This document shows, piece by piece, positions 1-64,000 of a stretch of 64,000 nt of DNA. The notes beneath the pieces were generated by a model. It made no database searches. It saw nothing but the letters and a program-made list of their open reading frames with translations, and was not told the origin of the DNA. Source of the DNA: a virus; IMG/VR virus record IMGVR_UViG_2585428088_000002, positions 395 to 64,394 of that record, one strand, 5' to 3'. The position numbers and the translations under genes were made by a program. The stretch's first letter is position 1. Every line of letters begins with the position of its first letter.

Positions 1-2
1 AA

Positions 3-494
3 TTGCTTCTAATACCATCGAGATTTGCCATTGAAATGCAAGAAAGAGGATGGATATTAAGGGATGATATAATTTGGCATAAACCTAATCGAATACCAGC
101 TAGTGTTAAAGATAGATTCAACAATATGTATGAGCACGTTTTTCATTTTGTAATGGCAAAATCATATTACTTTGACCTTGATTCCGTAAAGGTATTGGGG
201 GCTAATGGGAAAATGAAAAATCCTGGTGATATATGGGCAATAAATACTCAACCATTAGATGGCGACCATACAGCATCGTTCCCTGAAAAACTGGTAGAAC
301 AGATAATCTCATGTGCCTCACCAGAGAACGGAATTGTCTATGATCCATTTATGGGTACCGGCACTTCTTGGATAGTGAGCGACCGATTAAATAGAAACTT
401 TATCGGACATGAAATTAATCAAGGGTTTTGTGAATATGCAAAAGATAGAGTTGAAAAAACATCAAGAGGTGAAAATATTGCCGAAATTTATTAA
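3..494 (+). CDS. Beta-class N4-C/N6-A DNA methyltransferase, 5'-truncated by window edge
   Basis: DIIWHKPN, HTASFP and C-terminal YDPFMGTGT SAM-binding motif. Confidence 0.85.
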   Translation: MLLIPSRFAIEMQERGWILRDDIIWHKPNRIPASVKDRFNNMYEHVFHFVMAKSYYFDLDSVKVLGANGKMKNPGDIWAINTQPLDGDHTASFPEKLVEQIISCASPENGIVYDPFMGTGTSWIVSDRLNRNFIGHEINQGFCEYAKDRVEKTSRGENIAEIY

Positions 495-1368
495 TATTTC
501 CCATGAGAGGTTATGTGACTGTAAGCCGGGGCATTTATCTTGCATTCCAGCTAAACAGTGGATACTTAATCAAATAGGTGTTTGGGAATTCAAATATGAG
601 GAAAGAGACATTAGAGATAAAAAGCTACACCCTGCAACGTTTCCAATAAGTATGGCTAAAAGAGTAATGGAGCAATTTACACATGTTGGGGAGTTGGTCT
701 TAGATCCTTTTGTTGGCTCAGGAACCACCCTTGTTGCAGCACAGGATTTGGCAAGAAATGCTATTGGATTTGATTTAAAACAAGAATATATTAAAATCGC
801 TGAAAGTAGGATAATGCAACAATCGATAGTCTCTGATTTGATTCATAATTGCCAGCAAATAGCAGTATGTGATGATGCTAGAAATATTCAAGAGTATATA
901 CATGAAGGAATAGTCAAATGTGTGTTCACTTCTCCGCCGTATGCAAATTTATTAAACCGAGAGCGTAAAAATAAAAGTAGACGTGGAGATAAACGTAAGA
1001 ACGATCAACTAGGGGTTGTTGAACAATACAGTCAGGATCCAAGAGATTTGGGAACTCTAGAACAAGCAGACTTTGAAAATGCAATCAAAGAAGTGTTTTC
1101 ATCCATAAAACCTCTGCTGGCTCCTAAAGCGCATTGTATAATAAATATTACCGATGCGTGGATAGAGGGACGAAGGGTGCCTCTTCATATCAATGTTATT
1201 AAAGCTATGGAGGATGCTGGATATCAGTTCAGAAACACAATAATATGGGATAGAAGAAATATTGTCAATCAAATTGGCATCTTCGGTTGGCCAAGTAGTT
1301 ATATAACGATGGGCACTACATTCGAATATATTCTGGATTTTATTGTAGAACCGACAGTTACTAAATAG
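478..1368 (+). CDS. Alpha-class N4-cytosine DNA methyltransferase (M.MvaI/BcnI-like)
   Basis: HPATFP and LDPFVGSGTT (motif I) precede catalytic TSPPY; likely TTG start at 478 after AGAGGTG RBS (ORF is open from 409). Confidence 0.85.
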   Translation: MPKFINISHERLCDCKPGHLSCIPAKQWILNQIGVWEFKYEERDIRDKKLHPATFPISMAKRVMEQFTHVGELVLDPFVGSGTTLVAAQDLARNAIGFDLKQEYIKIAESRIMQQSIVSDLIHNCQQIAVCDDARNIQEYIHEGIVKCVFTSPPYANLLNRERKNKSRRGDKRKNDQLGVVEQYSQDPRDLGTLEQADFENAIKEVFSSIKPLLAPKAHCIINITDAWIEGRRVPLHINVIKAMEDAGYQFRNTIIWDRRNIVNQIGIFGWPSSYITMGTTFEYILDFIVEPTVTK

Positions 1369-1451
1369 GAGTTATAAATTATTAATGTGAATATAGAAGG
1401 CTAAAAAGGACAACGTCTAAAAATGTGACGTTGTCCTTTTTCATAAAACAG

Positions 1452-2252
1452 TTAAATTTCAAGTTGTTCATTATAAAGTCGATTTTTATATGCAGGGCGG
1501 ACCCTGAATTTTGTGCCATGGTTATGACCTGTTCTGGCGTCAAAATCGATATATACTTGTCCTTCTTCAACTAAAGAAACAAAATTATCAATATCAAGTC
1601 CGGTATAAACTTCGAAGTGCTCATAGTGATAATATTCAATACCGTTTTCTCTTTTTGTCGTAGCTTTAACATAAAGCGTATTTTTTAATTTTGCGGAAAT
1701 TTTACTTTCAATATCATGAAAGTCCCAAAAAGGTATAGGATTCAGCTCAGAGAGGCCTATTCGATCTGCAACAGAATTTTTCCAATGGTCATGATGAGAT
1801 GCTATTTTTCCAGAATCAAATGTTATAAAAATTTTCTCGTTTTCTCTATCGACACCAACGGTGAACCCTCGGTCACTATAACTCGATGCACTTATTGTCT
1901 GGCGAAAACTCATTTCATAGTCTGGATATGTAGTGCCTGCTTCCTGATGTGGCCAACCATATTTAGGTAGTAATATTTTAGGAACAAATCTTGCATTTCG
2001 AGGTTTGGGCTCACTATGAAATAAAGTTAGTAAAGAACTTGTTTCTGCTCTTTGACTTTTTATTTCCCATTCACCAAAATCAGGTAATTGCAAATTATTT
2101 TCTGAAATTTCTAAGAGGTCCTCTAACGTGTTGCCAACTCCACCTTGATTACCGTAACGTTTATTTTCAATCCATCCCAAATCTTTTATTTCAGAAAGTC
2201 GATGAATCAAATTATTTAGGTCTCTTGAAACCAAAATAACACATCCTTTCAT
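1452..2252 (-). CDS. MvaI/BcnI-family type II restriction endonuclease
   Basis: GNQGGVGNTLEDLL..ENN..LPDFGEWEIKS signature; convergent with two MTases. Confidence 0.85.
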   Translation of the reverse strand: MKGCVILVSRDLNNLIHRLSEIKDLGWIENKRYGNQGGVGNTLEDLLEISENNLQLPDFGEWEIKSQRAETSSLLTLFHSEPKPRNARFVPKILLPKYGWPHQEAGTTYPDYEMSFRQTISASSYSDRGFTVGVDRENEKIFITFDSGKIASHHDHWKNSVADRIGLSELNPIPFWDFHDIESKISAKLKNTLYVKATTKRENGIEYYHYEHFEVYTGLDIDNFVSLVEEGQVYIDFDARTGHNHGTKFRVRPAYKNRLYNEQLEI

Positions 2253-2409
2253 TTTAACATAGAATAAAATGAATTTACATAATTTAGTATATCAGATAAA
2301 ACACGAAATGTACATTTTAAATATCCGATATATAATGGTTAAAAAGCTTAAATGCATACACAAAAGCAGCACTAAGAATGAACACAACGACATTATTATG
2401 TAAGCGTAC

Positions 2410-2438
2410 TTGACAAAATAGGTTAAATGTGTAAAAAT
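2410..2438 (+). promoter_or_regulatory. Putative sigmaA promoter for 2471-4435 operon
   Basis: TTGACA at 2410-2415 followed by TGTG-TAAAAAT; GGAGG RBS at 2458-2462. Confidence 0.45.
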
Positions 2439-2470
2439 AGGAAACAGATAAACAATAGGAGGTAATTTTA

Positions 2471-3196
2471 TTGGACAATATCAAACTTAACGATAACCTT
2501 ATGCGTCGAATTGTCCGTGCTGTAGATAAAGCAATTGCCGATGATGTGCCGCAGTACCTGCGGGAGCATCACAAAGAAACCAACAACGCTATTATTCATC
2601 TTCGTGGTGACTGTATCAATGAAAATCTCCGCAAACTGGTAGTTGGAGGAGATATCGAGTTTGTTCCTTTTAAGCGGTATGTGTGGCAGGGCAGAATCAT
2701 TGTAGACCGAGCCGAAAAGGTTACCTACACGATTACCACTCAGAAAACGCTTCGTGCCGTGCCGAGGAAACAGCGCAATAAACCACATTTTCTGCAGACC
2801 ATCCTATATATGGAAAATGGTGGTTGCGAAGCATCTGTAAAGCAGATGACCCTTATGGATTTTTTCCCGTTTGAAGCAGAAGATCTGGAAAATGACTATA
2901 ACTCCATTGTGGAAGGTCTGATTGACCCTACCGAGGGTTATCGCCATTACGTCATCGCCTACGATGCAGACGGCAGCGAACTCAGAGACATTCAGTTGGA
3001 GTTTCTGGATAAGGACTTCAATATAATCGCAACGGCATCTCTTAACGAATACATAAAGCCGGATTTTGCACGGCTTACAGATGTCGAGCCTGTTAATGAA
3101 GATCTTAGTGATGAGACTGATGGCGAAGCAAGGGGTCTGTTGGCGATTAAGTCTGGACTTCGCCCCAAATTACGGGAGGTTTCAAAACAGGCCTGA
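2471..3196 (+). CDS. Hypothetical protein (DUF5986-like), candidate toxin partner of the downstream HTH-IrrE protein
   Basis: 241-aa ORF with RBS; 27 bp from the next gene; family recalled from sequence character only. Confidence 0.55.
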   Translation: MDNIKLNDNLMRRIVRAVDKAIADDVPQYLREHHKETNNAIIHLRGDCINENLRKLVVGGDIEFVPFKRYVWQGRIIVDRAEKVTYTITTQKTLRAVPRKQRNKPHFLQTILYMENGGCEASVKQMTLMDFFPFEAEDLENDYNSIVEGLIDPTEGYRHYVIAYDADGSELRDIQLEFLDKDFNIIATASLNEYIKPDFARLTDVEPVNEDLSDETDGEARGLLAIKSGLRPKLREVSKQA

Positions 3197-3223
3197 CAAA
3201 ATTAAGTCAGGAGATGAAGAATT

Positions 3224-4435
3224 ATGGATAAAAGAATATTTAACGGTAAGCGCCTAAAAAACGGAAGACTCTTTAGGGGGCTTACACTTACTGAATTAGC
3301 TGATCGAACAGGTATCAGCAAACAATCACTTTCACTTTACGAGAATGAGCGAAATACACCGGAACATGAGCGAGTACAAGCTTTAGCCTCATCTTTAAGC
3401 TTTCCATACGATTTCTTCTTCCAAACGGATGCTTGTGAAACCGTGACGGAGGTAACCTATTTCCGTTCCCTTGCAAGTGCCACAAAGATGAATCGTACCT
3501 CACAAAGCGTAAAGTTAGAGTATGTGGCTAAAATGTATGAAGTTCTATTGGAATATATTGATTTTCCTGCTCTCAATTTGCCGGACGTAACCTTTGATGG
3601 CAGCGATGATGAGTTTGATGATAAGAGTACAGAGGATACCCAGCGGCAGATTGAATCCATTTCACAACAGATTAGAGAGTTTTGGGGTATTGGCGATGCT
3701 CCAATAAAAAATCTACAGTTCTTGCTTGAAAAGAACGGCATTATCGTAACCGGATTTGATACATTGGAAGATAAGATTGACGCATTCAGCCAGAGAACTA
3801 TTGTCGGTAATAATGATATGTACTTTATAGCTGTTGCCCTTGGCAAGAGACCGGAAGGCAGAATCCGGTTTGATATGGCCCATGAACTTGGACACCTTCT
3901 GCTTCATCCATGGAGTGAGAACCTCGAACTCATTACAAAGGAAGAATTTAAGGTCCGTGAAAAACAGGCCAACATGTTTGCAAGTGCCTTGTTGCTGCCC
4001 CAAAACAGTTTTGGCAAAGATGTACAGGCATATCCTACAGACTTGAAGTATTACCAGTTTCTCAAGAAAAAATGGAAGGCTTCCATTCAAGCGATGGTTT
4101 ACCGAAGCAATCAACTCGGTATCATTACCGATAACCAGTTCCAGTATATGATGCGTCAGATATCCAAAAACGGATGGCGCACCAAAGAACCCGGCGATGT
4201 TTCGTATGCTTTGAAGGAGAATATATTCCAAGGGGCTATCGACCTTCTTATTGAAGAGAAGATACTTAACCCCGCAAGCATCCTGCGGACTTTCAAACAG
4301 TACGGTATTACACTGTATCGCCAAGATATTGAGGAACTACTCCACCTGCGTGAGGGAACGCTTTATGTTGAGGAGAGCAAACCGCAAATCATACAGCTTA
4401 AACGCCCTGATGATACGCATAGAGGCAACGAATAA
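3224..4435 (+). CDS. XRE HTH + ImmA/IrrE (M78) zinc metallopeptidase
   Basis: N-terminal HTH LTLTELADRTGISKQSLSLYE; RFDMAHELGH (HExxH) and E-QANMFASALLLP motifs. Confidence 0.9.
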   Translation: MDKRIFNGKRLKNGRLFRGLTLTELADRTGISKQSLSLYENERNTPEHERVQALASSLSFPYDFFFQTDACETVTEVTYFRSLASATKMNRTSQSVKLEYVAKMYEVLLEYIDFPALNLPDVTFDGSDDEFDDKSTEDTQRQIESISQQIREFWGIGDAPIKNLQFLLEKNGIIVTGFDTLEDKIDAFSQRTIVGNNDMYFIAVALGKRPEGRIRFDMAHELGHLLLHPWSENLELITKEEFKVREKQANMFASALLLPQNSFGKDVQAYPTDLKYYQFLKKKWKASIQAMVYRSNQLGIITDNQFQYMMRQISKNGWRTKEPGDVSYALKENIFQGAIDLLIEEKILNPASILRTFKQYGITLYRQDIEELLHLREGTLYVEESKPQIIQLKRPDDTHRGNE

Positions 4436-4536
4436 AATGCAACAAAGCCGCCTCCTAAGATAAGTCTCAAGGTGTTTGAAGAGTGGCATGTAGCCACTCT
4501 TTCCAAGAAGCGACTTTTTTCATAGGAGGCGTGTTA

Positions 4537-6438
4537 ATGGAAAGACTTAATTCATTCAGAGATGTTATTGAGGACAGGCTTTTTAACGAAATTTTCAATG
4601 CCTTGTTAATCTTTGTAGAAGATAACCCTGGTAAATTGGAAGGCAATTCGCACTGCGTAGAAAGTCCGGATGAAGCAACTTTGTCTGATGTTGAGGTCAA
4701 GCTTGTCGATATCACTGATTCAGAGGGTAACGAGATTTTTTTTGATGTGGTAGTATCTGCAGAAATCGAAATTGCAGAAACAGTAAAGAGAAACCGTGAA
4801 ACCGATGGCATAGAGCAGTGGTTTCGGATTTCCTGTTCTGCAGAATTGGAAGATGGGTTTCGAAAATTCTATATATCTGATATACACATTTATAACAAGT
4901 ATAATAATGGCAAAGAAAACCACCTGTCTGAGTATCTAGTTCCCATCATTCGCAAGGACCAGTTGGATGATGTGGCAGAAGAATTCCTTAAGAAATATTA
5001 CCCGGAAGCATTAGCAAAGCCAATGGCTGTTCCGGCTCGTGAAGTCGCAAAGCGAATGGGGATTGACGTTCAGGAAGTACATATTACTAAGACTTGCTCT
5101 GTTTTCGGACAGACATATTTCTCCGACTGCGAAATACAATATTATGACAGAGATGCCGGGTTATATAAGCCTTTGAATGTAAAAAGAGGAACTATCCTGG
5201 TTGACCCCAATGTGTATTTTATGCGTAATGTGGGATCCATGAACAATACCATCATTCATGAGTGCGTCCACTGGGATCTGCACAAAAAGTTCTTTGAACT
5301 GGAAAAGCTATACAACAAGGAAGCACGGTCTATCAGCTGCCAGGTTCAAGAAGGCATAAGACCTGAAAGAAATCGGACACCGCTGGACTGGATGGAGTGG
5401 CATGCCAATTCCTTAGCCCCGAGAATACTGATGCCTGTAAAGCAGACACGGCAGAAGATTGAAGAACTAATCGCCAAAAACAAGCGAGTGCTTCAGAACG
5501 ATAATATCGCCGATATCATGGAATCTGTGGTTTTCGAATTATCAGAGTTCTTCGAGGTATCAAGGATTGCAGCGAAAATTCGTATGATAGACCTCGGTTA
5601 CACTGAGGCTATTGGTGTTTATACCTATATAGATGACCACTACATTTTAAATTATGCTTTTGAAAGAGCGGCTCTGAAAAATAATCAGACCTTTACCATC
5701 GGGATGCAGGATGCATTATATGAGTATGCTACGAATGTTGATTTTAAGAAATTACTGAATTCCGGCAAATATGTCTATATTGATGCACATTTTTGTATTA
5801 ATGATTCCAAGTATATCCGCCACAACGAAAACGGGTATGCGGAACTTACAGATTATGCAAGACAGCACATAGATGAATGCTGTCTTATCTTTGATCTCAA
5901 GACTCGAAAAAATAATAGCTACGGGGTCTCCTTCTACACAGAATGTGTGCTTTATAAAAATGCTGTCTCTGACACGATAGTTGAAGCCAAGTATAGTAAT
6001 TCCGCTCAGAACCAGTTAACTGAAGCTAGAGCCGCAGAATTAAAGAGAATCAAAAATGAGGCAACGCAGACAACAAGAATTATGCGTAGTCTGCCTGCCA
6101 CTTTTTCCGATACGCTTGTTGCCCATATGGATCGATTGAATTTTACAGTAGAATACTTGGAAGAGATGTCACTGGTAAATGCCAAGACCATACAGCGCAT
6201 GAGAAACGATGATAGAAAACCGCATAAGCTGCCAACGGTAGTGGCTATTTGTATAGGAATGCAATTAAACCCTGTTCTAAGTGCTGATCTGATAAAGAAG
6301 GCCGGTCATACTTTCAGAATTGACGAGGAACACATAATATATCAGATGCTGCTGAACTCGTACTACCAAAACTCAATTTATGAATGTAATGAGATTTTAA
6401 GGGCGAATGACTGCAATCCGCTGAGTAAAGCAGAATAA
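4537..6438 (+). CDS. Large ImmA/IrrE metallopeptidase with C-terminal XRE-like HTH (putative prophage regulator)
   Basis: NTIIHECVH (HExxH), EWHANSLAPRILMP; C-terminal TVEYLEEMSLVNAKTIQRMR HTH; ATG 4537 after GGAGG. Confidence 0.8.
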   Translation: MERLNSFRDVIEDRLFNEIFNALLIFVEDNPGKLEGNSHCVESPDEATLSDVEVKLVDITDSEGNEIFFDVVVSAEIEIAETVKRNRETDGIEQWFRISCSAELEDGFRKFYISDIHIYNKYNNGKENHLSEYLVPIIRKDQLDDVAEEFLKKYYPEALAKPMAVPAREVAKRMGIDVQEVHITKTCSVFGQTYFSDCEIQYYDRDAGLYKPLNVKRGTILVDPNVYFMRNVGSMNNTIIHECVHWDLHKKFFELEKLYNKEARSISCQVQEGIRPERNRTPLDWMEWHANSLAPRILMPVKQTRQKIEELIAKNKRVLQNDNIADIMESVVFELSEFFEVSRIAAKIRMIDLGYTEAIGVYTYIDDHYILNYAFERAALKNNQTFTIGMQDALYEYATNVDFKKLLNSGKYVYIDAHFCINDSKYIRHNENGYAELTDYARQHIDECCLIFDLKTRKNNSYGVSFYTECVLYKNAVSDTIVEAKYSNSAQNQLTEARAAELKRIKNEATQTTRIMRSLPATFSDTLVAHMDRLNFTVEYLEEMSLVNAKTIQRMRNDDRKPHKLPTVVAICIGMQLNPVLSADLIKKAGHTFRIDEEHIIYQMLLNSYYQNSIYECNEILRANDCNPLSKAE

Positions 6439-6460
6439 AAAAACAAAAAATTCTTATGTG

Positions 6461-6579
6461 ACCGGACATTTTTTGTCCGGTTGTTTTTTGCCAGAATCGA
6501 CAGGCCCCCTATAGGCTGCAATATTAATTTGCAGCCTATAGGGGGCCTGTTTTGCATTAAAATAGGACATTCCATGTCC
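6461..6579. promoter_or_regulatory. Two GGACA-N5-TGTCC palindromes flanking a perfect 22-bp inverted repeat
   Basis: ACCGGACA-TTTTT-TGTCCGGT 6461-6481; IR arms 6500-6521 and 6529-6550; GGACA-TTCCA-TGTCC 6565-6579. Confidence 0.6.
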
Positions 6580-6610
6580 GGGGCAAAACTACACTTGAGC
6601 GGTACGATTA

Positions 6611-6646
6611 TGCCATGAGTTGGCCAACTCGTGGCATTTTTCTTTT
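6611..6646 (+). terminator. Intrinsic terminator-like hairpin
   Basis: TGCCATGAGTTGG/CCAACTCGTGGCA near-perfect palindrome followed by TTTTTCTTTT. Confidence 0.55.
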
Positions 6647-6656
6647 CCAGAGTTTT

Positions 6657-6698
6657 GCGAAAAAGTTTTTTTAAATAGGAAAAGAGCCTGCCTATTTA
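6657..6698 (+). repeat. 42-bp sequence identical to 59536-59577; start of homology between the two prophages
   Basis: GCGAAAAAGTTTTTTTAAATAGGAAAAGAGCCTGCCTATTTA in both copies; contains TAAATAGG-N11-CCTATTTA inverted repeat. Confidence 0.85.
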
Positions 6699-6744
6699 AC
6701 TTTTAGTATTTAGCTACAGAGCAAGGGAAGGAGGTGAGAAAGCG

Positions 6745-7068
6745 ATGGGACCTAATGAAAGACGCCAGGGAATCATGGAAACACTCTGCCACAGAAGGCA
6801 GGAGACTATGGCAAATATGGCATTTGAGTTTGGAGTCAGTGTCCGAACTATTAGAAACGATATTGACTGCCTGTCGCTTTCTTATCCTCTGGAAACTATA
6901 CGTGGACGATATGGCGGCGGTGTCCGGGTTATGGATGGGTTCTATATGAACCACAAGTATCTGAAGCCTGAACAGAAGGAATTGCTGAAACGGCTCGGCG
7001 CGCAGCTGTCCGGCAATGACCTCGCCATAATGAACAGCATCTTCAAAGACTTTGCTCTGAGCAAATAG
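6745..7068 (+). CDS. Winged HTH (HTH_11/DeoR-like) DNA-binding protein
   Basis: TMANMAFEFGVSVRTIRNDIDCL HTH; paralog at 59624. Confidence 0.8.
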   Translation: MGPNERRQGIMETLCHRRQETMANMAFEFGVSVRTIRNDIDCLSLSYPLETIRGRYGGGVRVMDGFYMNHKYLKPEQKELLKRLGAQLSGNDLAIMNSIFKDFALSK

Positions 7069-7109
7069 CACGGGTTACAACCCCGAATTTTGAAAGGATG
7101 GTGAATGTA

Positions 7110-7505
7110 ATGAAAAAGGTTTTTGTATGTTCTCCCTACCGTGGAGATATCGAGAAGAACAGCAAGAAAGCTGCGTACGCTGCCAAAATCATATGTGGCT
7201 GTGGTTACATCCCAGTGGTACCGCATCTTTATTTCCCTCAGTTTCTGGACGAGAATGACGAGTCTGAGAGAATCCGCGGTATTGAACTTGGCATCGAGCT
7301 GATGAAGGGCTGTGATCTGATATGGTTGCTCGGGCCAAGCATTACAAGCGGAATGGAATATGAACTTGAAGCCGCAAAGGAAATCCGCATCCCAGTGATG
7401 ATATACGATGAGCAGCTTAGACAGATAAACCCTAAAACCCTGATTCTTGACGAGCGTGTGGATGATCACTTCCGCAATGTTGTCAAAGGTCTGAAATTTG
7501 AATGA
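7110..7505 (+). CDS. DUF4406-like / nucleoside deoxyribosyltransferase-like phage protein
   Basis: KVFVCSPYRG...P.VPHLYFPQFLD...CD.IWLLG..ITSGM.YE pattern; paralog at 59987. Confidence 0.7.
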   Translation: MKKVFVCSPYRGDIEKNSKKAAYAAKIICGCGYIPVVPHLYFPQFLDENDESERIRGIELGIELMKGCDLIWLLGPSITSGMEYELEAAKEIRIPVMIYDEQLRQINPKTLILDERVDDHFRNVVKGLKFE

Positions 7506-7519
7506 AAGGATGAGTAGCA

Positions 7520-7813
7520 ATGAGTGAAATTTATTTGACTTTGGCTGACGGGTTCGAAAAACTCGCAGCCGGATATCGTACCTTGGCGGCTAATTCTGCT
7601 GAAGGTCAAATCAAAGAACAATCTTCTGCAGCCGAACTAAAACAGGAAAGCAAAATCAGTATCGAGTTGGTTCGCGCCGTTCTTGCTGAGAAAAGCCAGG
7701 AAGGCAAAACCCGCGAGGTCAAGGCTCTGCTGATGAAATACGATGCAGGAAAGCTCTCAGGTGTGAAGCCGGAGGATTATGAGGCTCTTCTCAAAGAAGC
7801 CGAGGTGCTTTAA
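7520..7813 (+). CDS. Conserved phage hypothetical protein of the PolA replication module
   Basis: C-terminal VRAVLAEKS..GKT.EVK.LL.KY...KLS..K.EDY motif; paralog at 60399. Confidence 0.7.
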   Translation: MSEIYLTLADGFEKLAAGYRTLAANSAEGQIKEQSSAAELKQESKISIELVRAVLAEKSQEGKTREVKALLMKYDAGKLSGVKPEDYEALLKEAEVL

Positions 7814-8946
7814 TGAGTGGACATGCAAGATTTTCTCCTTCATCGGCAAATCGCCGTTTGAACTGTCCACCGTCCTTGGTGCTTGAGGAACAGTTTGCAG
7901 AAGAAGAGTCTCAATATGCAGCAGAGGGTTCTGCCGGCCATGCGCTGGCAGAGCATCTCATCAGAAAGCACCTTAAACAAAGAAGCAAACGCCCTGTTTC
8001 CGATTATTACTCGGACGAGCTGCTCGAAGCTGTAGATGAATATGTGTCTTATGTTATAGGTGAAATTGAGGAAGCCAAGCGGGTCTGCAATGGCCCGGTA
8101 TTCACTGTTGAACAGCGCGTGGATGCTTCGGACTATGTGGATGAATGCTTCGGTACGGCGGATATGGTCATTGTTACCGATAAGGTGGCGCATATCATTG
8201 ATCTCAAACTCGGCAAAGGCGTCCCGGTTTTTGCGGAGGAAAATCCGCAGCTAATGATCTACGGACTCGGCATCCTTGGCATGGCAGAGATGCTCTACGA
8301 TGTGGAAACCGTCAGACTTACAATCTTTCAGCCTCGCTTAAACAATTCAAGCACCTGGAATATTGCTCCGGATACTTTGAAGGCGTGGGGCGAGGAAGTG
8401 TTAAAGCCCAGAGGTGCTATGGCGCTGATGGGAGCTGGAGATTTCAATGCAGGTAGCTGGTGCCGATTCTGCAAAGCAAGGAATCAGTGCCGTGCAAGAG
8501 CCGAAGAGTTTCTTGCCCTAGCAAAGATGGAGTTTCGTCAGCCTGCTCTGCTCTCGGATGATGAAATCGCAGAGGTGCTGAAGATAGCTGACGATCTGGC
8601 AAAATGGGCCTCCGATGTTTATGCCTTTGCCCAGGACCAGGCTATCATCCACGGCAAAGAGTGGAACGGATTCAAACTGGTGGAAGGTCGCAGCAACCGC
8701 AAGTATACAAGCGAGGACGAGGCGGCAGAGGCCGCAACTACCGCCGGCTACACAGATATCTATAAACGCTCACTAGTTACCATCACAGAGATGGAACGAC
8801 TTATGGGCAAACAGGAATTCACCCGTATTCTCGGACGCCTGGTGTACAAGCCTCAAGGCAAGATCACATTGGTGCCGTATTCAGATAAAAGAGAAGCAAT
8901 CAATAAAACTACCGCTGCGGCGGAATTTCAGGAGGTTTCATTATGA
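7813..8946 (+). CDS. DUF2800 family PD-(D/E)xK (Cas4-like) exonuclease
   Basis: HARFSPSSA.R..NCPPS, FGTAD..IIDLKLGKG, WCRFCKAR.QC motifs. Confidence 0.85.
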   Translation: MSGHARFSPSSANRRLNCPPSLVLEEQFAEEESQYAAEGSAGHALAEHLIRKHLKQRSKRPVSDYYSDELLEAVDEYVSYVIGEIEEAKRVCNGPVFTVEQRVDASDYVDECFGTADMVIVTDKVAHIIDLKLGKGVPVFAEENPQLMIYGLGILGMAEMLYDVETVRLTIFQPRLNNSSTWNIAPDTLKAWGEEVLKPRGAMALMGAGDFNAGSWCRFCKARNQCRARAEEFLALAKMEFRQPALLSDDEIAEVLKIADDLAKWASDVYAFAQDQAIIHGKEWNGFKLVEGRSNRKYTSEDEAAEAATTAGYTDIYKRSLVTITEMERLMGKQEFTRILGRLVYKPQGKITLVPYSDKREAINKTTAAAEFQEVSL

Positions 8947-9485
8947 ACAAGAATACGTCTGCAACTAAAGTCATCGTACCATGCCGTTTTTCCTATCTTC
9001 ACTGCTGGGAGCCAGACTCCGTAAATGGTGGTGATCCGAAATACAGCGTTTCGGCTATCGTGCCTAAAAGTGATACCAAGACTGTCGAAGCCATAAAGGC
9101 AGCTATTGAACAGGCCAAGAAGGACTCTGCATCTAAGTGGGGAGGTAAGATTCCCGCCAATCTCAAGACTCCGCTTCGCGATGGCGATATCGACCGCCCC
9201 GAGGACGAAGCCTACAAAGGCTGCTATTTTTTCAATGCCAACAGCCGTCAGGCTCCACAGGTGGTGGACGGAAAAGTACAGCCAATCCTTGATCAGAGCG
9301 AAGTTTACTCCGGCTGTTACGGTCGTGTCAGCGTAACCTTCTATGGCTACAACTCCAACGGCAACCGCGGCGTTGCGGCGGGCCTTGGCAACATCCAGAA
9401 GCTCAAGGACGGTGAGGCACTCGGAGGACGCTCAAGGGCAACCGATGATTTTGGAACTGCGGAAGATGAGGATTTCCTCGGCTAA
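8943..9485 (+). CDS. DUF2815 family phage single-stranded DNA-binding protein
   Basis: RFSYLH.WEP, PLRDGD, YSGCYGRVS, GLGNIQKLKDGE and acidic C-terminal tail. Confidence 0.85.
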   Translation: MNKNTSATKVIVPCRFSYLHCWEPDSVNGGDPKYSVSAIVPKSDTKTVEAIKAAIEQAKKDSASKWGGKIPANLKTPLRDGDIDRPEDEAYKGCYFFNANSRQAPQVVDGKVQPILDQSEVYSGCYGRVSVTFYGYNSNGNRGVAAGLGNIQKLKDGEALGGRSRATDDFGTAEDEDFLG

Positions 9486-9496
9486 GAACTAATGTG

Positions 9497-9521
9497 GGGC
9501 GGTGGGCAACTGCTGCCCTTT
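9497..9521 (+). other. GC-rich hairpin with GNRA loop between SSB and DNA polymerase genes
   Basis: GGGCGGTGG-GCAA-CTGCTGCCC; counterpart GGCGGTGG-GAAA-CCGCCGCC near 62384-62408. Confidence 0.5.
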
Positions 9522-9541
9522 ACATACAAGGAGAGGATGAA

Positions 9542-11476
9542 ATGTATTTATCAATAGATATTGAGACTTATTCAGATGTGGATCTGACGAAATGCGGCGT
9601 TTATGCCTATGTAGACAGTCCCAACTTTACAGTGCTGCTATTCGCTTACGCATTTGATGATGAAGAAACTAAGATAGTGGATCTGGCTTGCGGGGAGAAG
9701 CTTCCTGCAGAAGTCCTTGAAGCACTAACCGATGGAAGCGTTATAAAGACAGCTTTCAATGCAGCATTCGAAAGAACCTGTCTTTCAAGATACCTGAACA
9801 CACCTCTATCTCCGGCTTCCTGGCAGTGTACGGCGGTGCAGTCGGCGATGCTTGCACTGCCACTGTCTCTTGACGGTGTGGGCGAGGTTTTGGATATTAG
9901 GCGAAAAAAGCTCAAGGAAGGCACCGACCTGGTCAGATACTTCTCCATTCCATGCAAGCCGACCAAGACAAACGAAGGAAGAACCAGAAACCTGCCGGAA
10001 CACTCGCCTGAAAAATGGGAGCTGTTCAAAACCTACTGCATCAGGGATGTGGATGCGGAGCGGGAGATAAGGTGGAAACTCAGGAATTTTCAGATTCCCG
10101 AAAGCGAGATGGAACTTTATAGGCTCGACCAGGAAATCAATGATAGAGGCATCATGGTTGACCGTGATCTTGTATCTCATGCCGTTGAGTGTGATCTTCA
10201 GTACAAAGATATGGTGACTGCACAGGCTTATGAATTGACTGGGCTTAACAACCCTAACTCTGTCACCCAAATCAAAGAATGGCTTATGGACAGAGGTGTC
10301 GAGGTGGAGAGCCTTGATAAAAAATCGGTCAAGGGCCTCATTCCAGAAACGGATGGAGAGGTGCTGGAGGTTCTGAAGCTGCGGCTGTTGATGGCAAAGA
10401 CCTCGATCAAGAAATATGAAGCCATTGAGCGCTCCGTCTGCTCGGATGGGAGGGTCCACGGTCTGCTCCAGTTTTATGGGGCGAATCGGACAGGACGTTG
10501 GGCAGGAAGGCTTGTCCAGGTTCAGAACCTGCCACAGAACCATCTGGCGGATTTGGCTCTTGCCAGAAGCCTTATAAAACAAGGCCGGTATGAGGATGTG
10601 GATTTGCTATTTGACTCCGTTCCAGGTGTGTTGTCGGAACTAATCCGAACTGCCTTTGTGCCAAAGCCTGGTACCCGGTTTATCGTAGCGGACTTTTCTG
10701 CAATTGAAGCAAGAGTGCTCGCATGGTTCTCTGGTGAGAAATGGCGTCTTGATGTATTTGCCAGCCACGGAAAGATCTATGAGGCATCGGCATCCGCCAT
10801 GTTCGGTGTTCCTATTGAGGAAATAACAAAAGGCAGCCCGTTTAGGCAGAAGGGCAAGATTGCGGAACTGGCTTTGGGCTATGGCGGATCTGTCGGAGCT
10901 TTGACTTCAATGGGAGCTTTGGACATGGGGCTGACTGAAGAAGAACTGCCCATACTGGTCAATCAGTGGAGAAGCGCGAATCCCCACATTACAAAGTTCT
11001 GGTGGGATGTAGATGCAGCTGCCACTTCGGCTGTACGTGAAAAGAAGGAAATGGTCGTCGGCAAGGTGTGCTTTTCCTACAAGTCCGGCATCCTGTTCAT
11101 CACACTGCCCTCCGGCAGAAAGCTCTCCTATATCAAGCCGAGACTCGATACCAACAAGTTTGGCCGTGAAGGCCTGACTTATGAGGGGATTGGCGAAAGC
11201 AAGAAGTGGCTGAGGATCGAAACCTATGGCCCAAAACTGGTCGAGAACATCGTGCAGGCAACAAGCCGCGACCTTTTGGCACTCGCCATGCTCAGGCTTC
11301 GCAACAGCGGATTTGAAATTGTGATGCACATTCACGATGAAGCTGTGCTGGAGGTTTCAGAAGGATATTCAAGCGTTGAAGATATATGCAGGATAATGTC
11401 GGTTGCTCCGGAATGGGCAACAGGATTGCCGCTTAGAGCGGACGGTTACGAATGTGATTTTTATAAAAAAGATTAG
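9542..11476 (+). CDS. Phage family A DNA polymerase
   Basis: SIDIETYS exonuclease motif, RTGRWAG, DFSAIEARV (motif A), RQKGKIAELALGYGG (motif B), HIHDE (motif C). Confidence 0.93.
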   Translation: MYLSIDIETYSDVDLTKCGVYAYVDSPNFTVLLFAYAFDDEETKIVDLACGEKLPAEVLEALTDGSVIKTAFNAAFERTCLSRYLNTPLSPASWQCTAVQSAMLALPLSLDGVGEVLDIRRKKLKEGTDLVRYFSIPCKPTKTNEGRTRNLPEHSPEKWELFKTYCIRDVDAEREIRWKLRNFQIPESEMELYRLDQEINDRGIMVDRDLVSHAVECDLQYKDMVTAQAYELTGLNNPNSVTQIKEWLMDRGVEVESLDKKSVKGLIPETDGEVLEVLKLRLLMAKTSIKKYEAIERSVCSDGRVHGLLQFYGANRTGRWAGRLVQVQNLPQNHLADLALARSLIKQGRYEDVDLLFDSVPGVLSELIRTAFVPKPGTRFIVADFSAIEARVLAWFSGEKWRLDVFASHGKIYEASASAMFGVPIEEITKGSPFRQKGKIAELALGYGGSVGALTSMGALDMGLTEEELPILVNQWRSANPHITKFWWDVDAAATSAVREKKEMVVGKVCFSYKSGILFITLPSGRKLSYIKPRLDTNKFGREGLTYEGIGESKKWLRIETYGPKLVENIVQATSRDLLALAMLRLRNSGFEIVMHIHDEAVLEVSEGYSSVEDICRIMSVAPEWATGLPLRADGYECDFYKKD

Positions 11477-11490
11477 GAGGATTAAGGATT

Positions 11491-12273
11491 ATGAATAATA
11501 TTAAGATTTTCAAAAATATCGAGTTTGGTGAAATTAGAACACTGGAACAGGACGGCAAGCCACTATTCTGCGGTAGCGATGTGGCAAAGGCGTTAGGCTA
11601 TGCCAAGCCACAGAATGCTATCGATGCACATTGTAGGTATGCCCTAAAACGAGGCATACCGCACCCACAATCGCCTGAGAAAACAATTGAAATGCTCTTT
11701 ATTCCTGAGGGTGACCTTTATCGGTTGATTGTTAACAGTAAATTGCCATCCGCAGAAAAGTTTGAACGCTGGGTTTTTGATGATGTTCTCCCAACTGTTA
11801 GAAAGCACGGTCTTTATGCCAAAGAGGAACTACTGAATGATCCGGACCTCTTTATATCCGCCCTTCAGGAATTGAAGGCAGAAAAAGAGAGAATCAAACT
11901 TCTGGAGCTTGAGAATGCGCAAAGCAGACAGATCATTTGTGAACTGCAGCCGAAAGCCAGCTACTACGATTTGATTTTACAGAATAAGAGTGTTATCCCT
12001 GTCAGCCAGATTGCGAAAGATTACGGGATGTCCGGTAAGGCCTTTAATAAGATGCTGCACGACCTGGGTGTTCAGTTCAAGCAGTGTAACACATGGCTCT
12101 TATACCAGAATTATGCTGACCAAGGTTACACCCAGTCCAAGACATATGCCATTGATGCTGAACGAAGTGCGATGCACACCTACTGGACGCAGAAGGGTAG
12201 ACTGTTTCTTTATGACTTGCTGAAAAATGAATGCGGCCTGTTGCCGGTTATTGAACGCAGGCTAAGCGCATAG
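11491..12273 (+). CDS. Phage antirepressor, BRO-N + ANT/KilAC domains
   Basis: FGEIRT...PLFCGSDVAKALGY, IPEGDLYRLI, AEKFERWVFD; QPKASYYD, IAKDYGMS, WTQKGRLF. Confidence 0.9.
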   Translation: MNNIKIFKNIEFGEIRTLEQDGKPLFCGSDVAKALGYAKPQNAIDAHCRYALKRGIPHPQSPEKTIEMLFIPEGDLYRLIVNSKLPSAEKFERWVFDDVLPTVRKHGLYAKEELLNDPDLFISALQELKAEKERIKLLELENAQSRQIICELQPKASYYDLILQNKSVIPVSQIAKDYGMSGKAFNKMLHDLGVQFKQCNTWLLYQNYADQGYTQSKTYAIDAERSAMHTYWTQKGRLFLYDLLKNECGLLPVIERRLSA

Positions 12274-12286
12274 GGGGTGTGTTTCT

Positions 12287-12697
12287 TTGGGAATCAGCAA
12301 ATACAACGCGGAAGGTTACTATGATCCGACCGCATATGAAGGCATCCGCAATGCAGAAGCGGATGCCAGAAAACTTAAGATTAAGTATCCCACAGGATAT
12401 ATGGAGCTGAACCTTGATTACTTTTTTCCCTGTACTCTGGACAAAGCCAGGAAGGTCTTTTCTCTGATTCACAGATATTCATCGGAAGTCGACAAAGACA
12501 GATTGCTTGCATTCCTTTATGGGTTGGAGAGCAGATATGGTGCCCAGATGCAGGAGTATGCCGATAAGGCAATGTACTATCCTGAGAAAACAGAGGAGTA
12601 TCGAGAGTACACTTCAAGGTTTAAGGAAGCAAGGCGGCTCCGTCAGCGAACCGCAAGAAACATAGAACTCTTTACCGCAGGGAGGGAACTCAGATGA
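12287..12697 (+). CDS. Hypothetical phage protein
   Basis: 136-aa ORF coupled to the next gene; N-terminal YNAEGYYDPTAYE motif typical of this phage group. Confidence 0.65.
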   Translation: MGISKYNAEGYYDPTAYEGIRNAEADARKLKIKYPTGYMELNLDYFFPCTLDKARKVFSLIHRYSSEVDKDRLLAFLYGLESRYGAQMQEYADKAMYYPEKTEEYREYTSRFKEARRLRQRTARNIELFTAGRELR

Positions 12698-15081
12698 AAA
12701 TAAGGCTTTGTACGGGCAATTCCCGTATGGACAAACATTGGAACCTGACGGAAATGGAACTAGACGAGTTCCGTAACCGCATATCCACCACTCACAGAAC
12801 CGCAGAGACGGTGGAGCAGTACAAGAAACTCAGCAAGGCCAAGCAGGATGAGATTAAAGACGTTGGAGGCTTTGTACTTGGAACCCTGAAAGGTGGCAGA
12901 CGAAAAAAGGACTGTGTCCTGACCCGCTCGGGGCTATGTCTGGATATGGACTACGCACTGCCAGACACCATCGAACAGATCGAGATGTTCTTTTCCTTCA
13001 AATGCTATTTCTACTCCACACATAAACATACTCAAGAAAAGCCACGCCTTCGACTAATTATTCCACTCGCCCGCGAGGTGTCACCCGATGAGTACTCTGC
13101 GGTAGCAAGAAAGGTGGCAGAGGAAATCGGCATTGAGCTCTTTGACGATACCACCTATGAACCGAGCCGACTGATGTATTGGCCATCGACCTCCGCTAAC
13201 GGGGAGGTCCTGTTCCGTGAGATAGACGGAGATCTCCTTGACCCAGATGCAGTCCTTGCCAAATATAAGGACTGGCACAATTCAGCTGAATGGCCGGTAT
13301 CAAAAAGGCAGCAGACTGTGGTGCAGCGGGAGGTCAAGAAACAGGCTGACCCTCTGGAAAAGCCAGGAACGGTTGGAGCCTTCTGCCGTACTTACTCTGT
13401 GACGGATGCCATTGATACTTTCCTTAATGATGTATATCGCAAGAGTGCAATGACCGGTCGCTACGACTATATCCCTGCAGACTCCCAGGCGGGTGTAGTT
13501 ATTTATGAAGATAAATATGCATACAGCCACCATGCTACAGACCCTGCTTGCGGGCATCTCATGAACGCCTTTGATGTGGTGCGAATCCATAAGTTCGGTG
13601 GTCTGGATGCCAGAGCGGACGAGGACACAGAGCCCTCCAAGCTGCCATCCTTCAAAGCCATGCAAGAATTTGTCGTTGATGACGAAAAGGTGAAGCTACG
13701 CCTTGCCAAAGAGCGCGAGAGTCAGGCTATGGCAGAGTTTGATGGAGTTGATGAAGAAAACTGGCAGACCTTTCTAGAGCTGGACAAACAGGGGAGGGTT
13801 AAAGATACCCTGACTAATATTGCTAATATTATCCGCTATGACAGCAACCTCAAACCCATCGTATACAACGAGTTCAAAAGTATGCTTGATGTGATTGGAG
13901 AATTGCCGTGGAGCCAAGTGCGCCCCGGTTGGGGTGATGCCGACCTTGCCTGCGCAAAAGTGTACTTTGAGAGGGTGTACGGGATCTGGTCACCTACTAA
14001 ATTTAAGGACGCGCTACTAGCGGTTTCATCTGCAGAACGCACCTACCATCCAATTAAGGAATATCTGGCAACAATCGCATGGGATGGAGAGGAACGTATC
14101 GACACACTGCTTATAGATTATCTCGGTGCAGACGATACCGCATTCGTCAGAGCAGTTACAAGAAAGACACTTTGTGCCGCTGTTGCCCGTGTATATGAGC
14201 CCGGCATCAAGTACGACTCCATCCTTGTTCTTAATGGTCCGCAGGGAGTTGGCAAGTCCACACTCTTTGCTCTTCTTGGACGGCAGTGGTATTCGGACAG
14301 TCTGTCCATTTCGGATATGAAGGACAAGACCGCTGCAGAGAAGCTGCAGGGCTATTGGATTCTTGAGCTTGGGGAGCTGGCGGGCATCAAGAAGGTGGAT
14401 GTGGAGACAGTCAAATCTTTCATCAGCCGGACAGACGATAAATTCCGTCAGTCCTATGGCGTCAATGTGGAAAGCCATCCAAGAACCAACATCATCGTGG
14501 GGTCAACAAATGCTGAGAGTGGCTTCCTCCGTGACATCACAGGAAACAGACGCTTCTGGCCTGTTCATGTTACGGGCAACGGGAAATATAATGCGTGGGA
14601 TTTAACCGAGGTCGACCAGGTTTGGGCCGAAGCCATCGTGAAGTACCGTGCCGGAGAGGAGCTGTTCCTTAAAGGCGAAGTGGCAACGCAAGCATATGTT
14701 GCTCAGCAACAGGCAATGGAATCCGATGACCGTGAGGGTATCATCAGCGATTACCTAGACCATCTGCTACCGGAAAACTGGGATGGCATGGATCTTTATC
14801 AGAGAAGGAGTTTCCTGGGCGGTAGCGAGTTTGACGGTGCAACCACAACAGGGAGTGTCGGCCGCGACAAAGTCTGCGTGATGGAAATCTGGTGTGAGTG
14901 CTTTGGCAAGGAGCGTCAGAACCTCAAGCGCACCGACTCCTATGAAATTGAAGGTATTTTGACTCGCATCGGAGGGTGGCGGAAATTGACCTCCAACAAA
15001 ACCGGAAAGACTTATTACCCCCTTTATGGTCCGCAGAAAACCTTCGTCCGTGAAAAGCAAGGCACAAAATCGGGGAGTTAG
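12694..15081 (+). CDS. Primase-helicase (virulence-associated E / VapE family)
   Basis: N-terminal primase-like DVGGFV.G..K.GRR..LDMD and STHKH; Walker A GPQGVGKS, Walker B ILELGEL, TGNRRFWP. Confidence 0.9.
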   Translation: MKIRLCTGNSRMDKHWNLTEMELDEFRNRISTTHRTAETVEQYKKLSKAKQDEIKDVGGFVLGTLKGGRRKKDCVLTRSGLCLDMDYALPDTIEQIEMFFSFKCYFYSTHKHTQEKPRLRLIIPLAREVSPDEYSAVARKVAEEIGIELFDDTTYEPSRLMYWPSTSANGEVLFREIDGDLLDPDAVLAKYKDWHNSAEWPVSKRQQTVVQREVKKQADPLEKPGTVGAFCRTYSVTDAIDTFLNDVYRKSAMTGRYDYIPADSQAGVVIYEDKYAYSHHATDPACGHLMNAFDVVRIHKFGGLDARADEDTEPSKLPSFKAMQEFVVDDEKVKLRLAKERESQAMAEFDGVDEENWQTFLELDKQGRVKDTLTNIANIIRYDSNLKPIVYNEFKSMLDVIGELPWSQVRPGWGDADLACAKVYFERVYGIWSPTKFKDALLAVSSAERTYHPIKEYLATIAWDGEERIDTLLIDYLGADDTAFVRAVTRKTLCAAVARVYEPGIKYDSILVLNGPQGVGKSTLFALLGRQWYSDSLSISDMKDKTAAEKLQGYWILELGELAGIKKVDVETVKSFISRTDDKFRQSYGVNVESHPRTNIIVGSTNAESGFLRDITGNRRFWPVHVTGNGKYNAWDLTEVDQVWAEAIVKYRAGEELFLKGEVATQAYVAQQQAMESDDREGIISDYLDHLLPENWDGMDLYQRRSFLGGSEFDGATTTGSVGRDKVCVMEIWCECFGKERQNLKRTDSYEIEGILTRIGGWRKLTSNKTGKTYYPLYGPQKTFVREKQGTKSGS

Positions 15082-15294
15082 GCACATGCCTATCGTTCCG
15101 TAAAAACCAACGGCACAAAGATAGGCATAGCCTAAAATGGTAGTAAAACAGGGTGGCCTGTAAGCTTTGTGCCTATCGTGCCTATAAATAACCATAATGA
15201 GCGATAAAAATATATGAAATAGTAGGAATAGGCACATGTATGTCCGTGTACACGCGTATAGAAGTTTTTGGCTTAGGCACGGAACATCGGCACA
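15061..15294. repeat. GGCAC(A) iteron cluster, putative replication origin
   Basis: GGCA(C) copies at 15061, 15081, 15112, 15124, 15231, 15276, 15289 and inverted TGCC(TAT) copies near 15087, 15170, 15179, around an AT-rich core at 15185-15225. Confidence 0.6.
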
Positions 15295-15316
15295 AGTGCT
15301 GAGAGGAGATGGTCTT

Positions 15317-15598
15317 TTGCGAGAAAGTGCAATAGAAAGAAAATTGGTCACCGAGGTAAAAAAGCGTGGAGGGCTTGCTGTCAAATTTGTATCGCCCGGT
15401 CTTGATGGAGTGCCGGACCGTCTTGTTCTATTCCCTGGCGGCAAGATGGCTTTCGTGGAACTGAAAGCCCCCGGTAAGAACATGCGGCCTATACAGGAGA
15501 AACGGGCAAGGCAGCTAACCGCTTTAGGCTTTAGAGTCTACTGCGTGGACAACAAAGAAATGATTGGAGGTGTGCTTGATGAAATACAAGCCGCATAG
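15317..15598 (+). CDS. VRR-NUC domain nuclease
   Basis: ESAIE..L...VKK.GG...KF.SPG..GVPDR..FVELKAPG; TTG start after GAGGAG. Confidence 0.88.
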   Translation: MRESAIERKLVTEVKKRGGLAVKFVSPGLDGVPDRLVLFPGGKMAFVELKAPGKNMRPIQEKRARQLTALGFRVYCVDNKEMIGGVLDEIQAA

Positions 15599-16925
15599 CT
15601 ATCAGGAATATGCAAAAGAGTTCATACTGGCACACCCGGTCTGCTGCCTTATGCTCGACATGGGACTCGGCAAGACAATTATCACGCTTTCGGCATTATG
15701 GCTGCTTGCTTTGGATAGCTTCGACATTGGTAAGATCCTCGTTATCGCTCCCAAGCGAGTAGCTGAAGATACCTGGCCAAAGGAGATGGCAAAGTGGGAG
15801 CATCTGACAGGACTTACATTCTCTTTGGTACTTGGCAACCAGAAACAGAGAGAGGAAGCCCTTAACAAACGTGCTTTTGTTTATATCATCAACAGGGAGA
15901 ATGTATCGTGGCTTATTGAAAACGGCCAATGGGATTTTGACACCGTGGTTATAGATGAACTGTCCAGCTTCAAATCCAATAAGGCACAGCGGTTCAAAAC
16001 CTTGAAGAAAGTCCGTCCGAAAGTGCAGAGGGTTATAGGGCTTACCGGCACTCCGGCACCGAACTCGCTCCTTGACCTTTGGCCGCAATTGTATCTGTTG
16101 GATATGGGGCAGAGGCTCGGGCGCTTCATCGGCGGCTACCGTGAAAGGTTCTTTAAGCCGGATAAGCGCAATCGTGAAATTATCTATTCTTATAAAACCC
16201 GTGACGGTGCGGAGGAAAAAATATATGAACTGATTTCCGATGTCTGCATTTCCATGAAAGCCGTGGACTTCCTCGATATGCCGGAGAAGGTGTATAACCG
16301 CATTGAGGTTTCGATGGAGAAGAAGGAGCAACAGCTTTACGACCGTTTTCAAAAGGATATGGTTCTTTCCCTTGGTGGTGAGGATGTTGACGCCATCAAT
16401 GCTGCCGGCCTTTCAAACAAATTGCTGCAGATGGCAAATGGTGCGGTCTACGGCGAGGACAGAAAAGTCCTCCGCATCCACGATAGAAAGCTGGATGCAC
16501 TGGAGGATTTGATTGAAGCCGCCAATGGCAAGCCGATCCTTGTAGCTTACTGGTATAAGCACGACCTTGCCAGAATTCGTAAGCGGTTCGATGTACGAAC
16601 AATTGATACCCCAGAGGATATTGACGACTGGAATGCCGAAAAAATACCTGTGGCTCTGATCCATCCGGCTTCGGCGGGTCACGGTTTGAACCTCCAAGAA
16701 GGCGGCTCCACCGTAGTATGGTTCGGGCTTACCTGGTCTTTGGAACTGTATCAGCAGTTGAACGCAAGGCTCTGGCGGCAGGGTCAAAAAAACACTGTGG
16801 TGATTGCCCATATCGTTACCCGCGGTACACATGATGAAGATGTGATGAAAGCGCTGGAACGAAAGGATATGAGGCAGTCCGCTTTGATCGCAGCGGTCAA
16901 AGCCAGGATTGGAGGTGCATCATGA
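15579..16925 (+). CDS. SNF2-family DEAD/H helicase
   Basis: LDMGLGKT, VVIDELS, GLTGTP, GHGLNLQ, QLNARLWRQGQ. Confidence 0.9.
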   Translation: MKYKPHSYQEYAKEFILAHPVCCLMLDMGLGKTIITLSALWLLALDSFDIGKILVIAPKRVAEDTWPKEMAKWEHLTGLTFSLVLGNQKQREEALNKRAFVYIINRENVSWLIENGQWDFDTVVIDELSSFKSNKAQRFKTLKKVRPKVQRVIGLTGTPAPNSLLDLWPQLYLLDMGQRLGRFIGGYRERFFKPDKRNREIIYSYKTRDGAEEKIYELISDVCISMKAVDFLDMPEKVYNRIEVSMEKKEQQLYDRFQKDMVLSLGGEDVDAINAAGLSNKLLQMANGAVYGEDRKVLRIHDRKLDALEDLIEAANGKPILVAYWYKHDLARIRKRFDVRTIDTPEDIDDWNAEKIPVALIHPASAGHGLNLQEGGSTVVWFGLTWSLELYQQLNARLWRQGQKNTVVIAHIVTRGTHDEDVMKALERKDMRQSALIAAVKARIGGAS

Positions 16926-17413
16926 ACGAAAGGATAGAGAAAATAATGCAGGATTATCCGCAGATGGTGATGGAACGGACTTGTTTAGAAAATCAGATAT
17001 TGAATTTTAAAGGCATCACCGGAACCGAAATGATAGAGTCCATGTATTTTACGCAGCCGGAGGGTGAGCGAGTTCAGGCTAGTGGCGTTTCTGATAAGAC
17101 TGCCCGTATTGCCATAACATACAAGAACAAAATGGAACGTATCAATTGTGAGTGGCGGGAACATTTAGAGAAGAAACATTCTATCCTTGCGGAGGAACTG
17201 ATCTTTTTCGAGTCAGCTGTTCTTTCCTTGAGCGGCATTCTCCCTGATTTTATTTCCGATATGGTCATCGAAGGCCTTACATGGGATGACCTAGCTGACA
17301 AATACCATGTCAGCCGGACGATGGTGGCAAAGTATCGCAAGAAGGCAATCCATGAACTGGAAATTCTGTACGCCATTCACGACCAGGAAATGGCAGAATA
17401 TATTTTGAGGTGA
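16922..17413 (+). CDS. ArpU/RinA/DUF1492-like late transcriptional activator
   Basis: Position after helicase; C-terminal sigma70-region-4-like HTH TWDDLADKYHVSRTMVAKYRKKAI. Confidence 0.65.
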   Translation: MNERIEKIMQDYPQMVMERTCLENQILNFKGITGTEMIESMYFTQPEGERVQASGVSDKTARIAITYKNKMERINCEWREHLEKKHSILAEELIFFESAVLSLSGILPDFISDMVIEGLTWDDLADKYHVSRTMVAKYRKKAIHELEILYAIHDQEMAEYILR

Positions 17414-17784
17414 ATGTGATGTGTAAAAGAGGAGATATTTATTTCGTGGATTTCGGAAAGAACATAGATACAAGAAAACAGTGCGGAATCCGTCCTGTGG
17501 TTGTGGTCAGCAATAATAAGGCAAATGCCTATTCTCCTGTTATCACCGTTGTGCCGCTCACTTCCAAAATCCACAAGAAACGGTTTCTGCCAACCCATGT
17601 GTATATTCCCGTATCTGCCGGATGCGGAATGAGACGTGGAAGCCTGGCTCTTGCTGAACAGGTGGAAGCCATTGACAAGGACCGCCTTCTTGAGAAAAAG
17701 GGGTATATTGCTAGCGATGTTATTATGGGGAAAATCACAAAGGCAATACAGATACAGATCGGAGCATACGAAGAATATAACTGA
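17410..17784 (+). CDS. PemK/MazF-family endoribonuclease toxin
   Basis: KRGDIYFVDF, Q.G.RPVVVVSN, VVPLTS, LAEQV.AIDK.RL. Confidence 0.88.
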   Translation: MNVMCKRGDIYFVDFGKNIDTRKQCGIRPVVVVSNNKANAYSPVITVVPLTSKIHKKRFLPTHVYIPVSAGCGMRRGSLALAEQVEAIDKDRLLEKKGYIASDVIMGKITKAIQIQIGAYEEYN

Positions 17785-17820
17785 TTGAATTTTAGCAGTA
17801 AAAGATTTTTTGTTTTACCA

Positions 17821-17849
17821 TTGACACTCTAACGGCAGTATGGTACATT
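17821..17849 (+). promoter_or_regulatory. Strong sigmaA promoter for moron 17902-18621
   Basis: TTGACA, 17-bp spacer, TG-n-TACATT extended -10; GGAGG RBS upstream of ATG. Confidence 0.7.
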
Positions 17850-17901
17850 TATCTCAAGATAAGTCTACCGGATATATGGTACAAAAATATGGAGGTGTAA
17901 T

Positions 17902-18621
17902 ATGGGAAGACAAAATTATATGACGATTACCGTAGCGGACACAATTCAGGATATGTTTAACGAGTTTGTGACAATCAAGGGGATTACAAAAACGGCAGCA
18001 CTTAATGATGTAGTAGAAATGTATATGCTGGCTAAAGACGAAGAATTGTATTTGAACCTCAAAAAAAAGTACTTAAATGTTGAGGGGGTGAAGAACATGA
18101 TTGCTGATCGAGATAGTAAGATTGATGATTCAATACCAGAGTACTTGTTTATGAAGCTGGGAATATCCACAACAAATGAAGGCGATGAACTTGATGGAGA
18201 AGAAACAGTTAGGGTTTATATGAACGATGAAAAGATCAGAGGCTTTACTTGGTTTTCTACACAGTCTTTGTTTTATGGGATGAGTCAGGATCGAGTGAAG
18301 CATTACAACAATCAGATTGCGGCTGGGAAAAAGGTGAAAATCCTTTTTGCAGTCAACAACGAAAATTTCGATAATGACATCGCATTTAGCGCTGATGTTC
18401 TGGAAGTGTTTTCTGCCAAGCTTCCGGTGGAATGTCCTGAAGAAGGGCTTCCGGTTGAATTTGATGGTGAAAAGGCGCGCATTTGGATTAAACTTGTTAA
18501 CATTCAAGATGAAACAAAAATTAATGCGAGCATGATGCAAATAACAAGTACTGGAAGAGATTTAAAACAGACCATATCAAATTCTCAGTATCATTTTGGA
18601 TATGTGTCATTCAAAGAATAA
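17902..18621 (+). CDS. Moron: N-terminal ribbon-helix-helix-like domain + uncharacterised C-terminal domain
   Basis: AT-rich ORF with own promoter; YMTITV-helix-helix N-terminus; C-terminal G.TWF...WIKL...STG..L pattern. Confidence 0.6.
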   Translation: MGRQNYMTITVADTIQDMFNEFVTIKGITKTAALNDVVEMYMLAKDEELYLNLKKKYLNVEGVKNMIADRDSKIDDSIPEYLFMKLGISTTNEGDELDGEETVRVYMNDEKIRGFTWFSTQSLFYGMSQDRVKHYNNQIAAGKKVKILFAVNNENFDNDIAFSADVLEVFSAKLPVECPEEGLPVEFDGEKARIWIKLVNIQDETKINASMMQITSTGRDLKQTISNSQYHFGYVSFKE

Positions 18622-18638
18622 GAGTATATTTCGCTAAA

Positions 18639-18696
18639 TGGTTTACTGAAGGTGTACTAAAGGTGTACTGCTTTTTCATTTCGACCGCGCTATACT
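18639..18696 (+). promoter_or_regulatory. Putative activator-dependent late promoter with three 11-bp direct repeats
   Basis: TGGTTTACTGA / AGGTGTACTAA / AGGTGTACTGC at 18639, 18650, 18661; TATACT -10 at 18691 with no consensus -35. Confidence 0.5.
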
Positions 18697-18809
18697 TATA
18701 ATTGCCAGGAAAGCATACAGAGTCTGGGTTCTCCCCCAGGCTCTTTTTCTTTGGCCGGATGCGTATTTCATCCTTTCACGCATCCGTACATAAGAAGGGA
18801 GAAATAATT

Positions 18810-19169
18810 ATGCCGAAACGTCCTAACACCCCGTGCAAGCATCCCTGTTGTGCAAGACTTATTCCTTATGGTTCGCAGTACTGTGAGGAACACGCACCGA
18901 TGCATCGTCAAGATGCGAAAGGCACAAAGGAAAAAGGATATAATAGTCGCTGGCGTGCGGTAAGAGCAAGGTTCTTAAAAGCACATCCATTGTGCGCAAA
19001 GTGCCTTGAGAACGGGCGACTTGAGAAAGCCACGGTGGTGGATCACATTGTTCCCCATCGAGGCGACCGCAAACTATTCTGGGATGAAAGCAACTGGCAA
19101 GCGCTTTGCAAGTCGTGTCACGATACAAAAACAATGACCGAGGACCGGTACCAGGAATTCAAGTACTAA
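18810..19169 (+). CDS. Phage HNH endonuclease (terminase-associated)
   Basis: MPKRP..PCKHP.C, HPLCAKC, VVDHIVPHRGD..LFWD..NWQALCK.CHD.KT. Confidence 0.9.
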   Translation: MPKRPNTPCKHPCCARLIPYGSQYCEEHAPMHRQDAKGTKEKGYNSRWRAVRARFLKAHPLCAKCLENGRLEKATVVDHIVPHRGDRKLFWDESNWQALCKSCHDTKTMTEDRYQEFKY

Positions 19170-19266
19170 CCCCCAGGGGCGGTCTGAATCTCTGTGAGCC
19201 GCCAGCGCCAAGACCGCCGCCCCCCTTCGCGTGAAAAATCGCAGAATTAACAAGGGGGGATACCCC
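19170..19266. other. Putative cos packaging region
   Basis: Directly after HNH gene; GC-rich GACCGCCGCCCCCC core near 19212-19225, then CGCGTGAAAAATCGC and GGGGGGATACCCC, as typical of HNH-linked cos phages. Confidence 0.5.
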
Positions 19267-19453
19267 AAAAGCCTTAGAATACCCTCGTAAATTCATAGGA
19301 AATAGCGAAAGTGACCTGAAATAAAGGTTTTCCCCTTTTATCTTCCTCGCCGCTTTCGTCAAATTATTACCCAAAAGACTGTAAAATACTTGCTCAAACG
19401 CAGGGTTTCACGGTCTTTTTTTATACAAAATTTTAGCGAAAGGATGTGAAGCA

Positions 19454-19936
19454 ATGACGGATTTCCAAACAAAGCAAATACGAGAACTGCGCATGAGAGG
19501 CGTCGGATACCGGGCCATTGCTTCGGTGGTCGGGCTTTCCCGTGATGTAGTTCGCAACTACTGCAAAAGTCACAGCCTATATGGCTATGCCACGGAGTTT
19601 ACCATGAATATGAAAGAACAGATGCAGCAGGGCAAAGCCTGTCTGTGCTGCGGCAAAGATATCAAGCAACCAAATACGGGTCGGAAGCGTAAGTTTTGCT
19701 CGGACAAATGCAGACGGGAATGGTGGGCAGCCCACCCAGATGTCGTGCAGAAAAAGGAAACGGCATTCTATAAAAAGGCTTGTATCTACTGCGGTAAACC
19801 CTTCACCGTTTACGGAAACAAGAACAGAAAATATTGCAGCTACGAATGTTATGTACATGACAGATTCTGGCGAGCGGAAGAGGGCAGAGAGACTTATGTA
19901 AGTCCTGCCCGGTGTGAGGAGGTAAATTATGAGTGA
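19454..19936 (+). CDS. HTH + C4 zinc-finger protein (paralog of 49554-50033)
   Basis: GYRAIASVVGLSRDVVRNYC; CLCCG...GRKRKFCSDKCR; CIYCG...RKYCS..C. Confidence 0.75.
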   Translation: MTDFQTKQIRELRMRGVGYRAIASVVGLSRDVVRNYCKSHSLYGYATEFTMNMKEQMQQGKACLCCGKDIKQPNTGRKRKFCSDKCRREWWAAHPDVVQKKETAFYKKACIYCGKPFTVYGNKNRKYCSYECYVHDRFWRAEEGRETYVSPARCEEVNYE

Positions 19937-21197
19937 AATGAATTGGCAATCACTGTCGGTGGATATTCTCCATCCGGCTGCATACAATCCCCGCAAGAAA
20001 CTGAAGGCGGGAGATAAGGAATACGAAAAAATCAAAAATTCCATTTTGGAGTTCGGATATGTGGAACCCATAATCGTCAATTACGATATGACGGTCATTG
20101 GCGGCCACCAAAGGCTGACAGTCTTGAAAGATCTGGGATATAGCGAGGTGCAGTCTGTTGTCGTGCATATCGAGGATGAGAACAAGGTCAAGGCTCTTAA
20201 CATTGCCCTCAATAAAATCACGGGAGCCTGGAACGAGCAGCTTCTTGCTGATCTTATCGTAGATTTGCAGACAGCAAACTTTAATGTGGATTTGACAGGC
20301 TTTGAGCTGCCTGAAATCGACCAGTTGTTTTCCAAGGTCCATAACAAGGAAATCAAGGAGGATGACTTCGATGTAGAAGCGGCTTTGAAAAAGCCTACCG
20401 TGACAAAGAGTGGTGACATTTGGCTTCTTGGAAAGCACCGACTCATCTGCGGCGATTCTACCTTGCCGGCAACCTACTCTGCTCTGATGGATGGTAGAAA
20501 AGCAAACCTTGTGGTTACCGACCCACCATACAACGTAAATGTTGAGGAAACAGCCGGAAAAATTAAAAACGATAATATGCCCGATGCAGACTTTTATAAA
20601 TTTCTCTTTTCAGCCTTCGTCAATATGGAGCAGAACATGGAGAATGACGCATCCATCTACATATTCCATGCAGATACCCAGGGGCTCAATTTCCGCAAAT
20701 CATTTACCGATGCCGGTTTCTATCTTTCCGGATGCTGCATTTGGAAGAAAAATGCATTGGTTCTTGGACGGTCCCCATACCAGTGGCAGCATGAGCCCTG
20801 TTTGTTTGGATGGAAGAGAGGCGGCAAGCATCAGTGGTATTCCGACCGAAAGCAGACTACCATATGGGAATATGACAGACCGAAGGCCTCAAAAGAGCAT
20901 CCGACGATGAAGCCCGTGGCTTTGATGGCTTATCCTATTCAAAACTCATGCATGAGCAATTGTATCGTGCTTGACCCCTTCCTTGGCAGCGGCTCTACGA
21001 TGATCGCCTGCGAGCAGACGGGACGTATCTGCTACGGCATTGAGTTGGATGAGAAGTTTGCGGATGTTATTGTTAACCGCTTTGTGGAACAGACCGGAAA
21101 CAGTGAAAGTGTGTTTTTACTGCGTGATGGATCTCAAATCCCTTATGATAAGGTTCCACGCCCGGCAGCGGACACAACAGAAAATATAGAAATATGA
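19929..21197 (+). CDS. ParB-like domain + N4/N6 DNA methyltransferase (orphan)
   Basis: PAAYNPRK, IGGHQRL; VVTDPPYN, HPTMKPV, VLDPFLGSGST. Confidence 0.9.
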   Translation: MSEMNWQSLSVDILHPAAYNPRKKLKAGDKEYEKIKNSILEFGYVEPIIVNYDMTVIGGHQRLTVLKDLGYSEVQSVVVHIEDENKVKALNIALNKITGAWNEQLLADLIVDLQTANFNVDLTGFELPEIDQLFSKVHNKEIKEDDFDVEAALKKPTVTKSGDIWLLGKHRLICGDSTLPATYSALMDGRKANLVVTDPPYNVNVEETAGKIKNDNMPDADFYKFLFSAFVNMEQNMENDASIYIFHADTQGLNFRKSFTDAGFYLSGCCIWKKNALVLGRSPYQWQHEPCLFGWKRGGKHQWYSDRKQTTIWEYDRPKASKEHPTMKPVALMAYPIQNSCMSNCIVLDPFLGSGSTMIACEQTGRICYGIELDEKFADVIVNRFVEQTGNSESVFLLRDGSQIPYDKVPRPAADTTENIEI

Positions 21198-21210
21198 GGT
21201 CTGGATTGTC

Positions 21211-21263
21211 TTGACTTATGTGCCTTTCAGAGTGATGTATGTAGTACCAAAAAATAAAGGAGG
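21211..21263 (+). promoter_or_regulatory. Repeated promoter-like motif, copy A
   Basis: TTGACTTATGTGCCTTTCAGAGTGATGTATGTAGTACC..AAAGGAGG; relatives at 22431, 43670, 49490. Confidence 0.6.
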
Positions 21264-21271
21264 TTCAGCAC

Positions 21272-22045
21272 ATGATTATCAAGACAAATACGGATAACCG
21301 AAAAGCACTGGTCAAGGCAATCAGCGAGTTCACGGGCGAGGAGCAAAGCTACCTCGGCCTGCCAAGCTATGCATATCGAGTCGGCGAATTCATCATTGAC
21401 CGCGACGGTGGGATAACCTGTGAAACCGATGATGGTTATAAGAAGTTGAAAGAGCATTTAATAGAACTTGGCTATCTTGAGTCTGAAGTTGAAGAATTGA
21501 ATATCAGCATTCCCGCCGACGGAATGGATATGAACGCCCTTCGCAACCTGGTCTTTATGCTTCACAGCAAGCAATACCTTTTGAACCGGGTGGTGGGGCG
21601 CAACAGTTTTTCTGTCAGCGAGGACTTGATTAAAGCGCTTGAAACGAACCTGCCCGAAACTAAAGAAGCGTTACTCGCTCTCTGTGGGGCGGACAGCTAT
21701 GAAGCAACAATCCATGGCATGACTTTTGACGAGGAGACGGTTACCTTCGCATTTCCTTTTTCGGACAACCCCGACAAGAACAGAGCTTATGCGGAACTGG
21801 CAGCCTTCATGGTGGCACAGGCAAGGGAGGCCAAGCGGGTAAGCGCTAAGGAACAGAAACCTGAAAACGAAAAATACTACCTTCGCAGTTGGCTTCTGCG
21901 TTTGGGACTTGCGGGCGAAGGCGGCAAGGCTTCAAGAAAAGCGCTTCTTACGGGCCTCAAGGGCCACACAGCCTTCAGAACTACCGCCGATGAGGAGAAG
22001 CATAAAGCTCGTCTGCTTGCGGAAAAGGCGCGCATGCAGGAATAG
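21272..22045 (+). CDS. Conserved phage hypothetical protein (often labelled virulence-associated)
   Basis: RK.LVKAI, Y.G.PSYAY..G, ENEKYYLR.WLLRLG..G...K..RK.LL..L.G..AFRT. Confidence 0.65.
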   Translation: MIIKTNTDNRKALVKAISEFTGEEQSYLGLPSYAYRVGEFIIDRDGGITCETDDGYKKLKEHLIELGYLESEVEELNISIPADGMDMNALRNLVFMLHSKQYLLNRVVGRNSFSVSEDLIKALETNLPETKEALLALCGADSYEATIHGMTFDEETVTFAFPFSDNPDKNRAYAELAAFMVAQAREAKRVSAKEQKPENEKYYLRSWLLRLGLAGEGGKASRKALLTGLKGHTAFRTTADEEKHKARLLAEKARMQE

Positions 22046-22057
22046 GAGGATTCAATA

Positions 22058-22369
22058 ATGAAAGCACTTTTCGGAAGAAAAATGGTCGATATCGAAGAAC
22101 TAAGGGATGCAACCAGAAAGGCTAAAAAAGAAGGATTTGTTGGATCGGCTTATAAGGTTACTAAAGAGGTCGCACTTAGTGACATCGATTTTAAAGAATT
22201 TACAAAGGACTTTCTTAAGGACCAGCCTTGGATTGATAAAGCCGATGGCGGTTCAAATCCAAGCGGTGAAATCCGGTGTATTAGAGTGCTCAACCTTCAA
22301 ACGGGAGCGAGTATTTTGGTAAACAGCGAGGGTTACAATTATCCGCGGTATACAGCAATAGAAGAATAA
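22058..22369 (+). CDS. DUF6329-like hypothetical protein
   Basis: F.RK N-terminus and C-terminal ILVNSEGYNYPRY motif. Confidence 0.55.
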   Translation: MKALFGRKMVDIEELRDATRKAKKEGFVGSAYKVTKEVALSDIDFKEFTKDFLKDQPWIDKADGGSNPSGEIRCIRVLNLQTGASILVNSEGYNYPRYTAIEE

Positions 22370-22430
22370 GAGAAGCAAACTGCATACGGTTTTCAGCCTG
22401 AAAAATAGTTGTGTTTATTCAAAAATAGTA

Positions 22431-22470
22431 CTGGATATTATGTGCTTTTAGAGTGATATATAGTACTACC
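22431..22470 (+). promoter_or_regulatory. Repeated promoter-like motif, copy B
   Basis: CTGGATATTATGTGCTTTTAGAGTGATATATAGTACTACC upstream of the amidoligase gene. Confidence 0.6.
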
Positions 22471-22509
22471 AGAAGGAAAGAAACACACATTTTGAAAGGG
22501 TGAAAACAG

Positions 22510-23403
22510 ATGAAAACGCAGAATTTCGGGATTGAAATCGAAATGACAGGCATCACGAGAGAGCAAGCGGCCAAGGTTATAGCAGTCTACTTCCAAACAG
22601 GCGAAACCAATTACGTTGGCGGCACCTACCGCACCTACGAAGCCAAAGACACCAAGGGCAGAGCATGGAAAGCCATGTACGACTCAAGCATTGTTGCCGA
22701 GAAGAAGGTCGGCGGTTCAATAACCTCCGCAGGCGATGAATACAAGACCGAGGTGGTCAGCCCCATCTTGACCTACGATGACATTGCGGATTTACAGGAA
22801 CTGGTCAGACAGCTTCGGCACAAGGGCGCGATTGTGAACACCTCCTGCGGAATCCATGTTCATGTCGGGGCAGAGAGATTCACACCGCAGACCATCCGGA
22901 ATATCGTCAACATCATCGCAAGCAAGGAGGACATCCTTTACAAAGCCCTTCAGATAGACCCAAGACGCCTTCGTTACTGCAAAAAGACCAACGAGGAACT
23001 GCTTGAAACCATCAACCGCAGGAAGCCCCAGACAATGGCGCAGCTTGCGGACATCTGGTACGCAGAAGACCCTTATGGCAGAGACCGCCATTACAACAAC
23101 ACCCGCTATCACGGCTTGAACCTCCATGCCACCTTTACCAAAGGCACGGTCGAGTTCAGACTTTTCAACTCCACCACCCACGCAGGAGAGATTAGAGCCT
23201 ACATACAGTTCTGCCTGGCGGTTTGCCACCAAGCCTTGAAACAGAAGAAGGCTTCCGCAAGAAGAACGGTCACCGATAACGAAAAGTACGCCTTCCGATG
23301 CTGGATGCTCCGCTTGGGACTTATCGGGGGCGAGTTCAAGACCTGCAGATTGCACTTCCTCAAGCACCTTGAAGGCAACTCGGCTTGGAGACAGGTTGCT
23401 TGA
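22510..23403 (+). CDS. Putative amidoligase (Amidoligase_2 family)
   Basis: FGIEIE, W...DSSI, EVVSPIL, SCGIHVHVG, RYHGLNL, TVEFRLFNST. Confidence 0.88.
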   Translation: MKTQNFGIEIEMTGITREQAAKVIAVYFQTGETNYVGGTYRTYEAKDTKGRAWKAMYDSSIVAEKKVGGSITSAGDEYKTEVVSPILTYDDIADLQELVRQLRHKGAIVNTSCGIHVHVGAERFTPQTIRNIVNIIASKEDILYKALQIDPRRLRYCKKTNEELLETINRRKPQTMAQLADIWYAEDPYGRDRHYNNTRYHGLNLHATFTKGTVEFRLFNSTTHAGEIRAYIQFCLAVCHQALKQKKASARRTVTDNEKYAFRCWMLRLGLIGGEFKTCRLHFLKHLEGNSAWRQVA

Positions 23404-23492
23404 AGGAATTAGCCACAGGCACACCAAGGGCGGCGCGACCGCCCTTTAGGTGGTGAAAGGAAAAATGACTTTCGGAAAGGGTGGATTGAATC

Positions 23493-23951
23493 ATGAAAAC
23501 AAAACTCTACATCGCATACGGCAGCAATATGGATATACGCCAGATGGCTTTCCGCTGTCCAACGGCGAAACTCATATGCACATCGGAAGTGGATGGCTAC
23601 CGGCTGCTCTTTAGGGGTTCGCAGACAGGGGCTTACGCCACTATTGAAAAGGCGAATGGCTACAAGGTTCCGGTTATCGTCTGGGAAATCGGCGAGACAG
23701 ATGAAATGAACCTTGACCGCTATGAGGGTTTTCCAGCATTTTATTACAAGAAAGACCTGACCGTTTCTGTAAATGGCAAGTTGGAAAAAGCCATGGCCTA
23801 CATCATGGATGAACGCAGATCCCTTGGCGAGCCCAGCTACCGATACTACAAGGTGATCGAGGACGCCTACTCCGAGTTCCACTTGGATATAAACATTCTG
23901 GAAAAGGCCCTTGAGGACACCATTGCGGAGGGGGACGGCGATGTTTATTAA
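23493..23951 (+). CDS. Gamma-glutamylcyclotransferase family protein
   Basis: LYIAYGSNM...QM..RCP, LDRYEG.P. Confidence 0.88.
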   Translation: MKTKLYIAYGSNMDIRQMAFRCPTAKLICTSEVDGYRLLFRGSQTGAYATIEKANGYKVPVIVWEIGETDEMNLDRYEGFPAFYYKKDLTVSVNGKLEKAMAYIMDERRSLGEPSYRYYKVIEDAYSEFHLDINILEKALEDTIAEGDGDVY

Positions 23952-24162
23952 GAGAGAAATAGTCGAACGTCTACGCAAACAATACCCCGCTGGCACCAGA
24001 GTGGAACTTATCCGTATGGAGGATGAACAAGCGCCGCCCATCGGTACTCGAGGCACGGTGGTTGGTGTGGACGATATTGGAAGCATAATGGTCGCTTGGG
24101 ATAGCGGCGGCAGCCTGAACGTGGTCTACGGTGAGGATTGTTGTCGAAAGATCGATAAATAA
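23941..24162 (+). CDS. DUF4314 domain protein
   Basis: YP.GTRVEL..M.D..APP.GT.GTV..VDD.G...V.WD.G..L. Confidence 0.85.
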   Translation: MFIKREIVERLRKQYPAGTRVELIRMEDEQAPPIGTRGTVVGVDDIGSIMVAWDSGGSLNVVYGEDCCRKIDK

Positions 24163-24181
24163 CGCTGTCCCTATTATCTAG

Positions 24182-24208
24182 AAAAGACTTCTTCGGAGGT
24201 CTTTTTTT
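24182..24208 (+). terminator. Intrinsic terminator with cUUCGg loop immediately upstream of terS
   Basis: AAAAGACTTC-TTCG-GAGGTCTTTTTTT. Confidence 0.7.
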
Positions 24209-24243
24209 CATGCCATTAAAGCCAATGAGAGGAGGTGGGACTT

Positions 24244-24714
24244 ATGGCACAGAGAGGAAGAAAACCAAAACCTACCGCCCTTAAGGAGCTGGAAGGAAAC
24301 CCTGGCGGCCGGCAGCTGAACCAAAATGAGCCAAAACCCAATAAAAAAGCCCCACGCTGCCCTTCCTGGCTTGAAGAGGAAGCCAAAAAAGAATGGAAGC
24401 GCATGGGCAAGATTTTAGAACGGATAGGGCTTCTGACCGAAATGGATATGGCGGCCTTTGCGGGTTACTGCCAGGCGTATGCCCGTTGGAAGGAAGCCGA
24501 GGAATTCATCACCCAGCACGGCGCGATGATCCGCACCCCAAACGGCTATCTGCAACAGGTGCCACAGGTATCCATTGCCCAGACCAACCTGAAAATCATG
24601 CTAAAGTTCTGTGAACAGTTCGGTCTGACACCGTCGGCAAGGAGCCGGATCATAGCTGGTGAAGGTTCTCTTGACCCAACCGATGAGATGGAACAACTGC
24701 TTGAAGGTAGTTAA
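24244..24714 (+). CDS. terS: Terminase small subunit, P27 family
   Basis: GRKPKPTALK.LEGNPG.R.LN, AAFAGYCQAYARW, FGLTPSARSRI. Confidence 0.92.
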   Translation: MAQRGRKPKPTALKELEGNPGGRQLNQNEPKPNKKAPRCPSWLEEEAKKEWKRMGKILERIGLLTEMDMAAFAGYCQAYARWKEAEEFITQHGAMIRTPNGYLQQVPQVSIAQTNLKIMLKFCEQFGLTPSARSRIIAGEGSLDPTDEMEQLLEGS

Positions 24715-26309
24715 TGATGCCATACCAATACACACCTTCACCTTTCATGCTTGAGACTTCCCGCTACGATAAGGCGAAAGCAGACCGAGCGGTTGCCTTT
24801 ATTGAAAACCTCCGCCACACCAAAGGGAAGTGGGCGGGAAAGAAATTTCTGCTGCTGCCCTGGCAGGAACAGATTGTCCGGGATCTATTCGGGATTGTCG
24901 GAGAGAATGGCAAACGGCAGTTTCTTACCGCCTATATTGAGATACCGAAAAAACAGGGCAAGTCGGAACTCGCAGCCGCCATTGCCCTTTACCTTTTATA
25001 TGCCGACAACGAACATAGTGCCGAGGTATACGGTGCCGCTTGTGACAGGTCGCAGGCTTCCATCGTGTTCGATGTGGCCAAGCAGATGGTGCAAATGTCA
25101 CCGGCTCTTTTGAAGCGGTCGAAGATTACCGCCGCCACCAAGCGGATTGTAAACTATTCCAATGCAGGATTCTACCAGGTGCTTTCGGCAGAGACCGGAA
25201 CCAAGCACGGGCTTAACGTATCCGGCCTTGTCTTTGACGAAATCCACGCCCAACCGAACCGCAAACTGTATGATGTTCTGACCAAAGGCTCCGGGGATGC
25301 CCGTGAACAACCGTTGTTCTTCATTATCACCACAGCTGGTTCGGACAAAAACAGCATCTGCTATGAGTTGCATGCCAAAGCTATGGACCTCAAGACTGGC
25401 CGAAAACAGGACAACACCTTTTATCCTGTTGTATATGGGCTGACCGAACAGGACGATTGGAATGATGAAGCCAACTGGTACAAGGCAAACCCGTCTCTCG
25501 GACACACCATCTCCATTGACCGTGTCCGTGAAGCGTATAAGAACGCGCTGGAAAACCCTGCGGAGGAGAAGGTGTTCAAGCAGCTCCGCCTTAACATTTG
25601 GACCTCGGCAACGGTGTGCTGGATACCGGAGCACATCTACGAGCGGGGCAATCTTCTCATTGATATCGATGACCTTAACGGCAGAGAATGTTATGGAGGG
25701 CTTGACCTATCCAGCACATCGGATATCACCGCTTTCGTCCTGGTGTTCCCGCCGCGCATGGAGGATGAGAAGTACATAGTGCTTCCATTCTTCTGGTTGC
25801 CGGAGGATACTTTGGAACTGAGGTGCCGCCGTGACCATGTGCTTTACGATGTGTGGAAGCTTCAAGGCTACCTCCAAACCACCGAAGGCAATGTCGTCCA
25901 CTATGGTTTTATTGAGAAGTTCATAGAGGGATTGGGAGAAAAATACCACATCAAGGAAATTGCCTTTGACCGTTGGAATGCCACGCAGATGGTGCAGAAT
26001 CTTGAGGGCATGGGATTTACGGTCGTACCTTTTGGCCAGGGCTATAAGGATATGTCCCCGCCGAGCAAAGAACTCTACAAACTGCTGATGGCGGGTAATA
26101 TCAAGCACGGCGGCAACCCTGTTCTAAAGTGGATGGCGCAAAACGTGGTTATGCGTCAGGACCCTGCCGGAAACATCAAGCCGGACAAGGAAAAGTCTGT
26201 AGAAAAGATAGACGGCATTGTCGCCACCATTATGGCGATTGACCGTTGCATTAGAAATAAAAGCGATGATTCCAGCGTGTATGACGAGAGAGGTATTTTG
26301 TTTCTATAA
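24714..26309 (+). CDS. terL: Terminase large subunit
   Basis: LLPWQ, IPKKQGKSE (Walker A), LVFDEIH (Walker B), GGLDLS, KIDGIVA..MA. Confidence 0.95.
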   Translation: MMPYQYTPSPFMLETSRYDKAKADRAVAFIENLRHTKGKWAGKKFLLLPWQEQIVRDLFGIVGENGKRQFLTAYIEIPKKQGKSELAAAIALYLLYADNEHSAEVYGAACDRSQASIVFDVAKQMVQMSPALLKRSKITAATKRIVNYSNAGFYQVLSAETGTKHGLNVSGLVFDEIHAQPNRKLYDVLTKGSGDAREQPLFFIITTAGSDKNSICYELHAKAMDLKTGRKQDNTFYPVVYGLTEQDDWNDEANWYKANPSLGHTISIDRVREAYKNALENPAEEKVFKQLRLNIWTSATVCWIPEHIYERGNLLIDIDDLNGRECYGGLDLSSTSDITAFVLVFPPRMEDEKYIVLPFFWLPEDTLELRCRRDHVLYDVWKLQGYLQTTEGNVVHYGFIEKFIEGLGEKYHIKEIAFDRWNATQMVQNLEGMGFTVVPFGQGYKDMSPPSKELYKLLMAGNIKHGGNPVLKWMAQNVVMRQDPAGNIKPDKEKSVEKIDGIVATIMAIDRCIRNKSDDSSVYDERGILFL

Positions 26310-26338
26310 TTTATTACGCCTATGGTCGGAGGTGACTC

Positions 26339-27577
26339 ATGAAAATACCATTTTTATCAAGAATATTTCAAACGCGGGCCAGCCCGAAAAACAGCTTCTG
26401 GGGCAGTGCCTACAGTTTTTTCTTCGGCACAAGCTCCAGCGGCAAGGCGGTCAATGAGCGGACGGCGCTACAGACAACAGCGGTCTATGCCTGCGTCAGG
26501 ATACTGGCCGAAACCATAGCTTCGCTGCCAACGCACACCTACCGGTATGCACCCAATGGCAAAGAAAAGGCAACAGATCATCCCATATACTACCTGCTCC
26601 ATAGCGAGCCAAATCCGGAGATGACTTCATTTGTGTTTCGAGAAACACTGATGGGTCATCTTTTATTATGGGGCAATGCCTATGCCCAGATCATCCGCGA
26701 TGGGCGGGGCAAAGCAGTAGCCTTGTACCCGCTCTTGCCCAATAAAATGACCGTCAACCGGACAGATCAGGGTATTCTGTACTACCAATATGAAAAAGAC
26801 GGACAATCCTATTTCCTTAGGAATTACGAAGTTCTCCACATTCCCGGCCTTGGCTTTGACGGCCTGATCGGGTATTCGCCCATTGCCATGGCCAAAAACG
26901 CCATCGGTATGGCAATCGCCACAGAGGAATATGGGGCTAAGTTCTTCGCCAACGGAGCGAATCCCGGTGGTGTCTTAGAGCATCCAGGGGTAGTCAAAGA
27001 TCCGGCGCGAATCAGGGAAAGCTGGAACGCCGTGTACCAGGGCAGCGGCAACGCTCACCGGGTAGCGGTGCTGGAAGAAGGCATGAAGTTTCAAAGCATC
27101 GGCATACCGCCGGAGCAAGCGCAATTTCTGGAGACTCGCAAGTTCCAACTGAACGAAATCGCCCGCATTTTTCGCATTCCGCCGCACATGATCGGCGACC
27201 TGGAGAAATCCAGCTTTTCCAACATTGAGCAGCAGTCGCTGGAGTTTGTCATGTATACCCTGGACCCATGGGTGGTACGTTGGGAGCAGGCCTTGCAACG
27301 AGCCTTGTTTAGTGAAAGTGAAAAGCGGCAGTACTTCGTAAAATTCAACGTGGATGGGCTGCTACGGGGCGACTACCAGAGCCGGATGAACGGTTACGCT
27401 GTTGGTCGGCAAAATGGCTGGCTGTCCAGCAATGATATCCGCGAACTGGAAAATCTCAACCGGATACCGGCTGAACTTGGCGGAGACTTATATCTCATCA
27501 ACGGCAATATGACCAAGCTTGCCGACGCAGGAGCTTTTGCCAAAAACAATACGAAGGGAATGGAGGGAAGCAAATGA
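26339..27577 (+). CDS. Portal protein, HK97 family
   Basis: AVYACVRILAETIASLP, LWGNAY, HIPGLGFDGLIGYSP, IARIFRIPPHMIG. Confidence 0.95.
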   Translation: MKIPFLSRIFQTRASPKNSFWGSAYSFFFGTSSSGKAVNERTALQTTAVYACVRILAETIASLPTHTYRYAPNGKEKATDHPIYYLLHSEPNPEMTSFVFRETLMGHLLLWGNAYAQIIRDGRGKAVALYPLLPNKMTVNRTDQGILYYQYEKDGQSYFLRNYEVLHIPGLGFDGLIGYSPIAMAKNAIGMAIATEEYGAKFFANGANPGGVLEHPGVVKDPARIRESWNAVYQGSGNAHRVAVLEEGMKFQSIGIPPEQAQFLETRKFQLNEIARIFRIPPHMIGDLEKSSFSNIEQQSLEFVMYTLDPWVVRWEQALQRALFSESEKRQYFVKFNVDGLLRGDYQSRMNGYAVGRQNGWLSSNDIRELENLNRIPAELGGDLYLINGNMTKLADAGAFAKNNTKGMEGSK

Positions 27578-28266
27578 AGAAATTTTGGAACTGGGTGAAG
27601 AACGAAGAAGGACGCACCCTGTACTTTGACGGCTACATCGCCCAGGACAGCTGGTTTGACGATGACATCACCCCGAAAAAATTCAAGGCCGAGCTTACAG
27701 CAGCCACCGGCGACATTGCGGTTTGGCTCAATTCTCCGGGCGGCGATGTCTTTGCGGCCAGCCAGATCTATACCATGCTCAAGGAATATGAGGGCAAGGT
27801 TACGGTCAAAATCGACGGAATCGCTGCCAGCGCTGCTTCCGTGATTGCTATGGCCGGTGATGAAATTGTGATGTCGCCGGTGGCCATGATGATGATCCAT
27901 AATCCGGCTACCGTTATTTTTGGCGAAGCCGCGGATCTCCAAAGCGGCATCAAGATGCTTAGCGAGGTCAAGGAAAGCATCGTCAACGCCTATGAGGCGA
28001 GAACAGGACTGCCAAGAGCAAAAATATCGAACATGATGGATGCGGAAACCTGGTTCAGCGCGCAAAAAGCGGTGGAACTAGGCTTTGCCGATCAAATCCT
28101 CTACGCGCCTGAAAACACAGATGCATCAGAGGGTTTTATTTTTGACAAAATGACCGTCACCAACGCTTTTTTACGAAAGCTTCCGAAGGTAAAACCGGAG
28201 CATCCGATTACGCAGGCGGGGACGACGCATAAAGAACTGCTGACAAGGCTGGAACTTTTGAAATAA
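27574..28266 (+). CDS. ClpP-type prohead maturation protease
   Basis: NSPGGDV, DGIAASAAS, MMIHN, ETW..A..AVELGFAD. Confidence 0.92.
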   Translation: MKKFWNWVKNEEGRTLYFDGYIAQDSWFDDDITPKKFKAELTAATGDIAVWLNSPGGDVFAASQIYTMLKEYEGKVTVKIDGIAASAASVIAMAGDEIVMSPVAMMMIHNPATVIFGEAADLQSGIKMLSEVKESIVNAYEARTGLPRAKISNMMDAETWFSAQKAVELGFADQILYAPENTDASEGFIFDKMTVTNAFLRKLPKVKPEHPITQAGTTHKELLTRLELLK

Positions 28267-28286
28267 CAAAACGGGAGGAATAAATC

Positions 28287-29483
28287 ATGAATAAAATATT
28301 GGACCTGCGCGAGAAACGCGCCAAGCTTTGGGATAGCACCAAAGCTTTTTTAGATTCCCGGCGAAATGAAAACGGACTGTTGTCGGCCGAGGACACGGCC
28401 ACCTATGAAAAAATGGAAGCCGATGTGGTGAACCTGGGAAAAGAGATTGATCGCCTGGAGCGCCAAGCGGTTTTGGATCTTGAACTTTCCAAACCGACCA
28501 GCGCCGCCCTTACGAATAGGCCCAGCCAGCACCAGGAAACGGAAAAAACCGGCAGGGCTTCGAATGAGTACAAAGCGGCCTTCTGGAAAGCGATGAAGAA
28601 CAAAAACAGCTTTGATGTGCAAAATGCACTGCAGGTAGGAACGGATTCTGAGGGAGGTTACCTTGTACCTGATGAATTTGAGCGCACCCTCGTGGAAGCC
28701 TTGGAGGAGGAAAACATCTTCCGGCAAATGGCGACAATCATCACCACCTCCTCGGGAGATCGGAAAATTCCGGTGGTCGCTACCAAGGGGACCGCTTCCT
28801 GGGTGGATGAAGAAGGGGTTATCCCCGAAGCCGACGATGCCTTCGGCCAGGTTTCCATTGGAGCCTATAAGCTGGCCACCATGATCAAGGTGTCCGAAGA
28901 ACTCCTCAATGACAGCGTATTTAATTTGGAGCAATACATTGCCAAAGAGTTTGCGCGGCGCATTGGGGCAAAAGAGGAGGAAGCCTTCTTTGTCGGTGAC
29001 GGCACCGGGAAGCCTACCGGTATTTTCAATGCCACCGGCGGTGCCGGGCTGGGAATCACGACTGCCAGCGCGACAGCCATCACCATCGACGAAATCATGG
29101 ACCTGTTCTATTCCTTGAAATCCCCTTACCGCAAAAATGCCGTTTTTGTAACCAATGACGCGACCGTCAAGACCATTCGGAAACTTAAAGACGGGAACGG
29201 CCAGTATCTGTGGCAACCTTCGGTTACTGCAGGCCAGCCGGATACTATCCTGAACCGCCCGCTAAAAACCTCCGCCTATGTTCAGGGTATTGCGGCAGCT
29301 GCTAAAACCATCGCCTTTGGCGACTTTAGCTATTACTGGGTTGCGGATCGTCAGGGGCGGGCTTTCCAGCGGCTCAATGAACTCTTTGCCGCTACGGGAC
29401 AAGTCGGCTTTAAAGCCACCCAACGTGTGGATGGCAAGCTGATTCTTGCAGAAGCCATTAAAGTGCTGCAAATGAAGGCGTAG
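28287..29483 (+). CDS. Major capsid protein, HK97 fold
   Basis: N-terminal coiled-coil delta domain; GGYLVP.EF, A.WV.E, G.G.G.P.G, YLWQP, FGDF. Confidence 0.95.
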   Translation: MNKILDLREKRAKLWDSTKAFLDSRRNENGLLSAEDTATYEKMEADVVNLGKEIDRLERQAVLDLELSKPTSAALTNRPSQHQETEKTGRASNEYKAAFWKAMKNKNSFDVQNALQVGTDSEGGYLVPDEFERTLVEALEEENIFRQMATIITTSSGDRKIPVVATKGTASWVDEEGVIPEADDAFGQVSIGAYKLATMIKVSEELLNDSVFNLEQYIAKEFARRIGAKEEEAFFVGDGTGKPTGIFNATGGAGLGITTASATAITIDEIMDLFYSLKSPYRKNAVFVTNDATVKTIRKLKDGNGQYLWQPSVTAGQPDTILNRPLKTSAYVQGIAAAAKTIAFGDFSYYWVADRQGRAFQRLNELFAATGQVGFKATQRVDGKLILAEAIKVLQMKA

Positions 29484-29493
29484 GTGAGAAAAG

Positions 29494-29712
29494 ATGAGTA
29501 ACGTCAAAAACTATACGGAGCAAGGCGGAGACAAAACCGTAATTGGCGGTACCTTGGAGATTGTGGCAGGCGGGCAGGTAGTGGGCCTTTTTACACCCGC
29601 CGCATTTCAGGCTGACAGTACGGCGACTACCATAGCAGGGCTAGTGACGGACTTAAATTCGCTTCTGGCTAAGCTAAAAGCTGCGGGCCTTATGGAACCA
29701 ACCGATGGCTGA
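29494..29712 (+). CDS. Head fibre/decoration protein
   Basis: KNYTEQGGD.TVIGG.L and DLN.LL.KLK.AGLM motif after capsid gene. Confidence 0.7.
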   Translation: MSNVKNYTEQGGDKTVIGGTLEIVAGGQVVGLFTPAAFQADSTATTIAGLVTDLNSLLAKLKAAGLMEPTDG

Positions 29713-29971
29713 GCCGCTAACGCTGACGGAAGTAAAGGAATACCTGCGCATTGACGGTGAGGAGGAAAATGCCCTTCTCACCGCCTTGCTTTCCGCGGCG
29801 ATATCTCACTCGGAAAACTATCTACAAGCGCCGCTGCCCAGTGAAACGCCAACCCCCGTTAAACAAGCCTTGCTGATTTTAATCGGACATTTTTATGAGC
29901 AGCGTATGGGCGAAGATATTCCCAATGTGGTATATGTTCTTCTTTCGCCGTATCGCGCGCATCTTTGGTAG
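29705..29971 (+). CDS. Head-tail connector (gp6-like)
   Basis: LTEVKEYLRID...E..LL, KQA.L.LIGHFYEQR, LL.PYR. Confidence 0.88.
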   Translation: MAEPLTLTEVKEYLRIDGEEENALLTALLSAAISHSENYLQAPLPSETPTPVKQALLILIGHFYEQRMGEDIPNVVYVLLSPYRAHLW

Positions 29972-29979
29972 GTGATGTT

Positions 29980-30318
29980 ATGAATCCAGGAGAACTCAAC
30001 TGCCGCATTACGCTGCAGCAGGAAACCAAAGTGCCTGACGGTCAGGGAGGCTACGCGACTGCTTACGCCCCCCGCTCAATCGTCTGGGCTAAAGTGATCA
30101 CTGTAACGGCCAAAACGACAGACCAGTACGAGCAAATGGTGCCGGAAATATTACACCGCATCATTATTCGCTATCGCCGCAATGTGGCGGTGACAGACCG
30201 GATTCAATACGGCAGCAGGGTGTTCGAGCAGATCGGGCCACCCATTGATGAAGGCGAAAAACACGCATTCTTACGACTCGAATGCAGGGAGGTGGTGGCC
30301 GATGCGGCCGACGATTAG
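29980..30318 (+). CDS. Head closure protein (SPP1 gp16-like)
   Basis: PGELN.RITLQ..T..PDG.GG, IIIRYR. Confidence 0.85.
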   Translation: MNPGELNCRITLQQETKVPDGQGGYATAYAPRSIVWAKVITVTAKTTDQYEQMVPEILHRIIIRYRRNVAVTDRIQYGSRVFEQIGPPIDEGEKHAFLRLECREVVADAADD

Positions 30319-30664
30319 GTTTACAGGGATTGATCAATGCATTTCCTTCGGCGATCTTATTTCTACCAATGTCAGCCAGGCGATTGAAAAGGAAACTGAG
30401 CAAGGCGCCAAAGAGGTGCGCAAGCGGGAGCGGGAACTGGCGCCGGTCAAAAGCGGCCTGCTTCGGAAAAGCATCGTGAACCGCAAAGGAAAGTACGGTA
30501 TCTCCCGCATGGTCAGGGCCAAAGCGCCGCATGCGCCGCTGCAGGAATATGGCACCAAACGGGGCGTGAAGGGCAAACATTTTGCTGAGCGGGCGCGACG
30601 GGAGCTGCTGCCGGGAATTCAGGAGAAGATCCGTTCAGCAGTGCGAAATGAGGTGAGACGGTGA
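30302..30664 (+). CDS. HK97 gp10-family tail component
   Basis: APVKSG.LRKSI, QEYGT; neck-region synteny. Confidence 0.8.
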   Translation: MRPTIRFTGIDQCISFGDLISTNVSQAIEKETEQGAKEVRKRERELAPVKSGLLRKSIVNRKGKYGISRMVRAKAPHAPLQEYGTKRGVKGKHFAERARRELLPGIQEKIRSAVRNEVRR

Positions 30665-31053
30665 AGCGCTCACCGGTATCGCCTCTCAACAAGGCACTGT
30701 ATGAACGGCTTCAGAGCCAGATGAACGTTGCCGTCTATGATTATGTCCCTGCCGGCAAGAAAGCGCCGTATGTGGTGATGACCGATTCGACAGCGCAGAG
30801 CTGGGGTACAAAAACGGTGTGCGGCGCAGAGGTTATGGCCACCATTAAGGTTCTCAGCGAGTACCAGGGAGATAAAGAAGTGGCTGAGCTTTGCGATGCT
30901 GCCATTTCGGCAATTCAGACGCAGCCATTGGCGTTAACGGATGCGTGGCAGGTCGGGCTTTCGAGCGTGGACAGCCATTCGGTGGAACGTCTGGAAACGC
31001 ACCGCGAAGCTACGGTAACCTTCAAGTTTACGATTATTGATACTAAGGAGTGA
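30661..31053 (+). CDS. Tail terminator (DUF3168-like)
   Basis: VYDYVP...APYVV motif; position before major tail gene. Confidence 0.75.
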   Translation: MKRSPVSPLNKALYERLQSQMNVAVYDYVPAGKKAPYVVMTDSTAQSWGTKTVCGAEVMATIKVLSEYQGDKEVAELCDAAISAIQTQPLALTDAWQVGLSSVDSHSVERLETHREATVTFKFTIIDTKE

Positions 31054-31059
31054 TGAAAG

Positions 31060-31851
31060 ATGCCTTTAATTCCAAGCGATGGCGTGGATTTTCTGTTAAA
31101 AGTAAATACAGGGACGAAAGAAACTCCGGTTTGGACGGTGGTTGGCGGACAGCGCGGCGCAACCTTGAGTTTGACTGCGGAGCAAATTGATGCCTCCAAT
31201 AAACAGTCCGGAGCCTGGAAAACCAGTGTTCCCGGCATGATGTCCTGGAGCATTGACGCTGATGCAGTGATGCTGACCGATTCGTCCGGCTTAAGCATTG
31301 ATGCCGGCAGGGCCAAGCTGCTTACGGTATTTGCCAACCGGGAATTGGTGCATGTGCGGTATGTCCGCAAGGATGGGTCGAAATTTCAAGGCTATGCGGC
31401 CATTACCGATTTGAGCGAGGAGTCCCCGCATGACGGCGTGGCAACGTATAAAATTACCTTGGCTGGTGCTGGAGCGCCCGAAGAAGTGAACGGGACCAAG
31501 CAGGTGGAAACGGCTGAAGTTGTCGGAACCATTACGACCGCCGGCAATGCCACCTTTACGATTACTGCTGCCGGGATGACCGGCTCGCCCAAAGCCATCA
31601 GTGTAGCTGTGGCGCTCAACGATTCGGCAGCCGTGGTAGCGCAAAAAGCCCGTGAAGCTTTGGCGGCGGATAGCGCAGTGACCGCGAAATTCAGCGTGAG
31701 TGGCTATGGAACTATGGTCGAGCTGACTGCTTTAACTGCAGTGGCCAACGACAGCACGCTCAACGTTGCTATTGCCAATGGAACCTGTGCTGGCTTGACG
31801 GCGGCTCCGACATCGGCCAATACGACTGCAGGGGTAGCACCGGCAGCATAA
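31060..31851 (+). CDS. Major tail protein (TP901-1-like) with Ala/Thr-rich C-terminal extension
   Basis: VGGQRGATLS..A..ID.S.K..G.W...G..SWSI..D; Y.ITL.G.G. Confidence 0.85.
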   Translation: MPLIPSDGVDFLLKVNTGTKETPVWTVVGGQRGATLSLTAEQIDASNKQSGAWKTSVPGMMSWSIDADAVMLTDSSGLSIDAGRAKLLTVFANRELVHVRYVRKDGSKFQGYAAITDLSEESPHDGVATYKITLAGAGAPEEVNGTKQVETAEVVGTITTAGNATFTITAAGMTGSPKAISVAVALNDSAAVVAQKAREALAADSAVTAKFSVSGYGTMVELTALTAVANDSTLNVAIANGTCAGLTAAPTSANTTAGVAPAA

Positions 31852-31853
31852 AT

Positions 31854-31891
31854 AGCAGGGTGCGCAGCATAACGACTGTACACCCTGTTTT
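31854..31891 (+). terminator. Hairpin after major tail gene
   Basis: AGCAGGGTG...CACCCTGTTTT. Confidence 0.5.
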
Positions 31892-31911
31892 ACTATGGGA
31901 ATCATGGAGGG

Positions 31912-32280
31912 ATGACAATGACAGGAACTGTGTTTATTACGATGGGCGGCAAGGAACGCCGCCTTCGCTACGATATTAACGCTGCCGCAGAGATGGAAGA
32001 ACTGATGGGCGGAAAATCCCTGCTTTATGTGATGAGCAATCCCATGGCAGCGGGGTTTTCGGCTATCCGCATTTTGCTGTGGGGCGGCTTAAAGCATGCG
32101 GAAAAAGGGATCACCCTGCAGCGGGTGGGGTTAATGATGCAAGAATATATGGAAGCCGGCGGCAGCTTTGGGGAATTGGCTGGCAAGATTGGGGAAGCCA
32201 TTAAAGCCTCTAAGATTATGGGCGAGAGTTTAGCCAGTGAAGAAGAACCACAAGAGGAGTCTGACGAGGGAAACGAGTAA
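31912..32280 (+). CDS. Tail assembly chaperone (gpG-like)
   Basis: Position between major tail and tape measure genes; ends in slippery G GGA AAC. Confidence 0.8.
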   Translation: MTMTGTVFITMGGKERRLRYDINAAAEMEELMGGKSLLYVMSNPMAAGFSAIRILLWGGLKHAEKGITLQRVGLMMQEYMEAGGSFGELAGKIGEAIKASKIMGESLASEEEPQEESDEGNE

Positions 32281-32594
32281 CCACCGTAGCCCAGTGGATC
32301 GCCCAAGCTGCACCAGTGGCGTATGGACCTTTGGGGTTAAAACCGTGGGAATTTGGACGCTTAACCTTTGGAGAATTCCAGCAGCTGGCGGACGGTTATC
32401 ACTGGCGAACCAAGCAAGAACAAATCGCAACGGCAGGGTTTGTTGCTTCCATCATCAATACCTGCACGTCGCGCGACTTGAAAAGGTCGGTTACGGTGGA
32501 CATGCTGCTTGGCCAGGAATCGAAAGAAAAGCAGGTAAAAACGAAAGATCAAGCTAGGGCAGAAATGAAAGACTTGCTATCTACAGTAGGATAA
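32268..32594 (+). CDS. Tail assembly chaperone -1 frameshift extension (gpGT-like)
   Basis: GGGAAAC at 32268-32274 in X XXY YYZ phase; the -1 frame is open and continuous with ORF 32316-32594. Confidence 0.8.
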   Translation, partial: GKRVTTVAQWIAQAAPVAYGPLGLKPWEFGRLTFGEFQQLADGYHWRTKQEQIATAGFVASIINTCTSRDLKRSVTVDMLLGQESKEKQVKTKDQARAEMKDLLSTVG

Positions 32595-32621
32595 CGAGTC
32601 GCTGCTGCTACTATGCGGTTG

Positions 32622-32667
32622 TTGACTTTCATGCACATATTTCAAGAAAAATGTGCATGAAAGTCAA
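32622..32667. repeat. Perfect 17-bp inverted repeat upstream of tape measure gene
   Basis: TTGACTTTCATGCACAT-N12-ATGTGCATGAAAGTCAA. Confidence 0.75.
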
Positions 32668-32709
32668 TTTATATATAGAAAGCTTTGTTGGCGAAAGAAG
32701 GGTGAGACC

Positions 32710-35613
32710 ATGGCCGGAAATGCAGCGATGACAATTTTTATCGGCGGTGATAACAGCGACTTTCTGAAAAAATGGGAGAGCACCAGACGCGCCTTACGCA
32801 AAGGGCTTGGTTCGGAAGCGATGGCAGCGTCAGAAAGCATTGCCACCGGCCTAGCCGCCGCAACCGCAGCCCTCGGCGTTTTCGGTATTGCCAGCATCAA
32901 ATTGGCGGGCGACATGGACGCCAGCCGCAAAGCGCTCACGACGCTGCTCGGCGATGCGCAGGCAGCAGAAAAAATGCTCTCCGAGCTGGCCACGTTTGCG
33001 GCGGATACCCCTTTTGAATTGCCAGGTCTTTTGACTGCATCGAAAAAACTATTGGCCTTCGGCTTTGCGTCGCAAGACATCATTCCGATGCTGGCAGCCA
33101 TTGGGGACGCGGCGGCGATGTTAGGGATTGGGCAGGAGGGCATTAGCCGCTTAACCAATGCCATCGGCCAAATGCAAGCCAAAGGAAAAGTATCGGCGGA
33201 AGAAATGATGCAGCTTGCTGAAGCCGGTGTGCCAGCCTGGAAGTTTTTAGCGGATGCCATTGGCACGGACATCCCAACCGCAATGAAAATGGCCGAACAA
33301 GGTGCGATTGACAGCACTACCGGCATCAATGCGCTCTTAATGGGCATGCAGTCCAAGTTCCAGGGCGGCATGGAAGCCATGAGCAAGACCATCCCTGGAC
33401 TCATGTCGACCATCAAGGACAATGTGGGCATGGTCATGGTCGAAATCGGCGACAGTATTGCGAAGAATTTAAATCTGGTCGAAAAGCTGCAAGGCGTTGC
33501 AGACTGGTTGTCGCAATTTGCTGCGGCAGTCAAAGCGCTCGGGCTGAAAGAAGCTCTGCAAGGCATGATCCCGCCAGAGGTCATCGCCTCGGTGTTTGTC
33601 CTCTCCGGCGCGTTATTGGGAGCGGCAGTTCCAGCGCTTGTGGCGTTTGGGATTGCGGCCTGGACGGCACTGGCCCCTCTATTACCCTTTATTGCAGCCG
33701 GCGCTGCAGTAGGGCTACTGGCTTACGAAATCTGGACCAATTGGGAGCCGCTATCCGAATTGTTCAGCACTTTGTGGAGTACGGTTACGGCCATTTTTAC
33801 TGATGCTTGGAACGCGATTACCAATGTAGTAGACAATGCTGTGACCACAGTGACTACAGCTATTTCTGACGCTTGGAATGCCATCGTAAGTTTCACGGTT
33901 GGCATCTGGAACAGCATTGTAACGACCATATCCGAAGCGTGGAATTGGATCACCGGTCTTGTTGAAGATGCGCTGAGTGCGGTGGCCCAGTTCATTGGAG
34001 ATGGCTGGAACGCGGCGGGTGAAGCCACCTCAAGTGTATGGAACGGCATCGTAGATTTAATCGATGGCGCTTGGGCCAGCATTAAAGAAGTGGTTGCACA
34101 GGGCATCAACTGGATTGTGGACAAACTTAGCCCGCTGAAAAGCTTTTTTGCACAGTTCATTCCCGATTCGGTAGGAGACTGGTTTAACAAGGTCACTGAG
34201 GGAATAGGTAAAATAGGTGCGGCGGCGGGCAAGTTCAGCTTTGGCTTTAGCCGCAAGGATATATCCGCCCTGCTTCCTCAGATGACAAAGCCTAACACCA
34301 AGTTCACGGGTTTAACAAATGCCGCCCCAGGCACAAGTTCGCCAGCGAGCGGCAGTGGAACAGACAAAGCGGCAAAAGATTTTGAGAAACTGCAGAAAAA
34401 AGCGGAGCAGGCAAGCAAGGCGATTGAAAAAGAATGGCTGCAGCTTACCGCCACCCAGATGGATGCCCTTGACGCCTGGTTTGCCGATGAACTGGACACC
34501 CTGAACGAATCCAAAGAAGCAAATGAGAACTATGAGCGGGATGTTCTGCGGCTTAATGAGATTTACGCCGCCAAAAAGAAAAAGATTCTGCTGGACGAGC
34601 AAAAGGAAAACAACCGGATTGCCGATCAGGCGGCTGATTTGGCCCGGAGTCTCTCCGACAAAATGGGCGGGCTTGGCCTGGCTGGCGTTGACAAGCAGAA
34701 GTTTGACATCGAAACCGATGCGGCGCGGCAAATCGGTGACATACAGAAAAAATACAGGGATCTTGCCCTGGAGTATTCCACTGGCACAGCTTCCCAGCAG
34801 GAGCAGTTTCGCAAGGCGTGGGAAGCCAATGGAATCCAGTTTACTATCGCAGAAACTGGCATGGTGGATTTCAGCCGCCAGGCGGCTGCCGAACAGGTCG
34901 CCATTGAAGCTGAGAAAAACCAAAAAATAAAAGATCTGCACTACGATCGCGTGAAATTTCAGGAAGAACTGGACAGAGCGCGGTCAGACGGGGACATCAC
35001 CAAATTCCAACAGCTTCTAACTACCGAGCAGGCGATGTTCGCACAAGACTTAGCAGGAAAGCAACAATTTATTGATGCGTATTATGAAGTTTGGAAGGGG
35101 TCTCATAAATCTTCCGTGGAGATAATGGCTCAGCAAATGTCCGGTACTTACGATGGCCTGAAAGACTTTTTTTCAGACGTTATTACCGGTACGAAATCCA
35201 TAGGGGAAGCTTGGCAGGATCTAGGCAAAAGAATTATGAAAATTATTGCGGATATGGCGGCTGAGTGGCTGGCAAGCCAAATTATCATGTCTTTATTTCC
35301 CTCGTTTGCACCCGCAAAAACACGAGGCGGGATTTCCGGAATTCCAGGACAATATGCTGCCGGCGGCAACTATCCCGGCGGCCTTGCCTTAGTCGGGGAA
35401 AAAGGGCCTGAACTTATTAATTTCAATCGGGGCGGCCATGTATTTACCGCAGCGGAAACTAAGAAAGTGTTACGTGCCGATGCAAACAATACCAGACCTA
35501 TGATCATTAATATGAACATCACGACACCGGATGCTTCCAGTTTCCGCCGCAGTCAGTCGCAAATCATGGCAGAGGCTAACGCCGCTTTTGCTTTGGGAAG
35601 GAGAAATCTCTAG
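32710..35613 (+). CDS. Tail tape measure protein
   Basis: Ala-rich; FA..TPFEL, GK...EE..QL.E.G tape-measure domain; periodic Trp repeats; C-terminal GG..LVGEKGPEL. Confidence 0.93.
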   Translation: MAGNAAMTIFIGGDNSDFLKKWESTRRALRKGLGSEAMAASESIATGLAAATAALGVFGIASIKLAGDMDASRKALTTLLGDAQAAEKMLSELATFAADTPFELPGLLTASKKLLAFGFASQDIIPMLAAIGDAAAMLGIGQEGISRLTNAIGQMQAKGKVSAEEMMQLAEAGVPAWKFLADAIGTDIPTAMKMAEQGAIDSTTGINALLMGMQSKFQGGMEAMSKTIPGLMSTIKDNVGMVMVEIGDSIAKNLNLVEKLQGVADWLSQFAAAVKALGLKEALQGMIPPEVIASVFVLSGALLGAAVPALVAFGIAAWTALAPLLPFIAAGAAVGLLAYEIWTNWEPLSELFSTLWSTVTAIFTDAWNAITNVVDNAVTTVTTAISDAWNAIVSFTVGIWNSIVTTISEAWNWITGLVEDALSAVAQFIGDGWNAAGEATSSVWNGIVDLIDGAWASIKEVVAQGINWIVDKLSPLKSFFAQFIPDSVGDWFNKVTEGIGKIGAAAGKFSFGFSRKDISALLPQMTKPNTKFTGLTNAAPGTSSPASGSGTDKAAKDFEKLQKKAEQASKAIEKEWLQLTATQMDALDAWFADELDTLNESKEANENYERDVLRLNEIYAAKKKKILLDEQKENNRIADQAADLARSLSDKMGGLGLAGVDKQKFDIETDAARQIGDIQKKYRDLALEYSTGTASQQEQFRKAWEANGIQFTIAETGMVDFSRQAAAEQVAIEAEKNQKIKDLHYDRVKFQEELDRARSDGDITKFQQLLTTEQAMFAQDLAGKQQFIDAYYEVWKGSHKSSVEIMAQQMSGTYDGLKDFFSDVITGTKSIGEAWQDLGKRIMKIIADMAAEWLASQIIMSLFPSFAPAKTRGGISGIPGQYAAGGNYPGGLALVGEKGPELINFNRGGHVFTAAETKKVLRADANNTRPMIINMNITTPDASSFRRSQSQIMAEANAAFALGRRNL

Positions 35614-35614
35614 A

Positions 35615-36220
35615 ATGCAAGCTTTTCATGAAGTGCAGTTTCCACCCGATATCTCCTATGGCGTAACTGGCGGTCCGGAGTATTCTACCGATGTTGTCAT
35701 GACCGGTTCAGGCTATGAGCAGCGCAATATCAACTGGTCCCAGGCAAAATGTAAGTACCAAGCCGCGCATGGTGTTAAAAATGAAAACCAGATGAGAAGG
35801 CTGCTCGCCTTCTTCCGTGCGCGGCGCGGCAAAGCGTATGGCTTTCGCTTTAAGGATTGGCTTGACTTTACGGGAAGCAGAGAAATGATCGGTGTCGGCG
35901 ATGGAAAAACGATAACCTTTCAACTAATAAAAACCTACATTGATGATGCCGGCTATACAGAGGTAAGAAAAATCCGAAAGCCAGTGACAGGGACGGTCAG
36001 GGTATATCTGGATGGTGCTGAACAGACCGACGGATGGTCGGTAAATTACACGACCGGGATTGTCACCTTTACCGCGGCGCCAGCCGCAGAGGTTATTATC
36101 ACTGCGGATTATGAGTTTGATGTGCCTGTCCGCTTTGACACTGATCATTGCCCGCTATCCATTAAGGAATGGGACATTTATAGCTGGGACAATATTCCGC
36201 TGGTTGAAATACGAGTATAG
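35615..36220 (+). CDS. DUF2460 / TIGR02217-type distal tail protein (RcGTA-like)
   Basis: FHEV.FP..ISYG..GGPE..T.V....SG.EQRN..W, FF.AR.G..YGFRFKDW.D, FDVPVRFDTD. Confidence 0.9.
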   Translation: MQAFHEVQFPPDISYGVTGGPEYSTDVVMTGSGYEQRNINWSQAKCKYQAAHGVKNENQMRRLLAFFRARRGKAYGFRFKDWLDFTGSREMIGVGDGKTITFQLIKTYIDDAGYTEVRKIRKPVTGTVRVYLDGAEQTDGWSVNYTTGIVTFTAAPAAEVIITADYEFDVPVRFDTDHCPLSIKEWDIYSWDNIPLVEIRV

Positions 36221-36229
36221 GAGAGATTT

Positions 36230-36601
36230 ATGACAACGGCAGCTTCTGTCATACACATCTATAATGGCTCAGTAACGCTTGGCGGCACGGATGGGGATTT
36301 GGTTACTGAAACAGCAGTTGGCGGCAATCGGATACTACTCGAATTAAATCGCGGTGCAGAATCGAATGTTGTTCCCTTAGCTGCTCGGGCTACCACTGCC
36401 GCCTGTTATCTTGTTCAGATTGTCTCAGACAATGGTAGGATACTGCTGTCGATAGATAGTGTTCACTGGGTAAAATCGATTTTTCTTCTAACTGTGGGAA
36501 CGAATAATAGCTTGTTTTATATAAAAAGCATTGCAGATCAAGACGAAGATTATGGCAATACCGTATGGAGCTTAAAAGTAGATTATTATGCTCCAGTGTA
36601 A
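36230..36601 (+). CDS. Small tail-associated protein, paralog 1
   Basis: IHIYNG..T.GGTDG.L motif shared with the next two ORFs. Confidence 0.6.
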   Translation: MTTAASVIHIYNGSVTLGGTDGDLVTETAVGGNRILLELNRGAESNVVPLAARATTAACYLVQIVSDNGRILLSIDSVHWVKSIFLLTVGTNNSLFYIKSIADQDEDYGNTVWSLKVDYYAPV

Positions 36602-36614
36602 GAAAGGAGATTTT

Positions 36615-37007
36615 ATGGGATTGCATTTTTATGTTGGCGGTACAACCGGTGCTCAAAATGGGACGCTTTTATCTGACGGCGATATGACCAACCCCTTAAT
36701 CTTTGATGGAATGTATCCGGCAGCAGGAGTTACAGTTTCCAAGTCACGCAGCATTCATATTCGGGCCGATACCGGAGAGACTTGGCATTGGGTGCAAGTG
36801 CAGGTACGCGGAGCATACTCCGCTAATTATGGCCTGACATCAAATGTTGGTGCGAATGACGGATATCATTCTTCAATCGGTTGTTTATTACTTGCTACAG
36901 TTACCGATGTCAACCAACCTATTACCGTTTCGGGTTCTTGTTCGGGCAGCGACACGAACTCGCCGGATGTGACCTCTAAACTGGTGGCGTGGGGGTGGAA
37001 AGTCTAA
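36615..37007 (+). CDS. Small tail-associated protein, paralog 2
   Basis: LHFYVGGTTGAQNGTLL N-terminal motif; AAGGAG RBS. Confidence 0.6.
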   Translation: MGLHFYVGGTTGAQNGTLLSDGDMTNPLIFDGMYPAAGVTVSKSRSIHIRADTGETWHWVQVQVRGAYSANYGLTSNVGANDGYHSSIGCLLLATVTDVNQPITVSGSCSGSDTNSPDVTSKLVAWGWKV

Positions 37008-37441
37008 TGGCACATTTAAACGTATATGTGAATGGAACTCCCGGAGGCACAGACGGCATACTTGCAACAACAGATACGCTCATTGCGGACGGAATTATGT
37101 TTCCCAGCAACTTCGGCTCAACTGGCTTTACTGTTATTCCGTTGTGCCTGAGGTGCGATGCGGGTTTCAACGCCCAATCTGTAAAGATTACAACTCCTGC
37201 TCCGCAGTTTTTTTGTATTCTTCGCGGTACAACAACCAATACCGACATATTTACTTCCGCAGCGTCCATGTATTCCAATACAGGTTGGACTGCCAATTCA
37301 TTTACGAATGGCAGTTTTTATAGCGGAATTACTGTTGGTAATACGAATGTTGCCTTTTTGGTGCTTGCAAGCGGCAACTCAACTCTGACAACAGGCATAA
37401 CTGATTTCTTCACTTTATCCTTTATTGAAGTTGCTGTTTAG
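37007..37441 (+). CDS. Small tail-associated protein, paralog 3
   Basis: LNVYVNGTPGGTDGIL N-terminal motif; start overlaps previous stop. Confidence 0.6.
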   Translation: MAHLNVYVNGTPGGTDGILATTDTLIADGIMFPSNFGSTGFTVIPLCLRCDAGFNAQSVKITTPAPQFFCILRGTTTNTDIFTSAASMYSNTGWTANSFTNGSFYSGITVGNTNVAFLVLASGNSTLTTGITDFFTLSFIEVAV

Positions 37442-37459
37442 TATTGGCGGTGAAATGCT

Positions 37460-38749
37460 TTGGCTACGACATTAACTATTAGCGGGCGGCGTAATATAAA
37501 CACGAATACGCAGACGGAATATCAACACGACCTGAAAAGGGTTTGGATTACTGGTGGCGTTGCAGTTCGGGGAACTAGAAATATTAATATGCAGGTATCA
37601 AGCTTCTATGTCTCTGACTTAAAACGCAACTGGCTGTCTGGCGGTTTATCGGTTAAAGGCACCCGTTTTATCAATACTCAAACGCAGACTGCGTATATTC
37701 ATGATCTCAAACGGAGTTGGCTTCCAGGCGGACTTAGAGTCATAGGTACCAGAAATATTAACTCAAGTGCATTGCCGTCATATGTCGCAGATCTATTTCG
37801 CATTAAGAATGTGACTCTGGAACAATTTTCTAGCGTAATGTATTTACTTCGGAGGATTCTGCAACCCCCGGGAATACCGTGGATGCAAACCGATGTGACT
37901 ACTATTGCCTGGTGTTGGAATTTAACGTTGCAAGATGGTGCCGTCATGGGATTTACTAACCATGACAGAGATCTTGTCATCAATAACATAACCTACGAGG
38001 CAAGCAGCGGCTTTGAGCCAACCGCTGTGGATACGACAAATGATATGGCAACCGATAATCTTGACGTAACTGGCATGCTCGACAGCGAACGTATTAAAAC
38101 GACCGATATCTCAAACGGACGTTTTGACTTCGCCGAAGTCGAGATTTTTTTATGTAACTGGGCAAAGGTGACCGATCCTGTGCTGATTTTGAGACGGGGT
38201 ACCATTGGCCGTATTTCGCACGGGAAAAACGGTTTTCAGGCCGAAGTTCGCGGTTTGCTGGAAGCTTTTCAACAAGCAGCGGGATTAGCGTACCAAAAAC
38301 AATGCCGGGCACAGTTTGGCGACAGTCAATGCGGTTTGAATAAAGCAGCCTACACTTTTACAGGTTCGGTAACTTCAATCTCCCAGGATGGTTCTTTTTC
38401 AACCAATCTCACGCAAGAAGATGACTATTTTAGTTATGGCGTAATTCGTTTTGACCGAACCGGTGAAGAAATGGAAGTTAAAAAATATAGCCAAACCGGC
38501 GGCGGTATTTCACTATTCTTGCCGGTCTCAGATATTGCAGTAGGAGACACGTTTTCTGTTTCCGCGGGGTGTGACGGGAATTTTTCTACTTGTAAAACAA
38601 GGTTCAGCAACGTTTTTAATTTTCGGGGAGAGCCATTCATTCCTGGTAATGACTTAATGGCATCCTATCCCGGAAAGCAAGACTCAGCAACTGTTCCGGA
38701 AAGTCAGGCGAATAATCCAGAGAATTTGAGGTGGGGAGGAAGTGGATAG
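37460..38749 (+). CDS. DUF2163 / TIGR02218-type tail hub protein with N-terminal repeat extension
   Basis: VTTIAWCW.L...DG...GFT.HDRDL, G.FD.AEV, C.A.FGD..CG, GCDG..STC..RFSN..NFRGEP.IPG. Confidence 0.88.
   Translation: MATTLTISGRRNINTNTQTEYQHDLKRVWITGGVAVRGTRNINMQVSSFYVSDLKRNWLSGGLSVKGTRFINTQTQTAYIHDLKRSWLPGGLRVIGTRNINSSALPSYVADLFRIKNVTLEQFSSVMYLLRRILQPPGIPWMQTDVTTIAWCWNLTLQDGAVMGFTNHDRDLVINNITYEASSGFEPTAVDTTNDMATDNLDVTGMLDSERIKTTDISNGRFDFAEVEIFLCNWAKVTDPVLILRRGTIGRISHGKNGFQAEVRGLLEAFQQAAGLAYQKQCRAQFGDSQCGLNKAAYTFTGSVTSISQDGSFSTNLTQEDDYFSYGVIRFDRTGEEMEVKKYSQTGGGISLFLPVSDIAVGDTFSVSAGCDGNFSTCKTRFSNVFNFRGEPFIPGNDLMASYPGKQDSATVPESQANNPENLRWGGSG
37484..37801 (+). repeat. Tandem 87-bp (29-aa) repeats, about 3.7 copies
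   Basis: G(T/R)RxIN......Y..DLKR.W..GG.xV units starting at 37484, 37571, 37658, 37745. Confidence 0.85.
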
Positions 38750-38751
38750 AG

Positions 38752-39183
38752 ATGAAACGACAAGACATTGTTATAGAAGCAAAAAAATGGTTGGGGACGA
38801 AATGGCAGCATCAGGCCAGCTTAAAGCAAGTTGCCTGTGATTGTGTCGGCCTAGTGCGCGGTGTATATTGCGAGCTTACAGGGATAGACGTCGATATTGA
38901 TATTGATTATCCCGCTACCTGGCACTTATTCAAAAAAGAAGAACGCCTGTATGCTGAAGCGAAAAGACACATGGTGGAAATCAGAAAGGACGAAGCCAGG
39001 CCGGGAGATGTGCTTGTTTTTGGGTTTTATGATCATCCGGCTAGCCATGTTGGCATATTGACTTCCCCTGATACCTTTATTCATAGCTATCAGGATATTG
39101 GACAAGTCATTGAAACCCGCTTGGACGATGCTTGGAAAAAGCGGCTGCGTTTTGCTTTCTCCTATCCTGGAGTTCTAGGCTGA
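38752..39183 (+). CDS. NlpC/P60 tail-associated peptidase (TIGR02219-like)
   Basis: A..WLGT.W.HQ.S....ACDCVGLVRGV, HVGI...FIHSY. Confidence 0.9.
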   Translation: MKRQDIVIEAKKWLGTKWQHQASLKQVACDCVGLVRGVYCELTGIDVDIDIDYPATWHLFKKEERLYAEAKRHMVEIRKDEARPGDVLVFGFYDHPASHVGILTSPDTFIHSYQDIGQVIETRLDDAWKKRLRFAFSYPGVLG

Positions 39184-41393
39184 TGGCTACCTTGCTTTTA
39201 GCAACCATTCCTGCCAATGCCTTTTGGAGCGCTGCTTTAACAATGCTGGGCGGCTATATTGACAGTAAACTCTTTGGCCCCCACGTTACGCAGGAAGTCG
39301 GCAAAATGAGTGATTTGCAGATGCAGACTGCTTCCTACGGCGCACCAATTCCTCTGATTCTTGGGACCTGCCGCTCGACAGGCAATGTAATATGGTCTAC
39401 CAAATTTGTGGAGCATACAAAAACAGAAAAACAAGGCGGTAAGGGCGGCGGAGGCGGCGTAACAACAACTACGTATTCTTATACTGTCAGTTTTGCTGTG
39501 GGTATTTGCCAGGGGCCAATAACTGCGATCGGACGCGTTTGGGCTGATGGTAAATTGGTTGACTTGGCAAAGTATCAGCATACTGTCTACCTTGGCGGCG
39601 ATACGCAAACTCCAGACAGCTGGATGGAAGCGGTAGAAGGTGCGGGAAATGTTCCTGCCTTCCGTGGGTTAGCTTATATTGTCTTTAAAGATCTTGCCAT
39701 TGGCGATTTCGGCAACCGTATACCGTCATTCAGTTTTGAAGTAACCAGGCAGATCGATAATGTAAAAGCTTTGGTGGAAACAGTCTCGCTTAGTGCGGGA
39801 CTACAATATACCGATGTTGATGCATCAGACCTTGAGGGACTTGCTATAACTGGAATCTCTTCTGCGGGAGACCAGACCCGTAGGAGTATCATTGAACAAC
39901 TGCAGGCCGTATTTCTCTTTGATTCCATTGAGCGTAGCGGCAAGATTGTTTTTAAACGGAGAAATGCAAATACTGCCTATGAAATACCGGATGAATATTT
40001 AGGAGCTTATGAAACATCTCCTCCTAATGAGCCATATAACCTGCAATACAAAGATGAACGTGAGCTGCCGCGCAGACTAACCATTAACTATTTGTCCAAA
40101 GACAAGGACTATCAGCAGGGAACAATGTCAGCCTATAGGCAAATTACGCAGAGTAAAAATGAGCAGACAGTAAGTGTTCAAATGGTTCTGGCAGATACCG
40201 ATGCTAAAGAACTTGCTGAAGTACGGTTGTTTGAAGAGTGGCAGAATAGAAAAACATTGTCCCTGACACTTTCCAATCAATTTGGCTGGTTACTGCCGGG
40301 TGATATAGTAAAAGTTCCAATTCAGGAACAAAAGCAAAATTTCATGATTACCAAAACAACGTATGGAAAGCCTGGGTTAATAAAAATTGAGGCGGTAGCT
40401 ACCACCCAACAAGTATACACCTCTGTTGGCAGAGTGGTGGATTCTGAAACAAATCCCTCGATTCCCCCTGCTCCGGGGAATGTGTCCATATCCTTATTCG
40501 ATTTGCCTCTTCTTCCCGGCGAAACGTCTGCTGAGCGGATGTTCGCAGCTTGCACCTCAGACGGCGCCTTCTATGGCGCTAACCTATTTCGATCCAATGA
40601 TGGCGGCGGAACATGGAGCTATGTTGGGCAAGTGACACAGAATGCTGTTGTTGGGACAACCATAACCGTCCTACCGCCTGGCAACAGTGTTACATGGGAT
40701 GAAGCGTCTACTGTAGACGTTACACTTAGCCATGGGACGTTGGAGAGCCGCCCCGCTGGGGATGTGTTAAATTATTTCAATGCTGCGTTAATTGGTGCGG
40801 AGATTGTGCAGTTTAAGCAGGCTTCTCTAATTGCCGCTAATACCTACCGGTTGTCAGGCTTATTGCGCGGCAGGCTGGGCACGGAACATGAAGTCGGCTG
40901 TCATATTGCCAATGAACCGTTTCTTATGCTCAATTCGCTGCAGTCGATTTCTTTTCCGGCATCAGAGTGGCACATGGACAAACTTTATCGGATAGGACCG
41001 TCTACCTTGCCGATAACTGATGAGAAATATCGAGACTATACGGTTAACCTGAATGGGCTTGGGGCAAGGCCCTATTCGGTTTGCCATGTTAGTGGTTTTA
41101 GAGATGGGACGGGTTCTTTAACAGTTTCATGGGTTCGCCGCGCAAGAATGAATGGCGATTGGAAGCCATACACGGATGTGCCGGTGGGTGAGAATAGTGA
41201 GACGTATCAGGTGGATGTAGTTTCAGCGGATGGGAACATCAAAAGAACCATAACCGTAAACGAGCCTAAAGCCGTGTATTCAGCCAACGAGCAAATCGCC
41301 GATTTTGGCAGTTTACAAGCAGTGGTGCGCGTACGGATTTATCAGATGTCTGAAGTGTATGGCCGGGGAGCCGTAAAGGAGGAGGTTTTATGA
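39183..41393 (+). CDS. Tail tip / host specificity protein (GTA/gpJ-like)
   Basis: ASYG.PIP...G..R..GNVIW, SFAVG.C.GP, RVWADGK, PAFRG.AY.VF..L..FGNR.P, LLRG.LGTE. Confidence 0.88.
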   Translation: MATLLLATIPANAFWSAALTMLGGYIDSKLFGPHVTQEVGKMSDLQMQTASYGAPIPLILGTCRSTGNVIWSTKFVEHTKTEKQGGKGGGGGVTTTTYSYTVSFAVGICQGPITAIGRVWADGKLVDLAKYQHTVYLGGDTQTPDSWMEAVEGAGNVPAFRGLAYIVFKDLAIGDFGNRIPSFSFEVTRQIDNVKALVETVSLSAGLQYTDVDASDLEGLAITGISSAGDQTRRSIIEQLQAVFLFDSIERSGKIVFKRRNANTAYEIPDEYLGAYETSPPNEPYNLQYKDERELPRRLTINYLSKDKDYQQGTMSAYRQITQSKNEQTVSVQMVLADTDAKELAEVRLFEEWQNRKTLSLTLSNQFGWLLPGDIVKVPIQEQKQNFMITKTTYGKPGLIKIEAVATTQQVYTSVGRVVDSETNPSIPPAPGNVSISLFDLPLLPGETSAERMFAACTSDGAFYGANLFRSNDGGGTWSYVGQVTQNAVVGTTITVLPPGNSVTWDEASTVDVTLSHGTLESRPAGDVLNYFNAALIGAEIVQFKQASLIAANTYRLSGLLRGRLGTEHEVGCHIANEPFLMLNSLQSISFPASEWHMDKLYRIGPSTLPITDEKYRDYTVNLNGLGARPYSVCHVSGFRDGTGSLTVSWVRRARMNGDWKPYTDVPVGENSETYQVDVVSADGNIKRTITVNEPKAVYSANEQIADFGSLQAVVRVRIYQMSEVYGRGAVKEEVL

Positions 41394-41728
41394 GTGCAAA
41401 TAACACGCCAAGACTGGGGCTGCCCTATATCATCGCCAGTCAAGCGCAAAAGGAAGTAACCCATAATGATGCGCTGAATCTCATTGATTTACTGGTGCAG
41501 CCGGTGATAAAAGGCAGAACGAATATTCCGCCGACGTCGCCAGCCGAGAGTGATGCATATATTGTGACCACAACCGCCACTGGCGCATGGATAGGGAAAG
41601 AAAATCAAATCGCATGGTTTATCGGCGGCGCTTGGCGCTTTATTGCTCCATTTGAGGGTATGTGGTTTTGGTCGGCTGTTGATGCAAGAGATTATGTTTA
41701 TCATGGTAATGCCTGGATGGCTAAATAG
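41390..41728 (+). CDS. DUF2793 domain protein
   Basis: TPRLGLPYI..SQAQKEVTHN.AL..ID.LVQ, G.W. Confidence 0.88.
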   Translation: MSANNTPRLGLPYIIASQAQKEVTHNDALNLIDLLVQPVIKGRTNIPPTSPAESDAYIVTTTATGAWIGKENQIAWFIGGAWRFIAPFEGMWFWSAVDARDYVYHGNAWMAK

Positions 41729-41798
41729 TGTTTAGTAGGAAGGTTGCTTATTAAATTGATCGGAAAAGTTTTATGTTTGATGTAAAGGAGGATGAGAA

Positions 41799-42230
41799 AT
41801 GATTGAGTACACACAAATAGAGCTGCGCATCATGGCCTTGTTTTCAGCCATAGGCGCAGCTTTTTCCTTTCTTGTCGGCGGTGTGGACAAGCTGGTTACG
41901 GCACTTCTTATTTTTGTTGTGATTGATTATGTGACCGGGCTGATCGCCGCGTGGAAGACGGCAACGCTGGACAGCAAAAAAGGCTTTGAAGGGATAAAGC
42001 GCAAGGTCGTTATGCTGCTGATCGTCATCATGGCCCATTGGATCGATGCCAGCATTTTTGGCATCAGCACCTGCCGGTCCATGGTGATCTTCGCGTATCT
42101 GGGCAATGAAGGCTTGAGCATTATTGAGAACTTGGACCGCATGGGGTATGGCGAGTATATTCCCGCATTTATTCGGGAGAAGCTGGTGCAGCTAAGAAGT
42201 GAAAAGAAGTCTTTCCGAAAAGAACCATAG
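41799..42230 (+). CDS. Phage holin (Phage_holin_4 / toxin-secretion type)
   Basis: Hydrophobic segments; DYVTG..AA...LDS..GF.GI.RK, NEGLSIIEN. Confidence 0.88.
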   Translation: MIEYTQIELRIMALFSAIGAAFSFLVGGVDKLVTALLIFVVIDYVTGLIAAWKTATLDSKKGFEGIKRKVVMLLIVIMAHWIDASIFGISTCRSMVIFAYLGNEGLSIIENLDRMGYGEYIPAFIREKLVQLRSEKKSFRKEP

Positions 42231-42312
42231 CGGCCGATTGATTTTGCTTTCTGCATAAAATGGCGCTAAAAATATGCAGCAAGGGCGTGGGTAATAGAGT
42301 GAACGAAAGGGG

Positions 42313-42906
42313 ATGCTGAATATGAAAGTGGTAATCGACCCTGGCCATGCGGGCCGAAATATTGACCCTGGTGCGGTAAATGGATCAACGGGCCTGCAGG
42401 AGGCGGATGTTGCGCTGGTGATTTCGCGGCAAGTAGCAAACTATCTGCTTAATGTAGGGTATGAGGTGAAACTAACCCGAACCGAATGGGAACAAGAAGA
42501 AACGGATGATCTAAGCTATCGGACAGCACTGGCGAATGACTGGGGCGCCGATATTTTTATTTCTCTTCATTGCAATAGCGCAGCGAACGAGAGCGCTGAA
42601 GGCTATGAGGTCTGGACATCTCCAGGACAGACGGAAGGGGACAGGCTGGCGACGTGCATATACAAGCAAATTGCTGCTGAGTTTCCCGATCGGGCAGGGA
42701 GAACGGATTACTCTGACGGTGATCCCGATAAGGAGTCGCGCTTCTATGTATTGGTCTATACCGACGCTCCTGCCTGCTTGGTGGAAATGGCGTTTATTTC
42801 AAATGATGAGGAAGCGGCCTTGTTGGCAAACGCCGCGTGGTGGGACCGGTATGCGAGGGCAATTGCGCGGGGAGTGACGGATTACACGATGATGCTGGAG
42901 GGATGA
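42313..42906 (+). CDS. N-acetylmuramoyl-L-alanine amidase endolysin (Amidase_3), catalytic domain only
   Basis: IDPGH, E, ANDWGADIFISLHCN, LVEMAFISN. Confidence 0.92.
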   Translation: MLNMKVVIDPGHAGRNIDPGAVNGSTGLQEADVALVISRQVANYLLNVGYEVKLTRTEWEQEETDDLSYRTALANDWGADIFISLHCNSAANESAEGYEVWTSPGQTEGDRLATCIYKQIAAEFPDRAGRTDYSDGDPDKESRFYVLVYTDAPACLVEMAFISNDEEAALLANAAWWDRYARAIARGVTDYTMMLEG

Positions 42907-42909
42907 GGT

Positions 42910-43539
42910 ATGATCCAGGTACTTCAAACTTGGAAAGCTGTCTTTAAGCAAAACAAGTGGCTGATAATGCTCGTTGTTTTCTTCCTATTAATAAGCGCAA
43001 TGCTTTTCTGGCTTTGGCAGCGTTCCCAGCAGGCCGAGGAAAAGTACCGGCAGGCTGTGGTGCTGCAGCAGGAGCAACTAGAGCAGGTTCAGGAGCTTGG
43101 CAAAGCGCTTCATATCTCACAGATGAACGCTAAGGAACTGCAGGCGGCTTATGACGAACTGAAAACTAAGCCGCCTGTTGCCAGTTTTACCGTAAAAGCG
43201 CCTTCTCTGGAGGCTGCGGCTGAGCAGGTTGCGGAGAGGATCAATAAACAGGATGCGACTTTGCCGCCCGCCGCGCTGGAAAAGACCGACCGGACGGCTG
43301 TGGTCAAAAACGATACGGACTATAAAGTGGACGTACTGAAGATTAATCTGGACAAATCTTGGGAACTTTCCGCAGGAGTAGGAAGCCACTGCGGTGATGC
43401 CTATATTCCGCTTGGGGTGCAGCGAAACTATGCTTCGCATAAGGCTGTGGCGGCGGAAGTGCATCTGGTGCCGGAAGAACTAGCGAGGGGAAAAATAAAG
43501 ACCTCCGGTTGGGAGGTCAAGCATGTTTGGCGCTATTAA
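42910..43539 (+). CDS. Membrane-anchored coiled-coil protein with beta-rich C-terminus; candidate spanin
   Basis: TM residues ~17-36, Q/E-rich helix, then alternating beta-strand pattern ending KHVWRY; last gene of lysis cassette. Confidence 0.55.
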   Translation: MIQVLQTWKAVFKQNKWLIMLVVFFLLISAMLFWLWQRSQQAEEKYRQAVVLQQEQLEQVQELGKALHISQMNAKELQAAYDELKTKPPVASFTVKAPSLEAAAEQVAERINKQDATLPPAALEKTDRTAVVKNDTDYKVDVLKINLDKSWELSAGVGSHCGDAYIPLGVQRNYASHKAVAAEVHLVPEELARGKIKTSGWEVKHVWRY

Positions 43540-43574
43540 GGCGGCGGATACTACGCAAAGAAAATCTAAGATAC

Positions 43575-43613
43575 AGGTCGGGCAGATAGCAATTTGTCCG
43601 GCCTATATTTTTT
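43575..43613 (+). terminator. Terminator after lysis cassette
   Basis: AGGTCGGGCAGA...TTTGTCCGGCCT followed by T-rich tract. Confidence 0.5.
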
Positions 43614-43669
43614 AATGTTTTCTGTTTGGATTGACTGATTATTTGACCTGGTAGAAACAGTTGCAATGC

Positions 43670-43722
43670 TTGACTTACAAGGCTTTTAGAGTGATATATG
43701 GTACTACCAAAAAGGAAAGGAG
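43670..43722 (+). promoter_or_regulatory. Repeated promoter-like motif, copy C, upstream of recombinase
   Basis: TTGACTTACAAGGCTTTTAGAGTGATATATGGTACTACC..AAAGGAGG. Confidence 0.6.
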
Positions 43723-43730
43723 GTCGCATT

Positions 43731-45014
43731 ATGCGAGTGAAAATTGTTACACCAAAATCAGAGTTGTTGGAAGTTAAAAAGCTTAAGGTATGTGCGTATG
43801 CCCGTGTATCATCGGATAGCTTGAAACAGGAAGATTCTCTTGAGAACCAGACTTCCACATATGAAAGGCTGATTTCATCCAACCCTGATTATGAGTTCGC
43901 GGGGGTGTATGCGGATCAAGGCATTTCAGGTTATTGTGAGAACCGCCCTGCATTCCAGTCGATGCTTGAAAAAGCAAAGAACCATGAGATAGATTTGATT
44001 ATAACTAAGTCGGTTTCCCGTTTCGCTCGAAACACAGTCACTGTATTAAAGGTGGCAAGAGAACTGAAGGAACTTGGAATCGGGATTTTCTTTGAAGAAC
44101 AGAATATCAATACTTTATCAGGGGACGGTGAGATGATGCTTGCCGTCCTCGCTTCTTTTGCTCAGGAAGAATCTAGAAGCATGAGCGAGAACAATAAATG
44201 GACAATGAAGAAAAAATTTGAGCGTGGTGAAATTATGGTGAATACCACCCGCTTCATGGGATATGACAAAAATGAATTCGGAGAGCTGGTCATAAACCGT
44301 GAACAGGCTAAGATTGTCCGCAGGATTTTTGATATGTATCTCAGTGGAATAGGGATGTTCCGAATTGCAGCTCTATTAAATGATGAGAACGTACCGACTA
44401 TTACAGGCGGGAAGTGGTATGAAGGAACGATCAGAGGAATGCTCAAGAATGAAAAATACAAAGGTGATTGTATTCTTCAAAAGTATTACACCCCCGAAAA
44501 CCGAAGGAATACAAGCGTTAGGAACAACGGTGAAGTCCAGAGTTATTATATTGAAGAAAACCATCCGGCTATTGTCAGCAAGGCAGAATGGGATAAGGTG
44601 CAGCAGATTATGCAAAGACACAAGGAACAGCGGAAAATTGCTGCGGATGGTACGGATAAGTACAAAAACCGCTACCCACTTTCGGGTATTCTCATCTGCC
44701 CTTATTGCGGTAAGGCATTAAGGCGAAAACAGGTATACAACAAGAGAATAGAATGGTGGTGTTCCACATATATTCACGATGGAAAAACTGCCTGCAAGGG
44801 CGTTAAAATATCGGACGAGGAAGCATCAAAACAGAATATCACAGAGCCTACTGTGGTTGAGGAGGTAAAAATAAATGGCGAGAAATATTACAGTTATACC
44901 AGTAAGGAAGAATTCGACAGGGGTATCAGAAATAAACCAAGCGACCGCCCAAATAAAGATGGCGGCATACTGCCGCGTATCCACAGACCAAGAAGAACAG
45001 CTATCAAGCTATGA
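43731..45014 (+). CDS. Large serine recombinase 1
   Basis: CAYARVSS catalytic Ser, YADQGISG, IITKSVSRFARN, recombinase domain, C-terminal CPYCG zinc ribbon. Confidence 0.93.
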   Translation: MRVKIVTPKSELLEVKKLKVCAYARVSSDSLKQEDSLENQTSTYERLISSNPDYEFAGVYADQGISGYCENRPAFQSMLEKAKNHEIDLIITKSVSRFARNTVTVLKVARELKELGIGIFFEEQNINTLSGDGEMMLAVLASFAQEESRSMSENNKWTMKKKFERGEIMVNTTRFMGYDKNEFGELVINREQAKIVRRIFDMYLSGIGMFRIAALLNDENVPTITGGKWYEGTIRGMLKNEKYKGDCILQKYYTPENRRNTSVRNNGEVQSYYIEENHPAIVSKAEWDKVQQIMQRHKEQRKIAADGTDKYKNRYPLSGILICPYCGKALRRKQVYNKRIEWWCSTYIHDGKTACKGVKISDEEASKQNITEPTVVEEVKINGEKYYSYTSKEEFDRGIRNKPSDRPNKDGGILPRIHRPRRTAIKL

Positions 45015-46284
45015 GAATCAGGTGAATTACTACAAATCCTACATTCAGCAAAATCCTATGTACGAGTTTGCTGGCATATATGCAGATGAAGGAATTTCTG
45101 GTACGAATACGAAAAAGCGTGAGGAGTTTAATCGCATGATAGCTGATTGCAGAGCTAGGAAAATTGACCGTATCATCACAAAATCCATCAGCCGCTTTGC
45201 GAGAAATACACTCGATTGCCTGAACTATGTGCGTGAATTAAAGGAGCTTGGCATTGGCGTCATATTTGAAAAAGAAAACATAGATACTCTAGATGCAAAG
45301 GGAGAGGTGCTTCTTACGATATTGAGTTCCTTGGCTCAGGATGAATCAAGGTCGATCTCAGAGAACTCCACATGGGGTATTCGCCGACGATATGAAAGCG
45401 GAAAATTTGGTATGAGCACAAAGCGTTTTCTTGGTTACGACGCCGATGAGAATGGTCAACTAGTGGTAAACCCAGAACAGGCAAAAATCGTGGTAAGACT
45501 TTATGATGAGTATCTTTCGGGTAAAACAGTGGATTATATCAAGCGTACTTTTGAACGGGAGGGTATAAAAAACTGGAACAGAAAAACCGTGTGGCAAGCC
45601 ACGACCCTGCAGAGCATGCTCTGTAACGAAAAGTACAAAGGCGATGCTATTTTGCAAAAAAGCTATACGGTAGATTTTCTAAGCAAGAAACGTGCAAAGA
45701 ACCAAGGGGAAATTCAACAGTTTCATATTGAAGATAACCATGAGGCCATCATAGACCCTTTGATTTGGGAAGCAGTACAGCTTGAACAGGAGCGCAGAAG
45801 AAAATATATTGAAGAACACGGTACAAATTCATATTCTCACAAACCAGAAACAAATCCCTTTGCTGGCAAGATAGTCTGCGGAACTTGTAACCAATCTTAT
45901 GCAAGGAAAGGCTGGAAAACAGGAGATGTATACCGTAAGGTTTGGCAATGCCAGGAACGATACAAAGTCAAAGGCGTATCAGGCTGCACGAATCGCCATA
46001 TTGATGAAGAGGTACTTGAAGAGGCATTTAAGATGGCTTGGAACTTGTTGCTTAAAAATAGAGAGGAGACAAAAAAACGATGGCAGTGTTTTGCTGAATT
46101 TGGCAATCCCTTAGAGCAGTACAGAGCAGTGCAGTTTGCGGATATTACGGAGAATGCCAAGTACATCACGGATTTTGATACGGATTTCATGCTGAATACT
46201 TTGGACCACATCGCCGTTTTTGAAAGCGGGAAACTGGTTGTTGCTTTTATGGACGGGACAGAGATCGAATGTGGCGGCGAATAA
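44875..46284 (+). CDS. Large serine recombinase 2
   Basis: AAYCRVST, YADEGISG, KSISRFARN, CGTC...WQC zinc ribbon; overlaps recombinase 1 by 140 bp. Confidence 0.93.
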   Translation: MARNITVIPVRKNSTGVSEINQATAQIKMAAYCRVSTDQEEQLSSYENQVNYYKSYIQQNPMYEFAGIYADEGISGTNTKKREEFNRMIADCRARKIDRIITKSISRFARNTLDCLNYVRELKELGIGVIFEKENIDTLDAKGEVLLTILSSLAQDESRSISENSTWGIRRRYESGKFGMSTKRFLGYDADENGQLVVNPEQAKIVVRLYDEYLSGKTVDYIKRTFEREGIKNWNRKTVWQATTLQSMLCNEKYKGDAILQKSYTVDFLSKKRAKNQGEIQQFHIEDNHEAIIDPLIWEAVQLEQERRRKYIEEHGTNSYSHKPETNPFAGKIVCGTCNQSYARKGWKTGDVYRKVWQCQERYKVKGVSGCTNRHIDEEVLEEAFKMAWNLLLKNREETKKRWQCFAEFGNPLEQYRAVQFADITENAKYITDFDTDFMLNTLDHIAVFESGKLVVAFMDGTEIECGGE

Positions 46285-46298
46285 ACTAATCATATAAT

Positions 46299-46343
46299 GG
46301 CGGCTGACTTGGAACGAAAACGTTCTGGCAGTCGCCTTTTTTT
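46299..46343 (+). terminator. Intrinsic terminator after recombinases
   Basis: GGCGGCTG..GGAACG-AAAA-CGTTCT..CAGTCGCC-TTTTTTT. Confidence 0.7.
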
Positions 46344-46371
46344 ATGTGCAAATGGATAAAGTGGTCTTATT

Positions 46372-46433
46372 TACAAAATAAGTACAAATGTTTATACAAA
46401 TATGTTTACAAATGTTATGGGCTGTGATATTCT
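46372..46433 (+). promoter_or_regulatory. sigmaA promoter overlapped by four TACAAA direct repeats
   Basis: TACAAA at 46372, 46383, 46395, 46407; TTTACA(46405)-17 bp-TG.TATTCT(46428). Confidence 0.65.
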
Positions 46434-46445
46434 CATGTTGAGGTG

Positions 46446-46847
46446 ATGGAGATGGAAATCAACATTAACAGTTTGGTATCTATTGAAAAAGCAATGAACG
46501 AAGCCGTGGCTGTGTTTAAAACTGTTGATGATGTAGGTAAAGTAATTATTCTTAAAGACAATAAGCCGGCCTACATCATTTTAAAGTATGAAGAAAACAC
46601 TGAAGTACCGGTTAGTGCCCTTGCAGCGAAGACCACACATACGTTACAAGAGGCTATGAAGATTGTATTGTCCGAAGCTACAAATCAAACGCTTCATGCC
46701 TCTGAATTAGCTGATATTATTTACGATAGAAGGCTGTATGTACAGAAAAATGGCGAAAAAGCCAAAGCCAATCAGATGAGAGCACGTTGCGGCCATTATC
46801 CGGAGATGTTCGAGGCATTGCCACGCAACTATATCAGGTTGAAATAG
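46446..46847 (+). CDS. Phd/YefM-like antitoxin domain fused to winged-helix (HARE-HTH-like) domain
   Basis: NINSLVSI...V..V...G.VIILK.NKP.Y; TLQEAM..VL.E....ELA..IY...LY. Confidence 0.6.
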   Translation: MEMEININSLVSIEKAMNEAVAVFKTVDDVGKVIILKDNKPAYIILKYEENTEVPVSALAAKTTHTLQEAMKIVLSEATNQTLHASELADIIYDRRLYVQKNGEKAKANQMRARCGHYPEMFEALPRNYIRLK

Positions 46848-46922
46848 TCCTGGGCTATCACAAGATTAGGGAAAAGAACAATCCAAAATATAGTTTATTA
46901 TTATATCTAAGGAGGACGTAAT

Positions 46923-48668
46923 ATGTCTTTTCAAACGCCGCTTACCATATGTGAAGTTATAAACGATGTTCATTCAAAGAAATACTTGCTGCCGTCCATT
47001 CAAAGAGAGTTTGTGTGGGGTCCAGAGCAAATAACAATGCTTTTCGATAGCTTAATGAGAAATTATCCAATAAATTCATTCTTATTCTGGAAAGTACCAA
47101 AAGAGAAAGCGTCAGAATTCAAGTTCTATGAATTTTTACGTGATTATCATCAAAAGGATAACAAGCATAATCCTAAAGCAAACATTAGCGGAAGCGATGA
47201 TGTAATGGCCGTACTTGATGGGCAACAGCGATTAACGTCTTTGTACATAGCGCTTAAGGGAACATATGCCAACAAGATCGCATATAAAAAATGGGACAAC
47301 CCTTTGGCTTACCCGAAAAAAAAATTATATATCAATCTACTGGGAGCGCCTGAGGATATTTCCTACAAGTATGAGTTCGAGTTTTTAACTGAATCAGAGG
47401 CTACCGAGCAGGATGACGACCACCACTGGTTTCCGGTTGGAAAGATACTGGACTTAAAAGAGCTATCGGATGTAATGGATTATCTTATAACATCCGGATT
47501 AGCAGCCAATCCCGACAAGGAAAAAGCGCAGTGTGCCAATAGAACATTATCAAAGCTGCACGCTGTCATACATGTGAATAGGATTATTAGCTACTATCTT
47601 GAGCAAAGCGCAGAACTTGATAAGGTGCTTAATATCTTTATTCGTGTAAACAGTGGCGGCACAACGCTAAGTTATTCTGATTTGCTTTTATCTTTTGCAA
47701 CTGCCCAATGGGAAACAAGAGATGCCCGTGAAGAGATCAACGAATTTATTGATGAAATAAATCAAATCGGCAGAGGTTTCAATATTAGCAAAGATATTGT
47801 GCTAAAAGCCTGTCTGGTACTTTGCGATATTTCGGATATTTCATTTAAGGTTGATAATTTTAACCGCACTAATATGCTCTTGATTGAAAAAGAGTGGGAT
47901 AACATAACAAAGGCTATCCGTGATGCAGTTACCCTTATCAGTAGTTTTGGGTTTAGCAGAGAAAATATAACATCTAACAACCTGATGATTCCTGTGGCAT
48001 ATTATCTTAAAACTATTGGTTTACCTAATAATTTTGAAACCTCGACATCAAGAATAGGGGATAGAAAAAATATTAAGCTGTGGTTTGTATCTGCTTTATT
48101 GAAGAGGGTATTTAGTTTTGCTCCAGATGGCGTGTTGAAACCTGTTAGAGAAATCATTAAAACTCAATCAGCGAATGGATTTCCAGTTGATGCTATTTTT
48201 GCCCAGTTCAAAGGTACAAATCGTGCATTGCAGTTTACAGATGATGATATCAATAATCTTCTTTATTCCAAATATGGGCATGGCGATACATTAGTTATTC
48301 TTTCAATCCTGTATCCTTGGGCCGATTTAAAGCATAATTTTAATGTTGATCATATGTTCCCTAAGAGTGAATTTACAGCTAAGAAATTGAAAGCAAAAGG
48401 TGTACCAGATAGCAAAGTTGATGATTTTATTGCAAATCACAATTATATTGGAAACCTCCAGCTACTTGAGACAATACCTAACATTGAGAAGAAGGCAATG
48501 GATTTTGATGCCTGGTTAAGCCAAAAGGTTCCTGCTGGTGAACTTCCAGATTATAAGAAAAAGCACTATGTTCCCAATGTAACTCTTGATTTTAGCAGCT
48601 TTGACGTATTTCTTGAAGAACGTGAAAAACTTCTTATTAAAAAATTGGAAACCGAGTTGCGCAACTGA
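46923..48668 (+). CDS. GmrSD-family (DUF262 + DUF1524 HNH) modification-dependent restriction protein
   Basis: LPSIQREFVW, LDGQQRLTS, IFIRVNSGG, VDHMFP, IGNLQLL...N. Confidence 0.88.
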   Translation: MSFQTPLTICEVINDVHSKKYLLPSIQREFVWGPEQITMLFDSLMRNYPINSFLFWKVPKEKASEFKFYEFLRDYHQKDNKHNPKANISGSDDVMAVLDGQQRLTSLYIALKGTYANKIAYKKWDNPLAYPKKKLYINLLGAPEDISYKYEFEFLTESEATEQDDDHHWFPVGKILDLKELSDVMDYLITSGLAANPDKEKAQCANRTLSKLHAVIHVNRIISYYLEQSAELDKVLNIFIRVNSGGTTLSYSDLLLSFATAQWETRDAREEINEFIDEINQIGRGFNISKDIVLKACLVLCDISDISFKVDNFNRTNMLLIEKEWDNITKAIRDAVTLISSFGFSRENITSNNLMIPVAYYLKTIGLPNNFETSTSRIGDRKNIKLWFVSALLKRVFSFAPDGVLKPVREIIKTQSANGFPVDAIFAQFKGTNRALQFTDDDINNLLYSKYGHGDTLVILSILYPWADLKHNFNVDHMFPKSEFTAKKLKAKGVPDSKVDDFIANHNYIGNLQLLETIPNIEKKAMDFDAWLSQKVPAGELPDYKKKHYVPNVTLDFSSFDVFLEEREKLLIKKLETELRN

Positions 48669-48780
48669 TAGGGGACAAGTAATAAGGATGATCTTGCAGA
48701 AGTTGGGAAAATCGGATAAAAACATACGAAAAGTTAATATCCTCAGGTGAAAGAATACTTATGTATAGGCGGTGAAATGT

Positions 48781-49083
48781 ATGACAATTATTGAGAAAGT
48801 AAGAGATACTTTTGCCGATTGCGAGTTAGGCGCTATTTATGTTACAAGTGAAATTATTGCTATGGTAAAAGCAAAACATGGAGTAAATGAAGGCAGTATT
48901 ATTCCAAGTGATTATTGTTATAATCTTACCAATAAAGGTAAATTGGCAGATGCTTCCTTAGAGAAATTTAAGATACTTGAATGGCTAGCTAGAGGTAAGT
49001 ACAAATATTTAGGGGAAAACTATCCGTATACAGGAGTTGTCATCAGTAATCCTCGCAAGAACCCTATAAAGCAGGTATTATAA
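48781..49083 (+). CDS. Hypothetical protein (DUF7225-like)
   Basis: SIIPSDYCYN..NKG and Y.YLGENYPYTG motifs. Confidence 0.55.
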   Translation: MTIIEKVRDTFADCELGAIYVTSEIIAMVKAKHGVNEGSIIPSDYCYNLTNKGKLADASLEKFKILEWLARGKYKYLGENYPYTGVVISNPRKNPIKQVL

Positions 49084-49198
49084 TGAGTGATAAACCGAAA
49101 AAATGAATTTTGTTTTAAGGAATAAACTTGTGTAGCAAAAAAACATGTTAACCAAGAAAAATTGAACGAAAGATAATTATATGCGTGGAGGTGCTGGA

Positions 49199-49459
49199 AT
49201 GGCACAAAGTGTTGTAGTTAAAAAAGATGAAAAGGTAAGTAGTATTTTTGATTTACTTGGTGTTGATTGTACCTGTGATGATTTTACCAAAAAATTCAAA
49301 GAAGAATATCCAAAAGACTGGAATAGAATCAATAAAGTCTATCAAGACCATGAAAGACGAGACACTAAAGGCAAAGGACATCCTATGCCAGAGCCAAACA
49401 AGTACATGGAGAATATGTATAAGGGGGGAAAAGAAAAATACAAAAAACTTACCGATTAA
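49199..49459 (+). CDS. Hypothetical protein
   Basis: GGAGG RBS then ATG; 86 aa, Lys-rich. Confidence 0.55.
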   Translation: MAQSVVVKKDEKVSSIFDLLGVDCTCDDFTKKFKEEYPKDWNRINKVYQDHERRDTKGKGHPMPEPNKYMENMYKGGKEKYKKLTD

Positions 49460-49553
49460 AAATTTATTGTCGCACAGTGTGAATTTATACTTGAATCTTT
49501 CTGCTTTTAGAGCATTACTAATTGATAACTACAAAATCAAGGAGTGATGCATA

Positions 49554-50033
49554 ATGGCAATTAACGAGCAAACAAAAAGTGAAATCAGAGCACTTCGCTT
49601 ACAGGGTTATGGCTACCGAAAAATTGCTGGTGAAATAGGAATTTCGAGAGATTTAGTCAGAAATTATTGCAAGACAAACGCGCTGGATGGATTAGGCAGT
49701 AGTCTTATAAATGTTCCCAGATGTGCTAATTGTGGTAAGGCAATTGAGGTTAAACCAACAGGCCGACGCCGTAAATATTGTTCTGATAAATGCAGACATC
49801 AATGGCAAGAGGCGACCCCTCTCATGCATGAGCATAGTTGTACATATTGTGGTAAAAAATTCACCAGCCCGGCCAAAGTAGCCAAGTATTGCTGCCATAA
49901 GTGCTTTGAGAGAGATCGGTTTTGGCGAAAAGAAGATGTGCAAATGGTGATGGAATACATTGAAAAGGAAGAACCCGTTCCTAATGCACCCGGATGGATT
50001 AAGAAGCTAATCAATGGTATTTTGGATGAGTAA
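49554..50033 (+). CDS. HTH + C4 zinc-finger protein (paralog of 19454-19936)
   Basis: GYRKIAGEIGISRDLVRNYC; CANCG..GRRRKYCSDKCR; CTYCG..KYCC..C. Confidence 0.75.
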   Translation: MAINEQTKSEIRALRLQGYGYRKIAGEIGISRDLVRNYCKTNALDGLGSSLINVPRCANCGKAIEVKPTGRRRKYCSDKCRHQWQEATPLMHEHSCTYCGKKFTSPAKVAKYCCHKCFERDRFWRKEDVQMVMEYIEKEEPVPNAPGWIKKLINGILDE

Positions 50034-50178
50034 TAAACTTCTTTTCCACCCCTTTTGCAGAAGAGTACTCCCCATTTGACGGGGGTGAGTTGCAGTAAAA
50101 TCCACCTTTGGTGGGGTAGCATTTTTGGATATACTCATTCGCAAAATATGTTCTGCGAAAATTTATAAGGAAAATGTG

Positions 50179-50220
50179 ATGACGCACGTTGAGTGTGTTG
50201 CGTTGATAGAGCGCGAATAG
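50179..50220 (+). other. Putative att junction: orphan 3' tail of rlmD/rumA-type methyltransferase gene
   Basis: ACG CAC GTT GAG TGT GTT GCG TTG ATA GAG CGC GAA TAG = THVECVALIERE*, matching the conserved T-x-HVE-x-V-x-L C-terminus of TrmA/RlmD enzymes; no upstream body of that gene. Confidence 0.7.
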
Positions 50221-50532
50221 CCTGATTTCAAAGAGTTTGCGGGCCTTGTGGTAATTTAATACGTGTGTATTATGTTCGCCTAGACGTTTTATTCTGGGCG
50301 ATTTTTTGTTTAGGGGGGTATCGTCTTTTACACGATATTACACTTTTTCGCAAAATTGTTGGAGGATTTTATATAACCGGTATGGAAGATTATAGGAAAA
50401 AACATCTGATTAATAAATGATACTTAGAATATGGCAGTGTAGATGATAGATTTACTAAGTTCTTGAGATATTTAGTCAATATCGAGCGTTTTTTGCAAAG
50501 TCGCCTGTAAACCTATGAAATGGGGTTAAAAA

Positions 50533-51507
50533 GTGAAATATAATTTTTATGATTTGGCAAAAGATACTTTGAATACTGTAAAACAGCCACTTTCTATCAA
50601 TGATATTTGGGCAAAATCTGTGGAGTTGGGTTTTGCAGCCAAAATCAGTATTACAGGAAAGACTCCCTGGAAAACGTTGGGGGCAAGAATATATACGGAC
50701 ATAAAACAAAATTCTGATACAGAGTTTATTCAGGTCAGTAAAAGACCCGCGAAATTTTATTTAAAAGATTTGTTCTTAACTAACAGTTATACAAAGGAGA
50801 ATAGTAAAGTAGAATTAAGTTCAAAGCCCTCATTTCATGAGAGGGATTTACACATTTTATTATCTACTTTCGTTTTGTCAAATCCTCATTTTAACTGCTA
50901 CACAAAAACAATATATCATGAAAAATCTAAAAAGAATGTCAAGGGTTCAAATAAATGGTTACATCCTGACTTAGTTGGTATATATTTTCCTTTTGAAGAA
51001 TTTCAAAATAATACCTTAAAATTACTTGAAGTACTTAAAGAAAATCCATATAAGTTGTTCTCATTTGAAGTGAAAGTTGAAATTGATTTTAGTAATCTGC
51101 GTGAATATTATTTCCAAGCAGTCTCAAATTCTAGTTGGGCCCATGAAGGATATTTGGTAGCGCTAAGTATTAATGATGATCCTGCTTTGATTGATGAAAT
51201 ACGTAGGCTAAACAATGCTTTTGGTATTGGTATCATAAAACTAGACCTATTAAACATTGAACAAAGCGAAATTCTTTTTTCTGCTAAAACTAAGGAGTTT
51301 TTGGATTGGGAAACGATTGACCGCTTAACTGAGGAAAACAAAGATTTTAAGCAGTTTATTGATGATTTAATGGAAGATATCAAACTTGGAAAAGTTAAAA
51401 GTACGTATGACAAGACTCTAAATGCAGATGAATATGCGTTATACATTGATGCTAAAGGAATGAGCGCGAACCTGACTATCCCGGTAAGGGGAGTGGCCAA
51501 TCGTTAA
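50533..51507 (+). CDS. HARE-HTH + COG2958 (HrgA-like) PD-(D/E)xK nuclease
   Basis: GKTPWKTLGARIY; WLHPDLVG, FSFEVK, REYYFQAVSNSSWAHEGYLVA. Confidence 0.85.
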   Translation: MKYNFYDLAKDTLNTVKQPLSINDIWAKSVELGFAAKISITGKTPWKTLGARIYTDIKQNSDTEFIQVSKRPAKFYLKDLFLTNSYTKENSKVELSSKPSFHERDLHILLSTFVLSNPHFNCYTKTIYHEKSKKNVKGSNKWLHPDLVGIYFPFEEFQNNTLKLLEVLKENPYKLFSFEVKVEIDFSNLREYYFQAVSNSSWAHEGYLVALSINDDPALIDEIRRLNNAFGIGIIKLDLLNIEQSEILFSAKTKEFLDWETIDRLTEENKDFKQFIDDLMEDIKLGKVKSTYDKTLNADEYALYIDAKGMSANLTIPVRGVANR

Positions 51508-51909
51508 CTGGACAAGCTTCTTCAAGCAGTTTATGTAGGCAATTACTATGGCTAGAGAAAATTTTCAGGCGTACTAAAGTGATGAATTATATGAGCATAG
51601 TAGGTAATTCATATAAAATGTTGTTACGTTTCTGTTACGTAACTGAATAATAATTTTGATTTTGTATTTGTGGTTATATTCGCCTCGACTTCGGTCTGGG
51701 GCGACTTTTGTTCTTATGGGGACTTTTTGTATTAAAATGCGTGAATTGAAAAGCTATCATATTATCTTATGTTTATTAATGGCAAATCATATTTAATAAT
51801 GTTTAATGGATTTTATTCATAGTTTTTTTATTACTATTTTTATTTATGTATTGTATAATAAGTAGTTGAAATTATCATCATTACCAGTCTAATGGTCGAG
51901 GTGAAGAAA

Positions 51910-52088
51910 ATGAATGAAAAATGGTCAAGCCTTGAAGAATAGCTAAGTACTTAGGTGTAACTAAGGATACAATTCGTAACTGGATTAAAAAGACTGACAT
52001 TCCAGCTCATAAAATCGGGCGGCAATGGAAATTTAAAATTTCAGAAGTGGATGAGTGGATTAAAAGCGGAAAGAGTGCATTAATTTAA
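51910..52088 (+). pseudogene. Excisionase-type HTH (HTH_17) regulator with 1-bp frameshift
   Basis: MNEKWSSLEE* then, in the adjacent frame, AKYLGVTKDTIRNWIKKTDIPAHKIGRQWKFKISEVDEWIKSGKSALI*; one extra A near 51939 would restore EEIAKYLG. Confidence 0.8.
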
Positions 52089-52173
52089 AGCTTTCTCCGT
52101 AAACAAATGCTTTTTGTTATTAGATCAGTAGTAGGCGTTTTTTTATAAGTTTGTTGCTTGGAGGCTATGGCGG

Positions 52174-53805
52174 ATGATTCCCACTAAGAAATATGGTGTA
52201 GTTTATACCCCGAATAGATTAGCGGATTTTGTGGCTTCTTTAATTAGAAAAGAAGCAGATAAAGATAATTATCAAATACATACTGTTCTGGACCCGGCTT
52301 GTGGTGAAGGGGCTTTGTTGGAAGCAATGAAACGGACTGGAAAAAGAAATGAAAAGTATTATGGAATCGATATCGATAAAAAGGTTATTTCTAATCTGTC
52401 CGTACAAAACGATAATAGTTTTGAGTTCATTTGTAAAGATGCAATACTTCCTCCAAAAATCAAAGGACAAGCTGCAGTATATTGGCGAAAAAAGTTTCCT
52501 AATATATCTGCAATTATTGCAAATCCTCCTTGGAGTTCAGAAAAAATATATGATAGGCAACAATTGTCGGCTGCAGGATTTAAAATGAATGCGGGGCAAT
52601 ATGATAGTTATGTGTTGTTTTTAGAGTTGGCATATGAGATTTGTGACGAAGGCGGATACTTTGGTTTCATTATTCCAGACTCGCTTTTTGAGAGCCAAAA
52701 CGAAAACTTACGACGTTTCCTAGCGGAAAAGACTCAAATTAGGGTTATTGCTAGATTAGGTGAAAAAATTTTTGAAGAAGTTAATAGAGCGACGACAGTA
52801 ATTATATGTAAAAAAGCAATTCCAGCGGAAGATGATGTAACAATGTGCTTCCGTCTTAATACAGACCAGAGAAAACAGTTTCTTACCTCTGATATTTATC
52901 TCGAAACCTTCTATGACAAAGAAAAGCATCCAGTCAAGCAGGCTCGTTTCATTTCTAATGATAGTTGTAGTTTTGACGTGGATACTCGATCAAATGAAGA
53001 GGACCTACTTGCAAAAATCAGATCGGATTGTATAGATTGGGAAGAGACGTTTATCTTTGGGCGTGGGGTTGAGATATCTAAAAAAGGTGGTATCGCTAGA
53101 TGCCCTATGTGCGGACATGCACAAGGCTATACAAAGGCACAGTTTGCGGCTGGAAATAAAAAGTGTGTCTACTGTAATGAAGATCTTCCTTTGAATGATG
53201 CCACATTAAAGAGCATTGTCCAGGAGACTCCTTTTGATGGTTGCGAACGAATTCTAGTTGGCGAGCATGTTAAGCGCTATCGGATAATTGGAGAAAGCTT
53301 TATTGAGTTAAATATTCCTGGAATCAACTATAAGAATGAGAACTTATATATTCCCCCAAAACTATTAATTAGAAAGACTGGTTTGGGTATTTACTCTTGC
53401 GTGGATTATAGTGGTGGTTTAACAAGTCAAACAGTGTACATTATCAGATACAAACAGGAAAGTGACGCACCACCACTTGAGTATTATTTAGCTTTGCTTA
53501 ATTCACGGGTTGTGTATTATTACTATCTCAAGGTGTATGGGGAAAATGAGTGGAAATCTCACCCTTATTTCACTAAGAAAATTATTTTCTCGCTGCCATT
53601 AAAAGCCTATACCGGGGACGAGCTTGATAAAGAAATTATAGGTTTAGCAAAAGCACTTTCAAAAAAATATTCATATGAAACGGATTTAGAATTGGAAGGG
53701 CTTGTCATGAGGCGTTATAATATTAACCCTGCCGAACATGACATGATCGCTGAAGAAATGAGGCGCTTGCCTGACTTAAGTGCAGTTAATGGCATGAAAT
53801 TTTAA
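52174..53805 (+). CDS. Gamma-class N6-adenine DNA methyltransferase with TaqI-C-like TRD and CxxC...CxxC insert
   Basis: VLDPACGEGA, IIANPPW, FIIPDS, LALLNSR; CPMC...CVYC. Confidence 0.85.
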   Translation: MIPTKKYGVVYTPNRLADFVASLIRKEADKDNYQIHTVLDPACGEGALLEAMKRTGKRNEKYYGIDIDKKVISNLSVQNDNSFEFICKDAILPPKIKGQAAVYWRKKFPNISAIIANPPWSSEKIYDRQQLSAAGFKMNAGQYDSYVLFLELAYEICDEGGYFGFIIPDSLFESQNENLRRFLAEKTQIRVIARLGEKIFEEVNRATTVIICKKAIPAEDDVTMCFRLNTDQRKQFLTSDIYLETFYDKEKHPVKQARFISNDSCSFDVDTRSNEEDLLAKIRSDCIDWEETFIFGRGVEISKKGGIARCPMCGHAQGYTKAQFAAGNKKCVYCNEDLPLNDATLKSIVQETPFDGCERILVGEHVKRYRIIGESFIELNIPGINYKNENLYIPPKLLIRKTGLGIYSCVDYSGGLTSQTVYIIRYKQESDAPPLEYYLALLNSRVVYYYYLKVYGENEWKSHPYFTKKIIFSLPLKAYTGDELDKEIIGLAKALSKKYSYETDLELEGLVMRRYNINPAEHDMIAEEMRRLPDLSAVNGMKF

Positions 53806-53815
53806 GGAGACAACG

Positions 53816-54859
53816 ATGTATAGATATATAGGAAATAAAGCAAAATTATTGCCATTTATCATGGATAAAACTAGGGAATTAATTGGTTGCACTGGGGTTG
53901 TTGCTGATATTATGGCTGGAACCGGATCAGTATCATTAGAGTTCAGAAGGCAAGGCTATTCTGTAATAGCCTCAGATATTATGACTTATTCTTATCACCA
54001 TTTAGTAGTAAACTTACTTCTTAATGAATCCCCTGCTTTTGCAGGACTTCGCCATATTCCCTTTAACAATACAACTCCATATGAAGCGGTTATAGATTAC
54101 CTGAATGCCTTGGAAGCAAAAAAAGGCTTTTTCTTTAATGAATTTGCGCCTGATGGTAAGCCTGAAAGCAGTTGTGATCCACGCAAATACTTTACGTCTG
54201 AAAATGCAGCTAAAATCGATTGCATTAGAGAACAAATTAATAGTTGGATTGATTTGAACCAGATTACGAATACCGAAGCTTCGTTGTTAAAACATACGCT
54301 CATTATGGCTGTAAATAGAGTTGCAAATATTTCTGGCACATATGGATACTTTCTATCTGACTTCAAGAAGAATGCTTTGGAATCAATTATTCTTACACCT
54401 ATCCAATTTGATGAGACAGAGAATGTTAACCATACAGTTTTCCAAGGTTTTGCAGAAGATTTGGCTGAGAATATTACTGCAGATTTATGCTATATTGATC
54501 CACCCTATATGAAAAGACAATATGCTGCCAATTATCACATATTAGAAACTATTGCAAAAGGTGACTTTCCGGATGCAATTGGAAAGAGTGGCTTACGTGA
54601 TTGGTGGGATCAACATTCAAAATTTTGTACAAAAACAAGAGGTATTGATTCTTTTGAGAGCGTTATTAGCAAGATGAATTGTGATAAATTCATCATTAGT
54701 TATAGTGAAGATGGTCTATTCTCTTTACAACAGCTTATGGAGTGCTTTGCAAAGTATGGTAGTGTTGATGTCCAGCACATAGATTATAACCGTTTTCGTA
54801 GCAATAACAGCCCATTACCTAAGAAGTTAAAGGAATACATTATAACAATACAAAAATAG
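53816..54859 (+). CDS. Alpha-class (Dam/FokI-like) adenine DNA methyltransferase
   Basis: YIGNK..LL, DIMAGTGSVS, YIDPPY..RQY..NYH.LETI. Confidence 0.88.
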   Translation: MYRYIGNKAKLLPFIMDKTRELIGCTGVVADIMAGTGSVSLEFRRQGYSVIASDIMTYSYHHLVVNLLLNESPAFAGLRHIPFNNTTPYEAVIDYLNALEAKKGFFFNEFAPDGKPESSCDPRKYFTSENAAKIDCIREQINSWIDLNQITNTEASLLKHTLIMAVNRVANISGTYGYFLSDFKKNALESIILTPIQFDETENVNHTVFQGFAEDLAENITADLCYIDPPYMKRQYAANYHILETIAKGDFPDAIGKSGLRDWWDQHSKFCTKTRGIDSFESVISKMNCDKFIISYSEDGLFSLQQLMECFAKYGSVDVQHIDYNRFRSNNSPLPKKLKEYIITIQK

Positions 54860-54870
54860 GAGGATGCGTC

Positions 54871-56457
54871 ATGGAGTGTATAGATCGGATTTTTTACCGA
54901 AAAATTAATCCATCAGATTTTAAGAAATTGTACGATATTGATAGACCCGCTACTGGTGGCGGGCAGACCTACCTCGAGGCTGCGGGAATAGACACCGAGG
55001 AGTTAGTTAGCTTCCTTTCGAGTGGTGAAATGTCGGACAGCCCCTTACCAAACGAGAATCGTCACATATATACAATTAATGCTTATGTATTGGGACAAGA
55101 CGGTGAGGCTACCAAATTAGAGTTTGCACCTAGAGGAGGCCGGAACAATTACCGTATTAGCCGTCAAACCAGCCGTCAAAAACATCCAGCTTGGAGAATT
55201 GATAATGGTTTCCCGGAGCCTAATAGAGGTGAAGGTGGCGAATATTTATCAGAGGCTAGTTTTGAGGGGATTATTGATAACCTGATTATAACAATCGTAA
55301 GGACAAATTATAATAAATATTATGCAAGTTTTATTACTGTAGATAGACTCCCCGATAGTTGGCCTCAAGGGATTGGCTTGGAAAGCATTTTTGAAGATGA
55401 ACGGCGTGGAGTGTTAAACATTGCTGCACATAGGATTCCCTTTATAAACCAAAAGGAAAACCCATTTGGAAGACCAGAAGTAACTATTAATAACAATCAA
55501 AATATTATTGCTGCGAGAGTTACCGGAGGGTGTAATACGCTTCTATATGGCGTTCCTGGGGCTGGTAAAAGTCATACTGTAAAAACAGAATATTGTAATA
55601 ATCCGTTAAAAATGGAACGTGTAGTTTTTCACCCGGATTATACCTATTCTGATTTCGTTGGACAGATACTGCCCAAAGTTCTTGGAGATCGTATAACATA
55701 TGAGTTTATTTCAGGACCTTTTACCAAATTATTGGAAAAAGCGTATAACAACCCTCGTACTGAATATTATCTCATTATTGAGGAAATAAACCGTGGAAAC
55801 GCCCCTGCAATTTTTGGTGAGGTTTTTCAACTTTTAGATAGAGACGAGAATGGAAATAGTGAATATGGTATTTCTAATTCCGATGTGGCAAAAATTGTCT
55901 ATGACGATGAAACGCACCTTGTTTCCTTGCCGTCCAACCTCAACATCCTTGCTACAATGAATACATCGGACCAAAACGTATTTACGTTGGATACGGCATT
56001 CCAACGCCGTTGGCGTATGCGGATGATTGAGAATAATGTCACTCGTGCAGAACACGCTGATACAAAGATTCTTGATACGGATATCACATGGAAAGTATTT
56101 AATCATATTATTAATTCGCAAATTTTAGAAAATAATGTAGCTATATCTTCTGCTGAGGATAAGCGTCTGGGCGCATACTTCGTTGGTCCGGCGGATCTAG
56201 TGTTCAATCCCGATGAGGATGACATGGAAAAGGATGCGTCGTTGCGTAAGAAGGCCGCTACAGACAACAGCCGTTTTCCGGAAAAAGTACTCAAATATCT
56301 TTGGGACGATGCATTTAAGTTTTCTCGCCCTTCAATTTTTGTTGATCAGTACCGTAGCCTTGAGGAAATCGTCAAGAAATTTAATGGTAGCCGAGGGCAG
56401 GAACGTTATGCTATCTTTAAGCCAGAGATTTTTTCCCAGGTAAATAACCGTTCTTAG
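54871..56457 (+). CDS. McrB-like AAA+ NTPase (LlaJI R1-like)
   Basis: GVPGAGKS, FHPDY.YSDFVG, IIEEINRGN, TMNTSD, DTAFQRRW. Confidence 0.9.
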   Translation: MECIDRIFYRKINPSDFKKLYDIDRPATGGGQTYLEAAGIDTEELVSFLSSGEMSDSPLPNENRHIYTINAYVLGQDGEATKLEFAPRGGRNNYRISRQTSRQKHPAWRIDNGFPEPNRGEGGEYLSEASFEGIIDNLIITIVRTNYNKYYASFITVDRLPDSWPQGIGLESIFEDERRGVLNIAAHRIPFINQKENPFGRPEVTINNNQNIIAARVTGGCNTLLYGVPGAGKSHTVKTEYCNNPLKMERVVFHPDYTYSDFVGQILPKVLGDRITYEFISGPFTKLLEKAYNNPRTEYYLIIEEINRGNAPAIFGEVFQLLDRDENGNSEYGISNSDVAKIVYDDETHLVSLPSNLNILATMNTSDQNVFTLDTAFQRRWRMRMIENNVTRAEHADTKILDTDITWKVFNHIINSQILENNVAISSAEDKRLGAYFVGPADLVFNPDEDDMEKDASLRKKAATDNSRFPEKVLKYLWDDAFKFSRPSIFVDQYRSLEEIVKKFNGSRGQERYAIFKPEIFSQVNNRS

Positions 56458-56478
56458 AATTAGTAAAGGAGAGCGTGT

Positions 56479-57780
56479 ATGGCAGCAATAGTTGAAAATG
56501 ACCTTAGACAACGTTGCCGTGTCAGCACTAACCTGGAAGGAGATACTTTTGTAGGCATAAAATCGGAAGGAGATGGAATTTCAGTTTGCTTTCCTTTGGG
56601 ATACAGATTGCCTAACGATGATAAAGAGCTCCGCCAGGATGTGGTTAAACTGATCATGGTGCTTTCTAAGTATGCAAACCGAAAGGATCAGCGCCTTCCG
56701 GTCAATCAAATGAAAAGACCAGAAACAGTAGATTTTCCGATCCAAGCGTATATGTCTATTATTAGTGACTATATGGGAAATGGATATTTTACAGAAAACG
56801 AAGTGCGTTACAAAGAAAATCGTCGGGGGAAAATTAGCTGGACAAGAACAATAAAGCATCAGAAGGCCTTGCCACAAGGTAATTCTTTTGTATATTTAGA
56901 CTACATTGTAAAAGATACTGTCTCTAATGATGAGAGCCTTATCTCTTTAGTTCATGAGTACTGTGTATATGAGAGTTTCCAAAAATTGGGATGGCTATAT
57001 ACCGCTACAATGCCAAAAGAGCCGCGCTTACGCAGGTTTGATAAACCAATGTTTTCCACGATTGTGTTCGATAAATTAGGACAAACCTTCAACGACAAGC
57101 ATAAGGAACTGTTTAACAGCATGCTTGCTATGATAAATTACCTTGGAGATAAAGACGTTCCACAACAGTTTTATTTTGGTACCGAGCGTTTTGAGTATGT
57201 TTGGGAGAAGTTAATTGACTTTACTTTTGGTGTAAGTGACAAAGATAGGTATTTTCCCAGAACTACTTGGCATTTGCGTGACGGAGGACAGAAAGATAAT
57301 AAGGCTTTGGAACCGGACACCATAATGCTTTCTGGAAAGAAAATTTACGTGCTAGATGCCAAGTATTATAAATACGGTGTAACTGGAGTACCTGCTCACC
57401 TACCAGAGTCGACATCTATCAATAAGCAAATTACATACGGCGAATATATTGCAACCGAGTTTGGCGAAGATATAACCGTATATAACGCTTTCCTAATGCC
57501 GTTTGATAGAACCAAAGAGCGTTTCGTGACTGCGTTACATATGAAAAACATTGGTGAAGGCACTGCGGACTGGAAAAGAAGCGGTAAGGAATATGAACGG
57601 GTTCAAGGTATCCTCATTGATGTCCGAACCCTTATGCACAATGTTGTGAGAAAAAATCACAATGAAATTATTCTTCTTTGTGAAGAAATCGAGCGAGCTT
57701 TTAAAGAAAAGACTACAACTACAGCTGCGTTCCCAATAGCCCCTGAAAACGAAGGAATAGAAATATTAGTGAATATATAA
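56479..57780 (+). CDS. LlaJI-family (McrC-like) restriction endonuclease subunit
   Basis: FE.VWE.LID..FG, LEPDTI, VLDAKYY, SI.KQITYGEYI. Confidence 0.88.
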   Translation: MAAIVENDLRQRCRVSTNLEGDTFVGIKSEGDGISVCFPLGYRLPNDDKELRQDVVKLIMVLSKYANRKDQRLPVNQMKRPETVDFPIQAYMSIISDYMGNGYFTENEVRYKENRRGKISWTRTIKHQKALPQGNSFVYLDYIVKDTVSNDESLISLVHEYCVYESFQKLGWLYTATMPKEPRLRRFDKPMFSTIVFDKLGQTFNDKHKELFNSMLAMINYLGDKDVPQQFYFGTERFEYVWEKLIDFTFGVSDKDRYFPRTTWHLRDGGQKDNKALEPDTIMLSGKKIYVLDAKYYKYGVTGVPAHLPESTSINKQITYGEYIATEFGEDITVYNAFLMPFDRTKERFVTALHMKNIGEGTADWKRSGKEYERVQGILIDVRTLMHNVVRKNHNEIILLCEEIERAFKEKTTTTAAFPIAPENEGIEILVNI

Positions 57781-57820
57781 AAATGGCAAGAGTCAGCATA
57801 CCGCGGCTCTTGCCATTTTT
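57779..57820. terminator. Bidirectional terminator between convergent genes
   Basis: AAAATGGCAAGAG...CTCTTGCCATTTT. Confidence 0.7.
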
Positions 57821-59042
57821 ATTGTTGTGATTGTTTTTTCTGCCTATGTCGTCTTTGTGACGCCGCATTACGGCAACTGTCATCACAATATCTTTTCTTA
57901 CTATTTGTAGTACTTATCCTAAAAAAACCTCCGCAAGTAGGATTCCCACATTGTCTGTAAATTACCATATTGGAATCCATATAAAAGAGCGAGAAGTAAA
58001 GTCCAGCTATATAATCAGGTATATACCATGAAGCAGACATTCTGTCGGTATCATAATCCGGGGTTATTGCACTAATAGCATGGTCGATTTCTGTTTTTAA
58101 GGTTGTTTTAGCAATGTCAATAAGGGCTGTTTTCATTGAAGCATCAAAGAATTTTTTATACCTTTCGGTGACATCTGATTTTGAAAACTTTAGTAACCCA
58201 CATGGACCAATATTACAAATCGGGGATATATCACTTTGAAAATGAAAGAAAAATTCCACCACTTGGCGCTCGCGTGGCGGTAAACCGAGCGCATTTTTGA
58301 ATAAATGCCGTATTTCATGAAACGCAATGTCGTTGGAATGCAAAGGATTACCAAAAGGATCTGTATCGTTAAAACCTGGGTAATACTCTGTAAAATACAG
58401 CTTATAATCGTTGCCTTTTATACCATCTGGTATAAGAAAGTACTGATCAGTCGCATCAACTTCTTTAGAAGGGTAAATGGGCAAATCGTTGTCGGAAGAT
58501 AAATCTGTATTTTTTATGTACTGCCACATTTTGTGAGGGCAAGTATCGTAGCTCGCGTTATTTAAAGAAGTTATAGTTACTGGTTCAGTAAAAAGAAGAT
58601 AGCAAACTAAATATAGGATTGCCATATAATCTTTTTGTGGTTCTTGTATTTTTGTCATTAACTTAATTGTATACTGCATTCGCCGGATAATAGTAAAAAG
58701 ATCGTCACTTTTGTAGCTTTCATACATGGTAGATGAAATAGGGATAATGAACCCATATTTTTCAAAATAATTTATCAAACGGTCTAAATTCCCGTCTGGT
58801 AAAGAAAGCAATTCATCAAGAACAGCATCGTTTGTAACTGACCCTGCAGAATTTATACGAACCATACCACGTTGTGGTGTGTAAGCAAATCGTATAGGTT
58901 TTGAGGGGTCGCTTTTTATTCTCAGCCTTTTAAGTGGGCGACCATCATCAGTGTGGTTTATATCTATACGACAGTCGCTTTTGTAATTTGTAAAGGTAAA
59001 TAAGTTACCTGACATTGTTAAAAACTCAGTGTTTGATAACAT
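57819..59042 (-). CDS. CGNR zinc-finger domain protein
   Basis: C-terminal CGNPTC..FF......KRYC..SCRNAASQRRHR. Confidence 0.8.
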   Translation of the reverse strand: MLSNTEFLTMSGNLFTFTNYKSDCRIDINHTDDGRPLKRLRIKSDPSKPIRFAYTPQRGMVRINSAGSVTNDAVLDELLSLPDGNLDRLINYFEKYGFIIPISSTMYESYKSDDLFTIIRRMQYTIKLMTKIQEPQKDYMAILYLVCYLLFTEPVTITSLNNASYDTCPHKMWQYIKNTDLSSDNDLPIYPSKEVDATDQYFLIPDGIKGNDYKLYFTEYYPGFNDTDPFGNPLHSNDIAFHEIRHLFKNALGLPPRERQVVEFFFHFQSDISPICNIGPCGLLKFSKSDVTERYKKFFDASMKTALIDIAKTTLKTEIDHAISAITPDYDTDRMSASWYIPDYIAGLYFSLFYMDSNMVIYRQCGNPTCGGFFRISTTNSKKRYCDDSCRNAASQRRHRQKKQSQQ

Positions 59043-59291
59043 GGCGCCACCTCTAATAATTAGCTTATATAAGTAATTATATAAGTGTTTACAATAAATT
59101 GCAAATTTTTGTCAAGTAAAAAATATCCGGTTGCTAATTATTAAGAATAACAGTAATGGTTAGAGTGATTATTTTGAAATTATATATAAAAAGTAATAGA
59201 TTTTTTTGGAAATGTTCTTATTTTTTGCATCTAATTACAATAAAAGTAGGACAGGCAAGTTCCTAAAACTTGATAAAAGGAGGACAAGCTG

Positions 59292-59450
59292 ATGAAAGAC
59301 ATTAAGAATTGTGCTGGGAAACTAGTTTGCCGAGTAGATCCGAACACACAGCTAGTTGAGATTGTACACAAGGGAATTGTGACAACAGTCCGTTTTCTTC
59401 CGGAGAACCAAATAGAAGTAATCAGTAGCGAGTATAAGAAAACCGCCTGA
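59292..59450 (+). CDS. Small hypothetical protein (52 aa), not in ORF track
   Basis: AAGGAGG RBS; MKDIKNCAGKLVCRVDPNTQLVEIVHKGIVTTVRFLPENQIEVISSEYKKTA*. Confidence 0.6.
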   Translation: MKDIKNCAGKLVCRVDPNTQLVEIVHKGIVTTVRFLPENQIEVISSEYKKTA

Positions 59451-59476
59451 GATATAGTGCATCCACAGAGCTGCTG

Positions 59477-59527
59477 GACGGCCAGGATGAATACCCAGTT
59501 TTTAGGGTGTTCCCTGGTTGTTTTTTT
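59477..59527 (+). terminator. Long hairpin with T tract
   Basis: GACGGCCAGGATGAATACCC-loop-GGGTGTTCCCTGGTTGTTTTTTT (G-U rich pairing). Confidence 0.5.
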
Positions 59528-59535
59528 ATGGTTTC

Positions 59536-59577
59536 GCGAAAAAGTTTTTTTAAATAGGAAAAGAGCCTGCCTATTTA
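59536..59577 (+). repeat. 42-bp sequence identical to 6657-6698
   Basis: Direct comparison of the two early-region leaders. Confidence 0.85.
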
Positions 59578-59623
59578 GTTTTTATCCTTAAGTCACAGAG
59601 CAAAGGAAGGAGGTGAGAAAGCG

Positions 59624-59947
59624 ATGGGGCCAAACGAAAGACGCCAGGAAATCATGGAAACCCTCTGCCACAGACGGCAGGAAACAATGAATAATTTGGC
59701 GTTTGAGTTTGGCGTCAGTATCCGGACCATCCGGAACGATATTGACATCCTGTCGCTTTCTTATCCTCTGGAAACTGTGCGCGGTCGTTACGGCGGCGGT
59801 GTCCGAGTTATGGACGGGTTTTACATGAACCGCAAATACCTAAAGCCCGAACAAAGGGATTTGCTGGTGCGGCTAAGTACGAACCTGTCCGGCAAAGACC
59901 TCGCCGTAATGAACGGCATCCTGCAGGAGTTTGCTCTGAATCAATAA
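59624..59947 (+). CDS. Winged HTH protein (homolog of 6745-7068)
   Basis: MGPNERRQ.IMETLCHRRQETM; same length as element 1 copy. Confidence 0.8.
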   Translation: MGPNERRQEIMETLCHRRQETMNNLAFEFGVSIRTIRNDIDILSLSYPLETVRGRYGGGVRVMDGFYMNRKYLKPEQRDLLVRLSTNLSGKDLAVMNGILQEFALNQ

Positions 59948-59986
59948 CACGGGCTGTACGCCCGAATGCAGAAAGGATGCAATGAG

Positions 59987-60382
59987 ATGAAAAAAGTTTT
60001 TGTGTGCTCCCCATACCGAGGCAATATCGAGAAAAACACGAAAAGGGCTGTTTTTGCCGCCAGGGTCATTTGCAACTGCGGCTATATCCCTGTAGTGCCG
60101 CACCTCTATTTCACGCAATTCCTGAATGACGAGGACCAGTTTGAAAGAATCCGCGGCATCGAGTACGGCATTGAATTGATGAAGGAGTGCGACCAGCTGT
60201 GGCTGCTCGGTCCGGAAATCAGCAAAGGGATGGAATACGAACTTGAAATCGCCAAGGAAATCCGCATCCCAGTCATTCTGTACGATGAGGAACTTCGGCG
60301 GCTTAATCCGAAAACGCTGGTTCTTGACGAGCGTGTGGACGATCGGTTCCTCAGTATTATCAAGGGACTCAATTGTGAGTAG
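59987..60382 (+). CDS. DUF4406-like protein (homolog of 7110-7505)
   Basis: MKKVFVCSPYRG shared. Confidence 0.7.
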   Translation: MKKVFVCSPYRGNIEKNTKRAVFAARVICNCGYIPVVPHLYFTQFLNDEDQFERIRGIEYGIELMKECDQLWLLGPEISKGMEYELEIAKEIRIPVILYDEELRRLNPKTLVLDERVDDRFLSIIKGLNCE

Positions 60383-60398
60383 GAAAGGATGAACAGTT

Positions 60399-60695
60399 AT
60401 GAGCGAAGTGTATTTAACCCTGGCTGACGGGTTTGAAAAACTGGCGGCAGGTTACAGAGCCTTAGCCGTCCAAGGTGCCGGTGCTCAGCCTAAAGAGGAA
60501 GTTCCCGCAGCGGCTCCTGTGAAGGAAAGCAAGGATATCGGCATCGAGGCGGTCCGCGCTGTTCTCGCTGAGAAAAGCCGGGATGGCAAGACCCGCGAGG
60601 TCAAGGCCCTCCTTATGAAATACGATGTCGGCAAGCTTTCCGGCGTAAAGCCGGAGGACTACGCCGCCCTGCTGGCTGAAGCGGAGGTGCTTTGA
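60399..60695 (+). CDS. Conserved phage hypothetical (homolog of 7520-7813)
   Basis: YLTLADGFEKLAAGYR and VRAVLAEKS shared. Confidence 0.7.
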   Translation: MSEVYLTLADGFEKLAAGYRALAVQGAGAQPKEEVPAAAPVKESKDIGIEAVRAVLAEKSRDGKTREVKALLMKYDVGKLSGVKPEDYAALLAEAEVL

Positions 60696-61825
60696 TGGGC
60701 GGCAAGCACGCAAGATTTTCCCCGTCGGCGGCAGGCAGGCGTTTGAACTGTCCTCCCTCGCTGACGCTGGAAGAGCAATTCCTTGATGAGGAATCCGAGT
60801 ATGCGGCAGAAGGTTCCGCCGGCCATGCGCTGGCGGAGCACCTCATCAAAAAGCATCTGAAACAAAGAAGCAATCGTCCTACATCCGCCTATTATACGGA
60901 CGAGTTAATTGAAGCCGTGGACGAATACGTCTCCTTTGTCATCAGTGAAATTGAGGAAGCCAAGCGCATCTGCAATAATCCGGTGTTTTCCGTTGAACAG
61001 CGGGTGGACGCTTCGGACTATGTGGACGAATGCTTCGGCACAGCGGATATGGTTGTTGTTACCGATAAGGTGGCGCACATCATAGACCTCAAATTGGGCA
61101 AAGGAGTGCCGGTATATGCCGAAAGCAATCCGCAGCTTATGATTTACGGCCTTGGAATTCTCTGCATGGCCGAACTGCTCTACGATGTGGAAACCGTCCG
61201 CCTTACCATCTTTCAGCCCCGCCTCAACAATTCAAGCACCTGGGATATATCGCCAGATGCGCTTAAAACATGGGGCGAGGAAGTGTTAAAACCAAGGGGC
61301 GCCATGGCCCTAATGGGCGCCGGAGAGTTTAAGGCCGGCAGCTGGTGCCGCTTCTGCAAAGCAAGAAACCATTGCCGTGCCAGAGCCGAAGAGTTTCTGG
61401 CGCTGGCCAAGATGGAGTTTCGCCAGCCCGCTCTTCTGTCGGACGACGAAATCGCGGAGGTCTTGAAGGTATCTGACGAACTGGCCAGCTGGGCATCCGA
61501 CGTATATGCCTTTGCGCAAAACCAGGCCATTGTCCACGGCAAGGAATGGGACGGCTTCAAGCTTGTCGAGGGACGGAGCAACCGCAAGTACACAAGCGAG
61601 GACGAGGTGGCGGAAGCCGCTGCAGCCGCCGGATATACAGACATTTACAAGCGCTCCTTGGTGGCCATCACCGAGATGGAGCGGATCATGGGCAAGCAGG
61701 ACTTCAGCCGTATCCTTGGGCATCTGGTGTACAAGCCGCAAGGCAAAATCACTCTGGTGCCGGATTCCCACAAGAGAGAAGCCATCAATAAAACTACCGC
61801 CGCGGCGGAATTTCAGGAGGTTTAA
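60695..61825 (+). CDS. DUF2800 exonuclease (homolog of 7813-8946)
   Basis: HARFSPS, FGTAD, WCRFCKAR shared. Confidence 0.85.
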   Translation: MGGKHARFSPSAAGRRLNCPPSLTLEEQFLDEESEYAAEGSAGHALAEHLIKKHLKQRSNRPTSAYYTDELIEAVDEYVSFVISEIEEAKRICNNPVFSVEQRVDASDYVDECFGTADMVVVTDKVAHIIDLKLGKGVPVYAESNPQLMIYGLGILCMAELLYDVETVRLTIFQPRLNNSSTWDISPDALKTWGEEVLKPRGAMALMGAGEFKAGSWCRFCKARNHCRARAEEFLALAKMEFRQPALLSDDEIAEVLKVSDELASWASDVYAFAQNQAIVHGKEWDGFKLVEGRSNRKYTSEDEVAEAAAAAGYTDIYKRSLVAITEMERIMGKQDFSRILGHLVYKPQGKITLVPDSHKREAINKTTAAAEFQEV

Positions 61826-61827
61826 TC

Positions 61828-62373
61828 ATGAAAAATCAGTCTACCGCTACTAAGGTCATCGTACCCTGCCGTTTTTCCTACCTGCATTGCTGGGAGCCGG
61901 ATTCCGTCAACGGCGGAGATCCTAAATTCAGCGTTTCGGCCATCGTGCCGAAGAGCGACACCAAGACCGTGGAAGCCATCAAAGCCGCAATTGAACAGGC
62001 AAAAAAGGATTCTGTCTCCAAGTGGGGCGGCAAGATTCCCGGCAATCTCAAAACCCCGCTTCGCGACGGCGATATCGACCGCCCCGATGACGAAGCCTAC
62101 AAGGGCTGCTATTTTTTCAACGCCAACAGCCGGCAGGCTCCACAAGTGGTGGATGGCAAAGTACAGCCCGTTCTTGACCAGAGCGAGGTATACTCCGGCT
62201 GCTACGGCCGCATCAGCGTGACGTTTTACGGATACAACTCCAACGGCAACCGCGGTATCGCGGCAGGCCTTGGCAACATCCAGAAGCTGAAAGACGGAGA
62301 GCCGTTGGGCGGCGGTCGCCCCAAGGCGGCTGATGATTTCGACACGGTCGATGAGGAAGATTTTTTGGCCTAA
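61828..62373 (+). CDS. DUF2815 ssDNA-binding protein (homolog of 8943-9485)
   Basis: RFSYLHCWEP, PLRDGD, GLGNIQKLKDGE shared. Confidence 0.85.
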   Translation: MKNQSTATKVIVPCRFSYLHCWEPDSVNGGDPKFSVSAIVPKSDTKTVEAIKAAIEQAKKDSVSKWGGKIPGNLKTPLRDGDIDRPDDEAYKGCYFFNANSRQAPQVVDGKVQPVLDQSEVYSGCYGRISVTFYGYNSNGNRGIAAGLGNIQKLKDGEPLGGGRPKAADDFDTVDEEDFLA

Positions 62374-62427
62374 GAACTGTAAGGGCGGTGGGAAACCGCC
62401 GCCTTTTTACATAAAAGAGGTGACGCC

Positions 62428-64000
62428 ATGTTTTTATCATTGGATATTGAGACGTATTCAGATGTGGATTTAACCAAATGCGGCGTCTACGCCTATGCGG
62501 ACAGCCCGAATTTCACAATTTTGCTTCTTGCTTACGCATTCGGCGATGAGGAAACCCAAATAGTGGATTTGGCCTGCGGAGAACAGCTGCCGCGGGAAGT
62601 TCTGGATGCGCTCACCGATGAGAGCGTCATAAAGACAGCCTTCAATGCCATGTTTGAAAGGACTTGCCTTTCACGATATCTGGGAATACATCTTTCGCCT
62701 GCTTTCTGGCAATGCACGGCGGTGCAGGCGGCCATGCTGGCTCTGCCGCTGTCCCTGGAAGGGGTGGGCGAGGTTTTGAATATTGAGCGAAAAAAACTGA
62801 AAGAAGGCGGTGACTTGGTCCGGTATTTCTCGATTCCCTGTAAGCCTACCCAGACGAATGGTGGCAGGAAGAGAAATCTGCCGGAGCACGCGCCGGACAA
62901 ATGGGCACTATTCAAAAGCTATTGCGTCCGGGACGTGGACGCCGAGCGGGAGATAAGACAGAAACTGAGAAACTTCCCGATTCCCGACCTCGAGATGGAA
63001 CTGTACCGGCTCGATCAGGAAATCAACGACAGAGGCATTTTGGTTGACCGCGACCTGGTATCCTGCGCCGTGGAGTGCGATCTTCGGTATACGGAGTCAG
63101 CAACGGCGCAAGCGTATGAATTGACCGGGCTTAATAACCCCAATTCTGTTGCCCAGATCAAAAAATGGCTTTCCGGGCGCGGAGTTGAGGTGGAGAGCCT
63201 TGACAAGAAAGCGGTTAAAGGCCTTATGCCCGAAGTGGACGGCGAGGTACTGGAGGTTCTGAAGCTGCGGCTTCTGATGGCCAAGACCTCGGTTAAAAAA
63301 TATGAGGCCATCGAGCGTTCGGTATGTTCGGACGGCAGGGTTCACGGCCTGCTTCAGTTCTACGGGGCGAATCGCACCGGACGCTGGGCGGGAAGGCTCG
63401 TCCAGGTTCAGAACCTTCCACAGAATCATTTGCCGGACTTGGAACTGGCCAGAAATCTCATCAAGCAAAGCCGCTTTGAGGATGTGGAACTGCTCTTTGA
63501 CTCTACTCCCGGCGTATTGTCGGAATTGATTAGGACCGCCTTCGTGCCAAGGCTAGGCACCCGCTTTATCGTGGCAGACTTTTCCGCCATTGAAGCGCGA
63601 GTGCTAGCCTGGCTCTCCGGCGAGAAGTGGCGCCTTAATGTATTCAGCAGCCACGGCAAGATTTATGAAGCATCGGCATCCGCGATGTTCGGCGTTCCCA
63701 TTGAGGAGATCGGCAAAGGAAGCTCGCTTCGCCAGAAGGGCAAAATTGCGGAACTGGCTCTGGGCTATGGCGGTTCGGTCGGAGCATTGACCTCAATGGG
63801 CGCGCTGGATATGGGGCTGACAGAAGAAGAGTTGCCTTCTTTGGTTAATCAGTGGCGAAGAGCCAATCCGCACATCACAAAGTTCTGGTGGGATGTGGAT
63901 GCCGCCGCCATTGCGGCAGTCTGCGAAAAGAAGGAAACGGCGGTCGGCAGGGTGGGTTTTTCCTATAAGTCCGGCATCCTGTTCGTTACGCTGCCATCCG
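62428..64000 (+). CDS. Phage family A DNA polymerase, 3'-truncated by window edge (homolog of 9542-11476)
   Basis: ATG TTT TTA TCA TTG GAT ATT GAG ACG (MFLSLDIETYS); RTGRWAG, DFSAIEARV, RQKGKIAELALGYGG read from sequence. Confidence 0.88.
   Translation, partial: MFLSLDIETYSDVDLTKCGVYAYADSPNFTILLLAYAFGDEETQIVDLACGEQLPREVLDALTDESVIKTAFNAMFERTCLSRYLGIHLSPAFWQCTAVQAAMLALPLSLEGVGEVLNIERKKLKEGGDLVRYFSIPCKPTQTNGGRKRNLPEHAPDKWALFKSYCVRDVDAEREIRQKLRNFPIPDLEMELYRLDQEINDRGILVDRDLVSCAVECDLRYTESATAQAYELTGLNNPNSVAQIKKWLSGRGVEVESLDKKAVKGLMPEVDGEVLEVLKLRLLMAKTSVKKYEAIERSVCSDGRVHGLLQFYGANRTGRWAGRLVQVQNLPQNHLPDLELARNLIKQSRFEDVELLFDSTPGVLSELIRTAFVPRLGTRFIVADFSAIEARVLAWLSGEKWRLNVFSSHGKIYEASASAMFGVPIEEIGKGSSLRQKGKIAELALGYGGSVGALTSMGALDMGLTEEELPSLVNQWRRANPHITKFWWDVDAAAIAAVCEKKETAVGRVGFSYKSGILFVTLPS

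Follow-up and report, generated by a model that had tools for sequence, protein, structure and literature searches.

The gene under study closes the lysis cassette of a prophage, which lies within a window of 64,000 nucleotides, the whole stretch of viral DNA analysed here. Reading 5′ to 3′, the cassette consists of a holin gene, the gene for an Amidase_3 endolysin and the candidate gene, at the tightly packed end of the prophage late region (Table 1). The earlier note on this DNA had placed the gene last in a lysis cassette, and the open reading frame does stand behind a PF05105 holin gene and an endolysin gene. It had also described the amidase as devoid of a cell-wall-binding domain; this is borne out, as the Amidase_3 domain spans residues 6–189 of the 197 in the enzyme. 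Only 3 nt separate the stop codon of the endolysin gene from the start codon of the candidate gene, no promoter-like site was found between these two genes, and a strong intrinsic terminator follows 36 nt 3′ of the candidate gene. As shown by this gene layout, the candidate gene is predicted to be co-transcribed with the holin and endolysin genes. The two serine recombinase genes at the prophage border overlap each other by 140 nt, and a recombinase pair is also found behind the lysis cassette in Anaeroselena agilis.

Table 1. Features of the locus, segments of the candidate protein and intervening proteins of related cassettes. Positions are those of the window unless a locus label precedes them.
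Feature	Position	Strand	Size, matches or basis
Holin gene, opens the lysis cassette	41799..42230	+	143 aa; Pfam PF05105 Phage_holin_4_1, E 3e-35; phrog_199 holin
Endolysin gene, N-acetylmuramoyl-L-alanine amidase	42313..42906	+	197 aa; Pfam PF01520 Amidase_3, E 1e-43; phrog_435 endolysin
Candidate gene	42910..43539	+	209 aa plus stop; confirmed ORF
Residues 17–37, N-terminal hydrophobic helix	42958..43020	+	Kyte-Doolittle maximum 2.7
Residues 38–127, predicted periplasmic region of short helices	43021..43290	+	AlphaFold2, conservation
Residues 128–145, conserved beta-hairpin (RTxV ... VxVYKIN)	43291..43344	+	AlphaFold2, covariation
Residues 150–209, four amphipathic beta-strands, terminal aromatic	43357..43536	+	AlphaFold2, covariation, alternating faces
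Intrinsic terminator, ends the late/lysis operon	43575..43604	+	13-bp stem with 6 GC pairs, then T run
Large serine recombinase genes, tandem, prophage border	43698-45014 and 44875-46284		Resolvase + Recombinase + Zn_ribbon_recom
Intervening tail-anchored proteins	L043:5666-5941, L044:5717-5992, L045:5590-5919, L057:1168-1536, L028:5449-5952		
Intervening tail-anchored proteins	L029:6649-7152, L025:6544-7143	-	

The last gene before the border recombinases occupies a place typical of morons. It might accordingly encode an envelope protein for lysogenic conversion or superinfection exclusion, comparable to lambda bor and lom, with no role in lysis. Against this reading stand the lack of a promoter of its own and the terminator after the gene, and the gene neighbourhoods of homologs bear on it further. 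These were compared for 74 family genes, at loci of the host and its relatives and at loci retrieved by scanning 185,579 species genomes; neighbouring open reading frames were called and clustered, and the cluster representatives were scanned for domains. The family gene lies directly downstream of an Amidase_3 endolysin at 21 loci, of a Glyco_hydro_25 (GH25) endolysin at nine, of a VgrG3-like C-terminal lysozyme (PF21277) at eight and of an Amidase_2 endolysin at seven. The gap to the upstream gene is usually −35 to +24 nt. Multi-pass holin-like genes, of the PF05105 type or others, are found upstream of the family genes, and Anaeroselena agilis has the order holin, amidase, family gene and recombinase that is seen at the candidate locus. 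As the upstream endolysins are of four unrelated types, the family appears to be linked to lysis and to no particular enzyme, and the linkage of homologs to holin and endolysin genes, which the earlier note had left to be checked, is thus found across the family. A constant endolysin partner is expected of a lysis-cassette component and counts against a border moron. In many of the 74 loci the gene starts next to the endolysin stop or overlaps it (in one metagenomic phage contig the family gene overlaps an Amidase_2 gene), and its place behind the four endolysin families is kept at loci away from a prophage border as well. A conversion or exclusion protein is, on these grounds, very improbable.

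Two further features of these cassettes may be recorded. In Veillonella the endolysin slot is filled by a stand-alone lysozyme domain resembling that of the T6SS protein VgrG3 (PF21277, E 8e-39; L047:5313-5972 and seven other loci). In seven Negativicutes cassettes the endolysin gene and the family gene are separated by a gene for a tail-anchored protein of 91–199 amino acids, which begins with an acidic coiled coil, ends in a transmembrane helix and gives no significant match to Pfam or PHROG. This protein resembles XhlA-like lysis accessories.

The candidate protein belongs to phrog_10797, a family of unknown function (E 5.3e-73, residues 2–201 aligned to profile positions 3–194 of 194). The candidate itself belongs to no Pfam family, and among 89 diverse members of the family no credible Pfam match was found. 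Weak matches to T2SSM, DUF4381 and others are confined to the hydrophobic helix and the low-complexity helices and were set aside as compositional. A single-query search yields 482 family proteins at 90% clustering, the family forms 189 clusters at 50% identity, and a subfamily profile collects 2,932 proteins at E below 1e-5. The plan shared by these proteins consists of an N-terminal hydrophobic helix, a variable helical part, the motif LPxxAxEKTDRTxV...VxVYKINL and a four-strand tail. Five copies are present in the host genome in different prophage regions (two on contig C12 and one each on C14, C55 and C63). They are 31–87% identical to each other, and one of them is 87% identical to the candidate; five copies imply at least five prophages or remnants with such a lysis cassette in this host. 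A tblastn search of 50,697 deposited phage genomes, with the candidate and a Veillonella-type member as queries, gave no match. One Veillonella contig (L083) carries two family genes about 700 nt apart (8-418 and 1094-1540), both of them short (136 and 148 aa).

Residues 17–37 form the sole strongly hydrophobic 19-residue window in the protein, in agreement with the single N-terminal transmembrane helix described in the earlier note, and they are preceded by lysines at positions 9, 13 and 16. Judged from sequence, this segment would be an uncleaved signal anchor of the inner membrane with N-in/C-out topology. Across the family the apolar run has a median length of 18.5 residues and a net charge of +2 ahead of it, often finishes in aromatics and shows no conserved small-x-small site. 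These are more anchor-like properties, and they weigh against a second reading of the protein, namely, that the N-terminal helix is cleaved or released and that the mature product is a small oligomeric outer-membrane barrel. Such a product would weaken the outer membrane by forming a pore or blocking BamA; it would be a disruptor that does no bridging, and hence not a spanin. What speaks for processing is an apolar run shorter than 18 residues in 37% of family members and, in the candidate itself, an I-S-A motif at residues 28–30 that is a possible signal peptidase site.

The AlphaFold2 monomer, built on an alignment of 89 sequences, is compact and confidently predicted (pLDDT 95.5, pTM 0.80). 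A long N-terminal helix (residues 16–47) comprises the anchor and residues 38–47, and it is followed by short helices at 54–67, 71–84 and 100–112. The helical region ends at residue 127 in a conserved LPxxAxEKTD motif, whose D127 is 99% conserved. Then come the two strands of a hairpin (128–134 and 139–145) and the four strands of the tail (151–160, 163–175, 178–186 and 198–207). ESM models of relatives agree with this monomer, and the C-terminal 90 residues folded alone display the same strands (pLDDT 92.5). The Q/E-rich stalk proposed earlier is therefore helical, but it is modelled as several short helices and not as a single long coiled coil; in the model the periplasmic part looks short and seemingly globular. 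The four amphipathic strand segments picked out earlier match the four tail strands, to which the models add the hairpin. The final residue is an aromatic, Tyr, as had been stated. There is likewise no lipobox cysteine, the only cysteine (C161) being located in a turn and not conserved.

A compact and confident monomer, reproduced in relatives, suits a third reading as well. The protein might be an inner-membrane-anchored periplasmic lysis accessory that never enters the outer membrane, with a C-terminal sheet that belongs to a soluble alpha/beta domain. It could, for instance, be i-spanin-like, with a partner in the host outer membrane or wall such as OmpM, or it could regulate or scaffold the holin or endolysin. 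The weak similarity of the helix and anchor to an Rz-like PHROG (phrog_13, E 0.015) is in keeping with this, and the linkage to lysis genes fits such an accessory equally well. What bears most on this reading is the C-terminal domain.

With sequence weighting, the last residue of family members is W in 51%, F in 43% and Y in 1%, so that W or F closes about 94–95% of the proteins; by comparison, 5 of the 64 long open reading frames in the window end in an aromatic residue. Positions 203, 205, 207 and 209 of the last strand are hydrophobic or aromatic in 76–99% of members, and the strand thus has the alternating hydrophobics and terminal F, W or Y of a beta-signal. All four strands alternate in this manner. 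One face (153, 155, 157 and 159; the even positions from 164 to 174; 180 to 186; 203 to 209) is 70–100% hydrophobic or aromatic, and the other is polar or glycine. It is the polar/glycine face that holds the most conserved residues, i.e., G156 (98%), G200 (91%), Y165 (91%), H185 (76%) and Q171 (74%).

Covariation was analysed by mean-field direct coupling over 419 family sequences, a sample of modest effective size (Neff 160). The three hairpin ladders are recovered, with i+j of about 323 for strands 1 and 2, 350 for strands 2 and 3 and 385 for strands 3 and 4. Recovered as well is an antiparallel ladder between strand 1 and strand 4, with i+j of 358–360 and the pairs S154-V206, E152-V206, W151-Y209, G158-E202, G158-G200 and H160-G200. 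It scores 8.9, compared with 9.0–12.1 for the hairpins and a maximum of 5.0 among 2,096 control blocks outside the beta-domain. The ladder is seen in each of the two main subfamilies on its own (Neff 56 and 75) and is therefore not a clade artefact. A pairing of strand 1 with strand 4 is cyclic, and as a barrel of four strands is impossible in one chain, the pairing points to contacts between chains. A closed six-strand monomeric barrel that includes the hairpin was considered and rejected; the ladders that it calls for, between the hairpin and strands 1 and 4, score 1.6 and 3.5, within the range of the controls.

The polar face carries the strongest couplings, some of which join strands two apart, and this fits a concave lumen with the hydrophobic face outside. 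A polar inside and a hydrophobic outside is the arrangement of outer-membrane barrels, unlike that of soluble barrels. The hairpin couples through N134-D141, N134-Q171, N134-V206, N134-R208 and D137-R208; covariation thus places the hairpin tip against residues that face the lumen, at the periplasmic end of the proposed barrel. The helices and the anchor hardly covary with the strands. It is proposed that residues 150–209 are the protomer of an oligomeric outer-membrane barrel, and the alternation of faces, the terminal aromatic and the strand 1–strand 4 ladder are all consistent with the view in the earlier note that the C-terminus behaves like a barrel segment and not like a soluble domain.

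A periplasmic accessory would leave the near-universal W/F terminus and the strand 1–strand 4 ladder unexplained. It would also leave unexplained that the conserved and covarying face is the polar one while the other is 70–100% hydrophobic, and the near absence of covariation of the helices or anchor with the strands counts against it too. This reading is considered unlikely. The processed barrel draws on the same evidence for barrel closure and a beta-signal, and it has no difficulty with a short periplasmic region, but it leaves the conserved stretch of about 110 residues between the helix and the barrel without a role; it is thought rather improbable.

Comparison of folds gave scores that stay below significance. 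In a Foldseek search with the C-terminal domain, the top entry is the Hia anchor 2gr8 (probability 0.98, TM 0.47/0.52, rmsd 4.1 Å over 66 columns), and the list further includes Hia 2gr7 and 3emo and YadA 2lme, at E values of 0.6 to 1.1 that are not significant; no E value to Hia or YadA fell below 0.1 with either the C-terminal domain or the full-length models. A VIA-align search of 48,161 chains places the AtaA anchor 9vnj at Z 5.2, a score that is tied with unrelated sheets and does not discriminate; single long helices and generic four-strand sheets share the best scores, of about Z 5. Searching PDB sequences with a profile returned nothing meaningful, and hhalign against the YadA anchor of the host gave a probability of 1.8%, not significant. 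Feature and shape searches of the ESM Atlas led only to unnamed viral clusters, which are the phrog_10797 family itself.

The C-terminal domain thus resembles the protomer of trimeric-autotransporter anchors and is not a member of that family. As in the YadA, Hia and AtaA anchors (PF03895), each chain has four long antiparallel strands and a terminal aromatic, the periplasmic turns are short, and strand 1 pairs with strand 4 of the neighbouring chain, which in the present case is implied by covariation. In contrast to those anchors, there is no significant sequence or profile similarity, with no YadA_anchor match in the 89 members, and neither an exported passenger nor a pore-threading helix. 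The N-terminus is a predicted inner-membrane helix that is signal-anchor-like, where trimeric anchors have a cleaved signal peptide, and the stretch of about 110 residues ahead of the strands does not look like a passenger.

The host carries an Omp85/BamA gene (176 bits) in a region that also encodes LpxC, and a YadA-type anchor is found too, so that the diderm host assumed in the earlier note is confirmed. The two Omp85 proteins of the host end in F. No LolA match was found in the host genome, at 99% completeness, and there is no match in it to the Rz family PF03245. In agreement with this, LolA and LolB are reported to be absent from all Negativicutes genomes (PMC5007114). No route is thus known by which a lipoprotein, whether an o-spanin or a u-spanin, could reach the outer membrane in these bacteria. 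The only YadA_anchor match in the host (L102:2-598) extends about 55 residues beyond the last anchor strand (…WRVGRPHHP…) on a contig that is cut at the 5′ end; not to end at the beta-signal is unusual for trimeric autotransporters.

The family was also sought in all bacteria and archaea, with one genome per species (185,579 species genomes), by motif and tblastn, in a scan that covers the KVDVYKI subfamily only. This yielded 51 motif-confirmed loci, all of them in Negativicutes (Veillonella, Selenomonas, other Selenomonadaceae, Centipeda, Megasphaera, Anaeroglobus, Acidaminococcus and Anaerovibrio) except for three contigs on two MAGs labelled Lachnospiraceae and Streptococcus (L078, L072 and L077). 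The exceptions match Acidaminococcus loci at 79–92% identity and a Veillonella fallax locus at 95%, and are therefore read as mis-binned phage or prophage contigs in public MAGs. In a profile search, the beta-domain was detected in 66 of 301 Negativicutes genomes, representing 33 of 93 genera. No match covering the beta-domain was found in 798 genomes of two other Firmicutes classes, those of the two MAGs (by inference, Clostridia and Bacilli); these genomes gave only weak matches, of 29 bits or less, limited to the anchor and the helical part. With the mis-binned contigs aside, a restriction to phages of Negativicutes, as anticipated earlier, is what both searches show.

From these data, a mode of action can be outlined. 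The gene would be transcribed together with the holin and endolysin genes, and the N-terminal signal anchor would enter the inner membrane N-in and C-out. The last 60 or so residues, with the aromatic beta-signal, would be handed to BamA, and the modules of neighbouring copies would close a barrel that is polar in its lumen and hydrophobic on the side facing the lipids, a closure that the covariation supports. A barrel of three copies and 12 strands, as in autotransporter anchors, is a guess. About 110 periplasmic residues would then pass through the cell wall and tie both membranes together. After the holin has fired and the wall has been cleared by the amidase, the tethers may cluster and collapse, so that, in analogy to spanins, the outer membrane is fused or torn and lysis is completed. 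Such a design would suit Negativicutes, which are without LolA and LolB.

The candidate may accordingly be a spanin analogue of phages of diderm Firmicutes with a different outer-membrane anchor, a reading for which the balance is about even. Of the inverted single-chain spanin first suggested, the diderm host, the linkage to lysis and the barrel-like C-terminus have stood; the coiled-coil stalk has not. In the model, the periplasmic part looks too short and globular to bridge a wide periplasm unless it unfolds, and this, together with the compact monomer, keeps the periplasmic accessory and the processed barrel alive as alternatives. More tentative is the broader hypothesis of a third class of spanins, in which an N-terminal inner-membrane helix is joined to a BamA-assembled oligomeric barrel of four-strand modules, and which would have evolved as Negativicutes cannot send lipoproteins to the outer membrane; this falls somewhat short of an even chance.

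Several known systems share parts of this design. With the lambda i-spanin Rz the candidate has in common an N-terminal type II anchor, a helical periplasmic region and the slot after the endolysin. It gives no PF03245 (Rz) match, and similarity to the Rz-like phrog_13, mentioned above, and phrog_4297 (E 0.064) is weak and limited to the anchor and helix. Where Rz has two long coiled-coil helices in its periplasmic domain, AlphaFold2 models four short helices and then beta-structure in the candidate. Unlike Rz/Rz1, there is no o-spanin gene embedded, overlapping or nearby, and no lipobox open reading frame in any frame of positions 36000-44000; the counterpart of the Rz1 lipoprotein is the C-terminal beta module. 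Bridges of the TamB/AsmA and TonB/TolA types similarly have an N-terminal inner-membrane anchor and a C-terminus that engages the outer membrane or an Omp85 protein, and the C-terminus of TamB is beta-signal-like. Those are host housekeeping proteins, however, which differ in size and fold, are not lytic and have no barrel of their own. We know of no polypeptide with both an inner-membrane helix and a BAM-assembled barrel.

Another parallel is with the u-spanin gp11 of phage T1, a single chain for which a hold on both membranes has been proposed (Kongari et al., 2018; PMC6139136). Both genes are last in their lysis cassettes and follow varied endolysin types, and the two proteins, similar in size, are both rich in beta-structure in their periplasmic or C-terminal part. 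Their sequences show no similarity, and the topology is inverted. The transmembrane helix is C-terminal in gp11 and N-terminal in the candidate, whose C-terminus is an amphipathic beta-strand in place of the u-spanin helix, and instead of a lipobox and three acyl chains the candidate has the proposed oligomeric beta-barrel made by BamA. That an outer-membrane protein might act as an o-spanin was raised merely as a possibility in the 2018 spanin survey (PMC6139136). A third lysis step without canonical spanins is also known from the disruptin phiKT gp28, a small cationic amphipathic peptide (bioRxiv 10.1101/515445), and from the mycobacteriophage esterase LysB (PMC5707550), but neither has a membrane anchor plus a beta module. 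In the literature, no description was found of a spanin or outer-membrane lysis factor of phages of Negativicutes or diderm Firmicutes, nor of a barrel spanin.

Veillonella, Selenomonas, Megasphaera, Acidaminococcus and Sporomusa-type bacteria are diderm Firmicutes of the gut, mouth and rumen, and how their phages open the outer membrane was not found described in the literature. The family is a concrete, testable and widespread candidate for this step, with over 2,900 proteins and a presence in a fifth of the Negativicutes genomes sampled. If the reading as a barrel-anchored spanin is true, disruption of the outer membrane can rest on BAM-assembled barrels instead of lipoproteins, and the lysis design of a phage would be tied to the envelope biogenesis of its host, in this case to the absence of Lol. 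The protein would then be the first known that is an integral component of the inner and the outer membrane of a diderm cell simultaneously. It would also serve as a marker by which lysis cassettes, and diderm hosts, are recognised in the annotation of metagenomic phage contigs, and offer a minimal four-strand self-assembling BAM substrate for studies of barrel assembly in Terrabacteria.

Two chimeric proteins, P0391 (L103:6001-7263) and P0190 (L016:2006-3373), carry the C-terminal 120 or so residues of the family behind unrelated N-termini. They are the only fused forms found, and in both the beta-domain lacks an N-terminal export signal, which speaks against the spanin reading. The P0391 gene adjoins IS, ABC-F and LinB-like resistance genes (six contigs), and in P0190 the beta-domain follows a CBM96 domain. 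A second architecture of the family was considered for the pair and rejected in favour of junction scars; the two fusions are probably marks of recombination at former prophage borders.
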